Of a DNA stretch of 64,000 bases, positions 1-64,000 are shown in pieces. The position numbers and the translations under genes were made by a program. Under the pieces are notes generated by a model, which worked only from the letters and a program-made list of their open reading frames with translations, was not told the origin of the DNA and searched no databases. Origin of the DNA: Pedobacter sp. (lineage in GTDB: Bacteria; Desulfobacterota; Desulfuromonadia; Desulfuromonadales; Syntrophotaleaceae); assembly GCA_050253415.1 (NCBI GenBank), contig JBFWJC010000001.1, positions 1,608,679-1,672,678 on the forward strand, in the 5' to 3' direction. Within the stretch, counting starts at the first letter, position 1. The number at the start of each line of letters is the position of its first letter.

Positions 1-2
1 CG

Positions 3-383
<381 letters not shown>

Positions 384-393
384 TTTTCTCTGT

Positions 394-428
394 GGGGTGG
401 ACTTGTTTCCCAGGTCCGCCCCCGTTTT
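394..428 (+). terminator. Probable intrinsic terminator after lysS
   Basis: 12-bp stem ggggtggacttg/caggtccgcccc (2 G-U pairs) followed by cgtttt. Confidence 0.55.
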
Positions 429-443
429 CCCTTTGGGAGATTC

Positions 444-1697
444 ATGGGCTACGAATGGTTTGTCAGCCTGCGCTATCTGCGGGCCAAACGCAAGCAGACT
501 TTTATCTCGGTCATCTCTTTTATTTCCATCGCTGGAGTGACTCTCGGTGTGGCGGCTCTCATCGTCGTTTTGGCGGTGATGACCGGTTTTCACGACGGGG
601 TAAGGCAGCAGATTCTCGGCAATGTACCGCATGTCCTGATTCAGCAGCAAGGCGGCGCTATTGAAGGCTACCGGGATCTCGTTGATAAGGTCAAACTCCA
701 GGTCCCTGAGGCTGTCGCGGTCAATCCTTTTGTCAGCAAGGAAGCTATGCTTCTTGCGCATCGCAATGTCGCCGCGGTCAGCGTCAAAGGGATAGAGCGA
801 GGCAATAAGGTTTTTTCGCAGCCCTTCCTTAATCTGGACAGTACACAAGTTCAGCAGGCCTTGTTCCGTGAACAGGATGGGATGCCCGGGATTGTACTCG
901 GCCTGGATACCGCGGCTTCTCTCGGAGTGACCCTGGGCGACAGTGTCAATGTTATCCCGCCCAAATTCAACGTTACGCCTTTTGGTCTGATCCCCAAGAT
1001 GAAACCTTTCAGGGTGGTGGGGATATTCCAACATCGGGGTGGTTTTCTCGATGCCTATTTTGCGTATGTCGACCTGGCCCAGGCCCAACAATTTCTCAAT
1101 ACCAATGGCCAGGTCAGTGGGGTGGAAATTGAACTGGCCTCTTTTGAGCAATCGCGCCTGGTGACCAGTCGTCTACGTGAAAAGTTACCTTTTCCCTACC
1201 TCGTCAGTTCCTGGGAAGACCTGTTCGGTTCCTTTCTGTCCGCCCTTAAACTTGAAAAACTCGGCCTTTTTATCGTACTTGGGATTATCGTGCTGGTGGC
1301 TGCCTTCAATATTGCCACCACCTTGATCATGGTGGTCATGGAGAAACATAAAGATATCGCCATACTCAGATCCATGGGGGCCACTTCTCGCAGTATCCTG
1401 CAGATTTTTGTGTTTCAAGGTTTTATCATCGGGACTCTCGGCACGGCTCTGGGGACGGTTTTAGGCGTTGCCCTGGCCAGCAATGCCGATCCTATTATAA
1501 AGGGATTGGAAAGTCTGCTTAAGGTAAGGATTTTTGACCAGGCGGTCTATGGAATGGAGCGCTTTCCTTCGGTCGTTCATTTTGATGATGTGGTCGCGGT
1601 TGCGATGATGGCCATGGTCATCTGTCTGATGGCAACCATTTACCCGGCATGGCGAGCGTCCCGGATGGATCCGGGCGAAGCCCTGCGTTACGAGTAG
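444..1697 (+). CDS. lolC: Lipoprotein-releasing ABC transporter permease LolC/E (single-gene LolF-type)
   Basis: [63 protein letters not shown]; next to lolD. Confidence 0.93.
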
Positions 1698-1710
1698 TGA
1701 GGCGGCCACA

Positions 1711-2376
1711 ATGATTGAAGTAAGTAATTTATGTAAAAGTTTCATCAACGGGACCAGGCGTGTCGATGTTCTTTCGCAGGTCGATTTAAGGATCGACATG
1801 GGCGAAAGAGTTGCGGTGGTCGGTGCATCGGGCGCGGGTAAGTCGTCCTTGATGCATATCCTCGGGGGGTTGGATCGCCCGACCAGCGGCGATGTGCGCT
1901 ATGACGGTCAGGATATATTCAGTTTGCGCGGTGCCGAGCTTGACGGTTTTCGCAATCGCACACTCGGGTTTGTTTTTCAGTTCCACCAGTTGCTCCCTGA
2001 GTTCTCTGCCCTTGAAAATGTCATGATGCCCGCTTTAATCGCACGGTGGCCACGCAGTAAGGCCGAATCCGCGGCCAGGGAGTTGCTTTGTGAAGTCGGT
2101 CTTGAGCCGCGATTAAGTCATAAACCTGGTGAGCTGTCCGGGGGTGAGCAACAACGGGTGGCCATTGCCCGGGCTCTGGTGATGTCGCCCAGGGTACTGC
2201 TTGCCGACGAACCGACCGGTAATCTCGATAGTGGTACATCCGATAGTATTTATCGCTTGCTTACGCGTCTTCACGGTGCACGTGGCCTTACATTGATTAT
2301 TGTGACTCATGATACCCGTCTTGCTGCAGGGCTCGACCGTATTGTTCACATGGCGGATGGTCGGATCGTCGGCTAG
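1711..2376 (+). CDS. lolD: Lipoprotein-releasing ABC transporter ATPase
   Basis: Walker [22 protein letters not shown]olD motif, LSGGEQQR signature, [10 protein letters not shown]. Confidence 0.93.
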
Positions 2377-2448
2377 ATTGGGGTTTACACCCCTATGCTC
2401 TTTACCTATAATGACCCACTTACCTTGCCTTCTCGGAGTATTGGTTGC

Positions 2449-4695
2449 ATGAAAAATCGTTTGATGATCTGGCTGATGATAGTGCTGTTGTTGATACCCG
2501 TTACCGGGACGGCTTCACCCCTTGTGGTGGATCAGGTTCTGGTTGAAGGTAACCGTCGTGTAGAACGCAGCTACATCGAGGGCGTACTTTCGGTCACTCC
2601 AGGAAAGCCGGTCTCAACTGAGGACATCGATCGGGATATAGCAGCCATTTTCAAAACCGGGCGGTTTCAGGATGTGGCGGCGGAACTGGTGGAACGCGAG
2701 GGTCAGAAGGTACTTGTTTTCAAGGTTACCGAACGCCCTTTGTTGCGCAAGGTCGCTTTTACGGGTAATTCGGAAATCAAAACTGACAAACTTGGCGAAA
2801 TGGTCAATGCTCAGAAGATCGAGTTCTTTCGACCTCAGGTCGTTCGTGAAGCCACCGAGATCATCAAGCGTGCGTATGTCGAAGAGGGGTATTACGCTAC
2901 CGAAATCGATGCCAAGGTCGATATCAACGATCGCCAGGAAGCCACCATTACCTTCAATATCGATGAGGGTGACAAGGTCTACGTAACCGATATCCAATTT
3001 GAGGGTAATACGGTTTTCAAGGATAAAGAACTGAAAAAGGTCATGTTATCCAAGGAAAAGTGGTTCCTCTCCTTCATTACAGGTCGGGGTGGCTACAAGG
3101 AGGAAATGACCAAAGTTGATCGGGATATCATTGCAGATCAATACTATAACGAGGGTTATATACAGGTCCGAGTAAAAGGCCCGGTCGTGAACCTGCTGCC
3201 GGATAAAAAATCGATGGAACTGTTGTATGAAATCGAAGAGGGTAAACAGTTTTTCGTCGGAAATCTCGATATTTCAGGTGATCTTCTTAAGGACAAACAG
3301 GACCTCCTGGGCAGTATGACGCTGCATGAGGGCGATGTTTTCAGTCGCAAAGTGATGCGGGAAGACATGCTCAAGCTCAATGATCTTTATGCCGACACCG
3401 GATACGCCTATGTCAATGTCACGCCCGAAACCCAGGTTGATGAGCAGGCCAATAAAGTCGATATTGTTTATGACGTTGAACAAGGACTCAAGGCGCGCAT
3501 AGGTCGTATCAATATCTCCGGTAATACGCGTACCCGTGACAAGGTAGTCAGGCGGCAGGTCAAATTGGCGGAAGGTGATACCTATAGTGCGTCTTTGATC
3601 AAAGACAGCCGCCGCAAGATCAATAATCTCGGTTATTTTGACGAAGTGAATCTGACGACCCGCAAGGGCGATGATCTGTCGTTAATGGATATCGATATTG
3701 ACCTCAAAGAGCGTGCTACCGGAAGTTTCAGTGTCGGTGCCGGGTTTTCCTCGGTGGACGGCTTGTTGTTTCAGGGTTCCGTATCCCAGGATAATTTTTT
3801 GGGACGAGGACTGCGGCTTGATTTGTCCGGTTCATTGGGCGGAAGCAGCACGGTATATCGGGTAGGTCTGCTTGATCCGTATTTCCTGGATCGTGATCTG
3901 GCTTTGGGTTTTGATGTGTACGACACCGTGCGGGAATGGACCGATTTTGATCGGGAGACGACCGGTGGCGATATTAAACTTGGTTTGCCGATTACCGAAG
4001 ATATTCGATCTTTTTTTGTATATCGGTATGAAAAGAAAAACATTACCGAGGTGGATGACGATGCCAGTTGGATGATCAAGGAACAGGAGGGTAAACATAC
4101 CCTGTCATCGATTACTGCATCCTTGTCGCGCAATACGACCGATTTCCGTCCCGAACCCAGCCGTGGCAACATCTCCGAACTTGCTATCGAATATGCGGGG
4201 CTTGGTGGCAGTGAGAAGTTTATCAAGTATACAGCTGACCATCGTTATTTTTATCCGCTGCCTTTGGGAATGGTCTTCAGCGCTCATGGACAGATCGGTT
4301 ATATACAGGAAATGGGTGGCGAATCGATTCCGTTGGATGAGCGGTTTTTTCTTGGCGGGATGAATTCGCTGCGGGGCTTTGAGTCCCGTGAAGTCGGTCC
4401 GCGTGATCCTGACACAGGCGACTTTTACGGTGGCTCCAAGGAAGCTGTCTTTAATCTGGAGGTAACCTTTCCTTTGATTAAAGACATGAAAATGAAAGGT
4501 TTGGTATTCTTTGATACCGGCAATGCCTGGGACACCGATGAAACCATGTTCTCGGACATGCGTTACAGTGTCGGTGCCGGCATAAGTTGGAACAGTCCCA
4601 TGGGACCTCTGAGATTTGCCTGGGGCTACAATCTCAGTCCCAAGGAATGGGAAGAACCATCCGCCTTTGATTTTTCGGTAGGTAAATCGTTCTAA
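2449..4695 (+). CDS. bamA: Outer membrane protein assembly factor BamA
   Basis: Signal peptide, repeated POTRA-like units (GN...), LRGF barrel motif, WNSPMGPLRFAWG, C-terminal Phe; ATG 2449 with GGAG upstream. Confidence 0.96.
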   Translation: MKNRLMIWLMIVLLLIPVTGTASPLVVDQVLVEGNRRVERSYIEGVLSVTPGKPVSTEDIDRDIAAIFKTGRFQDVAAELVEREGQKVLVFKVTERPLLRKVAFTGNSEIKTDKLGEMVNAQKIEFFRPQVVREATEIIKRAYVEEGYYATEIDAKVDINDRQEATITFNIDEGDKVYVTDIQFEGNTVFKDKELKKVMLSKEKWFLSFITGRGGYKEEMTKVDRDIIADQYYNEGYIQVRVKGPVVNLLPDKKSMELLYEIEEGKQFFVGNLDISGDLLKDKQDLLGSMTLHEGDVFSRKVMREDMLKLNDLYADTGYAYVNVTPETQVDEQANKVDIVYDVEQGLKARIGRINISGNTRTRDKVVRRQVKLAEGDTYSASLIKDSRRKINNLGYFDEVNLTTRKGDDLSLMDIDIDLKERATGSFSVGAGFSSVDGLLFQGSVSQDNFLGRGLRLDLSGSLGGSSTVYRVGLLDPYFLDRDLALGFDVYDTVREWTDFDRETTGGDIKLGLPITEDIRSFFVYRYEKKNITEVDDDASWMIKEQEGKHTLSSITASLSRNTTDFRPEPSRGNISELAIEYAGLGGSEKFIKYTADHRYFYPLPLGMVFSAHGQIGYIQEMGGESIPLDERFFLGGMNSLRGFESREVGPRDPDTGDFYGGSKEAVFNLEVTFPLIKDMKMKGLVFFDTGNAWDTDETMFSDMRYSVGAGISWNSPMGPLRFAWGYNLSPKEWEEPSAFDFSVGKSF

Positions 4696-4776
4696 GAGCT
4701 TTTGAGGGTGCTCGCGTTAAATAATTAGTGAGGGTCAGGCCTGATCTATTTAAACTTAACTTTAAAGGAGTTTTAA

Positions 4777-5301
4777 ATGAAAAAGATCTTTGGATTTCTG
4801 ATTGCTGTTATGTTGTTGGCCGCTGTACCTGCCGGAGCTGCAAATGGTAAAGTCGGCGTCATTGATCTGCAGAAGGTTTTGCGTACCTCCGCTGCAGGGC
4901 AAGCTGCGCAGAAAACCATAGCTGACAAAGCGCAGGCTTTTCAGAAAACCATGCAGGGTCGGCAAAATGATCTGAAAAAGCTCAATGATGATTTTGAAAA
5001 ACAGAAAATGATAATGTCCAAAGAAGCGATCGCTGACAAAGAGCGTGACCTGCAGCAGAAGGTCAAAGATTTTCAGCGTTTTGGAAAAGACGCCCAGGAA
5101 GAATTGCAGCAAGAAGATCGCCAGGCAACTTCTCGAATTCTTGACGAAGTCGCCAAGGTTGTAAAAGATCTCGGTGCCAAGGGTGGCTACGATGTCATCG
5201 TAGAAAAAAGCACGACCTTGTACACTGCGGACAGCATTGATCTGACAGATCAGGTTGTTAAGGCCTACGACAAAAAATTCGCACAGACCAAGGGCAAGTA
5301 A
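4777..5301 (+). CDS. skp: OmpH/Skp periplasmic chaperone
   Basis: Signal peptide, [11 protein letters not shown], coiled-coil, DLTDQVVK; canonical bamA-skp-lpxD order. Confidence 0.92.
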
Positions 5302-5312
5302 AGGAGACCGTT

Positions 5313-6344
5313 ATGGCGACCTTGATGGAATTGGCGGAATTGATTGGTGGAACGGTGGTGGGTGACGGGTCCGTGACCATCAATCGCATGGCGCCTATCG
5401 ATACGGCTGGCCCCGGTGACATTACCTTTATTGCCAACCCGAAATACCTGGCAAAACTCAAGGATACCACCGCATCGGCTGTTATTATCAAGCCGGGGAT
5501 TGAATGCCCCGGCGTTTCATTGCTGGTTTGCGACAATCCCTACCTGGGATTTGCCAAGGCGCTCACCGCGCTTCATGTGAAGCGCCCTGAACCCCAGGGT
5601 GTGATGGAAGGAGCCTTTGTCTCGGACGAAGCCGAACTGGGCGCTGACGTCACCATCCATCCGGGATGCGTCGTCGGGAAAAAAGCGCGCATCGGTCGTG
5701 GTACGATTCTCTATCCCGGTGTGGTGGTTTACGATGGCGTGCAGATCGGTGAAGACTGTCTTATTCATGCCGGTGTTCTTATTCGTGAACAGTGCCGTCT
5801 CGGCAATCGTGTCGTGGTTCAGCCCGGTGCGGTCATCGGATCGGATGGCTTCGGTTTTGCCCCCGACGGGAAAAGTTATTATAAAATCCCGCAGATGGGG
5901 ATTGTCGGTATCGAAGACGATGTTGAAGTCGGAGCCAATGTCTGTATTGACCGTGCTGCCATGGGCGTAACGCTCATCAAGCGTGGTACCAAAATTGATA
6001 ACCTGGTGCAGATTGCCCATAATGTTACCGTCGGTGAAGATACCATCCTGGTGGCCCAGGTCGGCATTGCCGGCAGCAGTAAGATCGGCAATCACTGTAC
6101 TCTTGGTGGACAGGTTGGCGTATCGGGTCATATCAAGATTGGTGACAATACCATGGTTGCTGCACAAAGCGGCATCATCAGCGATCTGCCGGAAGGGCAG
6201 GTTTTTTCCGGTACACCGACCATGCCTCATCGGGATTGGCTGAGAGCTTCTGCAGGTGTGAAAAACTTGCCTGCCATGCGTAAAACCATCAGCAGCTTGC
6301 AAAAACGGATCGATGAACTGGAAAAGCTTGTCAAGGAAAGGTAA
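5313..6344 (+). CDS. lpxD: UDP-3-O-acylglucosamine N-acyltransferase
   Basis: Hexapeptide repeats, [23 protein letters not shown]. Confidence 0.97.
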
Positions 6345-6348
6345 TAGC

Positions 6349-6792
6349 ATGACCCTCGAAATTCTTGATATCATGAAGTTATTACCGCACCGTTACCCTT
6401 TTTTGCTTGTGGATCGCATTGTCGATCTCGAGCCGGGTAAATGCGCAGTCGGTATTAAAAATGTTACTATCAACGAGCCTTTCTTCCAGGGACATTATCC
6501 CGGTCATCCGATCATGCCCGGCGTTTTGATCATCGAAGCCATGGCTCAGGTTGGAGGAGCAGTTGCCGCATTGACTGCTGGAGACAAAGGCGATCAGGTG
6601 CCTTACTTCACCGGCATCAATAAAGCCCGTTTTCGTCGCCCGGTAGGCCCCGGAGACGTCCTGCGACTGCAGTTGGATCTGCTCAGCAGTCGGCGAGGTC
6701 TGTATATTTTTGACGGTAAAGCTTATGTCGACGGCAACCTGGTTGCCGAGGCAGAACTGAAAGCGGTTTTCGCACCGCGGGCACAGGATTGA
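6349..6792 (+). CDS. fabZ: 3-hydroxyacyl-ACP dehydratase
   Basis: [34 protein letters not shown]. Confidence 0.97.
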
Positions 6793-6796
6793 TACC

Positions 6797-7567
6797 ATGA
6801 TTCATTCAACGGCAATTGTCCATGACGGTGCGCGGATACACGAAAGTGTCGAAATCGGCCCTTATGCTGTGATCGGCTCGAACGTATCTATTGAAGAGGG
6901 TACCCGAGTAGGTGCACATGCCGTCATAGAAGGATGGACTGAAATCGGGAAAGATAATCGCATCTTTCAGTTCACATCGATCGGGGCCGACCCTCAGGAT
7001 CTTAAATTCCATGGTGAAGTTTCCAGCTTGCGCATTGGTGATCGCAATACCATACGCGAGTTTGTAACCATGCACCGGGGTACCGAAGACGGTGGTAGTG
7101 AAACCGTGGTCGGTAACGATAATCTGTTTATGGCTTATGCACATGTGGCACACGACTGCGTTATCGGTAACCGGGTTATTCTGGCGAACGGTGCCACTCT
7201 TGGTGGCCATGTAAGGGTTGAGGATTGGGCCATTCTCGGCGGGCTGTCTGCGGTTCATCAGTTCACCCGTATCGGGAGTCATGCAATGATCAGCGGCGGC
7301 AGCATGGTGGCGCAGGATATCGCGCCCTACCTTATTGCTCAGGGTGACAGGGCCAAAGCCGTCGGTATCAACTTGATAGGTCTCAAACGGCGGAACTTTT
7401 CCGATGAGACCTTACGTGATATCAAGCAGGCTTATAAGTTGATGTTTCGCAGTAATCTGCGTCAGGAAGAGGCCCTTGCGCGTATTACCGCCGAAGTCTC
7501 TGATGCCCCCGAGATTCAAGCGTTTGTCGACTTTATACGGGCCAGTGAACGGGGTGTGGCGCGATGA
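6797..7567 (+). CDS. lpxA: Acyl-ACP--UDP-GlcNAc(3N) acyltransferase
   Basis: IHSTAIV, PQDLKF, HVAHDC, LGGHV, VHQF, GLKRRNFS. Confidence 0.97.
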   Translation: MIHSTAIVHDGARIHESVEIGPYAVIGSNVSIEEGTRVGAHAVIEGWTEIGKDNRIFQFTSIGADPQDLKFHGEVSSLRIGDRNTIREFVTMHRGTEDGGSETVVGNDNLFMAYAHVAHDCVIGNRVILANGATLGGHVRVEDWAILGGLSAVHQFTRIGSHAMISGGSMVAQDIAPYLIAQGDRAKAVGINLIGLKRRNFSDETLRDIKQAYKLMFRSNLRQEEALARITAEVSDAPEIQAFVDFIRASERGVAR

Positions 7568-8508
7568 GCGATCTGCGGGCAGCCGTTATCGGGGTCGGAT
7601 ACCTGGGCCGTTTTCATGCCCAGAAGTATGCAGCTTTGCCCGGCGTAGAATTGATCGGCGTGGTTGATGTGGATCTGGCTGCTGCACAGAAGGTTGCGGC
7701 CGAGGTCGGTTGTCCCGCGTTTTCTGATTATCGTGAATTGATCGAACAAGTCGATCTGGCATCGATCGTCGTGCCTACCCACTTTCATTTTGCAGTAGCG
7801 AAAGAGTTTTTGGCTGCCGGGTGCCATGTGCTGGTGGAGAAGCCGATAACCGAAACGGTCTCCGAGGCGGAAGAGTTGATTGCCTTGGCGCGTCAACATG
7901 ATGCGATATTGCAGGTCGGTCATTTGGAACGCTTCAATCCAGCGATCGTTGCGCTTAACGGTGAATTGAACAAGCCCATGTTTATCGAATCTCACCGTTT
8001 AACCCCTTACCGCGGCCGGGGTACGGATGTGAATGTCGTACTCGATTTGATGATTCACGATATCGATATTATCCTCAACATGGTCAAATCGCCGCTTACC
8101 TCGATCCATGCATCCGGGGTTCCGGTGCTGTCTGGCGAGGTCGATATTGCCAATGCACGCCTCGAATTTGCCAGCGGATGCGTTGCCAATGTTACCGCAA
8201 GCCGCGTCAGTCGTGATGCCATGCGCAAGGTGAGGGTGTTCCAGCCGGACGCTTATTTCTCCATCGACTATCAGAAACGTAAGATTGCCGTTTGCCGTAA
8301 GGATGGAGCCGGGATGGTTCTTCCCGGTCTGCCGGGCATTACCATGCAGGAAAAAGGTTTTGCCGAAAGCGACGCTCTGATGGACGAAATTGGAGCCTTT
8401 GTCGCATCGGTCAAAAATGGTACGCCGCCTGTCGTCGGGGGCGAGGATGGTCGCCGTGCGCTCGAGGTGGCTTTGCAGATCAGCAGTCGCCTGGGTGGTG
8501 TGTTGTAA
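7564..8508 (+). CDS. gnnA: Gfo/Idh/MocA oxidoreductase, probable UDP-GlcNAc 3-dehydrogenase
   Basis: GVGYLG NAD motif, EKP, GHLERFNP, DLMIHDID; located between lpxA and lpxB. Confidence 0.8.
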   Translation: MSDLRAAVIGVGYLGRFHAQKYAALPGVELIGVVDVDLAAAQKVAAEVGCPAFSDYRELIEQVDLASIVVPTHFHFAVAKEFLAAGCHVLVEKPITETVSEAEELIALARQHDAILQVGHLERFNPAIVALNGELNKPMFIESHRLTPYRGRGTDVNVVLDLMIHDIDIILNMVKSPLTSIHASGVPVLSGEVDIANARLEFASGCVANVTASRVSRDAMRKVRVFQPDAYFSIDYQKRKIAVCRKDGAGMVLPGLPGITMQEKGFAESDALMDEIGAFVASVKNGTPPVVGGEDGRRALEVALQISSRLGGVL

Positions 8509-8537
8509 GGCCGCACCTGTCCTTGAACATACTGATT

Positions 8538-8578
8538 AAAAGGCGGGGCCCTATGCCAGTCCTCGCCTTTTGTTATTT
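8538..8578 (+). terminator. Possible intrinsic terminator between gnnA and gnnB
   Basis: aaaaggcgggg...cctcgcctttt stem followed by gttattt. Confidence 0.4.
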
Positions 8579-8825
8579 GTCGTCATGACGAGTCCATCGA
8601 ACTGAATCGTACTATTTTTTGGTTTTTGTAGTTTCACCATTCTGCAATGAGGAAGAAGCTAGACCAAATATTCGATCTTCGCAGTTTTTGACATGCAGGC
8701 GTATCAGCCCGCACCTGTTTCGGCTTGCCATGCGCTGTTTTTGATTTATTTAGTCTCGGCTCCGTTGCATGGCTTGTGGTTGGAATTCCGGCGCTCAGGT
8801 AAATACGTTTTAAAAAGGATAAAAC

Positions 8826-9920
8826 ATGTCCATTCCAATGGTTGATCTTAAACAACAATTCAGCAGTATTAAAGATGAAGTCGTCCAAGGTCTTTTGGAT
8901 GTATTGGACACCACCCGTTTCGTACTCGGTCCTCACGGCGAGGCTCTCGAGCAGGAAATCGCTGCCTATTGCGGAGTCCGCCATGCATTCGGAGTTGCTT
9001 CCGGTACCGACGCTCTGCACCTGGCGTTGCGGGCAGCTGGAATAGGTCCCGGCGATGAGGTCATTACCACTGCATTTACTTTCATAGCGACTGCCGAGGC
9101 GATTGCATACGTGGGTGCCACACCGGTATTTGTAGATATCGACCCGGCCACCTTTAATATCGATGTATCGAAAATAGAAGGTGCCATTACCCCACGCACC
9201 CGTGCTGTCATTCCGGTTCATCTGTATGGGCAGCCCACTGATCTGGCGCCTCTTGTCGTCTTATGTAAAAGTCGTGGTCTGCGAATAATCGAAGATTGTG
9301 CGCAATCTTTTGGCGCTACCTACCAGGACCGTATGACAGGTTCCTGGGGCGATGCAGGGTGCTTTTCATTTTTTCCCAGTAAAAATCTAGGTTGCTACGG
9401 CGACGGTGGCATGATCATCACAAACGATGATGAACTGGCGCAACAAGTGCATATGCTGAGAAACCATGGCAGTCGGGAGCGTTATTACCACGCCGTGATC
9501 GGTTATAACAGTCGCCTGGACGATATGCAGGCGGTGATTTTGCGCACCAAACTGAAACATATCGACACGTACAACCGGCTGCGTCGGGAAAATGCTGCTC
9601 ATTATAATGCACGTCTGGCAAATTCTGCGGTGACGGTGCCCTTTGAAGACGGCAAAGGTATGCACGTTTTTCACCAGTACACTATCCGAGTTCAGGATCG
9701 TGAAAGGGTTCAGAAAGCTCTGGCGGCCGAAGGAATTGCTTCGGCTATTTATTATCCGGTACCTCTTCACCGGCAGGAGGTTTTTATTTCCGATTGCGCC
9801 GGTGTATCTTTACCCGTAACGGACCAGGCTGCCAGCGAGGTACTGTCACTCCCCATGTATCCGGAGCTGATTGAAGAACAGATAGACCGTGTCTGTCAGA
9901 CTTTGTTATCTGCCCTTTAG
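8826..9920 (+). CDS. gnnB: DegT/DnrJ/EryC1/StrS PLP aminotransferase, probable UDP-3-keto-GlcNAc aminotransferase
   Basis: SGTDALHLAL, PVHLYGQ, IEDCAQ, SFFPSKNLGCYGDGG (PLP lysine), GYNSRLD. Confidence 0.82.
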   Translation: MSIPMVDLKQQFSSIKDEVVQGLLDVLDTTRFVLGPHGEALEQEIAAYCGVRHAFGVASGTDALHLALRAAGIGPGDEVITTAFTFIATAEAIAYVGATPVFVDIDPATFNIDVSKIEGAITPRTRAVIPVHLYGQPTDLAPLVVLCKSRGLRIIEDCAQSFGATYQDRMTGSWGDAGCFSFFPSKNLGCYGDGGMIITNDDELAQQVHMLRNHGSRERYYHAVIGYNSRLDDMQAVILRTKLKHIDTYNRLRRENAAHYNARLANSAVTVPFEDGKGMHVFHQYTIRVQDRERVQKALAAEGIASAIYYPVPLHRQEVFISDCAGVSLPVTDQAASEVLSLPMYPELIEEQIDRVCQTLLSAL

Positions 9921-11108
9921 GTGTTGGTAATGCATACGGCAACAAAAACGCATCGCGTCCTGATCGTTACAGGCGAGGCCTCCGGCGATCTTCATGGGGC
10001 GAATCTTATTCATGCTGCCGGGAAAATCGATCCGGAATTAAAGTTTTTCGGAGTCGGCGGTGCCCGTATGGCTGAGGCCGGGTGCGATATTTTAATCCCA
10101 GCTGAAGAACTTGCGGTGATGGGGTTCGTTGAAGTCCTGGGCCACTTCCCGACGATCTGGCGAGCATTCCGGCAGCTTAAAAAGGTGCTGCATGGACCGC
10201 AGAAGCCGGACGTCCTGGTTCTGATTGACTTTGCAGAATTTAACTTGTTGCTTGCCGCCCAGGCAAAAAAGGCCGGGGTTCCGGTGCTTTATTACGTTAG
10301 CCCGCAAGTGTGGGCATGGCGACGGGGGCGGGTAAGGCGCATCGCTTCGGTAGTCGATCGATTGGCTGCGATTTTCCCATTTGAACCAGAACTTTACAAA
10401 AACCAGGATATCGACGTCGAATATGTCGGGCATCCTTTGTTGGACGAATTTGAAGTTACCGAGGATCGGACCGGCTTTTTGCTGAAGTCTGGACTCGATC
10501 CGCATCGTCCGGTCATCGGGTTGTTCCCAGGCAGCCGTAAAAATGAACTGAAGTATATATTCGATACTATTATGGAGTCTGCTGTCCGGTTGCGTGAGAA
10601 GTACCCCACTGCCCAGTTTCTGCTGCCGGTCGCATCAAGTTTTCGCAAACAGGATATGCAGGCCCTGGTGGCTCCCTATGGGTTACCTGTAACCCTGATC
10701 GACGAGGATATTTACAACATTATTCAAGCTTGCGATGCGATTATCAGCGTCTCCGGAACGGTCACTCTGCAGATTGCCCTGGTCGGTACGCCTATGGCCA
10801 TTGTATACAAATTGGCGCCAATCAGTTATGCCATTGGTCGACGTTTGATCCGGGTTCCCTATATCGGTTTGGCCAATATTGTGGCAGGCCGGCAAGTGGT
10901 CAAAGAATTTATTCAACAACAGGCCTCCCCTGATGCCATTGCCAGTGAGATTGATGCCATCCTTTCCGATGCTGGCTACAATCGCGCCATGCGCAATGAT
11001 CTATTGACCATTCAGGAACGCATGGGCGAGGGCGGTTGTTCTGAGCGCGTGGCACGAATGGTTTCGGAGCTGAGCCGCGGTATTTCAGCCAAGGAGCGTA
11101 ATTTGTGA
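9921..11108 (+). CDS. lpxB: Lipid-A-disaccharide synthase
   Basis: GEASGDLHGA, YYVSPQVWAWR, FPFE, YVGHPL, FPGSRKNE, SGTVTL; alternative ATG at 9930. Confidence 0.96.
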   Translation: MLVMHTATKTHRVLIVTGEASGDLHGANLIHAAGKIDPELKFFGVGGARMAEAGCDILIPAEELAVMGFVEVLGHFPTIWRAFRQLKKVLHGPQKPDVLVLIDFAEFNLLLAAQAKKAGVPVLYYVSPQVWAWRRGRVRRIASVVDRLAAIFPFEPELYKNQDIDVEYVGHPLLDEFEVTEDRTGFLLKSGLDPHRPVIGLFPGSRKNELKYIFDTIMESAVRLREKYPTAQFLLPVASSFRKQDMQALVAPYGLPVTLIDEDIYNIIQACDAIISVSGTVTLQIALVGTPMAIVYKLAPISYAIGRRLIRVPYIGLANIVAGRQVVKEFIQQQASPDAIASEIDAILSDAGYNRAMRNDLLTIQERMGEGGCSERVARMVSELSRGISAKERNL

Positions 11109-12844
11109 GGTATAACGCCCGACAACTTTACAGTCGTCTTTTCCGCTACTCAAGGCCCCATATCTGGAGGGTTCTGTTGGCCATGGGGGCTTCTCTGCTG
11201 GTCTCCGGTTCGGACGTGGCTACCGCCAAATTGGTCAAACCGTTCGTGGATAAACTGCTGGTTGCCACGAATAGCGGCATGCTTAATTGGGTGCCGGTTA
11301 TTGTCATAGGTCTTGCCGCTTCTAAAGGCGTGGGCCGTTACATTCAGGAATATTTCATCAAGACCGCCGGCCAGTTGGTGGTGCAGGATATCCGCAACGA
11401 TCTTTACTCGCACTCCATGAACCTTTCCATGGGGTACTTTTCCCATAGTTCGACAGGTAATGTCATGTCCCGTATCCTCAACGATGTCGGGGCATTGCAA
11501 CGCTCGGCCGCCGATGTGCTGGTCGATGGCCTACGGGAAAGTTTTACCTTGATCGGATTGACCTTTGTTGCGTTTCAAAGCGACTGGCGCCTGGCTGCCA
11601 TAGCCTTTGTTGTCATGCCTATTTCCGTGGTGCCCGCCAACGTTTTGGGGCAGCGCATCAAGGATAATACCCGTCGCTCACAGCGCACGCTTGGCAACCT
11701 GACCCGTGTTCTGCAGGAGAGTCTCGCAGGCATCAAGGTGATTAAGGCCTTCGGCACCGAAGATCGTGAATGCGAGCGTTTCAAGACCGAAAATAAACGT
11801 TTTTATTACTTTTTGCGGAAGGTTCTCAAATACGATTCGGCAGCCACCCCCGTGGTTGAGATTCTTTCTTCCATAGGGGTTGCCGCTGTGTTGTGGTATG
11901 GCATTCACCGTGTTCACCAAGGTGCCATGACCCAAGGCGATCTGTCCGCCTTTATTGTTGCAATGTTGATGATGTACGCGCCTCTAAAGCGTTTGACCAA
12001 GGTCAGCAATACCATCCAGCGTTCTTTTGGCGCCGCCGAGCGGGTGTTTGAATTGATGGATGAAGTCCCCGATATCGTGGATATGCCCGATGCCATTCAG
12101 GCATCAAGGCCCGCAGGACATATTGCTTTTAACCATGTCCGTTTTTCCTACGGGGACGAACCGGTCCTGGATGATATCAGTCTTCCGATTCGCGCTGGGG
12201 AAGTTGTGGCGCTGGTTGGGCCCAGTGGCGGTGGGAAGTCGACGATTATCGGACTGCTCAACCGGTTTTACGATCCCCAACAGGGGAGTATCCTCATTGA
12301 TGGACAGGATATCCGGCATTTGACCCAATCCAGTCTTAAACAGAGCATTGCCCTGGTTGACCAGGAAACCTTTCTGTTTAACGACACGGTTCGGAACAAT
12401 ATTCGCTATGGGCGTCCCGAAGCCACCGATGCCGAGGTTGAAGAGGCGGCCAGGCTGGCATTTGCAGACGAATTCGTGCGGACTATGAACGATGGTTACG
12501 ATACGATTATCGGCGACCGGGGAGTACGCCTTTCCGGAGGGCAGCGTCAGCGTATTTGTATCGCCCGCGCCATCCTGCGCGATGCGCCCATACTCCTTCT
12601 GGACGAGGCGACGAGTGCTCTCGATACGGAAAGCGAAGCCATGGTCCAAAAAGCCCTCGTCAACCTTATGCAGAACCGTACCACCATCGTCGTTGCACAC
12701 AGACTGTCAACCGTTATGCATGCTGACAAAATTGTTGTTCTGGAGAATGGTCGCATTCGTGAAGTAGGTTGTCATCAGGAACTGCTGTCGGGTGACGGGC
12801 TTTATCGTCGCCTTTATGATATGCAATTCACCGACCGGGATTAA
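11105..12844 (+). CDS. msbA: Lipid A export ABC transporter
   Basis: N-terminal TM domain plus GPSGGGKS, LSGGQRQR, LDEATSALD; located in lipid A operon. Confidence 0.9.
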   Translation: MRYNARQLYSRLFRYSRPHIWRVLLAMGASLLVSGSDVATAKLVKPFVDKLLVATNSGMLNWVPVIVIGLAASKGVGRYIQEYFIKTAGQLVVQDIRNDLYSHSMNLSMGYFSHSSTGNVMSRILNDVGALQRSAADVLVDGLRESFTLIGLTFVAFQSDWRLAAIAFVVMPISVVPANVLGQRIKDNTRRSQRTLGNLTRVLQESLAGIKVIKAFGTEDRECERFKTENKRFYYFLRKVLKYDSAATPVVEILSSIGVAAVLWYGIHRVHQGAMTQGDLSAFIVAMLMMYAPLKRLTKVSNTIQRSFGAAERVFELMDEVPDIVDMPDAIQASRPAGHIAFNHVRFSYGDEPVLDDISLPIRAGEVVALVGPSGGGKSTIIGLLNRFYDPQQGSILIDGQDIRHLTQSSLKQSIALVDQETFLFNDTVRNNIRYGRPEATDAEVEEAARLAFADEFVRTMNDGYDTIIGDRGVRLSGGQRQRICIARAILRDAPILLLDEATSALDTESEAMVQKALVNLMQNRTTIVVAHRLSTVMHADKIVVLENGRIREVGCHQELLSGDGLYRRLYDMQFTDRD

Positions 12845-12868
12845 CCGGGTAATCATGGGGAGGATGGG

Positions 12869-14158
12869 GTGTACCTGCTGTATGATCTGATCTGGCTTGT
12901 TGGTGCCATGGCTTTAGTGCCCTGGTACCTGCTGCGCCGAGTCTGTGGAGGTAAAAACCGGCAGGGCCTCAGAGAGCGCTTTGGTTGGTATGCTCCCGGT
13001 CGCCTGGCAACCTTGCAGGGGCGCCCCGTGTTGTGGCTGCATGCCGTGTCGGTGGGGGAAACCCGCGCCGCGGTACCTCTGATCCGGGGCCTTAAAAAAA
13101 GCTTTCCCGAACATGCACTGGTCCTTACGAATGTCACCGAAACAGGTCATGCGGTAGCAAAGGGTATCTCAGAAATCGATCTTTGCCTGTTTTTCCCTTT
13201 CGATATTTCATGGGCGGTACGGCGGGTTTTGCGCCAGGTGCGGCCCGATATCGTCATCATCGTCGAGACCGAAATTTGGCCGAATCTGGTACGCTGCTCA
13301 CGGCAGGCCGAAATACCGCTGGTGTTGGTCAATGGTCGCATTTCGGATCGTTCTTTTCCCCGTTACCGCAAAGTGCGCCATTTTTTGCAGCCGGTCTTGA
13401 ATCGATTTGCCTGTCTATGTATGCAGACGGAGCAGGACGGACAGCGGATTTTGGATCTTGGTGCTTTGCCCGAACGCGTTTCCGTAACCGGTAATCTCAA
13501 GTTCGACATGTCTTGCGATGGCATAGGCAGTCTGACGCAGGAATCTTTGCGCGCCGCTTATAGATTGCCGGCAGAGAGCCTGGTCTGGGTGGCAGGAAGT
13601 ACCCATCCCGGTGAAGAAGAATTGCTGGTGGACGCCTTTGTTGAATTGCGTGCCCGAGGTGTTGAGCTCTGTATGGTTCTCGCCCCGCGTCACCCTGGGC
13701 GGGCGCAGGAGGTAGGCCAATTGCTGACTTCCCGAGGATTGAACTGGGTTGCGCGAACGTCTCTTGACGGCTCGGTCGCGGCACTGCAGGTCGGCGATGT
13801 TTTGCTGGTTGATACCGTTGGGGAATTACTCAAACTCTATGCCGCCGCCGATGCGGTTTTTGTCGGAGGCAGCCTCGTGCCCGTGGGGGGGCACAATGTT
13901 CTGGAAGCGGCCCTGCTGAAGAAGCCGGTTTTGTTCGGTCCTCACATGGAAAACTTTCGCGAAATTGCCCGATTGGTGATGGACGCCGGTGCCGGTAAGC
14001 AGATCCGGTCAACTGAGTTGACCACTGAACTGGAAGCAATGCTGCACGATTCTGAGACCATGCAGGCCATGGGGACGGCAGGGTATAATCTATTGCACCA
14101 GCATGCCGGTGCCACGGAACGTACCGTAAGCCATATTCGACGTCTGCTGGGCAATTAA
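12869..14158 (+). CDS. waaA: Kdo transferase
   Basis: WLHAVSVGE, FPFD, ETEIWPN, NGRISDRS, GNLKFD, AGSTH, PRHP, GGSLVPVGGHNVLEAA. Confidence 0.96.
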   Translation: MYLLYDLIWLVGAMALVPWYLLRRVCGGKNRQGLRERFGWYAPGRLATLQGRPVLWLHAVSVGETRAAVPLIRGLKKSFPEHALVLTNVTETGHAVAKGISEIDLCLFFPFDISWAVRRVLRQVRPDIVIIVETEIWPNLVRCSRQAEIPLVLVNGRISDRSFPRYRKVRHFLQPVLNRFACLCMQTEQDGQRILDLGALPERVSVTGNLKFDMSCDGIGSLTQESLRAAYRLPAESLVWVAGSTHPGEEELLVDAFVELRARGVELCMVLAPRHPGRAQEVGQLLTSRGLNWVARTSLDGSVAALQVGDVLLVDTVGELLKLYAAADAVFVGGSLVPVGGHNVLEAALLKKPVLFGPHMENFREIARLVMDAGAGKQIRSTELTTELEAMLHDSETMQAMGTAGYNLLHQHAGATERTVSHIRRLLGN

Positions 14159-14159
14159 C

Positions 14160-15257
14160 ATGGCCCGTTTGGCTCTATTTTACCGTCGCCTCGCCGTTCA
14201 CGGCCCCACAACTTTATCGCAGTGGCTGATTTACACGATTCTGCTGCCGCTGGGTTGGCTGTACGGTGCGTTGATGCAGCTCCGGGTCTTGTTGTATCGA
14301 GTTGGCATATTCGCTTCGTATCGTGCAAGTGTTCCGGTGATTTCTATTGGCAATCTGAGCGTCGGCGGAACCGGTAAAACCCCCGTAGTCGATCATTTGA
14401 TTCGCTATTGTTTGTCTTTGGATAAACGCGTGGCAGTGGTCAGCCGTGGCTACGCAAGCGGTAACCGTTCTGCTCTGCAGATTGTTAGTTCCGGGCAGGG
14501 GCCTCTACTCGATGTGGAGCAGGCAGGGGACGAACCGTGGCTGCTCGCGCGCCGCAATCCCGCAGCCTGCGTTGTTGTGGCGCCCCGTCGTGTGGTGGGG
14601 GTGCGTCACGCTATTGAAGTGCTTGGTGCGGATGTTGTACTGCTCGATGATGGTTTCCAGCATCTGGCTGTGGCTCGCGATTTCGATCTGGTGCTGCTGG
14701 ATGCGCAACGGCCTTTCGGTAATGGCCAAGTGCTTCCTGCCGGTCTCCTACGAGAACCTCGCTCTGCTCTTAAGCGCGGACACCTGTTTTTATTGACCCG
14801 CTGTCCTGAAGGTTTCGTAAACACGCCGCCGTTGCCCGGTCCGATACTGCATTGCCGGCATGAAGTGGCGGATCATGTTGAGTCTCTGGATGGTGAAATG
14901 CGCCTTATCGAGGATCTTGCGCATCTTAGGGGCGTCGCCTTTGCGGGCATCGCCGAGCCCGGGAGTTTTTTCAGCGATCTTGAAAAGCGTGGTTTAAATC
15001 TGGTACAGACCCTTTGTTTTTCCGATCATGCCGGTTATGATGAGCAGGATCTTTCCCGTTTGATCGAAACTGCCGGTTCGGCAGATTATTTCATCACCAC
15101 GGAAAAAGATGCCGTCAAGTTAGTTTCAGCGGCTTTACCTCTGCCTTGTTTTCAGGTTCCTCTGCGGCTGGTTTTTCTCCAGCCCGGGGAGTTGGAAACA
15201 CGCATATTGCCTGTTTTGGAAGGTGATCGAAATGACAATTTCTCAAGAACTGCTTGA
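14160..15257 (+). CDS. lpxK: Tetraacyldisaccharide 4'-kinase
   Basis: IGNLSVGGTGKTP, SRGY, GDEP, LDDGFQH, LPAGLLREP, TTEKDAVK. Confidence 0.96.
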   Translation: MARLALFYRRLAVHGPTTLSQWLIYTILLPLGWLYGALMQLRVLLYRVGIFASYRASVPVISIGNLSVGGTGKTPVVDHLIRYCLSLDKRVAVVSRGYASGNRSALQIVSSGQGPLLDVEQAGDEPWLLARRNPAACVVVAPRRVVGVRHAIEVLGADVVLLDDGFQHLAVARDFDLVLLDAQRPFGNGQVLPAGLLREPRSALKRGHLFLLTRCPEGFVNTPPLPGPILHCRHEVADHVESLDGEMRLIEDLAHLRGVAFAGIAEPGSFFSDLEKRGLNLVQTLCFSDHAGYDEQDLSRLIETAGSADYFITTEKDAVKLVSAALPLPCFQVPLRLVFLQPGELETRILPVLEGDRNDNFSRTA

Positions 15258-15408
15258 TATTCTTGCCTGCCCCCGATGTAAGGGACCCGTGCGACCGGTG
15301 GACGAACCCGAAGGACTGGTGTGCGAAAACTGTCGACTTAGATACCCCATTGTGGATGACATTCCCGTTATGCTTATCGACGAGGCCCAGCCTTTCGATA
15401 TTGGTTGA
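15232..15408 (+). CDS. Trm112/YcaR family small protein
   Basis: LLDILACPRCKG...LVCENCRLRYPIVDDIPVMLIDEA; typical position after lpxK. Confidence 0.9.
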   Translation: MTISQELLDILACPRCKGPVRPVDEPEGLVCENCRLRYPIVDDIPVMLIDEAQPFDIG

Positions 15409-15436
15409 ACCCACGACTTCTGCGGAGTTACTTTTT

Positions 15437-16468
15437 TTGAAACCGATTGATCCGAAAACTGTTCGCCGCATCATGCTGCGATCGACTAATTGGGTCGGGG
15501 ATGCGGTCATGACTACCCCGGCGATGGCCGATTTGCGTAGTGCCTTTCCCGAGGCTGAAATCGTGGTAGTCGCCAACCCTTTGGTGGCACACCTGTTCAC
15601 CCATCATCCCTACTGCGACCGGGTGATCGTTTACGATAAGAAGGGCGCTCATAAAGGGGTTCTTGGGTTATGGCGATTTGCCCGGCAACTTCGCAGGGAA
15701 AAATTCGATCTGGCCGTTTTATTGCAAAATGCCATCGATGCCGCCATTCTGGCCTTTTGCGCAGGCATACCCCGTCGTGCCGGTTATCGAACCGATGCGC
15801 GCGGCCTGCTATTGACCCATGGCGTCGCCGTTGGTCCCGAACAGAAACGTTTGCATCATACCGATTATTATCGGCACATGCTGCGGCACATCTGTCGTGG
15901 CGAAGGTGACGGCAAGCTGCGCCTTGCCTGCACCGAAGAGGAGCAACACTGGGCGAAGGAAACCCTCGGAGCAGGTTCCCGGGTGGCTATCAATCCGGGG
16001 GCTGCATATGGCTCTGCCAAGCGCTGGCTGCCCGAACGCTTTGCCGCAGTGGCCGACGGATTGGCACGGGAATTTGGGCTGCAGGTTGTTCTTACCGGTG
16101 GTCCCGGAGAGATGGAAATAGGCCGGGATATCGAAAAGGCCATGAGTACCCCGGCATTGAATCTGATTGGGCAGACTTCTGTGCGCCAGTTGATGGCTGT
16201 ATTGTCGGAATGTCAGTTGGTGATCACCAACGATTCCGGCCCGATGCATGTCGCTGCAGCATTTGATATCCCTATTGTGGCGGTATTCGGTCCGACTGAC
16301 CACACCACCACTTCGCCCTGGTCGCAAAAATGTCGTATCGTGCGTAAACCCACCGACTGTGCGCCCTGTCTGCTCAGGCAGTGTCCAACCGATCATCGCT
16401 GTATGCGGGCGATTTTGCCGGAAGACGTATTGGATGCAGCGCGTGAAGTTCTGGGAGACATTCGATGA
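15437..16468 (+). CDS. waaF: LPS heptosyltransferase II (GT9)
   Basis: NWVGDAVM, NPGAAYGSAKRW, TNDSGPMHVAAA, FGPT; TTG start at 15437 inferred from GGAG upstream. Confidence 0.92.
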   Translation: MKPIDPKTVRRIMLRSTNWVGDAVMTTPAMADLRSAFPEAEIVVVANPLVAHLFTHHPYCDRVIVYDKKGAHKGVLGLWRFARQLRREKFDLAVLLQNAIDAAILAFCAGIPRRAGYRTDARGLLLTHGVAVGPEQKRLHHTDYYRHMLRHICRGEGDGKLRLACTEEEQHWAKETLGAGSRVAINPGAAYGSAKRWLPERFAAVADGLAREFGLQVVLTGGPGEMEIGRDIEKAMSTPALNLIGQTSVRQLMAVLSECQLVITNDSGPMHVAAAFDIPIVAVFGPTDHTTTSPWSQKCRIVRKPTDCAPCLLRQCPTDHRCMRAILPEDVLDAAREVLGDIR

Positions 16469-17514
16469 GGATTCTGATCGTCAAAATCAGTGCTCTCGGT
16501 GACGTCGTGCATGCCTTGCCAGTTCTGGCCTATATCAAAAGCGCTTATCCCGAAGCCAAAATCGACTGGTTGGTCGAAGAAGCGTTTGCGCCGCTGTTAG
16601 AGGGACATTCCCTTTTGCGCAAAGTGCACCGTCTGGGACTTAAACGCTGGCGCCGGGAAGGACTGCGTGCCGTCCTTTCCGGAATAAAAGCCACGTTGAC
16701 CGACCTGCGTCATGAACGCTACGATCTCGTACTCGATCTTCAGGGCAACTGCAAAAGCGGGTTGTTCACCTTGTTGTGTGGTGCCCCAAGGCGTTATGGC
16801 TTTTCACGTAGTGGCGTACGGGAATGGCCCAACCTGCTTGCCACCAACCATAAAGTGCATCTTACCTCTGCCGATCATCATATCAGTGACCGGTCTCTGA
16901 CTGTGGCACGTGAAGCCTTTCCCGCCGGCAGTGTGCGTCCCCTTGCAGGACCTATGTGTGTATCGCCCAAGGCGCGTACCGTTGTGGATAAACAACTCAC
17001 TGAACTCGATTTAAACGGTCGATCTCTGGTTGTTTTTCAATATGGAACCACCTGGAATACCAAATTGTGGCCCCTCGATTGCTGGCAGCAACTGGCACAG
17101 CGGCTTTGCCGGGAAGACCAATTGCGCCCGGTATTGATTTGGGGGAACGATGCCGAGCTGCACGCTGCGGAGATGATTTCCCGGGCCACTGGTGGTCAGG
17201 CCGTCGTCTGGCCGCGGGGTACGTTGCAGGAACTGGCCGCTTTGCTGGAAAGAGCCAATCTGGTTGTTGGCGGGGATACGGGGCCGATCCATATTGCAGC
17301 CGCTCTTGAAACTCCTACCGTATCTATTTTTCGGGTTACGGATGCTTCGCGTAATGGGCCGCGTGGCGCGCTTCACATTCGCTTACAAAGTCCTATGCAA
17401 TGTTCCCCTTGCCTGAAAAAAGAGTGTGTCAAGGATGCGGAATGCGGCCATAGTATTTCCGTCGATCAAGTCCTGGACGCCGTTCGCAAGCAACTTAACG
17501 GAAAACGACGATGA
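16465..17514 (+). CDS. waaC: LPS heptosyltransferase I (GT9)
   Basis: MRILIVKISALGDVVHALP, IDWLVEE, DLQG..KS, GDTGPIHIAAAL. Confidence 0.9.
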   Translation: MRILIVKISALGDVVHALPVLAYIKSAYPEAKIDWLVEEAFAPLLEGHSLLRKVHRLGLKRWRREGLRAVLSGIKATLTDLRHERYDLVLDLQGNCKSGLFTLLCGAPRRYGFSRSGVREWPNLLATNHKVHLTSADHHISDRSLTVAREAFPAGSVRPLAGPMCVSPKARTVVDKQLTELDLNGRSLVVFQYGTTWNTKLWPLDCWQQLAQRLCREDQLRPVLIWGNDAELHAAEMISRATGGQAVVWPRGTLQELAALLERANLVVGGDTGPIHIAAALETPTVSIFRVTDASRNGPRGALHIRLQSPMQCSPCLKKECVKDAECGHSISVDQVLDAVRKQLNGKRR

Positions 17515-18347
17515 AAAATTTTTTGACGACCACGCTGATAATTTCCGCCGAAGCCAAGGGACTGCTCAAGTCTTCCGGTCTTGCCAGCTTTCAGGATTTT
17601 ATGGACTATTCAGGCGGGAAGCACATTTGCCACAAACGTGGTCGTTCCACAGTGCGGTTGCAAATCGGGGATCGTGCTTTTTATCTCAAGCGCAACCGGT
17701 TTCATTTCGTGGAATTTTTAAAAGGATTATCGCGTTTGCGATTGCCGCCTCGGGGGGCGCTGCAGGAATGGCGAAATATAGAACGTGTGCAACAGGCTGA
17801 CATCGCAACGGTGCCGCCTATTGCCTTCGGGGAACAACCCCTTTTGGGGCTCGAAACTTGTTCCTTCAGCATGACAGAAGAACTCTATGGCTGCGTTCCC
17901 CTCGATCAGGTGTTGCGGGCAAACTTTACCGGAAGTCAGACTGGAATCCAGCGTCTGCGCAAACATCACCTCATTCGCCAAGTTGGTATCCTGGCCCGGC
18001 AACTGCATGGAGCAGGACTCTTCCATCGGGATTTTTATCTGAGCCATGTGTTTGTCAGTACCAAGGATACTCTCAAGCTCATTGATCTGCAGCGTATTCT
18101 TTATCACCCCTTACGAGCCAGGCATTTCCGGATCAAAGATCTTGCCCAGCTCAATTATTCCGCCAGCCGTATTCCAGGGATAACCCGCTCGGATCGTCTC
18201 CGGTTTTTGCTTGCCTATCTGGACCGTAGCTCATTGCTTGAAGAGGATAAGCAACTGGTGCGGTCTGTGCAGAGGAAAACTGACCGAATAGCACGGCACG
18301 ATGTGAAACTGCTTGCTCGGCGCCGTCGGCGGGGCGAATTACCCTGA
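17511..18347 (+). CDS. LPS core heptose kinase, WaaP/RfaP-like
   Basis: GALQEWRNI, HRDFYLSH, LIDLQR, IKDLAQL: WaaP-type kinase motifs. Confidence 0.8.
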   Translation: MKNFLTTTLIISAEAKGLLKSSGLASFQDFMDYSGGKHICHKRGRSTVRLQIGDRAFYLKRNRFHFVEFLKGLSRLRLPPRGALQEWRNIERVQQADIATVPPIAFGEQPLLGLETCSFSMTEELYGCVPLDQVLRANFTGSQTGIQRLRKHHLIRQVGILARQLHGAGLFHRDFYLSHVFVSTKDTLKLIDLQRILYHPLRARHFRIKDLAQLNYSASRIPGITRSDRLRFLLAYLDRSSLLEEDKQLVRSVQRKTDRIARHDVKLLARRRRRGELP

Positions 18348-18627
18348 GACCAAACCCTAAAGGGTTGAAGTCTATTTTGCTGATTTGCAGGATGTATGGA
18401 TTGAAAAATTTCCTCCTTTACTGAGTTTGTTGTAATCGAAAGGCAAGGAAATGCAATGGGTTTAAAAAAAACTCTACAGCGGTTAGCTGTTTAATCTTCC
18501 TTTCATTTTAAATAAGGAAGTTTTTGGAAATATCATCGATAAATTACAGAAGGTCATCCTTCAATTACGGAATTCAGGGTTTTACCAGTTGAATGACGGC
18601 TCTGTTAAACATTTTTGTTATTAAGGA

Positions 18628-19533
18628 ATGTCATCTATGCAATGGTCGATTATTATCCCTACTTATAATTATGGCCATTTTATCGAAAGGTGTCTCCATT
18701 CCGTTCTCAACCAGATTGGCACTGATTATGAAATCGTGATTGTTGATGATGGCTCCTCTGACGATACGCGGTCTGTGATCGATGCCTTGGCTAAAAACTT
18801 TCCCGCTGAACGATTACGCTACTTTTATCAGGATAATCAGGGGCCGGCCGCAGCTCGTAACCATGGCATTGACGTGGCCAGAGGCGAATTCCTCTGGTTT
18901 CTCGACTCCGATGACCGTCTGACAGGGGATGCGTTTGAGCACATGCGACTGGCGGTGGCCTGCCATCCTGATGGGGAGTTGTTCTTTGGCGGTTATCGGT
19001 CGGTTGCAAAAGATGGAAAAACGACAGATAAATTGCCGGGTCAGTTGAGTTCCGATAATACGGTAAATTTAAGTCGTTATCTGCAGAAAGGTCTTAAGAG
19101 CCTTACTACTGGCGCCGTGGTGGTTAAAAAAGCCAGACTTGCGGAGATCAGATTTCCCGAGGGGATTCATATTAACGAAGATGTCGTCTTTTTCGGGCAT
19201 CTTCTCGCTCGCTGCAAAACTGTGGCTGTTTCGCAGGTAGTGGTCGAAAAAATACGTCATGCGGACAGCCTTAGAGACAATATGACCCGCATCGAGGAAA
19301 CAGGATTACGTTCCGTAGATTATTTATTTGACGCTACACGCCTGCTTCCTGAGCAGATGAAGTTGCGTTCAAGGTACCAGGCTGATAGGTGTTTGCGACT
19401 GTTTCGTTCGTATTTTCTAAATGGCGATTATGACCAGGCCCGTTGTTATTATGGTCAGGCCCTGCAATCCTGTCCCGGCTATCTGTTCAAGATTGGGTAT
19501 CTTCTCAAGTTTTTACGCTGTATCGGCAGGTAA
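18628..19533 (+). CDS. Glycosyltransferase family 2
   Basis: SIIIPTYN, VDDGSSD, NQGPAAARN, FLDSDD, ED; alternative ATG at 18637. Confidence 0.92.
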   Translation: MSSMQWSIIIPTYNYGHFIERCLHSVLNQIGTDYEIVIVDDGSSDDTRSVIDALAKNFPAERLRYFYQDNQGPAAARNHGIDVARGEFLWFLDSDDRLTGDAFEHMRLAVACHPDGELFFGGYRSVAKDGKTTDKLPGQLSSDNTVNLSRYLQKGLKSLTTGAVVVKKARLAEIRFPEGIHINEDVVFFGHLLARCKTVAVSQVVVEKIRHADSLRDNMTRIEETGLRSVDYLFDATRLLPEQMKLRSRYQADRCLRLFRSYFLNGDYDQARCYYGQALQSCPGYLFKIGYLLKFLRCIGR

Positions 19534-19786
19534 TACGCCGGAGGGCAGCAAGTTCGAGGTTGTCATAAAGCAGCTTTGAACTTATGATGGCTACCTTTTG
19601 AGTCGGCATGACAGGGGACACGGGTTCCGGTACTTTTTCGCAAGCCGAGGTTGCTCAAATAGTTATTGAACGGGTAGATTCTGCATTGCATTATGGGCCA
19701 TCGGGAGAGCGTCGATGGCTTGCAGATTTTTATTCAACTCGTAGTCTGGAAAATGGCATTTCTGATCGATTGCAACGTTAATTTGG

Positions 19787-20533
19787 GTGATGATGCGTCA
19801 TAAAAATCAAGCCGTTGTCCACGAACGGAACGGCAACTTTCATTCCTATTACGTCCCAGGTTCCCCGGTTGACATTTTACAGGCTTCTTTACGTCCGGAT
19901 CCTGACGTTCTCTTCAGTCAGGGGCATCCGGTCTGTTCAGGGCGGTCCGGTAATCCACGAGATCTCGTTAAAGTCGTGGTGGGGACCAGGTCTTATTTTA
20001 TCAAACGTTACAATTGCCAGGGTGGCCTGTATCGGGTCAAAAATATGTTTCGGGCCTCTCGTGCACGCCGGGCCATGGAGGCCGGTCAGTTGCTGTTGTC
20101 GCTGGGTGTGCCTACGCCAGAACCGTTGGTGTGTATGGAAGAGCGCCATGGGCGGTTGCTTGGAGACAGTTATCTGATCTGCCCTTTTTTGGAAGGGTGC
20201 CATTCCCTGTTTGATCTATGGCCAGGGCTTGAGTTGTTCAGGAAGCGCCTTTACATGCAGCGGCTCGGTGAGCTGCTCGGCACTTTGCACCGTTCAGGTG
20301 TTGTTCATGGAGACAGCAACTGGCGCAATATCCTGGTGAGAGCAGAAGGGGACGCTCAACCTCAGTTCTGGTTGGTTGATCTGGATGGCGTTCGCAAGTA
20401 TCGTCATCTCACCTTTGTCCGGGCGCAACGGGATACCGGCCATTTTTTACGAGAACTGATACGTAATGATGCCGATGAGGAATTCGCCCAGCTGTTTCGT
20501 CACCATTGGCAAAAGTCCTTGACGTTACCCTGA
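19787..20533 (+). CDS. LPS kinase, Kdo/WaaP/InaA family
   Basis: YFIKRY, FRASRARR, GVPTPEP, HGDSNWRNILV, LVDLDG. Confidence 0.8.
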   Translation: MMMRHKNQAVVHERNGNFHSYYVPGSPVDILQASLRPDPDVLFSQGHPVCSGRSGNPRDLVKVVVGTRSYFIKRYNCQGGLYRVKNMFRASRARRAMEAGQLLLSLGVPTPEPLVCMEERHGRLLGDSYLICPFLEGCHSLFDLWPGLELFRKRLYMQRLGELLGTLHRSGVVHGDSNWRNILVRAEGDAQPQFWLVDLDGVRKYRHLTFVRAQRDTGHFLRELIRNDADEEFAQLFRHHWQKSLTLP

Positions 20534-20543
20534 GGAGGGTTTT

Positions 20544-21134
20544 ATGGCGGTAGCTGCAATACAGACATATTTTAAGCAACTTCAGGGGGTTATGGATCGG
20601 GTTGGTCGTGATAAATCCGATGCGATTGTGCAATGTGTTCATCTGGTTGTCGACACTCTGCGCGAAGGGGGCAAGGTTCTGGTCATGGGCAATGGTGGCT
20701 CTGCGGCAGATGCCCAACACTTCGCAGCTGAACTGGTGGGGCGTTTTCTCATGGAGCGTAAGGCCTTGCCTTCCATTGCGTTAACTACTGATTCCTCAAT
20801 ATTGACAGCGGTAGGCAACGATTACGGGTTTGACGAGATTTTCAAGCGGCAAGTTGAGGCGCTTGCCCGCCCTGGCGATGTGGTCATCGGCATATCCACC
20901 AGTGGGATGTCTAAAAATGTTTTTCACGCTCTGATCGCAGCGAATCAGATTGGCTGTAAAACGGTCGGTCTGCTTGGGCGTGATGGCGGTACTATCGCCG
21001 GCATCGTGGACATTAATCTGACTGTGGCGGAAGAGCATACTCCTTTTATTCAGACCGCTCATGGTGCGGTGCTCCATCTGCTTTGCGATTTGCTGGAAAA
21101 GGAATTGTTTCCCCCTTCGGGGCAAACGGAGTAG
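20544..21134 (+). CDS. gmhA: D-sedoheptulose 7-phosphate isomerase
   Basis: GNGGSAADAQHFAAELVGRF, LTAVGNDYG, GISTSG. Confidence 0.93.
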   Translation: MAVAAIQTYFKQLQGVMDRVGRDKSDAIVQCVHLVVDTLREGGKVLVMGNGGSAADAQHFAAELVGRFLMERKALPSIALTTDSSILTAVGNDYGFDEIFKRQVEALARPGDVVIGISTSGMSKNVFHALIAANQIGCKTVGLLGRDGGTIAGIVDINLTVAEEHTPFIQTAHGAVLHLLCDLLEKELFPPSGQTE

Positions 21135-21209
21135 TATACCGTAACAATTATTTGTCAAACGGGTCCGTTACATGCAGCTTGCTGTCAATGGGAATAATAT
21201 AGAGGAATT

Positions 21210-21923
21210 ATGGACAAAATTTCATTTGTCATACCGATTTACAATGAAGAGGGTAATGTCGAGCGATTGTTCAACGAACTGACCCGTGTAGCTGAGACTC
21301 TGGGGCGTCCTTATGAAATCATGCTCGTGGATGATGCCAGTACCGACCGTAGTCTGCAGATTATCAAGGAGTTGGCGGCATCCCACGCACAGGTACGTTA
21401 CCTGTCCTTTAAAACCAATTGCGGACAGTCTGCAGCGCTGTACGCGGGTTTTCAAAACGCTGATGGCGATATTATCATTACCATGGATGCCGATCTTCAG
21501 AATGATCCGGCCGACATCCCGAAACTTATGCAGTTTTTTGGTGAATACGATATGATCAACGGTTGGCGAGCCAACCGTCAGGATACCCTGTCTAAAAAAG
21601 TCGGTAGCCGCATCGGAAATTATGTGCGCAATCGACTGACCTGGGAGACTATTCACGATACCGGTTGCTCTTTGAAAGTTATGCGGGCCAGCATGCTTAA
21701 GCGGATACGCATGTTTCGCGGCCTGCACCGGTTTCTGCCAACCCTTATGCGTCTCGAAGGGGCTCGGGTCATCGAAGTACCGGTCAATCACCGTCCCCGG
21801 GTTCACGGCGTCTCCAAATACAACAATCTGCGGCGTGGCATCGAGGGGATTTATGATGTTATAGCCGTACGCTGGATGATTAAGCGTTATCTGAAAATCA
21901 GCATTGGTGATACCAATGTTTAG
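21210..21923 (+). CDS. GT2 polyprenol-phosphate glycosyltransferase (ArnC/DPM-like)
   Basis: VIPIYNEE, VDDASTD, GQSAALYAG, TMDADLQNDPAD, DTGCSLK, HRFLPTL, VNHRPR. Confidence 0.88.
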   Translation: MDKISFVIPIYNEEGNVERLFNELTRVAETLGRPYEIMLVDDASTDRSLQIIKELAASHAQVRYLSFKTNCGQSAALYAGFQNADGDIIITMDADLQNDPADIPKLMQFFGEYDMINGWRANRQDTLSKKVGSRIGNYVRNRLTWETIHDTGCSLKVMRASMLKRIRMFRGLHRFLPTLMRLEGARVIEVPVNHRPRVHGVSKYNNLRRGIEGIYDVIAVRWMIKRYLKISIGDTNV

Positions 21924-22197
21924 CACTGAAAACTCGATATTGCTTCTTGGTTTGGTGGGGCAGGCCCTGTTTTCCATGCGCTTTATCATCCAGTGGGTAT
22001 ATTCCGAGAAACACCGCCAGAGTGTTATTCCTACGGCATTTTGGTACTTCAGCCTTGGGGGCAGTTTGTTGTTGTTGGTTTATTCCCTTTTGCGTCGAGA
22101 CATTGTATTTACCCTCGGACAATCGACCGGTTTTCTCATCTATGGTCGTAACCTCTATTTTATTCATAAACAACGCAAAGAAAGTGCCATCGCCTGA
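21916..22197 (+). CDS. Small membrane protein, lipid A biosynthesis N-terminal (LAB_N) family
   Basis: GQALFSMRFIIQWVYSE...SVIPTAFWYFSLGG...RDIVFTLGQ...IYGRNL; three hydrophobic segments. Confidence 0.85.
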   Translation: MFSTENSILLLGLVGQALFSMRFIIQWVYSEKHRQSVIPTAFWYFSLGGSLLLLVYSLLRRDIVFTLGQSTGFLIYGRNLYFIHKQRKESAIA

Positions 22198-22265
22198 TAT
22201 CTCTATCAGGACCACGTTTTCCTCCCTTTCATCTATGGTTTTTTTGTAACGGACTCCCAGGGATT

Positions 22266-23777
22266 ATGATGAATATTTCCAATACTTCCGGTGCATTTCT
22301 TCAACCCGAGTCTGATCGAGATGGGTTGTTTCGACTGTTTTTCTGGCTGGTGTTTGCCGGCTCCCTGCTGGTGTATGGGTGGGGTATCTGGGGAGTCCCG
22401 CTTCTCAGCCACAATGAGGCGCGCCGGTTGGTGGTGCTTCGGGAATTGCTCGCTAGCGGCGACTGGTTGGTGCCGACCAAAAACAGTCAGATTTATCTGC
22501 AAAAACCGCCCTTGTTCACCTGGTTCGGGGCGGTATTCGGGCTGTTGGCCAGTAGCAGTGCCGAATGGGTTTTGCGATTGCCTTCAGCGTTAAGCGGACT
22601 AGGGGCTACATGGCTGTTGTTTTTTCGTTTGAAACAGCGTGTCGGCCGTTGGGAGGCACTGATCGGGTCTGCGATTCTGGTGACATCGTACTTTTTCTCA
22701 TCCAAGGCTCGTGTGGCTGAATTGAATATGCTGCTGACAATGTGTGTCTTTGCGGCGGTGGTGTGTTTTTACGACTATATCTGCGATGGCAGACGTAAGT
22801 ATCTTTACTTGGCCTATGGTGCACTGGGCCTGGCATTTATGACTAAAGGCCCTGTGGCGTTATTGTTTTTTGTTCTGCCGGTTCTTGTTTTTGGAATATT
22901 GGAAAAAGACCGTCGGGTACTCAAAGGTCTGATCGACGGTCGTGGCTGGTTGCTGTTCGCGCTTATCGGTTTGCCATGGTACCTGTTCGTAACGCTTCGA
23001 TTGCAGGGATTGCCTTTGCTGGCGGTTATTCGTAGTGAAGTGTCATCCAAGGTAGCAGAGGAAGCGCATCGCCCCGAGCCCCTGTATTACTATGTCAGGC
23101 ATCTGCTGGGGGCTTTTGCACCCTGGGTGCTGTTGATCTGCTATCGGCCACTGCGTACCCTTAAGTACATGGCCGCTACAAAACCTGGACGTTTTTTCGG
23201 GTTGGCGGCCTTGGTGCCATTACTCATCTTTTCCCTTTTCGATTACAAGCGGGATAAATACATTCTGCCAATGTATCCGGCCCTTGCGGTTTGTCTCGGC
23301 ATGGTGGCGGCACATTGGCGTTCTGAAATGTGCGCTCGTGGCCGTCGATGGATTAGTCCCTTGATGGTTTGGGGTAGCGCCGTCTTAATGCTGCTACTGG
23401 TTGTGTTTTACGGGTTTTTTGAACCACGCATGGTTTCCTACCGATTTGAAGCACTCAAGCCCCTGGCGGCACGTATCGATCAGTTGCGCGGTGATGCTCC
23501 GGTTTACTATCTTGGCGAAGAACCGATCCAGTTGATCTATTATTACGGTCGTTCCATCCCTGGTACTACCGTTGAAGAAGTGGCCGACTGGCAGACCCAG
23601 CAGCGTCATTTTGTGGTACTCGTACAGAAAAAGCATGTCGGCGAGGTTGAGACTCTTGGATTGACCGTGCTTGACCAGGTTAAACCCTATCTATCGCGTC
23701 GTGGTGTTATGTTCATTATGGCCAGTAAGGGTTTAGAAATGTCAGCGATACCGGAAATTGACGACAATCTCCCTTGA
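22266..23777 (+). CDS. ArnT/PMT-like (GT83/GT39) integral membrane glycosyltransferase
   Basis: EARR..RE..GDWLVP, KPPLF.W, LRLPSAL, MTKGP, PWY, YILPMYPALA; many TM segments. Confidence 0.88.
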   Translation: MMNISNTSGAFLQPESDRDGLFRLFFWLVFAGSLLVYGWGIWGVPLLSHNEARRLVVLRELLASGDWLVPTKNSQIYLQKPPLFTWFGAVFGLLASSSAEWVLRLPSALSGLGATWLLFFRLKQRVGRWEALIGSAILVTSYFFSSKARVAELNMLLTMCVFAAVVCFYDYICDGRRKYLYLAYGALGLAFMTKGPVALLFFVLPVLVFGILEKDRRVLKGLIDGRGWLLFALIGLPWYLFVTLRLQGLPLLAVIRSEVSSKVAEEAHRPEPLYYYVRHLLGAFAPWVLLICYRPLRTLKYMAATKPGRFFGLAALVPLLIFSLFDYKRDKYILPMYPALAVCLGMVAAHWRSEMCARGRRWISPLMVWGSAVLMLLLVVFYGFFEPRMVSYRFEALKPLAARIDQLRGDAPVYYLGEEPIQLIYYYGRSIPGTTVEEVADWQTQQRHFVVLVQKKHVGEVETLGLTVLDQVKPYLSRRGVMFIMASKGLEMSAIPEIDDNLP

Positions 23778-23950
23778 GGATTCTCAATGGGGGCGTCTGT
23801 TGTGGTACCGGAGAATTTTCAATTTCAATAAGGGTATTCAATCTGGAGGCTTTTTCTATTTTATAGGGGAAAGCAAAGAGATAATCGCAATATATTCTGC
23901 TGTAATTACGTTTTTGTTGTAGCTTGATAAGAAATGCTGGGAAGTTCTTT

Positions 23951-25093
23951 ATGGATATAGGTTTTGCAACCTTTCATTATTACCCCTATGGTGGATTAGA
24001 AAAAAGCATGCGTAATATCGCCTTGGAGGTTTTGAGGCGAGGTCACAAACTTACAGTGTATTGCCATTCATGGCAGGGGGAACTCATTCCCGATGCCCAA
24101 GTGGAAATTCTCCCGGTAACAGGCTGGACCAATCACCGTAAAATGCTTTCTTTCGTTCGGAAATTCCAGCAAAGAATGAAAAACTGTAATCATGATCTGG
24201 TCGTAGGCTTCAAGCGAATGCCCGGACTTGATCTCTATTACAATGGGGATGTCTGTTATCGGAATGAAATGGCATCCAAACCCAATTTCCTTGCCAAATT
24301 TACACCTCGTTATGCTGCTTTATCCTCTTTTGAAAAGGCTGTTTTTTCGAAAGATTCATCGACTCATATCATGTATATAGCGGAGCGGGAGAAAAAAATA
24401 TTTCAAAGTTGCTATGGTACTCCCGATACGCGATTTCATGCTTTGCCGCCAGGGATTGACAAGGACGGCATTCGGGGCGTTTGTTCTGCTTCTCAACGTC
24501 CACACTTGCGTCGTTCTATGGGTGTGGATGGCGATACCCTGATAGCTTTGATGGTAGGTTCAGACTTTTACCGCAAGGGGGTAGATCGCTCAATCCGCGC
24601 GTTGGCAGCATTACCCGTCGATCAAAAGAAAAAATTGGAACTCTGGGTCGTCGGCCAGGGGAATCCGGATCCGTTTTATAAATTGGCAACAAGTTTAGGT
24701 GTTGCCAGCCAAATACATTTTCTTGGGGTCCGCGATGATGTGCCCTCGTTGCTTGGTGTTGCGGATATATTACTCCACCCGGCATTGAGTGAAACGGCGG
24801 GCAATGCCATACTGGAAGGTCTCGTTGCGGGAATTCCTGTCGTTGTCAGTCAAAGTGCGGGGTTCAGTGCACATGTAACCAATGCGGATGGCGGGGTGGT
24901 GATTCCCGACACTCCTTGGAGTCAGTCGGCTTTTGACCATGCACTTTTGAAGCTTGTTGCGGATTCGCAGTATCGCCGGAAATTAGGTAGTCAAGGATGG
25001 CATTACGCTGATACCACTGACCTTTATCATCGGCCTCAGGTTGCCGCGGATATCATCGAAAAGCTGGTAAAAGAAAAATCTGAATGTATCTAG
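23951..25093 (+). CDS. waaG: GT4 LPS core glucosyltransferase, WaaG/RfaG-like
   Basis: YYPYGGL, SWQG, TNH, VGFKRMPGLD, LPPGI, GSDFYRKGVDRSI..LAALP, E.AG..LE closely match WaaG as I recall it. Confidence 0.78.
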   Translation: MDIGFATFHYYPYGGLEKSMRNIALEVLRRGHKLTVYCHSWQGELIPDAQVEILPVTGWTNHRKMLSFVRKFQQRMKNCNHDLVVGFKRMPGLDLYYNGDVCYRNEMASKPNFLAKFTPRYAALSSFEKAVFSKDSSTHIMYIAEREKKIFQSCYGTPDTRFHALPPGIDKDGIRGVCSASQRPHLRRSMGVDGDTLIALMVGSDFYRKGVDRSIRALAALPVDQKKKLELWVVGQGNPDPFYKLATSLGVASQIHFLGVRDDVPSLLGVADILLHPALSETAGNAILEGLVAGIPVVVSQSAGFSAHVTNADGGVVIPDTPWSQSAFDHALLKLVADSQYRRKLGSQGWHYADTTDLYHRPQVAADIIEKLVKEKSECI

Positions 25094-25245
25094 CCTCGTG
25101 GCAACTTGTTGCAACTGACAGCTGCAATTGAGAGTGATTTACCTGTGCGGGACCTCTACTTTCTTGGCCGCATGTTGGGCTCAGACAGCGATTCTTTGCG
25201 GGGCATTCGTCTCTTTTGTTTGATTTAAAGAAAATGATGGGATTT

Positions 25246-25917
25246 ATGAAGAGATTTTTGAAAAAGTGTCTGCCCGAAAAAATAGTTTTCTTCCGGGAGT
25301 CTTTCAATGATTTCCCTTACAGAAAATATATGAATAAAAATAAATGTATTTTTATTCACATCCCGAAGGCAGCAGGAACCAGTGTGCTTAATGTTTTGTC
25401 TAAAAAGAAAGTACCCAGGGATCATTGCAGCTATAATATATTTTTGCAATCGTCAAAGAAAAAATTTCACCGGTATTTCAAGTTCTGTTTTGTAAGAAAT
25501 CCTTACACTAGACTCATGTCTGTATATTACTACCTGAAAAATGGTGGGAATGGGAAATCAGATCTTGAGATACAAGAGTTGATAAGGCAAAAATATACAA
25601 CTTTCGAAAAATTTGTGCTTGATTATTTGGATAAAGACTTGATTTATCAAATCGCTTTACTTCGTCCTCAGTATAGTTATGTCTGTAATTATAAATATGA
25701 AATAATGGTAGACTTTTGCGGAAGATTTGAAAATATTGATAGCGACTTTTCAACTGTATGTAAGACTTTGCGAATAAAAAAGAGTCTTCCTAAATTGAAT
25801 AAAACAAATTATAAAAATAATGTTGATAAAATTCAGTCTATACAAAAAGAAGTAATTGAGAAAATTAATAGTCTGTATGCAAAAGACTTCGAAGTTTTCG
25901 GATATGATTTGAGATGA
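25246..25917 (+). CDS. Sulfotransferase family protein (Sulfotransfer_2-like)
   Basis: 5'-PSB motif FIHIPKAAGTSV, 3'-PB motif FVRNPYTRLMSVY, GRFE, LYAKDFEVFGY; very AT-rich; start uncertain (25216-25246). Confidence 0.87.
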   Translation: MKRFLKKCLPEKIVFFRESFNDFPYRKYMNKNKCIFIHIPKAAGTSVLNVLSKKKVPRDHCSYNIFLQSSKKKFHRYFKFCFVRNPYTRLMSVYYYLKNGGNGKSDLEIQELIRQKYTTFEKFVLDYLDKDLIYQIALLRPQYSYVCNYKYEIMVDFCGRFENIDSDFSTVCKTLRIKKSLPKLNKTNYKNNVDKIQSIQKEVIEKINSLYAKDFEVFGYDLR

Positions 25918-26187
25918 AATTTAGACGAACAATTCCAATGCGTAAGTATTGACAAGGTGTTGATAGATTTCTTGTAGTAGATCGATAATCATTTTTTGGA
26001 CGCATGAACGGCATGTTGTTCAATGGCGGTCCATATGTCGGTACTATCCTCAGTGTCTGATGATAGTCTGTGAGGTTGCCCTGCCGCGTTTTTAATTCGA
26101 CGTCTGTCTGGGTATTCCGGCTATGTAGAAGGTTCGGTTAAGAGATAGCTAGTCGAATAAACCATAATGGAAAGGGGGCGATATAAA

Positions 26188-27327
26188 ATGAAAATTGCAA
26201 TGCTAACATCCGATTATTTACCTAATATCGGAGGGATTACTTCTCATATTTACGAGCTTTCAAAAGCTTTAATTGCCAACGGTCACCAGGTTGAGATCTG
26301 GTTGTGGGACCGGAAAGGCAATATTTCCCCCGATGATAGCTTGGGGGATATTGATGTCCGGCTCATTCAGAATAATACGTCTAAGAAGAAGTTTGGAGAA
26401 GCAAAACGGCTTGCCCGGGTCATAGCAGGATTTTCCAGCGAATTTCAGCCCGATGTCATTCATGTACATACCCTCGATCAGTTGATGCCAGCAATGGCAT
26501 TTGTCAAGAAAAAGCATCCTTCCATCAGGGTTGTCTGGACTAATCATACGAGCAGGTTTTTAAGAAACGTCGGTTCCTTTATCTGGAGGATGAAAATTCG
26601 CTATTACCTTCGTGGTTTTGATGGGTTGTTAGCAACCTGTCAAGAGCGAAGAGATAAATCTCTCAGGCTTGGCGTCCCGTCTGACAATTGTCTTTTCATT
26701 CCAAATGGAGTAGATCCCGATAAATATAAGGTCATTTCCCAGCGCGAAGCGCGAGAAATAATCGGTGTGGATAGCGATGTCTTTTTGTTGCTGTACACTG
26801 GCCGATTTGCTCCTATAAAGGGTGTTTTTTATCTCGCGCAAGCTATTAATCTGCTGATAAAAAAGATACCCAATATCCTTTGTATTATGTGCGGAAACAT
26901 GGAAGGTGATCGCGAGTCCGAAAAAATTCAAGCATATATACTCGAAAACAAACTTGAAAAACACATTCGCCTTGATGGTTTCATTCAAAACAATCTTCTT
27001 GGTCCTCATTTGTTTGCTTGCGATTCACTTGTTTTGCCATCGTTGATGGAGGCCACAAGTATTTCCATGTTGGAAGCCATGACGGTTGGTCGGCCGGTCA
27101 TCGGTTCCCGTGTTGGAGGTATTCCTGGAATGGTAAGTGAAAATGAAACCGGAATATTGGTGAATCCCGCAGACCCTGAAGACTTGGCACGCGGGATTAC
27201 CCAGTTCTGGGAAATGAAAGACCGCGAAGCCATGGGGGTGAAGGCCAAAAAACGTATTGATGAATTTACCTGGCACAATATTGCGTTGAGGACCTACAAC
27301 TTTTACTGTACATTGGTTTCTTCTTAG
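26188..27327 (+). CDS. Glycosyltransferase family 4
   Basis: YLPNIGG, IPNGVD, GRFAPIKG, E(x7)E (EATSISMLE), SRVGGIP. Confidence 0.92.
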   Translation: MKIAMLTSDYLPNIGGITSHIYELSKALIANGHQVEIWLWDRKGNISPDDSLGDIDVRLIQNNTSKKKFGEAKRLARVIAGFSSEFQPDVIHVHTLDQLMPAMAFVKKKHPSIRVVWTNHTSRFLRNVGSFIWRMKIRYYLRGFDGLLATCQERRDKSLRLGVPSDNCLFIPNGVDPDKYKVISQREAREIIGVDSDVFLLLYTGRFAPIKGVFYLAQAINLLIKKIPNILCIMCGNMEGDRESEKIQAYILENKLEKHIRLDGFIQNNLLGPHLFACDSLVLPSLMEATSISMLEAMTVGRPVIGSRVGGIPGMVSENETGILVNPADPEDLARGITQFWEMKDREAMGVKAKKRIDEFTWHNIALRTYNFYCTLVSS

Positions 27328-27437
27328 AGCGGATGATTGCACGGCACTCTTTCTTAATCATTCGTTTTTGGATATGGTCATGAGCGGAAGCAGGTTATAA
27401 ATTCGGATTGGTATACCGTCGGTCATTTGGGGGGGGC

Positions 27438-28574
27438 TTGATTAGTCGTGACTGCAAAAAGATAGCTCTGATTCGCAAGGAATGCAGTTTGAAGCGAGGT
27501 GGGGCTGAGCGTTACTGTGCCAACCTGGGCCGTTGCTTGGCCGACATGGGTCATCAGGTATATGTGGTGGCTCGCACGTGTGATGATGACATTCATCCGG
27601 GCCTTATTCATGTGCCTGTTCAGGTGCGTAACTGGACCTCATCTTCCCGTAATTTGTCCTTTCACCAGAATAGCCAACGGGCTCTGAATGATCTGGACAT
27701 CGACTACGTGTATGCGCTGAGCCGCACCTATCCCGCCGATGCTTTTAGGATCAGTGATCCATTGCATGACAGCTGGCTCGATGTTCGCTACCCGGGATGG
27801 TTGCGTAACCGGTTGGAGCGGTTGAATCCGCGCCATAGAACCATTCTGGGGCTGGAGAAGAGGGTTTGTGATGCAGGATATAGCGGCGCCATTGTAACCA
27901 ATTCGATCTGGTCGCGCCAACAAATACTGGCGCGTTACGATTACCCCTCCGAACGCATTCATGTAGTCTACAACGGTGTCGACCTGGATTATTTCCGGCC
28001 GTCAGAGGGTGGTAAGCCCGTCGGTGGCCCTCTGCGATTGTTGTTTGTTGCCCAGGATTTTGCGCGCAAAGGGCTTGGTTTTATTCTCGACGCGTTGAAG
28101 CAGTTGCATGCACAGGGGATCGCCTGCCATCTGAGTGTGGTGGGGCGCGATAATCCACGCCCTTTTCTCCAGCAGGCTCAGCGGCTCGGCGTGGCGCAAG
28201 CCGTCGATTTTCACGAATCCACCAGTCAGATACAGGATTATTACAACGCTGCAGATCTGCTGGTATTTCCCACTCTCAGTGACCCTTTCGCTAATGTGTG
28301 TCTGGAGGCCTTGGCCTGTGGTCTGCCTGTTATGACCACTACCCACAACGGTGCAGCTGAGATTTTGACTGAAGATCAGACCGGTTATGTACTGCAGGCA
28401 AACCGTCCATTGGCCCCGCAGATTGTCGCAGGTATTGTCCGGTTCAGTCGCCTACCTGAGCAGTACCGCGTGGAGATGACACATCGGGCCCGGATCTGTG
28501 CAGAGGGGTTTACCATCAGGCACAATGCTGAGCGGACCCTTGACGTGCTTGCGGGTGTGACGCGGTCCCGGTAG
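27438..28574 (+). CDS. Glycosyltransferase family 4 (LPS core type)
   Basis: GGAERY, YNGVD, FARKGL, DPFANVCLEALACGLPV; start uncertain (27408 or TTG 27438 after a G8 run). Confidence 0.9.
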   Translation: MISRDCKKIALIRKECSLKRGGAERYCANLGRCLADMGHQVYVVARTCDDDIHPGLIHVPVQVRNWTSSSRNLSFHQNSQRALNDLDIDYVYALSRTYPADAFRISDPLHDSWLDVRYPGWLRNRLERLNPRHRTILGLEKRVCDAGYSGAIVTNSIWSRQQILARYDYPSERIHVVYNGVDLDYFRPSEGGKPVGGPLRLLFVAQDFARKGLGFILDALKQLHAQGIACHLSVVGRDNPRPFLQQAQRLGVAQAVDFHESTSQIQDYYNAADLLVFPTLSDPFANVCLEALACGLPVMTTTHNGAAEILTEDQTGYVLQANRPLAPQIVAGIVRFSRLPEQYRVEMTHRARICAEGFTIRHNAERTLDVLAGVTRSR

Positions 28575-28623
28575 TCGTGGAATGCTGGTTTGAGCGGTAT
28601 TGCGGCCAGGGAGAAGGAAGACA

Positions 28624-29574
28624 ATGAAACGTTATCAGTTGATGGATTTTTCCGGTGTTAAACGGTATTCAATTACTACCCGGGACAACAAGGTCAAGGT
28701 TGGTGAGCATTTTGCCGAACCGCCACGGGCGGGCCGTTCCTTCAGCGAATTTTTTGACAGCCTTCCGCATCTGCTGGGTGCCGACAATCTGCGGGGCGTA
28801 GTCGATGCGGTCGTGCATGCCCGTGAAAAGGGCAGGCCTGTGGTTCTCGCCATGGGCGGACATGTCATCAAATGCGGCCTTCAACCGGTCATCAAGGCTC
28901 TTATCGACGCCGATGTGATTACGGCGGTGGCGACCAACGGCTCGGTAACCATTCATGATTACGAGGTGTCCCTGGTCGGTGCCACTTCTGAAGATGTCGC
29001 TGCTGTGCTGGCCTCGGGAGATTTCGGATTTTCCCTGGAAACCGGACAGGGGATGAACGACATACTCAAGCGGGGGATGGCCGGTGAGCTTGGATTCGGC
29101 CATGCCATCGGGCGGGCGATTATCGATCAAAAGCATCCTTATCAGGAATTTAGTCTGCTGGCCGCCTGCGTTAATAAGGGCATACCTGTCACCGTGCATG
29201 TGGCCATTGGCACCGATATTATCCACCAGCATCCTGAAGCCGATGGTGGTGTGATAGGTGAAATGAGTTACCGGGATTTCAGGCTGCTGACCTCGGTAGT
29301 GGCGGATCTCGGAGACGGTGGGGTCTGGCTTAATGTGGGGTCGGCAGTGTTGCTGCCGGAAGTTTTCCTGAAAGCCTTGTCCATCGCACAGAACCTGGGA
29401 TATCATGTCGACGGTTTCAGCACCGCCAATTTCGATATGATACAGCACTACCGACCGCTTACCAACGTGGTCAAGCGTCCCACTCAGGGCAGCGGCCGTG
29501 GGTATACCATCACGGGACATCATGAAATTAACATCCCTTTGTTTGCTCAGGCAGTGCTCGACCGGCTTGGCTGA
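28624..29574 (+). CDS. Conserved hypothetical protein, deoxyhypusine-synthase-like fold (function unknown)
   Basis: Clean ORF with SD-like sequence upstream; segments VLAMGGHVIKCGL..IKALI...ITAVATNG..IHDYE, SLLAAC..GIPVTV and GGVWLNVGS parallel DHS-family blocks. Confidence 0.8.
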   Translation: MKRYQLMDFSGVKRYSITTRDNKVKVGEHFAEPPRAGRSFSEFFDSLPHLLGADNLRGVVDAVVHAREKGRPVVLAMGGHVIKCGLQPVIKALIDADVITAVATNGSVTIHDYEVSLVGATSEDVAAVLASGDFGFSLETGQGMNDILKRGMAGELGFGHAIGRAIIDQKHPYQEFSLLAACVNKGIPVTVHVAIGTDIIHQHPEADGGVIGEMSYRDFRLLTSVVADLGDGGVWLNVGSAVLLPEVFLKALSIAQNLGYHVDGFSTANFDMIQHYRPLTNVVKRPTQGSGRGYTITGHHEINIPLFAQAVLDRLG

Positions 29575-29739
29575 CAATCCCGGTCAGGTAGGCAGACTGC
29601 CTCTGGAGGGTGAAAGTCTTGCATAATCCGGCCGGATATGGTAAGCGCTGGTGCGCATATAACGATCACAGTGCCGGCCCTGATTGCCGGTTTCTTTTTT
29701 GTCACCTTCGTTCATGTTAAAGCCAATAATGGAAGACTA

Positions 29740-31212
29740 ATGGATCGAACAAAAATAGAAAATTTCCTGGGCCGATTGAGCGGCATCCGGGCGCTGGTTA
29801 TCGGCGACTTGATGTTGGATGAATATCTGTGGGGGCGTACAGAACGGATTTCCCCCGAGGCCCCGGTACAGGTAGTCGATATCCTGCGTGAGGACCTGCG
29901 CCTTGGCGGCGCCGGCAACGTCATCAATAATCTGGTAACGCTCGGTTGTCAGGTTCATGTTGCCAGCGTACTGGGTGAAGGGCACGACGGCCTTTTGTTA
30001 CGCCGCCGGTTGGAAGAAAAGCATGTCGGTATTGAAGGGTTGCAGTTCGATGGCATGCGAACCACCAGCCGTAAAACCCGCATTCTGGCTTCCGGTCAGC
30101 AGATGATGCGATTTGACCGAGAGAGTCGTACTCCTATCGATGCGCGGCAGGAGGCCGCCCTTGCCGATTTTGTGCGCAATAACGCCGACCGTTTCGATGT
30201 CATCCTGGTTTCCGATTATCTCAAGGGTGTGCTCACCGATGGCCTTCTGCAGGCGGTGATCGCCGTCGGCAAACAAAAGGGTATCCCGGTGGTGATCGAT
30301 CCCAAGGGTAACGATTATGGCAAATACCGTGGCGCCACTCTGTTGACTCCCAATCGCAAGGAAACCGAGGTTGCTTCCGGGGTCGCGATTGTCGATGAGC
30401 AAAGTCTGCGCTTGGCAGCTCGTACCCTCATGCAGCGCATCGACCTTGAAACGTTGATGGTAACCCGCAGCGAGGAAGGCATTTCGATTTTCTTCCGCAA
30501 CGGTGAGGAAGTCCATCTACCTACCCAGGCGCGCGAAGTGTATGATGTCACCGGCGCTGGTGATACGGTTTTGTCACTGGTCGGGCTCGGCCTGGCCGGA
30601 GCTTTGCCGGTCAGCGATGCCGCCGCTTTAGCTAATATAGGCGCAGGGATCGTTGTCGGCAAGGTTGGCACCTCGACGGTTAGCGTTGAGGAAATCCGCG
30701 AAGCCCTGGCTCATCATGCTATGGAGTACGATTCCAAAATCAGGCTGCGCGAACCGTTGCGTGCTATTCTGGAAGACGAACGGCGGCGTGGCAAAACCAT
30801 CGTATTCACCAACGGTTGTTTTGACTTGTTACATGTCGGTCACGTCAAGTACCTTCAAAAGGCCCGTCGTCTTGGCGATATCCTGGTTTTGGGTCTTAAT
30901 TCCGATGCCTCCATACGACGCCTCAAGGGGGCTAACCGCCCGCTCATCGGCGAAGAGGAACGGGCGCATATCCTGGCGGCTCTCAGCTGTATTGATTACG
31001 TGGTGGTGTTCGACGAGGATACTCCCCTGGAGTTGATTGCCATGCTGCGCCCGGACATCCTGGTAAAGGGGGGCGATTATACGCCGGAAACCGTGGTGGG
31101 TAAGGATATCGTAGAGAGTTACGGTGGCCGTGTGGCCCTTGTCGACTTGGTTGATGGGCGTTCTACGAGCAACATAATAGAGCGGATTCTGGATCGTTAT
31201 GAACAAGGGTGA
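29740..31212 (+). CDS. hldE: Bifunctional heptose 7-phosphate kinase / heptose 1-phosphate adenylyltransferase
   Basis: GDLMLDEY, RISPEAPV, GGAGNV, DVTGAGDTV (PfkB), FTNGCFDLLHVGH, LVKGGDY. Confidence 0.97.
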   Translation: MDRTKIENFLGRLSGIRALVIGDLMLDEYLWGRTERISPEAPVQVVDILREDLRLGGAGNVINNLVTLGCQVHVASVLGEGHDGLLLRRRLEEKHVGIEGLQFDGMRTTSRKTRILASGQQMMRFDRESRTPIDARQEAALADFVRNNADRFDVILVSDYLKGVLTDGLLQAVIAVGKQKGIPVVIDPKGNDYGKYRGATLLTPNRKETEVASGVAIVDEQSLRLAARTLMQRIDLETLMVTRSEEGISIFFRNGEEVHLPTQAREVYDVTGAGDTVLSLVGLGLAGALPVSDAAALANIGAGIVVGKVGTSTVSVEEIREALAHHAMEYDSKIRLREPLRAILEDERRRGKTIVFTNGCFDLLHVGHVKYLQKARRLGDILVLGLNSDASIRRLKGANRPLIGEEERAHILAALSCIDYVVVFDEDTPLELIAMLRPDILVKGGDYTPETVVGKDIVESYGGRVALVDLVDGRSTSNIIERILDRYEQG

Positions 31213-31801
31213 GTCGATAAGCGCCCTTCGCAAAGCGGTGTTTCTGGATCGCGACGGTACGATCAACGAAGAAAGGAACTATCTGCATCGGATAGAGGAT
31301 TTTGCCTTTATTCCCGGTGTGCCTCTGGCTATACGGCGTCTTAATCAGGCCGGATTCCTGGTGATCGTTGTGACGAATCAATCAGGTGTGGCGCGCGGAT
31401 ATTTTGAACTGGCCGATGTGGAGCGTCTGCATGAGCACGTCGCTTGTCGCCTGGCATCCGAGCAGGCACATGTGGACGGTTTTTTTATTTGCCCTCATCA
31501 CCCGGAGGCCGGCATTGGCCACTTACGCAGACAGTGCGATTGTCGTAAAGGGGCACCGGGGCTGCTGTTGCAGGCTGCCGAACAGTTGCACGTCGACTTG
31601 AGCCAGTCATTTATGGTCGGCGACAAGAATGCCGATATGGAAGCCGGACGGAGAGCTGGTTGCACTCCTCTGCTGGTGATGACCGGTTACGGTTCTGAGA
31701 CAGCGCGTAGTATTGATCCCGCCATCGGGCGTTTTGCCAGCCTGGTGGAGGCGGTAGATTTCATTTTGCGGCAGGACGGTAACGAAAAAGTTACTGCCTG
31801 A
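31199..31801 (+). CDS. gmhB: D,D-heptose 1,7-bisphosphate phosphatase
   Basis: FLDRDGTIN, VTNQSGVARG, CPHHP..CDCRK, MVGDK. Confidence 0.95.
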   Translation: MNKGESISALRKAVFLDRDGTINEERNYLHRIEDFAFIPGVPLAIRRLNQAGFLVIVVTNQSGVARGYFELADVERLHEHVACRLASEQAHVDGFFICPHHPEAGIGHLRRQCDCRKGAPGLLLQAAEQLHVDLSQSFMVGDKNADMEAGRRAGCTPLLVMTGYGSETARSIDPAIGRFASLVEAVDFILRQDGNEKVTA

Positions 31802-31826
31802 TCCGAAGATAAAGAAAGGGCTGTTC

Positions 31827-32705
31827 ATGATCAAAAGCATGACAGGATACGGCAAGGGGCAGACCTCCGCAGGTGAAATTTGTCTGACGGTGGAAATTAA
31901 GTCGGTAAATCACCGTTATTGCGATATTTCCGTAAAAGCACCACGTTTTCTGCTCGGTTTCGAGGCAGAAATCAAAAAGCGCGTGGGGGAGCGTCTCAAG
32001 CGGGGCAAGATCGACGTGTTTATCAACGTTGAGAATAATGCCTGTGGGGGACGCGTGCCGGTTCTCAATAAGGAACTGGCCGCAGCCTATATGAGCCTGT
32101 TTCGCCAGATGCGCGATGAATTCGGCCTGGAGGGGGGGATTTCTGTCGATCTACTTGCCGGGCAAAAGGAAGTCGTCACCCTGGCAGAAGGGGAGCCGGA
32201 TGAAGAGGTCGTCGGCAGTAGCCTGAAGGACGCGTTGGTAAAAGCGCTGACCGCCATGGAAAATATGCGGCAGGTCGAAGGTCAAGCCACTTGCCAGGAT
32301 ATGGATGAGTACCTCGGGCATATCGAGTCCTTATTGGTCTCTGCACGCGAACGAGCTCCGCAGGTTCCCCTGGAGTGGAAGGATAAGCTCATGGAGCGCC
32401 TCGCACGGTTGGGTAATGGCTTTGAGGTCGACCCCCAACGGCTCGCCCAGGAAATAGCCGTGTTTGCGGACCGCTGCGATATTTGCGAGGAACTGACACG
32501 CTTTGCCAGTCATATTGAACAGTTCAGAGGGTTGTTCAGTGTGGAGGAAGCGGTAGGCCGGCAGATGGATTTTATTCTGCAGGAAATGAATCGCGAAGCC
32601 AACACCATGGGCTCCAAGTCGAATGATTTGGAACTGACCCGCATGGTCGTCGCCATGAAGGCCGACCTGGAAAAAATCCGGGAGCAGGTACAGAACATTG
32701 AATGA
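31827..32705 (+). CDS. yicC: YicC/YloC family endoribonuclease
   Basis: MIKSMTGYG, EIKSVNHRY, GRQMDFILQEMNREANTMGSK, IREQVQNIE. Confidence 0.95.
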   Translation: MIKSMTGYGKGQTSAGEICLTVEIKSVNHRYCDISVKAPRFLLGFEAEIKKRVGERLKRGKIDVFINVENNACGGRVPVLNKELAAAYMSLFRQMRDEFGLEGGISVDLLAGQKEVVTLAEGEPDEEVVGSSLKDALVKALTAMENMRQVEGQATCQDMDEYLGHIESLLVSARERAPQVPLEWKDKLMERLARLGNGFEVDPQRLAQEIAVFADRCDICEELTRFASHIEQFRGLFSVEEAVGRQMDFILQEMNREANTMGSKSNDLELTRMVVAMKADLEKIREQVQNIE

Positions 32706-32748
32706 TGTAACATCGGTGGCCCCGTCCATCGTGTCTGGGAGAGCAAGC

Positions 32749-33372
32749 ATGAAACGAAGCGGCATCCTGTTTGTCATATCCGCGCCGTCAGGAGCTGGAA
32801 AAACCTCGCTGTGTCGTCAGATCGTTGACATTTTCCCCGATATGCGGCACTCTGTCTCATTCACCACGCGTCCTCGCCGGTCCGGGGAAAAAGACGGTGT
32901 CGATTACCATTTCGTTTCGCAGGAAACGTTCGATACTATGGTTTCCGAAGGAGCTTTTGCCGAATGGGCCAGGGTTCACGGCAACTGCTATGGAACATCC
33001 CTTGCGACATTGCAGGAGGCCCACGAAAATGGCCTCGATGTGCTTCTCGATATCGATTGCCAGGGGGCGGCGCAGCTCAAACGTGCCTGTCCTGACGGGG
33101 TGTTTATTTTTATTTTGCCGCCAAGCTTTGAAGAGCTTGAACGGCGTCTGCGTGGACGCAACACAGATTCCGCCGAAGTTATTGCCCGGCGTTTGTCCAA
33201 TGCCCGGCGTGAAATCAGGGAATTGGTCTGGTATGATTACCTTATCGTGAATGACGATCTGTCGATCGCGGTGGAAGAATTTAAAGGAATTATTCTGGCA
33301 GAGGGATGCCGCGCCGTGCGTTTAAAAGACGAGGCCATCCGCCTGTTCGGAATCGATATGCAGGACAATTAG
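32749..33372 (+). CDS. gmk: Guanylate kinase
   Basis: SAPSGAGKT, TTRPRRSGEKDGVDYHF, DIDCQGA, IFILPPS. Confidence 0.96.
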   Translation: MKRSGILFVISAPSGAGKTSLCRQIVDIFPDMRHSVSFTTRPRRSGEKDGVDYHFVSQETFDTMVSEGAFAEWARVHGNCYGTSLATLQEAHENGLDVLLDIDCQGAAQLKRACPDGVFIFILPPSFEELERRLRGRNTDSAEVIARRLSNARREIRELVWYDYLIVNDDLSIAVEEFKGIILAEGCRAVRLKDEAIRLFGIDMQDN

Positions 33373-33434
33373 ACGGTCGCTTGTTATTTAGCGATCTCAT
33401 TTAACGATTTTTACATGAGAAGGACACGAAGCCT

Positions 33435-33641
33435 ATGGCCAGAATTACTGTCGAAGATTGCCTCAAGCAAGTTCCCAACCGCTTTTTGCTGGTCATGGTA
33501 GCTGCCAAGCGTACCAAACAGCTTTACAAGGGGGCCAAGCCTCTGATCGAAAACAAATCCAATAACAAACGGGTGGTGCTCGGTCTGCGCGAGGTTGCCG
33601 CCGGGAAAGTTGATTACGAGATTCCCGCCCGTAAAGGTTAG
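33435..33641 (+). CDS. rpoZ: RNA polymerase omega subunit
   Basis: [10 protein letters not shown]...NRFLLV..AAKR..QL; gmk-rpoZ-rel synteny. Confidence 0.95.
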
Positions 33642-33646
33642 GCTCC

Positions 33647-33677
33647 AGGCCGGGCTCCCAGGGCCCGGCCTTGTTTT
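33647..33677 (+). terminator. Probable intrinsic terminator after rpoZ
   Basis: Stem aggccgggc/gcccggcct followed by tgtttt. Confidence 0.55.
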
Positions 33678-33769
33678 ATCCCCCAGGTTATCCGGATATT
33701 GCATAGTTCTGTATTGTTGCTTATGTGGTCAACCTGTGTAATACCGTCATTATTACCGGTGGAATCGGC

Positions 33770-35926
33770 ATGCTTCGACTAGACGATATTCTTGAAAAAG
33801 TTCAGGCCTATAATCCCCGGGCTGATGTCGACCTGTTACGCAAAGCCTACGTGTACAGTGCCAAGGTCCACCGCGGCCAATCCCGGTTTTCCGATGAACC
33901 CTACCTTAATCACAGCCTTGAAATAGCCGATATTCTTGTTCGACTCAAGATGGATGTTGCTACCATCACCACCGGCCTGTTGCACGATATTTTGCAGCAG
34001 AATTTGGCCGATCTTGATGAGTTGCAAGCCAGTTTTGGGGAGAATGTTGGCGAACTCGTGCAGAGTTTGACAAAGCTTGGACGCCTGTCCTTTACCACCA
34101 GCGAAGAACAACAGGCTGAAAACTTCCGCAAGATGCTGCTTGCCATGGCCAGCGATATCCGGGTCATTCTGGTTAAGCTGGCTGAACGCCTTCACGAAAT
34201 GCGTACCCTGGAAGGGCGCCCCGCGGAAGAGCAACGCCGTATTGCCCAGGAAACTCTCGACATCTATGCGCCTTTGGCCAATCGCCTCGGGATCAGCTGG
34301 ATGAAGTGCGATATGGAAGACCTGGCGCTTCGCTACGTATTGCCTGAGGTCTATTTTGACCTGTGTGATAAGGTTGAAAAACAGCGGAAAGATCGCGCCG
34401 GTTATGTCGAAGAGGTGCGTAAGCAACTGTGCGATAAGATGGCCCAAAATGATATAGCTGGGGAGTGTTACGGTCGCCTCAAGCATCTCTATTCCATCTG
34501 GCGAAAAATGCAGCGACAGGGTATTGAATTCGAACAGGTCTATGATCTCATTGCCTTTCGGGTCATGGTGAAAGATGTCCGGGACTGTTATGCCATGCTG
34601 GGTGTGATTCATTCCACCTGGAAACCTATCGCCAGCCGTTTTAAAGACTACATCGCCATGCCCAAGGCGAACATGTACCAGTCGCTTCACACCACGGTTA
34701 TCGGCCCCTACGGTGAGCGCATGGAGGTGCAGATCCGGACTGAAGAAATGCACCGGGTCGCCGAGGAAGGGATCGCTGCCCACTGGAAATACAAGGAAGG
34801 GCGGGGAGGTGACAGTATTGTCACCAAAGATGAGAAACAATTCGGCTGGTTGCGGCAAATGCTGGATTCTCAGCAGGAATTCACCGATACCCATGACTAT
34901 GTTGGTTCGATCCGGGGCGATTTGTTTTCCGAGGAGGTTTATGTCTTTACCCCCAAGGGCGCTGTAAAAGCGTTTCCTCGCGGCGCCACCGCCATCGATT
35001 TTGCCTACAGTGTACATACGGAGGTTGGCAATCGCTGCACCGGGGCGCGGGTCAACGGTAAGCTTGTACCTTTGAAGACCCCGCTTAATAACGGCGATGT
35101 GGTCGAGGTTGTCACCTCTCCGAACCAGACGCCCAGCAAGGACTGGCTTAAATTTGTCGTAACTTCGCGTGCGGCGAGCAAGATCCGGCACTGGGTTAAA
35201 ACCGAGCAGCGGGAAAAAAGTATCGAGCTTGGTAAAGAACTGTTTGAAAAACGCCTGCGCAAATACGGTTGCAGCCTTAAGAAAGTGCTGGCTTCCAAGG
35301 AATTCTCGCAGGCCATGCAGGACCTTGGTTACCATGCCTCCAGCGATTTGCTGGCGGGGATCGGCTACGGAAAAGTGCCTCTTGGACAGGTCGTTAGCCG
35401 TGTGGTCCCGGCAGACAAACTGCGACCGGAAGCGGAAGGTAAGGTCAAGGCTGCGGCAGTGCCGGAACCTATCCGCAAAAAACCGTCGAGTGCTATAAAA
35501 ATCCAGGGCATCGGCGATATCATGGTCCGTTTTGCCAAGTGTTGCAATCCGTTGCCGGGCGACCCTGTCGTTGGTTTTATTACTCGTGGTCGTGGCATTA
35601 CGGTACATACGATTGACTGTCCGAGTGTGCTGGAAAGTGATGCGGAGCGGCGTGTAGAGGTTGAATGGGATGTAAAGAAGAAGGCTTCGCATACGGCTAA
35701 AATTCGTCTTGCCACCGAGGACCGCAAAGGTGTGCTGGCCAGTGTCAGCAATGCTGTCAGTGCCTGTGAAGCCAATATAGCGAGTGCCAGCGTGCAACGA
35801 ACAAAAACCGAGAAAAGCCTTATCGTCTTTACCGTTGAAGTGGTGGACGTTGAACATCTCAATCGGGTGATGAATGCTCTTCACCAGGTTAAGGGTGTCT
35901 ATCAGGTGGAGCGACTGCGTCACTGA
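33770..35926 (+). CDS. relA: Long RelA/SpoT homolog (HD-SYN-TGS-ZFD-ACT) with degenerate hydrolase residues
   Basis: YAPLANRLG, GRLKHLYSI, RFKDYI..PK.NMYQSLHT, EVQIRT, AHWKYKE, TGS (DFAYSVHT), KCCNP, ACT. Confidence 0.95.
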   Translation: MLRLDDILEKVQAYNPRADVDLLRKAYVYSAKVHRGQSRFSDEPYLNHSLEIADILVRLKMDVATITTGLLHDILQQNLADLDELQASFGENVGELVQSLTKLGRLSFTTSEEQQAENFRKMLLAMASDIRVILVKLAERLHEMRTLEGRPAEEQRRIAQETLDIYAPLANRLGISWMKCDMEDLALRYVLPEVYFDLCDKVEKQRKDRAGYVEEVRKQLCDKMAQNDIAGECYGRLKHLYSIWRKMQRQGIEFEQVYDLIAFRVMVKDVRDCYAMLGVIHSTWKPIASRFKDYIAMPKANMYQSLHTTVIGPYGERMEVQIRTEEMHRVAEEGIAAHWKYKEGRGGDSIVTKDEKQFGWLRQMLDSQQEFTDTHDYVGSIRGDLFSEEVYVFTPKGAVKAFPRGATAIDFAYSVHTEVGNRCTGARVNGKLVPLKTPLNNGDVVEVVTSPNQTPSKDWLKFVVTSRAASKIRHWVKTEQREKSIELGKELFEKRLRKYGCSLKKVLASKEFSQAMQDLGYHASSDLLAGIGYGKVPLGQVVSRVVPADKLRPEAEGKVKAAAVPEPIRKKPSSAIKIQGIGDIMVRFAKCCNPLPGDPVVGFITRGRGITVHTIDCPSVLESDAERRVEVEWDVKKKASHTAKIRLATEDRKGVLASVSNAVSACEANIASASVQRTKTEKSLIVFTVEVVDVEHLNRVMNALHQVKGVYQVERLRH

Positions 35927-36103
35927 GGCATCGACTGGGCCAACCCCACCAAATCAAAATCGGGATCGCCATTGAAATCGGAGATTATGCTGTAGCCATG
36001 GATTCCGATTTCTGTACCGATATGATGACAGCTCCGTCCTGAAAGACAATCTCTTGCGGAACCCCCTTCTGGTTGTTTCACTCTATGGAAAGGAGTCTGA
36101 ACC

Positions 36104-36490
36104 ATGCCTATTGAATATATCGCGTCACAGCAGGCGCCTGCTGCTATTGGGCCGTATTCCCAGGCTGTGCGAGCCGGGGATTTCCTGTTTTTTTCAGGAC
36201 AGATTCCTCTTGATCCTGTAACGGGGAAAATTGTCGGACAGGATGCCGAGGAGCAGAGCCGGCAGGTATTGACCAATATTCAAGCGGTTTTGGCCGCCGC
36301 CGGGTTGGATTTTGGTAAGGTGGTCAAGACCACGGTGTATTTGACCGATATGCGGGATTTTGAGGTGATTAACCGTGTTTATGGCGAATACTTCGGGGCT
36401 GCTGCCCCAGCCAGGGCAACGGTTCAGGTGGCTGCTTTGCCAAAACAGGTTCTGATTGAAATCGAAGGAATTGCTTACGCAGGTGTTTGA
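36104..36490 (+). CDS. ridA: RidA family reactive-intermediate deaminase
   Basis: [29 protein letters not shown]. Confidence 0.93.
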
Positions 36491-36517
36491 AATCGCATTT
36501 CTGCAGAGATGAAACGC

Positions 36518-36555
36518 AACAGGGGGAAGCCGTATGGCTTCCCCCTGTTATTTTT
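36518..36555. terminator. Probably bidirectional terminator between convergent ridA and rpmB
   Basis: Perfect 14-bp inverted repeat aacagggggaagcc-gtat-ggcttccccctgtt followed by attttt. Confidence 0.75.
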
Positions 36556-36574
36556 CATTCTGGCAAGATTGGAC

Positions 36575-36766
36575 TCAGTTGGCCTTGGTTACTGCGCCGG
36601 AACGCAGGCAGCGGGTACAGGCTTTGATAGCCTGGACTTTACCCTTGTGCAAAGCCCGTACTTTCTGAAGGTTAGGGTACCAAACCTTGCGGGTTTTGTT
36701 ATGAGCGTGGCTGACGTTATTGCCAGTGGTCGGTTTCTTACCACAGATATCACATACTCTGGACAT
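36575..36766 (-). CDS. rpmB: 50S ribosomal protein L28 (Zn-ribbon form)
   Basis: [34 protein letters not shown]...[17 protein letters not shown]. Confidence 0.97.
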
Positions 36767-36797
36767 GTTCTTACCTCCTGGAGATTTAGAGCGCCTA

Positions 36798-36826
36798 TAT
36801 GTAGCATGGACAGATCGGTATTGCAA
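36798..36826 (-). promoter_or_regulatory. Putative sigma70 promoter of rpmB
   Basis: TTGCAA-N17-TACATA with TG at the extended -10 position. Confidence 0.4.
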
Positions 36827-36862
36827 CCAGTTTTTAAATTTTGAAGTGCTTCTTTTGCTCCT

Positions 36863-38125
36863 CTATTTGGCCGATGAGGTCAGTTGGTCGGCCATGGCGA
36901 ACCCCAGCAATATCTCGCTGTTGATACCTAGTCCGGGGAAAAGCCACTCGGGAATGGCTGTCAGAAGGTTGTGCCGTGGCATAGAGCAGGGCAGGCCGCA
37001 CAGTTTGATGTATCCATTGTGAGGTCGAATCCTTGCGGGCAGGGATACCTCCTCAATATCAAAATCGGTAAATGCCAAAAGTGGTTGCAAGCGTCGGGCT
37101 ACGTCCTTGCAAGTATAAGGCAGCTTTCCGGTCTGTACACCCGCCTCGATTGAATATCGTACTTCCTCTGAAAAATCGCATCTGGTCACAAGTAGAGGTG
37201 TCGCACCTGCGATAACGAAGCGTTCGGCCAGGAGGGGGGATATCGCTCCACGGATGGGCGTAGTCCTCCAGGTTTGACGTGTCGCACAATGCATTTTTTG
37301 GCGTTTTTTGGTTTTGACCGTGAAAAAGGACAATGCCTCCTGGCTGGCTAAAATGAACTGCTCAGCACGTATCTTTTTGCCATCCAGAAGGCGGATGCCT
37401 TGAAGACGTCGACCGTCCCAGTCCAGCGATTCAAGTTGGGTGAAAGCAACTTCCGTAACATGGAACTGTCTGGTTCGACGGGATAGTAGTTCTGAAAAGG
37501 TATCGCCGTTGAAAGCTTTTGGCAGGCAGGACCAGTGCCATAGAAGGGCTGCCTGAGCGATGCTGAGCATGTCAACGTCGAGCCCTGACAGACCGCAGAA
37601 AAGATCCCGCAACAGGTCATCGGCCTCATGGTTGGTGTGGCGCTCCAGGTAGCTGGACAGCGACGCACCGGGCGCGAGTCTTTCACGTGCGGGTTTCCAG
37701 CCTGCGGCAGCTAGGCGAATCTGGCCGCGTAGGCTGAACAGCGCTGAAGGGCTCTTTGCGGTGAGAGCATGAGCCAGCTTGGCGCCCCACATGTCCAGTT
37801 TTTGCAGCAGTTGGGCCGGATTTTCGCAACCGGGGGTTAATTCCCTGCGCCATTCGTCATCCAGAGGCTTGCCGGTGAGATCCAGACGGTGGTGTTTTCC
37901 TATAAGCTGCAGGTTGCCGGCGGCTTGCAATTGAGATCGATCGGTGCCGAGGATGGTGAGCAGTTTTTCCAGGTGACGACAGCAGGGCAATACGGGTGGC
38001 AAAGTGGCGGGCTGGTCATCGCCGAGCATTAAAATTCGGCGGCCGCGCCTTCCGGCAAGAAATGCCGCGATGCGAGCTGCCAGGCCGTTGCCGAAGATAA
38101 TGGCGTCAAAATGATGCGACTTCAC
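36863..38125 (-). CDS. Hypothetical protein with N-terminal FAD/NAD Rossmann-like motif (phytoene-desaturase-like oxidoreductase?)
   Basis: FDAIIFGNGLAARIAAFLAGRRGRRILML; GIRLLDGKKIRAEQFI; GTG start at 38125 inferred. Confidence 0.65.
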   Translation of the reverse strand: MKSHHFDAIIFGNGLAARIAAFLAGRRGRRILMLGDDQPATLPPVLPCCRHLEKLLTILGTDRSQLQAAGNLQLIGKHHRLDLTGKPLDDEWRRELTPGCENPAQLLQKLDMWGAKLAHALTAKSPSALFSLRGQIRLAAAGWKPARERLAPGASLSSYLERHTNHEADDLLRDLFCGLSGLDVDMLSIAQAALLWHWSCLPKAFNGDTFSELLSRRTRQFHVTEVAFTQLESLDWDGRRLQGIRLLDGKKIRAEQFILASQEALSFFTVKTKKRQKMHCATRQTWRTTPIRGAISPLLAERFVIAGATPLLVTRCDFSEEVRYSIEAGVQTGKLPYTCKDVARRLQPLLAFTDFDIEEVSLPARIRPHNGYIKLCGLPCSMPRHNLLTAIPEWLFPGLGINSEILLGFAMADQLTSSAK

Positions 38126-38175
38126 CGAAACTAGTTCCTGTCTACAGGTTGTCGAATGCAGGTCGGGGTGGGCGG

Positions 38176-38625
38176 TTAAAGGTCTTCTTCGCTCAATACC
38201 TGCAGGCCGTTGCGCTGTAATAACGCCGTGGTAACACCTTGACCCGCGACTCTTGACCCTGCACGGCAGATCCGGTGGACTCCGCAGGAAGGACTGCCTT
38301 CCTTGAACAGGACGCGGGAACATTTGGCCAGTTGGGCTACCTTCAGCGTCTCCATGGCCCCTTTGATAAAAACATCGTTCATGTCGGTTTGATCTGTGTT
38401 TATGACACAACCACGGTTGTCCAGTACGTCATGTCCGCTGCCGGTGTCAAAAAAGGTCATGGGGCGTGGGGTCGGAAGTCCTGCCAGTTGTTCGGGGCAG
38501 ACGGGGACCGGCAGCAGATTGTGGTTGCGCAGGTAGTTCAGCACCTTTTCGTTATGCTTGCTTTGCCCGTCGTAGCGGGTCGACAGGCCAAGAAGGCAGG
38601 CGCTGACCAGAATCGGTTGCGACAT
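38176..38625 (-). CDS. DUF523 / TudS-family (thiouracil desulfidase-like) Fe-S protein
   Basis: ILVSACLLG..RYDG, PVCPEQLAGLPTPR, KEGSPSCG, GQGVTTALL. Confidence 0.88.
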   Translation of the reverse strand: MSQPILVSACLLGLSTRYDGQSKHNEKVLNYLRNHNLLPVPVCPEQLAGLPTPRPMTFFDTGSGHDVLDNRGCVINTDQTDMNDVFIKGAMETLKVAQLAKCSRVLFKEGSPSCGVHRICRAGSRVAGQGVTTALLQRNGLQVLSEEDL

Positions 38626-38706
38626 GGGATGTTCCTTTTTACGGATAACAAAGCGGCCGGATCCCTGCAAAAAAGAAACCCGGCCTCTAATCGATATGCG
38701 GAGTAT

Positions 38707-39381
38707 TCAGGCCGCTGGTGGATTCAGCAGAGTCTGATTGTCTGGAATTATCGAGGGGGTGATGCGTACATGACGTCCTTCGATGCGCAGGCGTCCTTCC
38801 GCATAAAGTTGAATGGCACGCGGATAAATGCGATGTTCCTGCTCAAGAATGCGTTGCGAGAGCGTCGTTTCATCGTCATCATCCAGAACCGGAACCGCCG
38901 CCTGAATGATGATCGGGCCGCTATCAACTCCAGGATCCACAAAATGCACCGTGCAGCCCGCAATTTTAACGCCGTACTCCAGGGCCTGCCGCTGACTGTT
39001 GACACCGGGAAATGCCGGCAGCAGTGCAGGGTGGATATTCATGATGCGCTGGGGGAAGGCCTCCAGAAAAACCGGGGTGAGGATGCGCATGAATCCGGCC
39101 AATACGATCAAGTCGACTTTGGCTTTGTGCAAGGCCGCTACCATTGTCCGGTCGAAATCTTCGCGATCGGGGAACTCTTGATGGTCAACAACAACAACCG
39201 GAATGTTCGCATTGCGGGCGCGTGTCAAGGCACCGGCCTGTGGTTTGTTGCTTAAAACCAGGGCGATTTCGGCGGGCAGTAAGCCCTGCTGGCACTGGTC
39301 GATAATCGCCTGTAAGTTACTTCCGCCGCCGGACGCCAGCACGCCAAGCCGCAATTTCTTACTCAAAGTTTTTACCCCCAT
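38707..39381 (-). CDS. purN: Phosphoribosylglycinamide formyltransferase
   Basis: LASGGGSNLQAI, LAGFMRIL, NIHPALLPAFPG, GCTVHFV..GVDSGPII, EHRIYP; alternative TTG start at 39366. Confidence 0.96.
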   Translation of the reverse strand: MGVKTLSKKLRLGVLASGGGSNLQAIIDQCQQGLLPAEIALVLSNKPQAGALTRARNANIPVVVVDHQEFPDREDFDRTMVAALHKAKVDLIVLAGFMRILTPVFLEAFPQRIMNIHPALLPAFPGVNSQRQALEYGVKIAGCTVHFVDPGVDSGPIIIQAAVPVLDDDDETTLSQRILEQEHRIYPRAIQLYAEGRLRIEGRHVRITPSIIPDNQTLLNPPAA

Positions 39382-39409
39382 AGACAATGTTGCTCTGTCT
39401 TTCCTGTCC

Positions 39410-40462
39410 TCAGACCAGCGTAACGGTAGGTTCGCCTTCTTCAGCACTTTTGGCGATTTCACCGATAATGAAAGCGGTCTCTTTGAGGCCGGAGAGGCGT
39501 ACCATGATTTCTTCCGCTTCCGCCTCAGGCACCACCAGTACCATACCGATACCGTAGTTGAGGGTCCGGTACATTTCTTCTTCGTCGATATTGCCGGCCT
39601 TGCGCAGCAATTCAAAGATGGGGGGCTTGGGCCAGCTATCCTTGTTGATAATGGCCTGGCAGTTGTTCGGCATCATCCTGGGGATATTTTCCACCAGACC
39701 ACCGCCGGTGATGTGTGCCATCCCTTTGATCTGGAAGTCGCGCAGCAGGTTGAGGATGGTCTTGACGTAAATCCGGGTCGGGACCAGCAGTTCCTCGCCT
39801 ATGGTTTGCTCGAGCTCTTCGACTCTGGAATCAACGCTCAGGCCGAGGTGTTCAAACAACACCTTGCGTGCCAGGGAATAGCCGTTGGAATGCAGGCCGC
39901 TGGAGGCCAGGCCGATGAGGCGGTCGCCGACGGTGATGCTGGAACCATCAATGATATTGTTGTTGTCGACGATACCGACGGTGAACCCGGCCAGATCGTA
40001 CTCGCCTTCGGAGTAAAATCCTGGCATTTCCGCGGTTTCTCCGCCGATCAAAGCGCAACCGGCCTGGATGCAGCCTTCTGCTATGCCCTTGACGACTTCC
40101 TGGGCCTTTTCAGGCGAAAGCTTGCCGGTGGCCAGGTAATCGAGGAAAAACAACGGCTCGGCGCCTTGCACTACGATGTCGTTAACGCACATGGCTACCA
40201 GGTCGATGCCGACAGTGTCGTGCTTGTCCATCATGAAGGCTAGCTTGAGCTTGGTGCCGACGCCGTCGGTGGAGGCTACCAGGGTAGGTTTTTTGTACTT
40301 GTCGGCATGCAGTGAAAACAGGCCGCCAAACCCTCCGATGTCGGTGAGTACCTCCGGGCGGGACGTGGCTTTAACCAGAGGTTTGATGAGTTGTACAAAA
40401 CGGTTGCCTGCGTCGATATCAACACCGGCATCTTTATAGGTCATTTTTTTCGGGTCGCTCAA
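39410..40462 (-). CDS. purM: AIR synthase
   Basis: YKDAGVDID, GGFGG, TDGVGTK, GIDLVAMCVND, GGETAEMPG, SSGLHSNGYSL, HITGGG. Confidence 0.97.
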   Translation of the reverse strand: MSDPKKMTYKDAGVDIDAGNRFVQLIKPLVKATSRPEVLTDIGGFGGLFSLHADKYKKPTLVASTDGVGTKLKLAFMMDKHDTVGIDLVAMCVNDIVVQGAEPLFFLDYLATGKLSPEKAQEVVKGIAEGCIQAGCALIGGETAEMPGFYSEGEYDLAGFTVGIVDNNNIIDGSSITVGDRLIGLASSGLHSNGYSLARKVLFEHLGLSVDSRVEELEQTIGEELLVPTRIYVKTILNLLRDFQIKGMAHITGGGLVENIPRMMPNNCQAIINKDSWPKPPIFELLRKAGNIDEEEMYRTLNYGIGMVLVVPEAEAEEIMVRLSGLKETAFIIGEIAKSAEEGEPTVTLV

Positions 40463-40501
40463 GGGAACCTCTCTTCTCTTTGGTAAAAAGTATGACGCCC
40501 A

Positions 40502-40530
40502 TTTTTAAATCAACCCTTTTAGGTTGTCAA
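40502..40530 (-). promoter_or_regulatory. Putative sigma70 promoter of purM-purN
   Basis: Perfect TTGACA, 17-bp spacer, TAAAAA, about 40 bp upstream of purM. Confidence 0.45.
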
Positions 40531-40679
40531 CGGCAAAGTCCCATCTAGCTGACGATGTCTTGGCTCTTTACAGACCCGAGCCGGTGCTTTATCATTCGCT
40601 GAATATATATTTATCCGCATAGTTTAACCGTGATTTGGGGGTGCGGTTCTGTTTTTTCACCAAAAAGGAGTTTTTTTAT

Positions 40680-41144
40680 ATGTCTGCCTTTGAATCGGAG
40701 GGTTTTTCTATCCGTGCCATGCTGGCAGACGATCTTGACGCAGTCCTTGCGCTGGAAAGGCGCTGCCATGTCAGCCCGTGGTCCGCACAGCTTTTTGAAG
40801 AAGAACTGTCCAGGGATTATGCCACGGTTGATCTGTTGTGGCAGTCGGAACGACTCGTCGGGTATCTCTGCAGTTGGCAGATTTGTGATGAACTGCATAT
40901 TCTTAATGTTGCCGTAGATCCTTTGTTTCGTCGCCGCGGACTCGGAGGTCTGCTGCTCAGGCATGTTCTGGAACGCAGCGGCGCAAGCGGTTGTACACGG
41001 GCCTTGTTGGAGGTGCGTGCCGGTAACAACGGTGCCATTTGCCTTTATCAGGGGTTTGATTTCAAAATTATCGGACGCCGGACAAAATATTATCCGGATG
41101 GCGAAGATGCACTGGTCATGGAGCGAGAGATCTCCTGCGATTAG
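40680..41144 (+). CDS. rimI: Ribosomal protein alanine N-acetyltransferase
   Basis: PWS, ELHILNVAVDP..RRRGLG, LEVRAGN..AI.LY..GF..R..YY..EDALVM; AAGGAG RBS. Confidence 0.93.
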   Translation: MSAFESEGFSIRAMLADDLDAVLALERRCHVSPWSAQLFEEELSRDYATVDLLWQSERLVGYLCSWQICDELHILNVAVDPLFRRRGLGGLLLRHVLERSGASGCTRALLEVRAGNNGAICLYQGFDFKIIGRRTKYYPDGEDALVMEREISCD

Positions 41145-41246
41145 TTTGCCCCGTGGGGAGTCCATTCAATTTCGGTTTTTGCAATCCGGGCATTGAGTTT
41201 GTTCGCCCGGATATTTTACCAGATACCAATAACAGCGGGATAGCGT

Positions 41247-42107
41247 ATGCAGAATTACAATACAACCATCCTTTCCAATCAGGAACTTTCGCCCGGTTAT
41301 TATCGTATGCGGATTCTTGCGCCGGGTTTTGTCGCGGCCTCCAAGCCCGGGCAGTTTCTGATGATCCGGGTCAGCGGAGGTCTGGAACCGTTACTCCGAC
41401 GCCCCTTCGGGATCTTTCGTACCGGTTTTTTACCGGCGGACTGTCAAGGTTTGCCGGACAAAGAATATGTGGAGATACTCTACAAGGTCATCGGTAGCGG
41501 TACCACTATTCTCAAGGATTTGCACCAGGGCGATCGTGTGGAGTTACTGGGCCCGCTGGGCAACGGTTTCGATGTTCAGCCTGCTGCAGAGCAGATTCTG
41601 GTTGGGGGTGGTATCGGTCTGGTGCCTCTTTATATGCTGGCGCGCCAGCTGGTAAAGACCGGCAATGTCCGGTTGTTGATGGGAGGCCGCTGCCGGGATG
41701 ACATTCTGGCGGTTACCGAGTTTGAGCGCCTGGGGGTGGCCACTTACGTCTCCACGGATGACGGTTCGCTGGGTGAGGAAGGCCTGGTAACCGATGTGTT
41801 GCAGCGCAAGCTCGATAAATTTCCCCAGGCCATGGTCTATGCCTGTGGGCCCATGCCGATGCTACGAGCCGTACACGAACTCTGTGATGTCCGCAAGGTG
41901 CCGCTGCAAGTCTCTCTGGAGGCTTTTATGGCGTGTGGTGTCGGAGCCTGCCTCGGCTGCGTGGTCAAAGGTGCCGGTCATACCGAATCGGACCCGCATT
42001 ATCTTTGCACATGCAAGGAAGGGCCGGTATTCCGGGCCGATCAGCTGGAATGGGATAAGTTGGAAGCCGGACATGATGAATGCGGCTGTGAGGAGGGTAA
42101 GGCATGA
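41247..42107 (+). CDS. pyrK: Dihydroorotate dehydrogenase electron-transfer subunit
   Basis: [36 protein letters not shown]...C.EGPVF [2Fe-2S] motif. Confidence 0.93.
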
Positions 42108-43048
42108 ACGATCGCAACCGTGAAAATATCAAACAGCCCAATCTGGCAGTAGAAATCGCCGGCTTGCGGCTTAAAAATCCTGTTATGCCTGCCTCCGGAA
42201 CCTTCGGTTACGGCCAGGAATATGAACCCTTTTTTGATCTTGACGAGTTGGGGGCTATTGTTACCAAGGGACTGTCCCTGAATCCCAAAGCGGGTAACCC
42301 GACGCCGCGCATTGCAGAAACGACCAGTGGTATGCTTAATGCCATCGGTTTGCAGAATGTCGGGGTTGAGGCATTTATCCGCGATAAAATGCCCTTTCTC
42401 CGGCAGTATCGCACCCCGGTTATCGCCAATTTTTTTGGTAATTCCCTGGAAGAATACGGCGAAATGGCGCGGCGCTTGTCCGATTTGCCGGAAGTGGCGG
42501 CTGCTGAACTTAATATCTCCTGTCCCAATGTTAAAAAAGGCGGCATCGTGTTCGGTACCGATCCGCAGGCCGCCGCCGAAGTGGTGTCGCTGGTGCGGCG
42601 CCATTTGAGCAAGCCCCTGATCGTCAAATTGACCCCCAACGTGACCGACATTACGGTCATGGCCCGGGCGGTCGAAGAGGCTGGGGCGGACGCCATCTGT
42701 TGTATCAATACCCTCACCGGGATGGCGGTCGATGTGCGTCGACGCAGCCTGCGCCTGGCGAATTTGACCGGAGGCCTTTCCGGTCCGGCGATTCGTCCTG
42801 TGGCGGTACGCATGGTTTACCAGGTGGTACAAGCGGTAAAGGTGCCGGTTATCGGGGTGGGCGGCATCACCAAAGCCGAAGACGCGCTGGAGTTTTTGAT
42901 CGTCGGGGCTCGGGCGGTGCAGGTGGGTACGGCAAATTTTGTCGATCCCCAGGCTATGCCTAAAATCGTGGCCGGACTGCAGCAGTACTGCCGCGAGCAG
43001 CGGGTGGACGACATCAACGATGTCATCGGTTCCCTGCAGTTGCCCTGA
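42104..43048 (+). CDS. pyrD: Dihydroorotate dehydrogenase class 1B catalytic subunit
   Basis: [52 protein letters not shown]. Confidence 0.96.
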
Positions 43049-43167
43049 TCTATGGCACCATATTGTTGGGAGGGACATCACTAAGCTGTTATGCTTGGAG
43101 ATATAAGGCCGCGAACATTGGGGTGGCGGCAGGCAGGCACATCTTCTCAGGGAGTCGTTGATCTTTC

Positions 43168-45822
43168 ATGGATGTCATAACCACGCACATCAATGCCGAT
43201 TTCGACTGCCTGGGGAGCATGATCGCCGCCAAAAGGCTCTATCCCGATGCCGTGATGGTCTTTGCCGGTGCTCAGGAACGCAGTCTGCGCGAGTTTTTCA
43301 TGCAGAGTGCGTATTATGCTTATGAATTCAAACGTATCAAGGATATTGACCTGGCGGCCATTAATCGACTGATTCTGGTTGATGTCTGCCAGGCGGAACG
43401 CATCGGTCCTTTCGGGGAGGTGGCCAAACGCCCCGATGTCGAAGTGCACATCTACGACCATCATCCCAATAAACCCCACGCCCTGCGGGGAGCCGTGGAG
43501 GAAATCCGTCCTGCCGGTTCCACCGTCACGATTCTGACCCACATATTCCAAAAGCGTGGTATTCATCCGACCCCGGATGAGGCCACCATGATGTTGCTGG
43601 GGTTGTACGAAGATACCAGCAAGTTGTTGTCCCATGCCACCGCTGCGGCCGATTACGAAGCGGCGGCCTATCTTGTGGAGCACGGTGGCAACCTCAATAC
43701 CGTATCCGATTTTCTGGTGCAGGAGCTGACTTCCGATCAGGTGGCATTGCTGCATAAACTGCTGCTGTCCTTGACGGCCATCAACGTCAACAGCATTGAT
43801 ATCCACATCGCCCATGCTTCCATCGATGATTTCGTCGGCGATCTCGCGGTGCTGACGCATAAAATCAAGGACATGAAGACGTTGAACGCCCTGTTCGTGG
43901 CGGTGCGCATGGGGGATCGTATTTTTATGGTCGGCAGGTCCCGCTTACCGGAGGTGCCCGCCGGTGACATCCTTGAGGAGTTCGGCGGCGGTGGCCATTC
44001 GTTTGCGGCCTCGGCCACGCTCAGGGACCTGACCCTGGTGCAGGTGCTTGACAAGCTGCCTGTAGTGTTGAGGCGGCATGTCAATCCCCACTGGGAAGCG
44101 CGTCACATCATGTTTTCGCCCGTCAAATCGGTGCAGAAAACAGATACCATCGCCCAGGTGCGGGAAATCCTTACCCGCTACAATATTAATGCCATGCCGG
44201 TACTTGATGGGGAGCAGGTGGTCGGTATCATTACCCGTCAAATCGTCGAAAAAGCCGCGCATCATCTGCTCGGGGACGTCCAGGTCGGTGAGTATATGAG
44301 TTTCGATTTTTCCTCGGTGGCTCCCGATACTCCCATGGAAGAACTTCAGGATCTGATTGTCGATCGTCATCAGCGGTTCGTGCCGGTTGTGGAGGGCGGC
44401 ATATTGGTCGGCGCCCTGACACGCACGGATCTTTTGCATCATCTGGTATCCGGTGCGGTAGCGCGCCGTCGTGTCGGCATTGGTGAACCGGGCAACGGTC
44501 TGACTCTCAAAAGACGCGTGGTCGGTCACCTGTTGCGCAATCAGCTTCGTGAATCGCTGCAAAAAACCCTGTCCAGTATCGGAAAAGTCAGTGATGCCCT
44601 GGGATGCAATGTATTTGTGGTAGGCGGTTTCGTGCGTGATTTGCTGTTGCGCCAGGAGAACTTCGACGTTGATATCGTGGTGGAGGGTGATGGTATCGCG
44701 TTTGCCGAGGAGTATGCCCGGCGTTATGGTTGCCGGGTGCGGGCGCATAAAAAGTTTGCCACGGCGGTACTGATTTTTCCGGACGGTTTCAAGGTGGATG
44801 TCGCTTCGGCACGCACCGAATATTATCTGGAGCCGGGCGCCCTGCCAACGGTTGAGACAGCCTCCATCAAGCTCGATCTGTACCGTCGCGATTTTACCAT
44901 CAACTCCCTTGCCATCGCATTGAATGGTCCCCATTTTGGCGAACTCCTCGACTATTTCGGTGGTCAGAACGACCTGCGGGAAAAAGCTGTTCGGGTATTG
45001 CACAACCTCAGTTTTGTGGAAGACCCGACGCGCATGTTTCGGGCTATCCGTTTCGAGCAACGGCTCGGGTTTCAGATGGGAAGGCATACCGAGCACTTGC
45101 TTAAAAGCGCGGTGCGCATGGGGTTCCTTGAAAAGATCAGCGGTCCCCGGGTTTTCAACGAGTTGATCCTTATCCTCAGGGAAACCGATCCATTACCGGC
45201 TATGAAGCGCCTTGACGAATTGGGTTTGCTGGCCATTATTCACCCGCAATTGTCGTTCAGGTCTTTGCTGAGCAGGATGTTTGCGGCTGCCAAGCGCGCC
45301 TACGACTGGTATGAACTACTTTATACCGGTGAGCGTTGCCATCGCTGGCAGGTGTTTTTTCTCTGCTTGTTCTCGGAGTTGGACAACCTGGAAGTTCAAC
45401 AGGTTGTCCAACGTTTGGGCATGCCGCCACGTCACGGAGAGTTTTTTGGCCCGGAGAGGGATGCGGCGCATCGCGTGATCAATCAGCTTGAATGGCGTTG
45501 TCAACAACGGCTGGATTTGCGCGACAGTGAAATTTTCAACCTGTTGAAAGATCTTCCGGTCGAAACCCTGCTGTATGGCATGGCTCGTGCCGAACATGAA
45601 GAAACCCGCCGTATTATTTCCCACTTTATTACGCATCTCCGGCAAATACACTGTCTGCTGGGAGGGCGTGATTTGCAGGCGATGGGGCTTGAACCAGGGC
45701 CCCTGTATCGGAAAGTGTTCCAAGGTCTGCTTACGGCCCGACTGGATGGAAAGCTTGTGACTCGTGAAGATGAAATTCAGTTTGTTGTAAAACGCTTTTT
45801 GGGGAATGACACCGAAAACTAG
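43168..45822 (+). CDS. tRNA nucleotidyltransferase with N-terminal DHH/DHHA1 and CBS domains (A-adding or CCA-adding)
   Basis: H.NADFD, DHH, GGGGHSFAAS, CBS pair, VGGFVRDLLL..DVDIVV, DLYRRDFTIN, EDPTR. Confidence 0.9.
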   Translation: MDVITTHINADFDCLGSMIAAKRLYPDAVMVFAGAQERSLREFFMQSAYYAYEFKRIKDIDLAAINRLILVDVCQAERIGPFGEVAKRPDVEVHIYDHHPNKPHALRGAVEEIRPAGSTVTILTHIFQKRGIHPTPDEATMMLLGLYEDTSKLLSHATAAADYEAAAYLVEHGGNLNTVSDFLVQELTSDQVALLHKLLLSLTAINVNSIDIHIAHASIDDFVGDLAVLTHKIKDMKTLNALFVAVRMGDRIFMVGRSRLPEVPAGDILEEFGGGGHSFAASATLRDLTLVQVLDKLPVVLRRHVNPHWEARHIMFSPVKSVQKTDTIAQVREILTRYNINAMPVLDGEQVVGIITRQIVEKAAHHLLGDVQVGEYMSFDFSSVAPDTPMEELQDLIVDRHQRFVPVVEGGILVGALTRTDLLHHLVSGAVARRRVGIGEPGNGLTLKRRVVGHLLRNQLRESLQKTLSSIGKVSDALGCNVFVVGGFVRDLLLRQENFDVDIVVEGDGIAFAEEYARRYGCRVRAHKKFATAVLIFPDGFKVDVASARTEYYLEPGALPTVETASIKLDLYRRDFTINSLAIALNGPHFGELLDYFGGQNDLREKAVRVLHNLSFVEDPTRMFRAIRFEQRLGFQMGRHTEHLLKSAVRMGFLEKISGPRVFNELILILRETDPLPAMKRLDELGLLAIIHPQLSFRSLLSRMFAAAKRAYDWYELLYTGERCHRWQVFFLCLFSELDNLEVQQVVQRLGMPPRHGEFFGPERDAAHRVINQLEWRCQQRLDLRDSEIFNLLKDLPVETLLYGMARAEHEETRRIISHFITHLRQIHCLLGGRDLQAMGLEPGPLYRKVFQGLLTARLDGKLVTREDEIQFVVKRFLGNDTEN

Positions 45823-45908
45823 CCGTAATGAACGTACTTGGTTGACGCAGCTGGCAGGCATTTGCTAAAAAGGACTGTTAAAGTATTTTTCTCCTCTTCT
45901 GGGTATTT

Positions 45909-46589
45909 ATGGATCTTTTTCTTCAAAAACTGTCGATCATGCTGGTGCCCGGACTGTTGGCCATTACAATGCATGAAGTGGCACATGGTTGGGTGGCAGA
46001 GCGTTTTGGTGATCCAACCGCTCGTCTGCTTGGTCGCTTGACCCTTAATCCCGTTAAACACCTTGACCCGATCGGCACCTTGTTGCTGTTTTTTATCGGT
46101 TTTGGTTGGGCTCGCCCAGTGCCGGTCAATCCGGGTAACTTAAGAGACCCCCGCCGGAACATGTTGTGGGTAGCTCTCGGCGGGCCGATTGCCAATCTCG
46201 GCCTGGCACTTTTGTCGGCCCTGGTACTGCGTGGGCTCGGTCGTTTACCGACAGGGTCCATGGGTAATATTGAGTCCATGGTACTCGAACCCTTGACTCT
46301 GATGGCTGCTTTCAGCCTGTATATAAACGTCGTGTTGGCGGTGATCAACCTTATGCCGGTGCCACCCCTTGACGGAGGCAGGGTGTTGATTGGCCTGTTG
46401 CCACAAAAGACTGCAGCGGTGGTGGCACGGCTTGAACCTTTCGGTTTTTTTATTGTTATTTTCTTGTTTTTTTTCTCACCGCTGTCGGAACGTGTATTAT
46501 TGCCCATCGTTGGTTCGCTGACAGCTTTCTTGGCCGGTCCTCAGCTGTCCCTCGTTCAGAAAGTGTTTGCTGTGCTGTTTAGGGCTTAA
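45909..46589 (+). CDS. Site-2 protease family (M50)
   Basis: HEVAH, NLMPVPPLDG, membrane segments. Confidence 0.92.
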   Translation: MDLFLQKLSIMLVPGLLAITMHEVAHGWVAERFGDPTARLLGRLTLNPVKHLDPIGTLLLFFIGFGWARPVPVNPGNLRDPRRNMLWVALGGPIANLGLALLSALVLRGLGRLPTGSMGNIESMVLEPLTLMAAFSLYINVVLAVINLMPVPPLDGGRVLIGLLPQKTAAVVARLEPFGFFIVIFLFFFSPLSERVLLPIVGSLTAFLAGPQLSLVQKVFAVLFRA

Positions 46590-46593
46590 TTAG

Positions 46594-47358
46594 ATGTCTT
46601 ACGAAGTTGAACTTGCGGTTTTCAAGGGTCCGCTTGATCTGTTGCTGCATCTCATAAAAAAACATGAGATGGACATCTATGATATCCCCATTGCCGAGAT
46701 TACAACCCAATATCTCGCTGCGTTGGATGCCCTGCAATCTCTCAATCTGGATATTGCCGGCGAATTTTTGGTCATGGCCTCGACGCTGGTACATATCAAA
46801 TCGCGTATGCTGCTGCCTCTCGATCCCGATCCCGATTCCGAGGAAGAAGAGACTGATCCCCGCGCGGAACTTGTGCATCGTCTGCTGGAATACCAGCGCT
46901 ATAAGGTGGCTGCCGTGGCGCTGGATGAATATGATATCCTTGGTCGCGACGTGTTTGCCCGTTCATGTGTTGAATCCGCGCTGGACGAGAAGAACGACGC
47001 CGAGCTCGAGCCGGTTGGCATCTTTGAGTTGGTCGAGGCCTTGCGGGATCTTCTCAAACAAACGCCGCCCGAACCGGTTCACGAGGTCATCAGGGAAAGA
47101 ATGTCCGTGGCAGAAAGGGTGTCCATGCTGCTTCAGGTTCTTGATGGGTGCCAAAGCTTGGCTTTTGAGTCCCTGCTGTCGGATCCGCCCACCCGCGAAG
47201 AGCTGGTGGTGACGTTTCTCGCGATGTTGGAGTTGGTAAAATTACGCACGGTTCGCATCATGCAAAATCAGCGTTGCGGTTCTATATGGTTGTTTCCCCT
47301 TGCACCCGATCCGGCCCGCGAACTGCCCTTGCAGGATGAAACTTTTGGATACTGCTGA
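46594..47358 (+). CDS. scpA: Segregation and condensation protein A
   Basis: F.GPLDLLLHLI, EFLVMASTL..IKSRMLLP, VVTFLAMLEL. Confidence 0.95.
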   Translation: MSYEVELAVFKGPLDLLLHLIKKHEMDIYDIPIAEITTQYLAALDALQSLNLDIAGEFLVMASTLVHIKSRMLLPLDPDPDSEEEETDPRAELVHRLLEYQRYKVAAVALDEYDILGRDVFARSCVESALDEKNDAELEPVGIFELVEALRDLLKQTPPEPVHEVIRERMSVAERVSMLLQVLDGCQSLAFESLLSDPPTREELVVTFLAMLELVKLRTVRIMQNQRCGSIWLFPLAPDPARELPLQDETFGYC

Positions 47359-47923
47359 ACTGAAATCTATCCTTGAAGCACTCTTGTTTGCCGCACCGGG
47401 GCCGGTGCGCCTTGAGCAATTGGCGCTTGCCGCCGAGGTTGATCCTGGACTGGTTGCGCCATTATTGGCTGAATTGGAGGAGGAATATCGTCGAACCTGC
47501 CGCGGTTTTGTGTTGGTCGCTTTGGCCGAAGGTTATCAGCTTCGCACCCGCCCCGAGCATGCTGAAATGGTACGACGACTTCAAAGCAGTCGTCCGGTGC
47601 GGATGTCTCGCGCTGCTTTGGAAGCTCTCGCCATCATTGCCTACCGTCAGCCTGTGACGCGGGCCGATATCGATTATTTGCGTGGGGTCGATTCCGGCGG
47701 GGTTGTCAAGAGCCTGTTGGATAAGCGGCTGGTGAGGATTGTAGGTAAGAAAGATATACCAGGTAGACCCTTGCTGTACGGTACGAGCCGAGAATTCCTG
47801 GAATTCTTTGGTTTGCAGTCTTTGGAAGATTTGCCTACCCTTAAAGAATTCACCGAACTGACCAAGGAAAGCGAAACCCTGCTGTTCGATTTCGAAGCGG
47901 GTCTCGAAGATGGAAAAACCTGA
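47336..47923 (+). CDS. scpB: Segregation and condensation protein B
   Basis: LEALLF, GYQLRT, LEALAIIAYRQPVTRADID..RGV, GRPLLYGT..FLEFFGL. Confidence 0.95.
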   Translation: MKLLDTAELKSILEALLFAAPGPVRLEQLALAAEVDPGLVAPLLAELEEEYRRTCRGFVLVALAEGYQLRTRPEHAEMVRRLQSSRPVRMSRAALEALAIIAYRQPVTRADIDYLRGVDSGGVVKSLLDKRLVRIVGKKDIPGRPLLYGTSREFLEFFGLQSLEDLPTLKEFTELTKESETLLFDFEAGLEDGKT

Positions 47924-48032
47924 TCTGATTATCTTATGATTCTGACAAGATGAAGCGGGCTGAAAAGAAGCTGAATTTGGTTACCTTTTGTCTGCAGCTA
48001 TCAACCCGAAGCCTTTTTTATATGCGAGATTT

Positions 48033-48743
48033 ATGAAACAGCGACTGCAAAAATTGATTGCCGGTGCCGGACTTGCTTCCCGGCGTAAGGCCGAAGAGTG
48101 GATAGCCAACGGTCGCGTAACGATCAATGGTGAAATAGCAGAACTCGGCGCGCAGGCAGATCCCGGAAAGGATCGCATTCTTGTTGATGGTCGCCCATTG
48201 CCGCAGGCTGAAGAGCCCGTTTGTCTGCTTATGTACAAACCGGTGGGGTATGTCACCAGCCTTCGGGATCCGCAGGGGCGTCCGGTGGTGACAGATCTGG
48301 TGCGCAACGTACAGGCTCGTTTGTTCCCTGTCGGGCGCCTTGATCTGAATACCGAGGGGTTGTTGCTGCTTACCAATGATGGCGATCTGGCCTGGCGTCT
48401 CAGCCATCCAAGCCATGAGGTCAGCAAGACTTATCTGGTGCGACTGCAGGGAGGCTTGTCGGCCGAGGCACGAAATGCCCTGGAAAAAGGGGTGCAGCTT
48501 GAAGATGGCTTGACGGCACCGGCGAAAGTGGCTCGAATCCGACAGTCCGGCAGTCATGCCTGGTTTGAGTTAACGATTCATGAAGGGCGCAACCGGCAAG
48601 TTCGGCGTATGTGTGAAGCGTTGGGATGTCCTGTGAGTCGCTTGAAGCGCATCCGTTATGCGTTTCTCGATTTGGAAGATCTGAAGCCTGGACAATGCCG
48701 TCAGTTGAGTCGCGACGAGGTGGCTCGATTGAAGAAGTTATGA
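48033..48743 (+). CDS. rluB: RsuA/RluB-family pseudouridine synthase
   Basis: S4 domain RLQKLIA..SRR, KP.G, VGRLDLNTEGLLLLTNDG, EGRNRQVRRM; follows scpAB. Confidence 0.88.
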   Translation: MKQRLQKLIAGAGLASRRKAEEWIANGRVTINGEIAELGAQADPGKDRILVDGRPLPQAEEPVCLLMYKPVGYVTSLRDPQGRPVVTDLVRNVQARLFPVGRLDLNTEGLLLLTNDGDLAWRLSHPSHEVSKTYLVRLQGGLSAEARNALEKGVQLEDGLTAPAKVARIRQSGSHAWFELTIHEGRNRQVRRMCEALGCPVSRLKRIRYAFLDLEDLKPGQCRQLSRDEVARLKKL

Positions 48744-48809
48744 AGGATAGCTGCGTGGCCGAAATTCCCATGTTTCGGCGTGGATGTGCAGGAGCTTCTT
48801 TTATTATGA

Positions 48810-48832
48810 AAAACAGGGGTTTTCCCTGTTTT
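48810..48832 (+). terminator. Inverted repeat, possible terminator after rluB
   Basis: aaaacaggg-gtttt-ccctgtttt. Confidence 0.45.
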
Positions 48833-48851
48833 GTAACGGTATCCGGCACGC

Positions 48852-48881
48852 TTGACAGGTTGAATGAAACTGGTTTAAATT
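48852..48881 (+). promoter_or_regulatory. Putative sigma70 promoter of the TPR-exeA pair
   Basis: TTGACA-N17/18-TTAAAT/TAAATT about 35 bp upstream of ATG 48916. Confidence 0.4.
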
Positions 48882-48915
48882 GCTTAACTGCACCATAAAC
48901 TTCAACAACGGGTGA

Positions 48916-51378
48916 ATGACCTTGTCAAAAAAGGAAAAGCTGCTTCAGGCAGCGCAAAAAAATATTCAGAAAGCTCAGTGGCTCAAGGCCGCCAAGGACT
49001 ACCAGAAAGTCGTCGAGCTTGATCCCAAGGATGTGAGAACCCGTCAGCGACTGGCCGAATTGCTGAACCGTGCCGGCTTGGTTTCTGAGTCTCTTGAGGC
49101 TTATGAAATTGTCGCCAAATACTATGCAGATAATGGGTTTTATCTCAAGGCTATCGCTGTTTATAAGCAGATGCAGAAGATAAGTCCCTCCGATGAAAAG
49201 ATTTATCGGCGACTTGCATTGCTGAACGAAAAACAAGGGCTTGTCGGTAATGCTCTCGGGGAATACCGGGGACTTGCAGAGCTTTACGAAAAGGCGGGCA
49301 AACTAGTCGAGCTGAATGAAATTCTGGAAAAGATGAAAGAACTCGACCCCGAGAACAGCGGGTTGCGGTTGCGCATCTGCCAGAGTTACCTTGAAGAGGA
49401 AATTTCTGACAAGGCCCACGCCGCCTTGCGAGAAACGTTGGTTCTGCTGGAAAAAAACAAAGATTTGGCTCCTACCAGAAAAATAAAAGAGCTGATTGAA
49501 ACATACCTGCCGGGCGAAATTGGCTTGAAGATCGAAGTCGGGAGGATTTTTCTGCTCTGCAATCAGCCGGAAGAAACCGTCGCTCTGTTGGCAGGGGAAG
49601 CAGATAAATATCCTGATAAAAAAGAAATCCTGCCGGTTTTGGCCCTGGCTTACCGGCAGATGACCGATTTTACCAGTGAACGTCAGGTTTATGAGTTGTT
49701 GCTTGCCGGTGAGCCCGATAATATTGACTTTCAGGAAGCCTTTGCACGCGCTTGCCTTGATTGTGGAGAGGATCAGGAAGCTCTTGACCATCTTGAACGC
49801 TGGAAAGATTCTTTTCTGCAAAAGGGCCGCCCCCAGGTTCTTAAAGAATTTTATGAACAACTGCAGGTTATGCGTGGCGATGATGCGCTAGTCCGGCAAA
49901 CCCTGCATCAGGTCTATGAAAATACCGGGGAAGGCTCGAAGTTGTTCGATCTGCTCTCTGAGGATGGCCAAAAAAGTCAACAGGTCAAGGTTGCGTCGAC
50001 AGACGAGCCGGAGGCTTCCGGTGAATGGTTTGGCAGTGAATTGCTGGAGGTCGAGGAGGGTGGTTTTTTCGAAACGGAAGCCCCTGATTCTGATGCGACC
50101 TCAATTCAAGATCAAAAACACGACGATTCTTGTGTCGCCGACAGCTTTTTGTTGCAAGAGGAGTCTCAACCGCTCCTCGGTGCGGCTGAAGAGGTTTTCG
50201 AGGGGCTGGCACAGGATGACGGCATTGCAGCCAGCGATGTCAATCTTGATCCAATGCCATCCGAGGATGATGACGACGAGGTGATTGAACTGGAACTCGA
50301 GTTGGATGAATTTGAAAGTGAATCCATACTTGAGGTCGAAGCCACTGACACCTTGTTCGAAGAGCCCGGTATCACTGATGATAACCAGGAACCGCAGGGC
50401 GGTATTGATTTCGATGCTCTGGACCTGAACAGTGGCAATGAAACGGCGGAAGGTGAAATCGAGATTTCCGCTGACAATTCATTCGACATGCAGCTTCCTA
50501 TGGCCGAACCTTCCTCTTTGCCCTCGGAGGATGCTTCGCATGCCACCTCGCCCATTGACGACAGTCTTGCCGATTTGCAGAAAGAACTTGGCGAGGTGTT
50601 TGATATGGAGTCCTTCGATCTGGAGGATGATGAGCCCGACCTTACAAGTGATCTGGAAGAAGCTGAGTTTTACGTACAACAGAACTTTTTCGAGGAAGCG
50701 CAGAAAAAATGTCAATCACTGCTTGAGCGCTCACCGCGTTGTAAGGAAGCCCTTGAGCTTCTTCGTCAGGTAGAAGAACACTTGGCGCAAAACAAGACGG
50801 CTTCTGCTGGGTCCTTGAGTGTGAAGGAGATTCCATCGGTTTCAGATGTGCCTCCTCAAACTACCGGTGATAGAGATCAAAGCCGGTTGGAAGGCAATAT
50901 CTCCGCGTTCAAAAAAGGCATTGAAGACGCTGTAGCCCAGGATGATTGCGAAACCCATTATGATTTAGGGATTGCCTACAGGGAGATGGGTTTGCTCGAT
51001 GAGGCTATCGAAGAATTCACCAAGGCCATGAGTCATCCCAGTCGCTATACCGACGCTCTGACCCTGATTGGTAACTGCCTTGTAAGCAAGGGGGATTTCG
51101 ACCAGGCGGCTGAATTGTTCAAGAAAGGCCTGCACCAGGAAAATCTCAACGAAGGAGACAGGCTTAATCTCTACTTTGAACTCGGTCAGCTAAATGTGGT
51201 TTGGGGACGGCCGCTGGAAGCCTTGGACAGTTTTCAACAGGTTGCCGATACCGATATTTCCTATCGGGATGTGGGAGATCATATCCGTAAGCTGCGTGAC
51301 GAACTTGGTCTGGACGATGGCGGGGATGTTGGCGGACCGGCTGGTGGTCCTGGTAGTAACCGTGTTTCATACCTGTGA
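48916..51378 (+). CDS. Large TPR protein: N-terminal TPRs, acidic linker, C-terminal TPRs (SgmX/FimV-like architecture)
   Basis: TPR patterns (A...Y..V..LDP), D/E-rich middle region, ETHYDLGIAYREMGLLDEAIEEF, ends RVSYL. Confidence 0.85.
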   Translation: MTLSKKEKLLQAAQKNIQKAQWLKAAKDYQKVVELDPKDVRTRQRLAELLNRAGLVSESLEAYEIVAKYYADNGFYLKAIAVYKQMQKISPSDEKIYRRLALLNEKQGLVGNALGEYRGLAELYEKAGKLVELNEILEKMKELDPENSGLRLRICQSYLEEEISDKAHAALRETLVLLEKNKDLAPTRKIKELIETYLPGEIGLKIEVGRIFLLCNQPEETVALLAGEADKYPDKKEILPVLALAYRQMTDFTSERQVYELLLAGEPDNIDFQEAFARACLDCGEDQEALDHLERWKDSFLQKGRPQVLKEFYEQLQVMRGDDALVRQTLHQVYENTGEGSKLFDLLSEDGQKSQQVKVASTDEPEASGEWFGSELLEVEEGGFFETEAPDSDATSIQDQKHDDSCVADSFLLQEESQPLLGAAEEVFEGLAQDDGIAASDVNLDPMPSEDDDDEVIELELELDEFESESILEVEATDTLFEEPGITDDNQEPQGGIDFDALDLNSGNETAEGEIEISADNSFDMQLPMAEPSSLPSEDASHATSPIDDSLADLQKELGEVFDMESFDLEDDEPDLTSDLEEAEFYVQQNFFEEAQKKCQSLLERSPRCKEALELLRQVEEHLAQNKTASAGSLSVKEIPSVSDVPPQTTGDRDQSRLEGNISAFKKGIEDAVAQDDCETHYDLGIAYREMGLLDEAIEEFTKAMSHPSRYTDALTLIGNCLVSKGDFDQAAELFKKGLHQENLNEGDRLNLYFELGQLNVVWGRPLEALDSFQQVADTDISYRDVGDHIRKLRDELGLDDGGDVGGPAGGPGSNRVSYL

Positions 51379-51458
51379 CCGCGGTTTTCCTAACGGGACA
51401 ATCGCGACTTGCCTGCGTGTCAATTTGATTAATAGCCTGCACAAAAGAGGATGGGCGG

Positions 51459-52364
51459 ATGAGTTATCTTGAGCATTTCGGTCTGGACCGGGAACCTTTT
51501 TCCAATGCACCGGATGCACGATTTTATTACAACAGTGAGCAACATCGTCAAGCCATGTTACGGTTGATGCATGTCATCGATTCAAATAAAGGGCTGGCTG
51601 TAGTCATAGGTGGTGTTGGTACCGGAAAAACGACTCTGGCTCGCAGGATGCTCGATTTTCTTGACGAAGAGCATTATGTGGCCTCGCTATTGGTGATGGT
51701 GCATTCCGGTGTAACACCCGAATGGATTTTGACCCGCATAGCTTTGCAACTCGGTGTCGAAAGCCCGGCCCTGGATCGCATGGCCTTGCTTAAACAACTG
51801 TATGATTGCCTGATAGAAATCGATGCATCCGGACGCAAAGCAGTAGTGCTTATCGATGAGGCTCAAATGCTGCAGACCCGTGAACTCATGGAAGAGTTCC
51901 GCGGATTGCTGAATCTTGAGATTCCCTCCAAGAAATTGCTTAATATTCTATTTTTCGGCCTTCCTGAAGTTGAGGATTGTCTGCGACTCGATGAACCGCT
52001 TGCCCAGCGGGTAGCGGTGAAATACCGTCTGCATTCCTACACCCACACTACCGCCGAAGCCTATATCAGTCATCGGTTGCAGGTTGCTGGAGCACGTCAA
52101 ACGATCATCGATCCCGATACCATTCCTGTCATCCACAACTATGCAGGTGGCGTCCCTCGCCTGATCAATACCATTTGTGATAATTGTTTGCTGGAAGCCT
52201 ACCTGCTCAAGCAGAGCCAGGTTACCGCCCCGATAGTCGAAAATGTGGCCGGCGATCTTGGCTTGTGCCAGCAACCATCGCAACCCTTCAAAAATGATAT
52301 GCAGGATTTGGGGGATATTGAGGATATCGACGAAATGCTTAATTCCCTCGAGCGCAAATTCTGA
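51459..52364 (+). CDS. ExeA/GspA-family AAA ATPase (no peptidoglycan-binding domain)
   Basis: Y..HFGL...PFS..PD, GGVGTGKTT, LIDEAQ, QRV, GGVPRLINTICD. Confidence 0.9.
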   Translation: MSYLEHFGLDREPFSNAPDARFYYNSEQHRQAMLRLMHVIDSNKGLAVVIGGVGTGKTTLARRMLDFLDEEHYVASLLVMVHSGVTPEWILTRIALQLGVESPALDRMALLKQLYDCLIEIDASGRKAVVLIDEAQMLQTRELMEEFRGLLNLEIPSKKLLNILFFGLPEVEDCLRLDEPLAQRVAVKYRLHSYTHTTAEAYISHRLQVAGARQTIIDPDTIPVIHNYAGGVPRLINTICDNCLLEAYLLKQSQVTAPIVENVAGDLGLCQQPSQPFKNDMQDLGDIEDIDEMLNSLERKF

Positions 52365-52454
52365 TTTAGGTCTCCCCGCTGACTTTGGGTCGTTTTATTC
52401 CCTTTATAGCTAAGCGTATATATTCTGTTTACTTTACCGTCATCGTGAGGACTG

Positions 52455-54341
52455 GTGTCTCATAAGATTCATATACTCCCGGAAGCCTTGTGCAATCAGA
52501 TTGCCGCTGGCGAGGTAGTGGAAAGACCTGCCTCGGTTGTGAAGGAACTGGTGGAGAATTCTTTAGACGCCGGTGCCAGCCGTATTCAGGTGGAAGTTGA
52601 AAATGGCGGTAAGCGCCTTATCCGGGTTAGCGATAATGGAAGCGGGATGCCCCGTGAAGATGCATTTTTGTGTCTGGAACGACATGCCACCAGTAAAGTG
52701 CGCGCCGAGAAGGATCTCTTTCAGTTGACCACTCTGGGGTTTCGCGGTGAAGCCTTGCCTTCCATTGCTGCAATATCGCGTTTCTCCTTGCGTACCCGGG
52801 TAGCCGAAGCCTTGGAAGGATGGGAGATTATTGCCGAAGGAGGTACGGTAAAACGTGCTTCCGAAGCAGGTGTGCCCCCTGGGACAAGTATCGAGATTCG
52901 CAATCTTTTTTTCAATACCCCGGCGCGTCGTAAATTTTTGCGCCGCGATGAAACGGAACTGGGTCATATCGGCGAAACCTTAACCCGTTTGGCGCTTTCC
53001 AGTCCCGAGGTCTGTTTCCGGTTCGTGCATAATGGTCGCCTGCTTTGGGAGGTGAACCGGCAGAATACCCTTGCCGAGCGGGTGGCGGAACTTTTAGGCA
53101 GGCAAGTCGTTCGCGACATGCTGTCTCTTGATTGCCATGGTCCAGAGGGTATGCGTCTTAGCGGTCTCATCTCCCGGCCAAGCTTGAGCCGGGCAGGTCT
53201 TGGGGGTGTCTACACTTTCATTAACGGGCGGTTTATCCGGGATCGAGTCGTTCAACATGCTCTGGGAGACGGTTATCGCAATCTTCTTGAAAAGGGGCGG
53301 CACCCGGTTTTGGTATTATTTCTTGAAGTCGAACCGTCGCAGGTCGACGTTAATGTGCATCCTACCAAACACGAAGTGCGTTTTCGTCAACAGGCACTGG
53401 TTCACGATTTTATCGTTCAATCCCTGCGCGATCGTTTAAGTGTGTCTTCGCAGGTAGCAGAGGTTGCACCGGGCCGTAGTCCATTCCCGATGCCGGTACG
53501 TGAGTCCCGTACACCCGCCAAGACCCCGATGCCGCAGCGCGAGCCATGCACTCCCCTGGTTGACCTGCCAAGTGTCGAAACGAAGCCTGCTTCTGGCTGT
53601 CAGGCCCCATCTCAATCTCAGATCAAGGAGTCATTGACTTCTTATCCGTCAAGGCCGGAGATCTTGGCTCAACTGGAAGTGGCTGTTTGTCCGCGGGAAT
53701 CCGATCTGTTTGGATCACTGGTTCCTTCCGATTCTCAAGACCAGGCACAAACAAGCGGTTTTTTTTCGGGGTTGCATATCATTGGGCAGTACCAGAACAG
53801 TTATCTGGTATGTCAGGCCGGCCAGGATTTGTTGCTCGTCGATCAGCATGCCGCCCATGAGCGTATCGGTTTTGAGCGACTCAAGAAGCAGTATCTTACC
53901 GGCACGGTGGAACGACAACTGCTGCTTTTTCCCGTGGTGCTGGAATTCGATTTTCGCCAGGGAAAGGTGGTTGCCGAGCATTGCGAAGCTTTGTCGCGAT
54001 TCGGATTCGCGTTGGAGCATTTTGGCAGCAATGCATTCGCGCTCAAAGAGTTGCCGCGCATGTTAAAGGAAGCCGATGCCGAACGGTTGGTTCGTGACGT
54101 GGTCGATGAGTTGTCCTCTATAGGCCGTAGCCAGCTGGTTGAGCAGGAATTCGAACGCATTTTGATCAAAATGGCGTGCCATGGGATGTTGCGTGCGAAC
54201 CAACGCTTGTCGCAAGAGGAGATGCAGGCTCTGCTTGTCGCTATGGACGAGACCCCTTTTATCAGCCATTGTCCCCACGGTCGTCCGACCTTTCTGCGTT
54301 GGACTCATGGGGATGTGGAGCGGTTGTTCAAGAGGGCCTGA
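52455..54341 (+). CDS. mutL: DNA mismatch repair endonuclease MutL
   Basis: NQIAAGEVVERPASVVKELVENSLDAG, GFRGEALPSI, DVNVHPTK, DQHAAHER, CPHGRP. Confidence 0.97.
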   Translation: MSHKIHILPEALCNQIAAGEVVERPASVVKELVENSLDAGASRIQVEVENGGKRLIRVSDNGSGMPREDAFLCLERHATSKVRAEKDLFQLTTLGFRGEALPSIAAISRFSLRTRVAEALEGWEIIAEGGTVKRASEAGVPPGTSIEIRNLFFNTPARRKFLRRDETELGHIGETLTRLALSSPEVCFRFVHNGRLLWEVNRQNTLAERVAELLGRQVVRDMLSLDCHGPEGMRLSGLISRPSLSRAGLGGVYTFINGRFIRDRVVQHALGDGYRNLLEKGRHPVLVLFLEVEPSQVDVNVHPTKHEVRFRQQALVHDFIVQSLRDRLSVSSQVAEVAPGRSPFPMPVRESRTPAKTPMPQREPCTPLVDLPSVETKPASGCQAPSQSQIKESLTSYPSRPEILAQLEVAVCPRESDLFGSLVPSDSQDQAQTSGFFSGLHIIGQYQNSYLVCQAGQDLLLVDQHAAHERIGFERLKKQYLTGTVERQLLLFPVVLEFDFRQGKVVAEHCEALSRFGFALEHFGSNAFALKELPRMLKEADAERLVRDVVDELSSIGRSQLVEQEFERILIKMACHGMLRANQRLSQEEMQALLVAMDETPFISHCPHGRPTFLRWTHGDVERLFKRA

Positions 54342-55282
54342 TGACTATCGAAGAAAAGGATATGCGGCCTCCGGTGCTTGTTCTGTGTGGCCCTACGGCT
54401 TCCGGCAAGACCTCTTTAGCCGTGCAGCTTGCCAAGTATCTGCCCATTGAAATTATATCTGCCGATTCGCGTCAGGTATATCGTTATATGGATATTGGTA
54501 CGGCGAAACCCTTGCCTGAAGAGCTTGCTGCCGCACCTCACCATCTTATCGATGTTGCCAACCCTGACGAAAATTTCACCGCCAGCGATTTCTCTCGGCT
54601 AGGGCGCCGAGCCTTGTATGCAATTCGTGAAAGAGGCCGGCTTCCTGTAATTGTGGGGGGGACCGGATTGTATATCCATGCCTTGCTGCACGGTTTGGTG
54701 GAAGCCCCCGGAGCGGACAGTCATCTACGGGCCAAGTTGATGCAGGAGGAAGAGAGGTGTGAAGGCATATTGTACGCGCGCCTGCAGTCGATAGACCCTG
54801 TGCTGGCGCAACGGTTACCCCCAAACGACCTGGTTCGCATTGTGCGGGGCCTTGAAGTGCATGCACTGAGTGGGCGCTGTCTATCCGACGTGCAGTCGGA
54901 GCATGCCCGTCGCAAATCACCCTTTCGGGTTGTTACTCTCGGGGTGACCATGCCTCGTGATGATTTATATCGACGCATTGATCAGCGTGTCTGCCAAATG
55001 ATCAAAGATGGGTTAGTGCAGGAAGTTGAAGGCCTGCTGAAGGCAGGTTATTGCGCTGAATCCAAGGCCATGCAGACTATTGGTTACAGAGAAATAGTGC
55101 AGTACATTTGTGAAAATCTGTCGCTGGAAGAGGCTGTGAGACTTATACAACGTGATTCGAGGCGCTACGCCAAGCGACAGCTGACATGGTTCAACAAGGT
55201 AAAATCAATAATTTGGCTTGATTCCTCGGGAGAGTTTGCTAAGGTATTGAAGTTAATTGAGAGTTTTTTTTATGCTACATAA
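54341..55282 (+). CDS. miaA: tRNA dimethylallyltransferase
   Basis: GPTASGKT, SADSRQVY..MDIGTAKP, VGGTGLY, IGYRE, RYAKRQLTWF; TGATG coupling with mutL. Confidence 0.96.
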   Translation: MTIEEKDMRPPVLVLCGPTASGKTSLAVQLAKYLPIEIISADSRQVYRYMDIGTAKPLPEELAAAPHHLIDVANPDENFTASDFSRLGRRALYAIRERGRLPVIVGGTGLYIHALLHGLVEAPGADSHLRAKLMQEEERCEGILYARLQSIDPVLAQRLPPNDLVRIVRGLEVHALSGRCLSDVQSEHARRKSPFRVVTLGVTMPRDDLYRRIDQRVCQMIKDGLVQEVEGLLKAGYCAESKAMQTIGYREIVQYICENLSLEEAVRLIQRDSRRYAKRQLTWFNKVKSIIWLDSSGEFAKVLKLIESFFYAT

Positions 55283-55293
55283 AAGGAGTGGCT

Positions 55294-55527
55294 ATGTCCA
55301 AGACGCCGTTTAACATCCAGGATCAGTATTTGAATCAGGCCCGTAAAGAACGCGTTCGGGTAAACATTATCATGATGTCCGGCGACAAGCTGGATGGTTT
55401 CATCAAGTCGTTTGACAGCTTTTGCGTGCTGATCGAAAGTAAGGGAGATCTGCTGCTTTATAAGCATGCCATTTCCTCCATTACTTCGGTGGATGGATCG
55501 TTTAGGCTGCATGGCGGCCGAGACTAG
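55294..55527 (+). CDS. hfq: RNA chaperone Hfq
   Basis: NIQDQYLN..RK, G.IKSFD.F, YKHAIS; miaA-hfq synteny; AAGGAG RBS. Confidence 0.95.
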   Translation: MSKTPFNIQDQYLNQARKERVRVNIIMMSGDKLDGFIKSFDSFCVLIESKGDLLLYKHAISSITSVDGSFRLHGGRD

Positions 55528-55559
55528 TTGAACGTTTAAAGGCGCCAACCTGCTCCATG

Positions 55560-55605
55560 GGCTCCTGCTGAATATTATTTGCTTGTTCAGTCTGGAGCCT
55601 TTTTT
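55560..55605 (+). terminator. Probable terminator after hfq
   Basis: ggctcc..ctgaa / ttcag..ggagcc stem followed by T6. Confidence 0.55.
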
Positions 55606-55840
55606 GTCTCTCCACCCACTATTTAAACGGTGGATGGTTCAGCTGTTGTAATGTATGAAAACATCCCTGTTCCATAAGCTACTGCAAGACAGCGGCTGAT
55701 GCGTTAATAATGGGTATTCTTTAGGGATCGCTCATCGGCGAAGGTCCTTCGTGATAAGCCCTTGCAGCCAAAGGGTTTGTCGAGGCACCCGCCACGTTTA
55801 TGCCTGATGCAGCGTTGCGGAAAATTATGAAGATACTTCC

Positions 55841-56392
55841 ATGACTATTCCCAACATGATGACTCTTGCACGTATGGCACTGGTCCCTGCTTTTTTGATC
55901 GGTGTAATCTACGGGTGGCTGCATATTGCTCTGGTCATTTTTGTCGTAGCTGCTGTTACGGATGCGTTGGACGGGTATCTGGCTCGTTGTTTTCATCAGG
56001 AATCCCAACTCGGACTGTATCTTGACCCCCTGGCTGACAAGCTGCTCAGTACGGTTTCTTATGTGTCTCTGGCTGTGATCGGTCTGATACCCGCCTGGTT
56101 GACGGTTGTTGTCGTTTTTAAAGATCTGTTCATCGGACTGGGGATCGCAATCGTCTTTTTTACAGGCCGGAAACCCAAAGTTATGCCTACCCTGTATGGG
56201 AAGGGTACGACTATCGTGCAGGTTATTACAATTGGTGCGGCATTAATCTGGAGTGTTATGGGGCTGGATGGTTCCGTTCTTGCTACTTTGTTCAAGATTA
56301 CCGGTGGCATGACAGTTCTGTCCGGTGGCCATTACATCCTGCAGGGTTTCAGACAATTGGATGAGGGGAAAAAAGCCGTGGTTTCCGCTTGA
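55841..56392 (+). CDS. CDP-alcohol phosphatidyltransferase (PgsA-like)
   Basis: IPN.MT.AR, TDALDGYLAR...G..LDPLADK. Confidence 0.9.
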   Translation: MTIPNMMTLARMALVPAFLIGVIYGWLHIALVIFVVAAVTDALDGYLARCFHQESQLGLYLDPLADKLLSTVSYVSLAVIGLIPAWLTVVVVFKDLFIGLGIAIVFFTGRKPKVMPTLYGKGTTIVQVITIGAALIWSVMGLDGSVLATLFKITGGMTVLSGGHYILQGFRQLDEGKKAVVSA

Positions 56393-56444
56393 CGGCGACC
56401 GAATTATTCTTATGGGTTTTATCGCTCTTTTGGATGGTATTTGA

Positions 56445-57257
56445 ATGACAAGTGAAAAACAATGGCAGTTAACGGCTGAAAAGGCTTCTGTCTTGCTGGA
56501 AAAAGGAGACTGGGCCGCAGCCGCGCAATTATACCGGCAGGCAATTGAGTCCGAAAAGACGGTTGCTGTATTGTATGCCGGACTTGGTGAAGCTTTGGCT
56601 GAGGGTGGTAAGCTGGAACAGGCGATCGCTGCATATCAGACGGCCTTAAAACTTGACCCCAGTGACGTGGAAAGTCAGTTCGCTATAGGGGATTTACTTT
56701 TTGAACTGGATGAGGATGACAAGGCTCTGGAATGCTATCGGCAGCTGACTTCTCATCCGGAAGAAGCAGGCGAGGCCCTGGCCAGAATGGCTTTGGTGCA
56801 TGCGAGCCGGGAGGAATACCGGAAAGCCCTTGAATTACTTGAGCAGGCCCGCAATGCCGATCCCGAATCCGCTTTTGTGCTGAATGGCCTCGGTGATGTA
56901 TATGCGGCCCTCGGCCAACCCGAGCAGGCTCTGGCGGCTTTTGAAAAGGCGTTGCAGCTTGACCCCGAAGATCCCCATATTTTACTGCATCTGGGGGATT
57001 TACAACACGATATGGGCAACACTGCCAATGCGGAACGGTTTTATCGGCAAGCCCTTGAATTGCAAGAGGACTTCCCTGAGGTGCATCTGGCTCTTGGACA
57101 TCTCATGTTGGACGAGGAACAGACGGAAAAGGCTCTCAAACATTATCGCCGGTTTCTCGATCTTGAAAAAGACCGGGATTCGCAGGATCTTATCAAAGAG
57201 GTCGCGGCGGTGGTGGAAGGGCTGGAAACCGAGTTGGGACGGCCCTCCAAAAAATAG
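56445..57257 (+). CDS. TPR repeat protein
   Basis: Tandem LG..../A...Y..AL.LDP repeats. Confidence 0.88.
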   Translation: MTSEKQWQLTAEKASVLLEKGDWAAAAQLYRQAIESEKTVAVLYAGLGEALAEGGKLEQAIAAYQTALKLDPSDVESQFAIGDLLFELDEDDKALECYRQLTSHPEEAGEALARMALVHASREEYRKALELLEQARNADPESAFVLNGLGDVYAALGQPEQALAAFEKALQLDPEDPHILLHLGDLQHDMGNTANAERFYRQALELQEDFPEVHLALGHLMLDEEQTEKALKHYRRFLDLEKDRDSQDLIKEVAAVVEGLETELGRPSKK

Positions 57258-57266
57258 GCCGGCAAT

Positions 57267-57302
57267 AAAAAAGGGCAGCCTGTGCAGGCTGCCCTTCCGT
57301 TT
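57267..57302. terminator. Terminator between convergent TPR and PxxKW genes (U-tract on the minus strand)
   Basis: aagggcagcctg/caggctgccctt perfect inverted repeat with A-run on the left. Confidence 0.75.
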
Positions 57303-57322
57303 CGTTCCCAAGAAGAAATAAG

Positions 57323-57613
57323 TTACTTCTTCTTGCCTGCGGAAGCCTTTTTGGAGGCTTTGAGCGGGTTGACTTTCTGAGTGCTGGTCTGGATTTCGAT
57401 TTTCTTGTGAGTGGCGAGATTGCACAAGCCTTGGGCCCACTTACGCTCGGGGCAAGGATACGCCGAGCAAACGGGACCGATGGTGCTTTCCACTACACGT
57501 TCGCAGCCCTGACAGGCTTCGACGATGGGCTGACAGGAATTACCTTCGAAGATACAGCCGTTCTTGCTCCAGAAGGTACACTCGGTACCGGGAAGAATAG
57601 TTTCACATTTCAT
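57323..57613 (-). CDS. Cysteine-rich small protein with PxxKW motif
   Basis: 9 Cys, PERKW, C.LATH, basic tail KVNPLKASKK; AGGAGG RBS. Confidence 0.85.
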   Translation of the reverse strand: MKCETILPGTECTFWSKNGCIFEGNSCQPIVEACQGCERVVESTIGPVCSAYPCPERKWAQGLCNLATHKKIEIQTSTQKVNPLKASKKASAGKKK

Positions 57614-57673
57614 GGGATGGTGTTGCCTCCTTTATGTCGTTCTTCTGAAAAGCTTTCGTTCTTGCAGACGGAC

Positions 57674-57703
57674 ATTATTTAACAGCTTGGTGAAATTTGT
57701 CAA
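57674..57703 (-). promoter_or_regulatory. Putative sigma70 promoter of the PxxKW gene
   Basis: TTGACA-N18-AATAAT. Confidence 0.4.
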
Positions 57704-57792
57704 TCATTAATTCCGCGGTCGCGTTTTCCCTTTTTTGCCATGGTTGGTAGGTTGGGATTTCGGTTGCCCGGAGATGGAGGAAAATACTGAAC

Positions 57793-58068
57793 ATGAATCA
57801 GGATTGGGAAAAAATCTGTCGTCGTTGTGGACAATGCTGCTACGAAAAAGTCGAGTTTGAAGGGGAAATTTATTATACCGATGATCCATGTGAGTATCTG
57901 GATCTTGAGACGCGTCTCTGTCGCGTCTACCCCGATCGTTGCGCTGTGCGTAAGGGGTGTGTCGCTCTGACGCCGAAACTGGTGTTGCAGGGTTTGCTGC
58001 CTGATGAATGTCCTTACGTAAAATATATTTTGTCACAGATTGAAAAGGGTCATCGGATTCCAGATTGA
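57793..58068 (+). CDS. YkgJ/YcgN-like cysteine-cluster protein
   Basis: CRRCGQCC, CEYLD..TRLCRVY..R, LP.ECPY; GGAGG RBS. Confidence 0.85.
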   Translation: MNQDWEKICRRCGQCCYEKVEFEGEIYYTDDPCEYLDLETRLCRVYPDRCAVRKGCVALTPKLVLQGLLPDECPYVKYILSQIEKGHRIPD

Positions 58069-58204
58069 TATCGGGAAGTAGCTGAAAACAATTAATGCTT
58101 TGGTCTTCTCCTTTGTTACAATGAAACAAGATAATGAGCTTGTCGTTTTTTACGTGATTATCGTAAGCTTTATTGGGATTCCGAATATTTACAGGAGGAA
58201 GACT

Positions 58205-59626
58205 ATGCATGGTATCAAGTTTGGAACCTCCGGTTGGCGAGGCATTTTTTGCGAGGACTTCACTCTCGACAACGTTCGGGTGGTTACCCAGGCCATAGCC
58301 GATCACCTGCGTTCCAAAGGCTTGCACCAACGTGGGGTGGTGATAGGGCACGACAGTCGTTTCCTTGGCGAAAAATTCGCTCGTGAAACCGCCAGTGTGC
58401 TTGCGGGCGACGGTATCCCCTCATTCCTTTGCAACCGGGATACCCCAACCCCGGTTATTGCTTTTGAAATTTTACGACGGGATGCGGCCGGTGGCATCAA
58501 TTTTACTGCCAGCCACAATCCTGCAGATTACAATGGCATGAAGTTTTCGCCCGCATCAGGGGGGCCTGCGCTGCCCGAAGTAACAGACGATATCGAGAGG
58601 CGCGCCAACGCCATGCTCGGTGAAATATGTTATCGCGCCATGCCTCTGGATGAGGCCTTTCAAAGTGGCCTGGTAGAGGAATTCGATCCTCAGCCAAAAT
58701 ACGAAAAAGCCATTGAAAAACTGGTAGATTTGCAAGTGATCGGGCGTGCCGGGATCACCATTGCCGTGAATCCCCTGTATGGTACCGCTCGTGGATATCT
58801 CGATAAAATGTTGCGGGAAGCTGGTGCCCGGGTAGTGTGCATCAACGATTATAGGGATCCTTATTTTGGTGGTTTCCCACCTGAGCCGGCGCAGAACTAC
58901 GTTGGGGATTTTATCGATCTGGTAAAAAAAGATCAGGCCATCTCTTTAGGTCTTGCTACCGATGGCGACGCTGACCGCTATGGTCTTCTCGATTATGATG
59001 GCACCTTTATCGAACCTAATTATTTTCTTGCGCTGTTGTACGATTACCTTATTCGGGTGCGTGATGTCAAAGGCGATGCGGCGCGCTCTGTGGCGACCTC
59101 TCATTTTATTGATGCTGTGGCCAGTTACCATGGGCAACAGGTACATGAAACGCCGGTTGGGTTCAAATATATCGGCGAACTCATAAGCGCTGGCAATGTC
59201 TTGCTGGGCGGTGAGGAGAGCGCTGGCCTTACAATCGCCGGGCATGTGCCTGAAAAGGATGGTATCCTGGCTTGTCTTCTGGCGGCGGAAATGGTGGCTG
59301 TGACGGGCAAACCGCTTGGCGCCCAATTACAGGATCTTTATAACCGCGTTGGAAGTTTTTATACGCGGCGTAAGAACATTCGTCTTTCCGCTGGGTTTGA
59401 GGATCAGTTTACGCGAAAAATGAACAACCCTCCTGAAGCCATCGGTGGATGGAAGGTGACGGATATTGTTACCATCGATGGTTGGAAATTTTTTCTGGAA
59501 AACGATGCCTGGATGTTATTACGCAAATCGGGTACCGAGCCCGTTGTGCGGCTTTATTGTGAAGCACGTAGCGAAAAAGATCTTGAGCATTTGGTTGAAG
59601 CCGGCAAAGCTTTTATCACCGGCTGA
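58205..59626 (+). CDS. Phosphoglucomutase/phosphomannomutase
   Basis: FGTSGWRG, TASHNP, DGDADR, VGFKYI, GEESAG, RKSGTEP. Confidence 0.95.
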   Translation: MHGIKFGTSGWRGIFCEDFTLDNVRVVTQAIADHLRSKGLHQRGVVIGHDSRFLGEKFARETASVLAGDGIPSFLCNRDTPTPVIAFEILRRDAAGGINFTASHNPADYNGMKFSPASGGPALPEVTDDIERRANAMLGEICYRAMPLDEAFQSGLVEEFDPQPKYEKAIEKLVDLQVIGRAGITIAVNPLYGTARGYLDKMLREAGARVVCINDYRDPYFGGFPPEPAQNYVGDFIDLVKKDQAISLGLATDGDADRYGLLDYDGTFIEPNYFLALLYDYLIRVRDVKGDAARSVATSHFIDAVASYHGQQVHETPVGFKYIGELISAGNVLLGGEESAGLTIAGHVPEKDGILACLLAAEMVAVTGKPLGAQLQDLYNRVGSFYTRRKNIRLSAGFEDQFTRKMNNPPEAIGGWKVTDIVTIDGWKFFLENDAWMLLRKSGTEPVVRLYCEARSEKDLEHLVEAGKAFITG

Positions 59627-59655
59627 GTCTGGTTAAAAATGGAAGGATAACAGAC

Positions 59656-60153
59656 ATGGCGGATACTCGCCGATATTGGTTGATGAAATCCGAACCCGGG
59701 TGTTTCTCTATCGATGATCTTGAACATTGTCCGGGTGGTATTTCTGCTTGGGACGGGGTGCGAAACTATCAGGCGCGAAATTTTCTTCGGGATGAGATCC
59801 AGGTTGGGGACGGGGTGCTTTTTTACCACAGCAATATTTCTGAGCCTGCCATTGTCGGTGTGGCGCGGGTTGTGCGTTCCGGCTACCCCGACTATACCGC
59901 TTGGGATCCCCGGTCGGATCATTTTGATCCTCGCAGCAGTGAAGCCAATCCCATTTGGTATATGGTTGATGTGCAGTACCTTGCCCACCTTTCAGCACCT
60001 TTGAGCCGTGATCTTCTCAGGCACCATCCGCAATTGTCGCAGATGGATGTATTGAAGCGAGGTAGCCGGTTGTCCGTTCAGCCGGTTAGCGCCAGCCAAT
60101 GGCGGGATGTGCTTCTGGCCGGTGGCTTGGCTGATCTTGTTGATGAAGGTTAA
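59656..60153 (+). CDS. EVE domain protein
   Basis: YWLMKSEP..FSIDDL, WDGVRNYQARN, FYHS, RLSVQPV. Confidence 0.93.
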   Translation: MADTRRYWLMKSEPGCFSIDDLEHCPGGISAWDGVRNYQARNFLRDEIQVGDGVLFYHSNISEPAIVGVARVVRSGYPDYTAWDPRSDHFDPRSSEANPIWYMVDVQYLAHLSAPLSRDLLRHHPQLSQMDVLKRGSRLSVQPVSASQWRDVLLAGGLADLVDEG

Positions 60154-60243
60154 CCATTCGGGTCTGAGTGGGGTCAAACTTTCTACGATTCAGAATAAAG
60201 CCCTAGGGCTTAATCGATCAGAGTCTTCATTTTGGGAGGATGC

Positions 60244-62670
60244 ATGAAAAAAGCGCTTCGTTACATCGGTTTCGCTTCGGGTGGTCTGGTGGTACTGCTC
60301 GTGCTGGTTCTTGTTCTGGCAAAGTTTCTCATCAATTCAGAGCAGGTGCGGAATACTGTACTCCCGATGGCCAGAGAAGCGCTGCAGCGGGATGTTGCAC
60401 TCGGTGATATCGAAATCAGCATTTTTTCCGGTATTGTTCTGCATGATCTTACCGTTATGGATAAAGACGGTACCTCTGCTTTTGTTGAAGCAGGCACGGT
60501 GGTTTTGCGTTACCGTTTTTGGCCTTTGCTGAAGCTTAAAGTGGTGGTCGATGAGGTCCGATTGGAGCAACCGGTGGTGCGGATTGTGCGAAAGGCGGAT
60601 GGTTCGTTTAATTTCAGCGATCTGTTGGAAAACAAAAAGCAGGCTGGTCCGGAGCAGGATCAGTCGGAGCCGGAGCCCGACAAGGGAAAGGCTTTCAACT
60701 TGCTGGTTTCCGAAGTGATCCTTTCTGACGGTCAGGTGCAGTTTGTCGATTACCGGGCCAACCCCGATAAGCCTTTCGCCCTTGATTTGTCGCAGCTCAA
60801 TCTGCGCGCCGAAGATATTTCAAGAGAACAGCCTTTTCCGATCAGCTTAGGAGTGCTCGTCAATCAGGCAAAACTCGACATAAACGGGCAGATTGACCCC
60901 GCCGCAGGGGGCGGCCAGGTCAAAATCCAGCTGGCCGATTTGAATCTGCCCGATTTCGCACCGTATTTTGAAAAGCAGCAACCTGGAAAAATAAAGGCAC
61001 TGAAGATCAACTGTGATCTTGATGTTGAAGGTACTGCGCAGAAGCTGCACAGCGCCGGTAGCATTATGCTTGCCGGACTTGAACTGGCGCCTTCGACTGC
61101 TTCGGGGAATCCTGTCCGCGGTCTGGATATTACTTTCGATCATGATATGCAACTTGACCGTCCCGCTGGTGTCCTGGATATAACCCGGGGGCGCCTGCTG
61201 GTCGGTGGACTGTCTGTTGATCTACAAGCACGACTCGAGCAACTCGGAGAACGTCCCGCCATAAATGGTACCGCGACAATATCCAGAATCGATCTCTCGA
61301 AGCTTTCCGAAATTCTGCCCCCGGCATTGCTGGGGAATATCCCCAACATGAAACCTGCCGGATTTGTTCATGCACGGCTCCAGCTTGAGGGGCCTCTTGC
61401 TCAGCCCAAGGCTTTGCTTAAAAAGGGAGAAGTGCGGCTTGATGGGGTACAGGTTACCGCTGGGACCTTACGTCCTCAGCTGACCGGGGACCTGACTTTA
61501 ACCAACGATACTTTGGTGGGACGTAAGCTTAATCTGGTCCTGGGGGAAGATCGCGCACTGCTCGATCTTACGGCGGAAAACCTGTTGGGCAAACCGATTC
61601 GCGTGACTTCTGGACTTACTGCAGATCGTCTCCAACTTGATAAGCTTATGGGGGGAGGGTCCGGCGACAAAGTCATAACGGATGCCAGTACGGAGACCAA
61701 GGCCAAAAAGGTGAAACGTGAACTTGGGCCCTATAATTTTCCGATTACCGCTCTTGGCACATTGCGTGTTGGGCAAGCCGTATGGCGCGGTACGCTTATT
61801 GAGGATCTGTCCGCCCGTTACCAGCTCAAGGACAATATTTTTACCCTGGAACAGTTAACCGGCAAGACGGCCGGCGGAACTTTTTCGGAAACCGCGCGCA
61901 TCGATCTTACCAAGCCGGGATTGGCTTATAAAACCCATATCCAAACCAGCGCTATCCAAGCCGATCCGCTGTTGTCCGCGTTTGTACCCAAGATGGCCGG
62001 TACGGTCTTCGGCTTGCTGAATTTGTCCGTTGATATGCAGGGGCAGGGAACGGGTCTGGAAGACCTGAAACAAAACCTCTCCGGGAGTGGGGACCTTAAA
62101 ATGGCCGATGGAAAGATTACGGGCGCCGGGTTGGTCGGAGGGCTTGCCGATTTCCTTGACCTGGAGGAATTACGCGTACTGCGGTTCTCTCAGGCCGCCG
62201 GCCAGTTGGTGATAAAAGACGGTCGTGTTCAGGTTGATGGCAATCTTGCCGGGGATCAGGTACGACTTGCTCCTACCGGTACGGTTGGTTTGGACGGTAC
62301 CCTTGATGTCGGGCTGCCGGTTCGACTGGCGCCTGCCTTGACCGCGCGTCTGGATAGCAGCAATAAGTTCAGCCGATTTTTGACCGATTCCCAAGGTTGG
62401 GGCGAATTGCCTCTTAAAGTTACCGGTACCATCAAGGCGCCAAGGTTTGCTCTCGATACCAAGGCGTTGGGGGGCAGTATTCAGCGCGGAGTACAACAAC
62501 AATTACAGAAAACCCTGCAGGAAAAACTATTTAAATCAAACAAAGAAGCCCAGACTCCGGACGCGGAAAAGGCGCAATCGGATGCATCGACCGATGAGGC
62601 TGGTACGGATAAAAAGGCTACCGAAGAAAAACTCCTGGAAGGAGTCATGAAGGGCCTTTTCGGTAAATAG
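60244..62670 (+). CDS. AsmA family protein
   Basis: N-terminal TM anchor, DGSFNFSDL, beta-rich repeats, LSGSG....DG.I.G, LPLKVTGT..P. Confidence 0.87.
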   Translation: MKKALRYIGFASGGLVVLLVLVLVLAKFLINSEQVRNTVLPMAREALQRDVALGDIEISIFSGIVLHDLTVMDKDGTSAFVEAGTVVLRYRFWPLLKLKVVVDEVRLEQPVVRIVRKADGSFNFSDLLENKKQAGPEQDQSEPEPDKGKAFNLLVSEVILSDGQVQFVDYRANPDKPFALDLSQLNLRAEDISREQPFPISLGVLVNQAKLDINGQIDPAAGGGQVKIQLADLNLPDFAPYFEKQQPGKIKALKINCDLDVEGTAQKLHSAGSIMLAGLELAPSTASGNPVRGLDITFDHDMQLDRPAGVLDITRGRLLVGGLSVDLQARLEQLGERPAINGTATISRIDLSKLSEILPPALLGNIPNMKPAGFVHARLQLEGPLAQPKALLKKGEVRLDGVQVTAGTLRPQLTGDLTLTNDTLVGRKLNLVLGEDRALLDLTAENLLGKPIRVTSGLTADRLQLDKLMGGGSGDKVITDASTETKAKKVKRELGPYNFPITALGTLRVGQAVWRGTLIEDLSARYQLKDNIFTLEQLTGKTAGGTFSETARIDLTKPGLAYKTHIQTSAIQADPLLSAFVPKMAGTVFGLLNLSVDMQGQGTGLEDLKQNLSGSGDLKMADGKITGAGLVGGLADFLDLEELRVLRFSQAAGQLVIKDGRVQVDGNLAGDQVRLAPTGTVGLDGTLDVGLPVRLAPALTARLDSSNKFSRFLTDSQGWGELPLKVTGTIKAPRFALDTKALGGSIQRGVQQQLQKTLQEKLFKSNKEAQTPDAEKAQSDASTDEAGTDKKATEEKLLEGVMKGLFGK

Positions 62671-62847
62671 TGTTCATTCGGAAACTATGGATGAACACAA
62701 GTGCAGTTTTCATATGGGAAACGAGCAAATTTTCCCAAGGTCAAGGAGATCAAGCGCTTGCACGGAGGCGTAGGTGTCTACGCCGCACACGCAAGCATGC
62801 AGATTGACGCCGAGATTGGGGAAAAGGGCCGTTTCCTGGTGAAAACT
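62670..62847. repeat. Long imperfect palindrome (REP/MITE-like or structured RNA) with a small adjacent hairpin
   Basis: Nested inverted pairs agttttca/tgaaaact, ggaaacg/cgtttcc, ttttccc/gggaaaa, tcaa/ttga, gcttgc/gcaagc, ggcgtag/ctacgcc (62705-62847); gtgttcat/atgaacac (62670-62698). Confidence 0.7.
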
Positions 62848-62866
62848 AAATAGGAGGTTTGTATTC

Positions 62867-63367
62867 GTGCGGGGCGTTGCGCATTTCAGCGGATTTGAGG
62901 CCATTCGGATGGCCATGGAAATCGAACATCGGGAACATCGGTTTTTTGTTGCCTTGGCGCGCAAAGCCAAAAGCGAGCTGCTCCGGGATGTGTTTAGCGG
63001 TATGGCGCAGGATACGATTTCATTGTTGCGCATATTGCGTATGCGTCTTCGGGATTACTCCACCGAGGGCTTTTGGGATGATGAGGAAGAGATTCTCCCT
63101 TATTTGCAGCGTTTGCCCGATGACCTGTTCAACGCTGCCATGGCCGTCAAGGAAAGGGTCGAGAGATTGTCTACGGATCGGGAAGCCCTGACCCTGGCTA
63201 TCGAGGTTGAGGAGGCTCTGGCAGGCTATTTCAAGGATACCTCGGTCAGGTCATCTCACCCGCAAGGTCGGGAGGCTTTCGAATGGCTGTCCGGGGAAAA
63301 AAAACGGCATGCGGAAGTATTGAAAAAGCGGCAACACGCCCTGGAGATCGAAGTAACCTCCGGGTGA
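62867..63367 (+). CDS. Ferritin-like/rubrerythrin-domain protein with degenerate diiron motifs
   Basis: AIRMAMEIE...F..LA, ALTLAIEVE...F..L..E...H helix-pair pattern; AGGAGG then GTG. Confidence 0.8.
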   Translation: MRGVAHFSGFEAIRMAMEIEHREHRFFVALARKAKSELLRDVFSGMAQDTISLLRILRMRLRDYSTEGFWDDEEEILPYLQRLPDDLFNAAMAVKERVERLSTDREALTLAIEVEEALAGYFKDTSVRSSHPQGREAFEWLSGEKKRHAEVLKKRQHALEIEVTSG

Positions 63368-63445
63368 TAGGTCGTTGGTCGGTGCTCTATCTTTCCGGTC
63401 AATGATCTTAATCGATTCGTTATTATACCGGAGAAGGAGAAAGTC

Positions 63446-63961
63446 ATGAATGTATTCGATTTCGCAATGCAAATGGAGACCGATGCGGAAGCTTTCTATC
63501 GGCAGCTCGCCAGTAAAAGTCCCGTTGCCGGGATAAAAAAAATTTTTACGGATCTGGCAGAAGATGAGCAAAAACATTATCAGATCTTTCGCAACCTGAA
63601 AAATGCCATGGACAACTCTGAGTCAAAGGAGTCGAGGGTACTGGATGACGCCAGGAACGTTTTTGCCGATCTGCTTGAAAAAAAGGCTGATGTCTCTGTC
63701 ATGCAGGATAACCTTGAGGGGTATCGCTATGCCATGAAGCTTGAGGCCGACGGTGCCCGTTTTTATGAGGATGCAGCACGGCGGGAAAAAGATCCGGAGA
63801 TCGCGAAACTCTTATTACGTGTTGCCGGGGAGGAGCAGAAACACTTTAACATTGTTGAAAACGTCTATCGCTATGTTAACGCACCCAATGAATATCTGGC
63901 CTGGGGCGAATTCAGCAACCTGGACGAGTTTCATGCCTTTGGTCGGGATGTTGATATATAG
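63446..63961 (+). CDS. Ferritin-like/rubrerythrin-domain protein
   Basis: AMQME..AE.FY..LA...LAEDEQKH and AMKLE....FY...EEQKH; AAGGAG RBS. Confidence 0.92.
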   Translation: MNVFDFAMQMETDAEAFYRQLASKSPVAGIKKIFTDLAEDEQKHYQIFRNLKNAMDNSESKESRVLDDARNVFADLLEKKADVSVMQDNLEGYRYAMKLEADGARFYEDAARREKDPEIAKLLLRVAGEEQKHFNIVENVYRYVNAPNEYLAWGEFSNLDEFHAFGRDVDI

Positions 63962-64000
63962 ATCGCAGGTACAGCATTTTGCGTCAAAAAATGCGGCCGG

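Follow-up and report, generated by a model that had tools for sequence, protein, structure and literature searches.

We propose that the gene at 28624–29574 on the plus strand of the window (the whole stretch of 64,000 nucleotides analysed) encodes an epimerase that acts at C6 of a heptose by hydride shuttling, as an analogue of HldD, and that binds NAD+ or a nickel-pincer cofactor. We put the probability of this reading at about 0.5. The gene is a full-length member of the GSU2086 family, and by function this family is part of the LPS nucleotide-heptose pathway. The reaction, its substrate and its cofactor are what we infer.

The protein would be a soluble enzyme with a dinucleotide-binding fold of the deoxyhypusine synthase (DHS) and ornithine cyclodeaminase type. 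It would invert C6 of D-glycero-D-manno-heptose, carried as ADP-heptose or possibly as a heptose phosphate, to give the L-glycero form for WaaC and WaaF. A pyridinium cofactor held tightly by the enzyme would take up a hydride and then return it to the opposite face. The HldD reaction would in this way be carried out on a fold unrelated to that of the short-chain dehydrogenases (SDR). This cofactor may be NAD+; the alternative is a nickel-pincer (adenine di)nucleotide, the product of LarB, LarC and LarE. In both DHS and the ArgZ/AgrE-type ornithine cyclodeaminase, a hydride is passed transiently to a dinucleotide that the enzyme holds.

GmhA, HldE, GmhB and HldD are regarded as making up the whole ADP-heptose pathway. 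This pathway is a target for antibiotics, and ADP-heptose acts as a signal in innate immunity. Among the genomes sampled, the first four activities occur without HldD in most Desulfobacterota and in many members of other phyla, which carry a GSU2086 gene instead. Assignment of the reaction would close a gap in LPS-core biosynthesis over a large part of bacterial diversity.

The gene, its family and its fold

The ATG at 28624 gives a product of 316 aa, while the mechanical open reading frame begins at a TTG at 28600. A Shine-Dalgarno-like stretch read from the sequence, GGAGAAGGA, lies at 28610–28618 on the plus strand, 5–13 nt before this ATG, and contains the GGAG/AAGGA ribosome-binding element. 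Homologues of 316 aa align over 100% of the protein. The NCBIfam model NF052581 ("GSU2086 family") matched residues 7–309 to profile positions 2–300 of 301 with 419.2 bits against a cut-off of 250, and this is the only NF052581 copy in the genome. The reading frame is therefore a real gene, as the sequence-only reading had it. An open reading frame of 302 aa on the opposite strand (28669–29577) was set aside because the plus-strand protein has full-length, high-scoring homologues. A search for promoters and terminators near the gene gave 6 terminator-like sites against 4.9 expected, which is the chance level, and did not delimit operon boundaries.

The family is large: clustering at 90% identity gave at least 8000 clusters, and at 50% identity there were 2571 representatives (E ≤ 1e-3). 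The motif blocks quoted earlier for this protein are found in the translation, and in a family alignment of 71 sequences their columns are invariant or nearly so. Seven columns of this alignment are invariant and about 40 are nearly invariant. They include His, Asp, Glu and Lys columns in loops that correspond to the active-site loops in the relatives.

The AlphaFold2 model of the 316-aa protein has a pLDDT of 96.8. Its top PDB match by Foldseek is the Pyrococcus DHS 7cmc (chain 7cmc_A; probability 1.00, E 1.8e-9, TM 0.61), and the 100 PDB chains at E ≤ 1e-3 are for the most part DHS. The DHS-like fold suspected from the sequence is thus borne out by this model. The same reading held that the protein is not itself a DHS, and here too the results agree. 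The catalytic lysine of DHS lies in a C-terminal SWGK-type motif, and no WGK string was seen by eye anywhere in the 316-aa translation. Pfam DS (PF01916), whose gathering score is 27, reached only 17.8 bits (E 0.0021) across the 61 residues 53–113.

We give almost no credence to a polyamine enzyme of the deoxyhypusine or homospermidine synthase type that lies in an LPS cluster by chance. DHS is the best structural match, and UniRef names call some relatives "Deoxyhypusine synthase". However, identity to the DHS structures is only 10–17%, the lysine motif is missing, and the conserved fusion partners of the family are heptose enzymes. A DHS or polyamine function was rejected on this low identity, the sub-threshold Pfam score and the fusions.

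In profile comparison with PDB sequences, the best matches were ArgZ 6juy (E 1.3e-5) and AgrE 6lrh. Judged by sequence, the ArgZ/AgrE-type ornithine cyclodeaminase is the closest characterised relative of the GSU2086 protein. The genome has a true member of this cyclodeaminase family, TIGR00300, at L010:1033–2250 on the minus strand (469 bits). With hhalign, the GSU2086 protein aligned to this cyclodeaminase at 93.7% probability over residues 56–198 (129 columns), and the two have a His-Asp-x-Glu motif in common. The TIGR00300 equivalog model, whose cut-off is 410.8 bits, did not match the GSU2086 protein of the window.

Linkage of the family to heptose genes

The window holds the neighbours that had been named from the sequence. 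All are on the plus strand and all were matched by profiles: waaF at 15254–16468 (heptosyltransferase II; TIGR02195, 210.7 bits, cut-off 134.6), waaC at 16465–17514 (heptosyltransferase I; TIGR02193, 241.1 bits, cut-off 185.3) and gmhA at 20544–21134 (sedoheptulose 7-phosphate isomerase; TIGR00441, 205.7 bits, just under the cut-off of 209.45; SIS_2, 110.9 bits). Downstream, 64 nt after the GSU2086 stop, lies hldE at 29638–31212, the bifunctional heptose 7-phosphate kinase and heptose 1-phosphate adenylyltransferase (TIGR02198, 372.2 bits, cut-off 345; TIGR02199, 219.4 bits, cut-off 181.5). Its end is overlapped by the start of gmhB at 31199–31801, the heptose 1,7-bisphosphate 7-phosphatase (NF006506, 189.9 bits, cut-off 178). 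The GSU2086 gene stands between the core glycosyltransferases and hldE.

This linkage is conserved across the family, as had been expected. At least one heptose gene was found within 6 kb of GSU2086 in 50 of 80 genome loci, under at least 10 phylum labels, and up to 9 kb away in 57 of 80 metagenome loci. An O-antigen ligase or LpxK gene is the direct neighbour in 7 of the 22 remaining genome loci scanned.

Fusions, which occur in other lineages, point in the same direction. When 16 over-length GSU2086 representatives were scanned against NCBIfam, six were fused to an adenylyltransferase of the HldC or rfaE-domain-II type (P0134, P0141, P0146, P0167, P0248 and P0216) and one to a whole HldE (P0198). 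GmhA-like domains were found in two (P0150, P0228), an rfaE-domain-I type kinase in one (P0219) and a GmhB-like HAD in one (P0205). Two others are tandem duplications, and three have no assignable partner.

A non-catalytic dinucleotide-binding subunit that regulates HldE or GmhA, or serves as their scaffold, is very improbable. Fusion or adjacency of the protein extends to all four pathway domains and is not confined to one, which would suit such a role. On the other hand, the invariant and nearly invariant columns counted above, with their His, Asp, Glu and Lys in active-site-equivalent loops, speak for catalysis, as does the very high identity across phyla (37–54% among the 50%-cluster representatives).

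Two cassettes, L096 and L097, have a GmhA-like domain fused to the family protein, followed by a heptose-type kinase, and adjoin D-mannonate oxidoreductase-like (sugar-acid) genes. No adenylyltransferase was found in the stretch of DNA covered at either locus, which argues against ADP-heptose as the universal substrate. A further representative, P0265, is joined to a GH38 mannosidase fragment. These cases would fit an enzyme of salvage or catabolism that acts on free heptose phosphates, whose position in LPS clusters would reflect precursor supply and not final epimerisation. We consider this quite unlikely, since the adenylyltransferase is the commonest partner among the fusions scanned, the loci are mostly of LPS type, and the copy in the window lies among core genes.

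In a G. sulfurreducens Tn-seq study on electrodes (PMC5585712), the values for GSU2086 (-3.2), hldE (-3.1) and gmhA (-3.7) are alike. The effect in GSU2086 could be polar on hldE. Thirteen rows of the gene table of that study (supplement 3) contain the word "epimerase", and none of these is an ADP-heptose 6-epimerase. This study was the sole match in our literature search on GSU2086, which returned no functional description. The search also gave nothing that links heptose with deoxyhypusine synthase and nothing usable on the heptose configuration of Geobacter LPS.

Distribution relative to hldD

It had been noted that the locus lacks hldD. This holds for the locus, where none of the 10 SDR matches of the genome to the HldD model falls within the window, and it fails for the genome. 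A canonical hldD lies at G000:C1:209792–210724, about 1.4 Mb from the GSU2086 gene, with 451 bits to the HldD model (cut-off 275) and 504 bits to NF008360. The GSU2086 protein itself had no SDR or TIGR02197 match at E ≤ 0.01. Because the genome carries this canonical copy, the GSU2086 gene cannot be a simple replacement of hldD here, and the earlier proposal does not hold in that plain form. The canonical hldD was probably acquired laterally. The GSU2086 gene, immediately 5' of hldE-gmhB, sits in what we take to be the ancestral LPS cluster and coexists with this second gene.

Across genomes, the two genes tend to exclude each other. Among 301 genomes of the same phylum, with 7 hldD candidates scored per genome, 177 had GSU2086 only, 59 hldD only, 14 both and 51 neither (odds ratio 0.07). 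Among the first 30 GTDB families listed, 16 had GSU2086 only, 4 hldD only, 6 both and 4 neither. In 121 genomes of Acidobacteriota, the four counts in the same order were 37, 21, 1 and 62 (odds ratio 0.08). These genome counts are not phylogenetically independent. When all candidates were scored in 27 named GSU2086 carriers from other lineages, only 2 had an hldD over the cut-off. The predicted anti-correlation is therefore seen in two phyla and in the named carriers.

Carriers of both genes make up 14 of 191 in the phylum, including this genome, and 1 of 38 in Acidobacteriota. In these genomes, as in the two named carriers, a second enzyme that simply repeated the first would be superfluous. 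A heptose adenylyltransferase domain was found in 286 of the 301 genomes of the phylum. Most genomes with neither gene (51/301 and 62/121) keep an rfaE-domain-II-like gene, so a missing hldD alone demands no substitute.

These observations bear on another possibility, namely that the protein belongs to the heptose pathway and carries out a different hydride-shuttling or redox step. It might, for example, epimerise a different carbon or oxidise a hydroxyl, and the modified heptose would go into the core or another glycan. The fusions and the gene order point to the pathway and not to a particular reaction. The retention of both genes here is easier to explain if the reactions differ, and many genomes have neither gene. 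However, an unrelated extra step would not be expected to show so strong an anti-correlation with hldD, both in the two phyla and among the named genomes, and members of the family are found in LPS clusters whose only heptosyltransferases are the ordinary WaaC and WaaF. We regard a different step as unlikely, and C6 epimerisation as the preferred reading.

Cofactor and comparison with known systems

If the protein is the C6 epimerase, its cofactor could be of the nickel-pincer type. A nickel-pincer adenine dinucleotide is the cofactor reported for the TIGR00300-type ornithine cyclodeaminase (Desguin 2025, cited in PMC13524815). LarC, LarB and LarE of this genome all scored above their cut-offs; this larBCE set could equally serve the cyclodeaminase paralogue. 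In the phylum, larC was found in 186 of 191 GSU2086 carriers, compared with 79 of 110 non-carriers, and each of the 5 larC-negative carriers had larB or larE. In Acidobacteriota, the figures were 36 of 38 carriers and 53 of 83 non-carriers. The near-constant presence of larC in carriers favours a nickel-pincer cofactor, and the high frequency of lar genes in non-carriers (72% and 64%, respectively) counts against nickel-pincer dependence.

Other observations weigh against such dependence. Among Acidobacteriota with larC and without a LarA-like protein or the cyclodeaminase, 13 of 34 had GSU2086 (odds ratio 0.86), which does not discriminate. In the named carriers from other lineages, larC was found in 22 of 27 and not found in 5; in one named carrier, G306, none of larC, larB and larE was found. 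Lar genes adjoined GSU2086 in none of 80 genome loci and in 1 of 80 metagenome loci. Locus L095 favours the nickel-pincer option: about 90 nt separate the end of a LarC2 gene from a GSU2086::GmhA-like gene that lies downstream of it on the same strand.

We hold only tentatively, and with more doubt than belief, that the heptose 6-epimerase formed by the GSU2086 family depends on a nickel-pincer (adenine di)nucleotide. To this enzyme HldD would be the nickel-independent alternative, gained laterally in some lineages including this one. If true, LPS biosynthesis would have its first nickel enzyme, and no earlier nickel-pincer enzyme would have had a nucleotide sugar or a sugar phosphate as substrate. 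Synthesis of inner-core heptose would need nickel and larBCE in Desulfobacterota, Acidobacteriota, Nitrospirota, Poribacteria, Planctomycetota and others. The finding would account for some of the many "orphan" larBCE sets and would widen the known chemistry of the cofactor.

Compared with HldD (RfaD/GmhD, an SDR; TIGR02197, NF008360), the GSU2086 protein belongs to the same pathway, and we propose for it the same reaction and the same logic of transient oxidation and re-reduction at C6. The two are mutually exclusive in most genomes, although this genome carries both. They are unrelated in fold and sequence, and the cofactor of the GSU2086 protein may not be NADP+. With DHS (PF01916; 7cmc, 1dhs), the protein shares a Rossmann-like dinucleotide-binding core and similar glycine-rich loops, at a TM of about 0.6. 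In contrast to DHS, it has no catalytic-lysine motif and is not linked to IF5A or polyamines.

The TIGR00300 cyclodeaminase, which is the C-terminal domain of ArgZ/AgrE (6juy, 6lrh, 3c2q), has the same fold, but only the central 130–140 or so residues of the GSU2086 protein align with it. The context of GSU2086 is heptose and not arginine or ornithine, and its substrate would be an alcohol and not an amine. LarA, representing the nickel-pincer 2-hydroxyacid racemases and epimerases, is unrelated to the GSU2086 protein in sequence and fold, and Lar_N was not found in this genome. However, if the cofactor is a nickel pincer, the two would share the need for LarB, LarC and LarE, and the same proton-coupled hydride transfer would invert a hydroxyl-bearing carbon in both.

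The GSU2086-family gene and the hldD of the same genome

The gene at 28624-29574 (+) is real and belongs, as an ordinary member, to a family that is catalogued but functionally uncharacterised. Its ORF runs from an ATG at 28624 to a stop at 29574 and encodes 316 residues. A GGAG/AAGGA stretch, read from the sequence, lies 5-13 nt upstream of this ATG, which is the likely start because homologues of matching length (316-322 residues, up to 97% identity) cover 99-100% of the protein. In the NCBIfam scan the protein matched NF052581, "GSU2086 family protein", over its full length with 419.2 bits (cut-off 250). Pfam gave only sub-threshold matches of ~60 residues each, to ArgZ-like_C_2nd (19.8 bits) and deoxyhypusine synthase (DHS, 17.8 bits), with a cut-off of 27 for each.

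Pfam and NCBIfam scans of the window showed that a long LPS cluster encloses the gene. The first block consists of lpxD-fabZ-lpxA, a GnnA/GnnB-like pair, lpxB, msbA, waaA and lpxK. The next contains waaF (15254-16468) and waaC (16465-17514), followed by two core kinases and gmhA (20544-21134). ArnC/ArnT-like genes, three GT4 glycosyltransferases and a sulfotransferase separate gmhA from the GSU2086-family gene, after which hldE (29638-31212) and gmhB (31199-31801) follow directly. The sequence-only reading had described the ORF and its heptose and LPS neighbours correctly for the window.

Between lpxA and lpxB, the GnnA/GnnB-like genes for a UDP-GlcNAc 3-dehydrogenase-like protein and an aminotransferase (7564-9920, +) are arranged as expected for lipid A of the 2,3-diamino-2,3-dideoxyglucose type. 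Directly 3' of gmhA, genes for an ArnC-like GT2 and an ArnT/PMT_2-like membrane glycosyltransferase (21210-23777, +) are likely a lipid A or core glycosylation module. The Sulfotransfer_2 family protein encoded amid the three GT4 genes (25216-25917, +; 69.7 bits) points to a possible sulfated core or surface glycan.

The same reading had assumed that hldD is absent, which fails genome-wide. When all 18 contigs were searched with TIGR02197, one match exceeded the cut-off (451.2 bits vs 274.6). It is a canonical hldD at C1:209792-210724 (L001:1480-2529, -), outside the window (C1:1608679-1672678) and ~1.4 Mb away, with 504 bits on NF008360. Nine ordinary SDR paralogues reached at most 112.6 bits on TIGR02197. 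The hldD flanks encode a DinG/YoaA-like helicase and a TehB-like methyltransferase, and hold no LPS genes. The closest named relatives are from Syntrophotalea carbinolica (90%) and other Desulfuromonadales. Gammaproteobacterial proteins rank next at 71-75% identity (Thiohalomonadaceae, Thiohalophilus, Acidihalobacter, Competibacteraceae), which suggests lateral acquisition by one Desulfuromonadales lineage. Since the GSU2086-family gene coexists here with a probably imported HldD, the argument that it replaces HldD does not apply locally.

Linkage and fusion to heptose genes

We searched 80 loci from named genomes by tblastn with the proteins of this genome as queries. At least one heptose gene was found within 6 kb in 50 of them (per query, GmhA 28, HldE kinase 20, HldE adenylyltransferase 17, WaaF 18, WaaC 17 and GmhB 5). 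Labels among the loci include Desulfuromonadales, Geobacterales, Nitrospirota, Poribacteria, Omnitrophota, Acidobacteriota, Bacteroidota, Planctomycetota, Methylomirabilota, KSB1, Cloacimonadota and Verrucomicrobia. Neighbours were scanned in 22 of the 30 loci without a heptose gene (52 proteins). Directly upstream, four Poribacteria loci had a gene for O-antigen ligase and three Planctomycetota/Brocadiaceae loci one for LpxK; one locus had a LapB-like gene and the remainder were unrelated. Among 80 metagenome loci, picked by likeness to a GSU2086::GmhA-like fusion, 57 had at least one heptose gene.

Fusions were sought in the top 150 representatives at 50% identity, of which those much longer than the query were scanned, 17 by Pfam and 16 by NCBIfam. 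The proteins are predicted, and errors in gene calling could account for some of the fusions; each set of partners nevertheless turns up independently more than once. The commonest partner was an adenylyltransferase of the rfaE-domain-II type, in 6 of the 16 proteins scanned by NCBIfam. It scored over the cut-off in P0134 and P0146, and was the best-scoring partner family, under the cut-off, in P0141, P0167, P0248 and P0216. P0167 is a triple fusion of an ARMT1-type damage-control phosphatase, an HldC-like adenylyltransferase and GSU2086. Other proteins were fused to a complete HldE (P0198), an rfaE-domain-I type kinase (P0219), GmhA-like domains (P0150, P0228) or a GmhB-like HAD (P0205), and P0124 and P0201 carried a second GSU2086 domain in tandem. 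The NCBIfam scan assigned no partner to the extra region of P0128, P0173 and P0209. P0265 combined a GSU2086 fragment with GH38 mannosidase domains or a fragment of them, in the Pfam scan only. These recurrent fusions and the locus counts bear out the conserved heptose linkage proposed earlier.

Heptose adenylyltransferase makes the substrate of HldD, so its place as commonest partner fits action of GSU2086 on ADP-heptose. Two metagenome loci, L096 and L097, may point to another substrate. There a GmhA-fused GSU2086 gene is followed by a heptose-type kinase gene (rfaE_dom_I, 161 bits, under cut-off), and no adenylyltransferase was found in the 7-9 kb of surrounding sequence. In contexts of this type, at least, a heptose phosphate is a possible substrate of the family. 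An epimerase acting before adenylylation would likewise make HldD unnecessary.

In the Tn-seq study of Geobacter sulfurreducens (PMC5585712), GSU2086 sits between gmhA (GSU2087) and hldE (GSU2085), and the values on electrodes were -3.2, -3.7 and -3.1 for GSU2086, gmhA and hldE, respectively. Supplement 3 of that study lists 13 tolerated insertion sites in GSU2086. The insertion effect may be polar on hldE.

Complementarity with hldD

The family is very probably a fifth enzyme of nucleotide-heptose synthesis. Its best-supported reaction would be the epimerisation at C6 that HldD catalyses elsewhere, to which we assign a probability of about one half.

In a set of 301 Desulfobacterota genomes with completeness of 90% or more, the GSU2086 family was over its cut-off in 191 and hldD in 73 (scoring limited to the 7 best candidates of each genome). 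The heptose adenylyltransferase domain was detected in 286 at E ≤ 1e-30 and over its cut-off in 253. GSU2086 alone occurred in 177 genomes, hldD alone in 59, both in 14 and neither in 51, an odds ratio of 0.07; a Fisher P value overstates this anti-correlation because the genomes are related. The first 30 GTDB families listed comprised 16 with GSU2086 only, 4 with hldD only, 6 with both somewhere and 4 with neither. The corresponding genome counts in Acidobacteriota (n=121) were 37, 21, 1 and 62 (odds ratio 0.08). This sample includes G358 and G333, two genomes flagged unpublished, and dropping them shifts each affected count by one.

With all candidates scored, 2 of 27 named carriers had hldD over the cut-off, Geomesophilobacter sediminis and "Bacterium BMS3Bbin14". 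The best SDR match in the others was at most 152 bits where a score was returned. In the G. sulfurreducens gene table (PMC5585712, supplement 3), the word "epimerase" occurs in 13 rows. None of these rows is an ADP-heptose epimerase, and four are generic nucleoside-diphosphate-sugar epimerase/dehydratases. Thus the anti-correlation expected by the sequence-only reading was observed, and at the family level hldD occurs in a minority of the sampled carriers, although this genome is one of them.

The adenylyltransferase domain was also missing in 8 of the 51 Desulfobacterota genomes with neither gene. It was matched in the other 43, in ~23 of them above the model cut-off as judged by eye from E-values. 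An rfaE-domain-II-like adenylyltransferase without GSU2086 and hldD was thus present in 43/301 Desulfobacterota and ~60/121 Acidobacteriota genomes. With a class of this size, and ~23 of the 43 above the cut-off, an epimerase is not obviously obligatory. Further unknown epimerases may exist.

Fold, nearest relatives and cofactor

A family alignment of 71 members (37-78% identical to the query) had 7 invariant and ~40 nearly invariant columns. Among these columns are the blocks G78-x-H80-x-x-K83-x-G85, N105-G106...H111-D112-x-E114 and G233...N237-x-G239-S240...K250, which had been picked out by eye earlier. AlphaFold2 on this alignment gave a model with pLDDT 96.8 and pTM 0.92. In Foldseek against the PDB the predicted model ranked DHS first (7cmc_A, E 1.8e-9, TM 0.61, 16% identity), followed by the Methanococcus "LOR/SDH" protein (3c2q, 6.3e-8) and the C-terminal part of ArgZ (6juy, 2.2e-7), so the DHS-like fold suggested earlier was borne out. 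The profile search gave the opposite ranking, with ArgZ 6juy (1.3e-5), AgrE 6lrh/6lrf (~6e-5) and 3c2q (4.9e-4) ahead of DHS (0.021 and 0.14); all profile matches span residues 51-119 of the profile.

The sole other weak match to the NF052581 model in the genome was a 405-residue protein (L010:1033-2250, contig C4, -), which scored 469 bits on TIGR00300, [quoted passage not shown]. By hhalign the family aligned with it at 93.7% probability over 129 columns (residues 56-198 to 185-314). From the Foldseek, profile and hhalign results, we place the protein, by its sequence and predicted model, in the DHS/cyclodeaminase-fold group, closer to cyclodeaminases than to DHS and belonging to neither family.

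An ornithine cyclodeaminase is reported to use, in non-covalent form, a nickel-pincer adenine dinucleotide (Desguin 2025, as cited in PMC13524815). The NCBIfam name of TIGR00300 agrees with this use. Enzymes with a nickel-pincer cofactor shuttle hydride and invert carbons that bear a hydroxyl group, the chemistry required for an epimerase, and dependence on the cofactor genes was examined for this reason. The sequence-only reading had assumed NAD+; the proposed epimerase would use either NAD+ or the nickel-pincer dinucleotide.

This genome has larB, larC and larE (C2:735721-737057, C2:693962-694741), and a profile search of it found no LarA-like gene; the three could serve its cyclodeaminase. 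In Desulfobacterota, larC was present in 265/301 genomes. It was missing in 5/177 with GSU2086 only, 0/14 with both, 27/59 with hldD only and 4/51 with neither. The five larC-negative carriers were 91-94% complete and each had another lar gene (larB in G159, G253 and G277; larE in G051; a partial larE in G298). In Acidobacteriota, larC was found in 36/38 carriers vs 53/83 non-carriers. One of the two exceptions had a LarA-like gene (G427) and the other lacked larB, larC and larE (G306). Among the 27 named carriers 22 had larC; it was not found in five MAGs, from Acidobacteriota, Thermodesulfovibrionia, KSB1, Omnitrophota and Cloacimonadota, for which completeness figures were not given.

At the metagenome locus L095, a LarC2 gene (3-542, +; 151 bits vs cut-off 50) ends ~90 nt before a GSU2086::GmhA-like fusion gene on the same strand (634-2373, +). 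Its two closest relatives, L096 and L097, have upstream a divergent D-mannonate-oxidoreductase-like SDR gene, not LarC2, and no lar gene lay within 6 kb in the 80 named-genome loci. Of 34 Acidobacteriota with larC but without a LarA-like gene and cyclodeaminase, 13 had GSU2086 and 21 did not. This sharper comparison did not discriminate, and the cofactor must therefore have further users that are unknown. Homology and near-universal co-occurrence suggest, at roughly even odds, that the GSU2086 family uses the nickel-pincer cofactor.

New here are counts for the anti-correlation with hldD in two phyla, counts for lar co-occurrence with their exceptions, one verified larC2 adjacency (L095), and the homology to the nickel-pincer-dependent cyclodeaminase, with which the family has the motif His-Asp-x-Glu-x-x-Leu-x-Gly-x-(Thr/Ser)-Ser in common.
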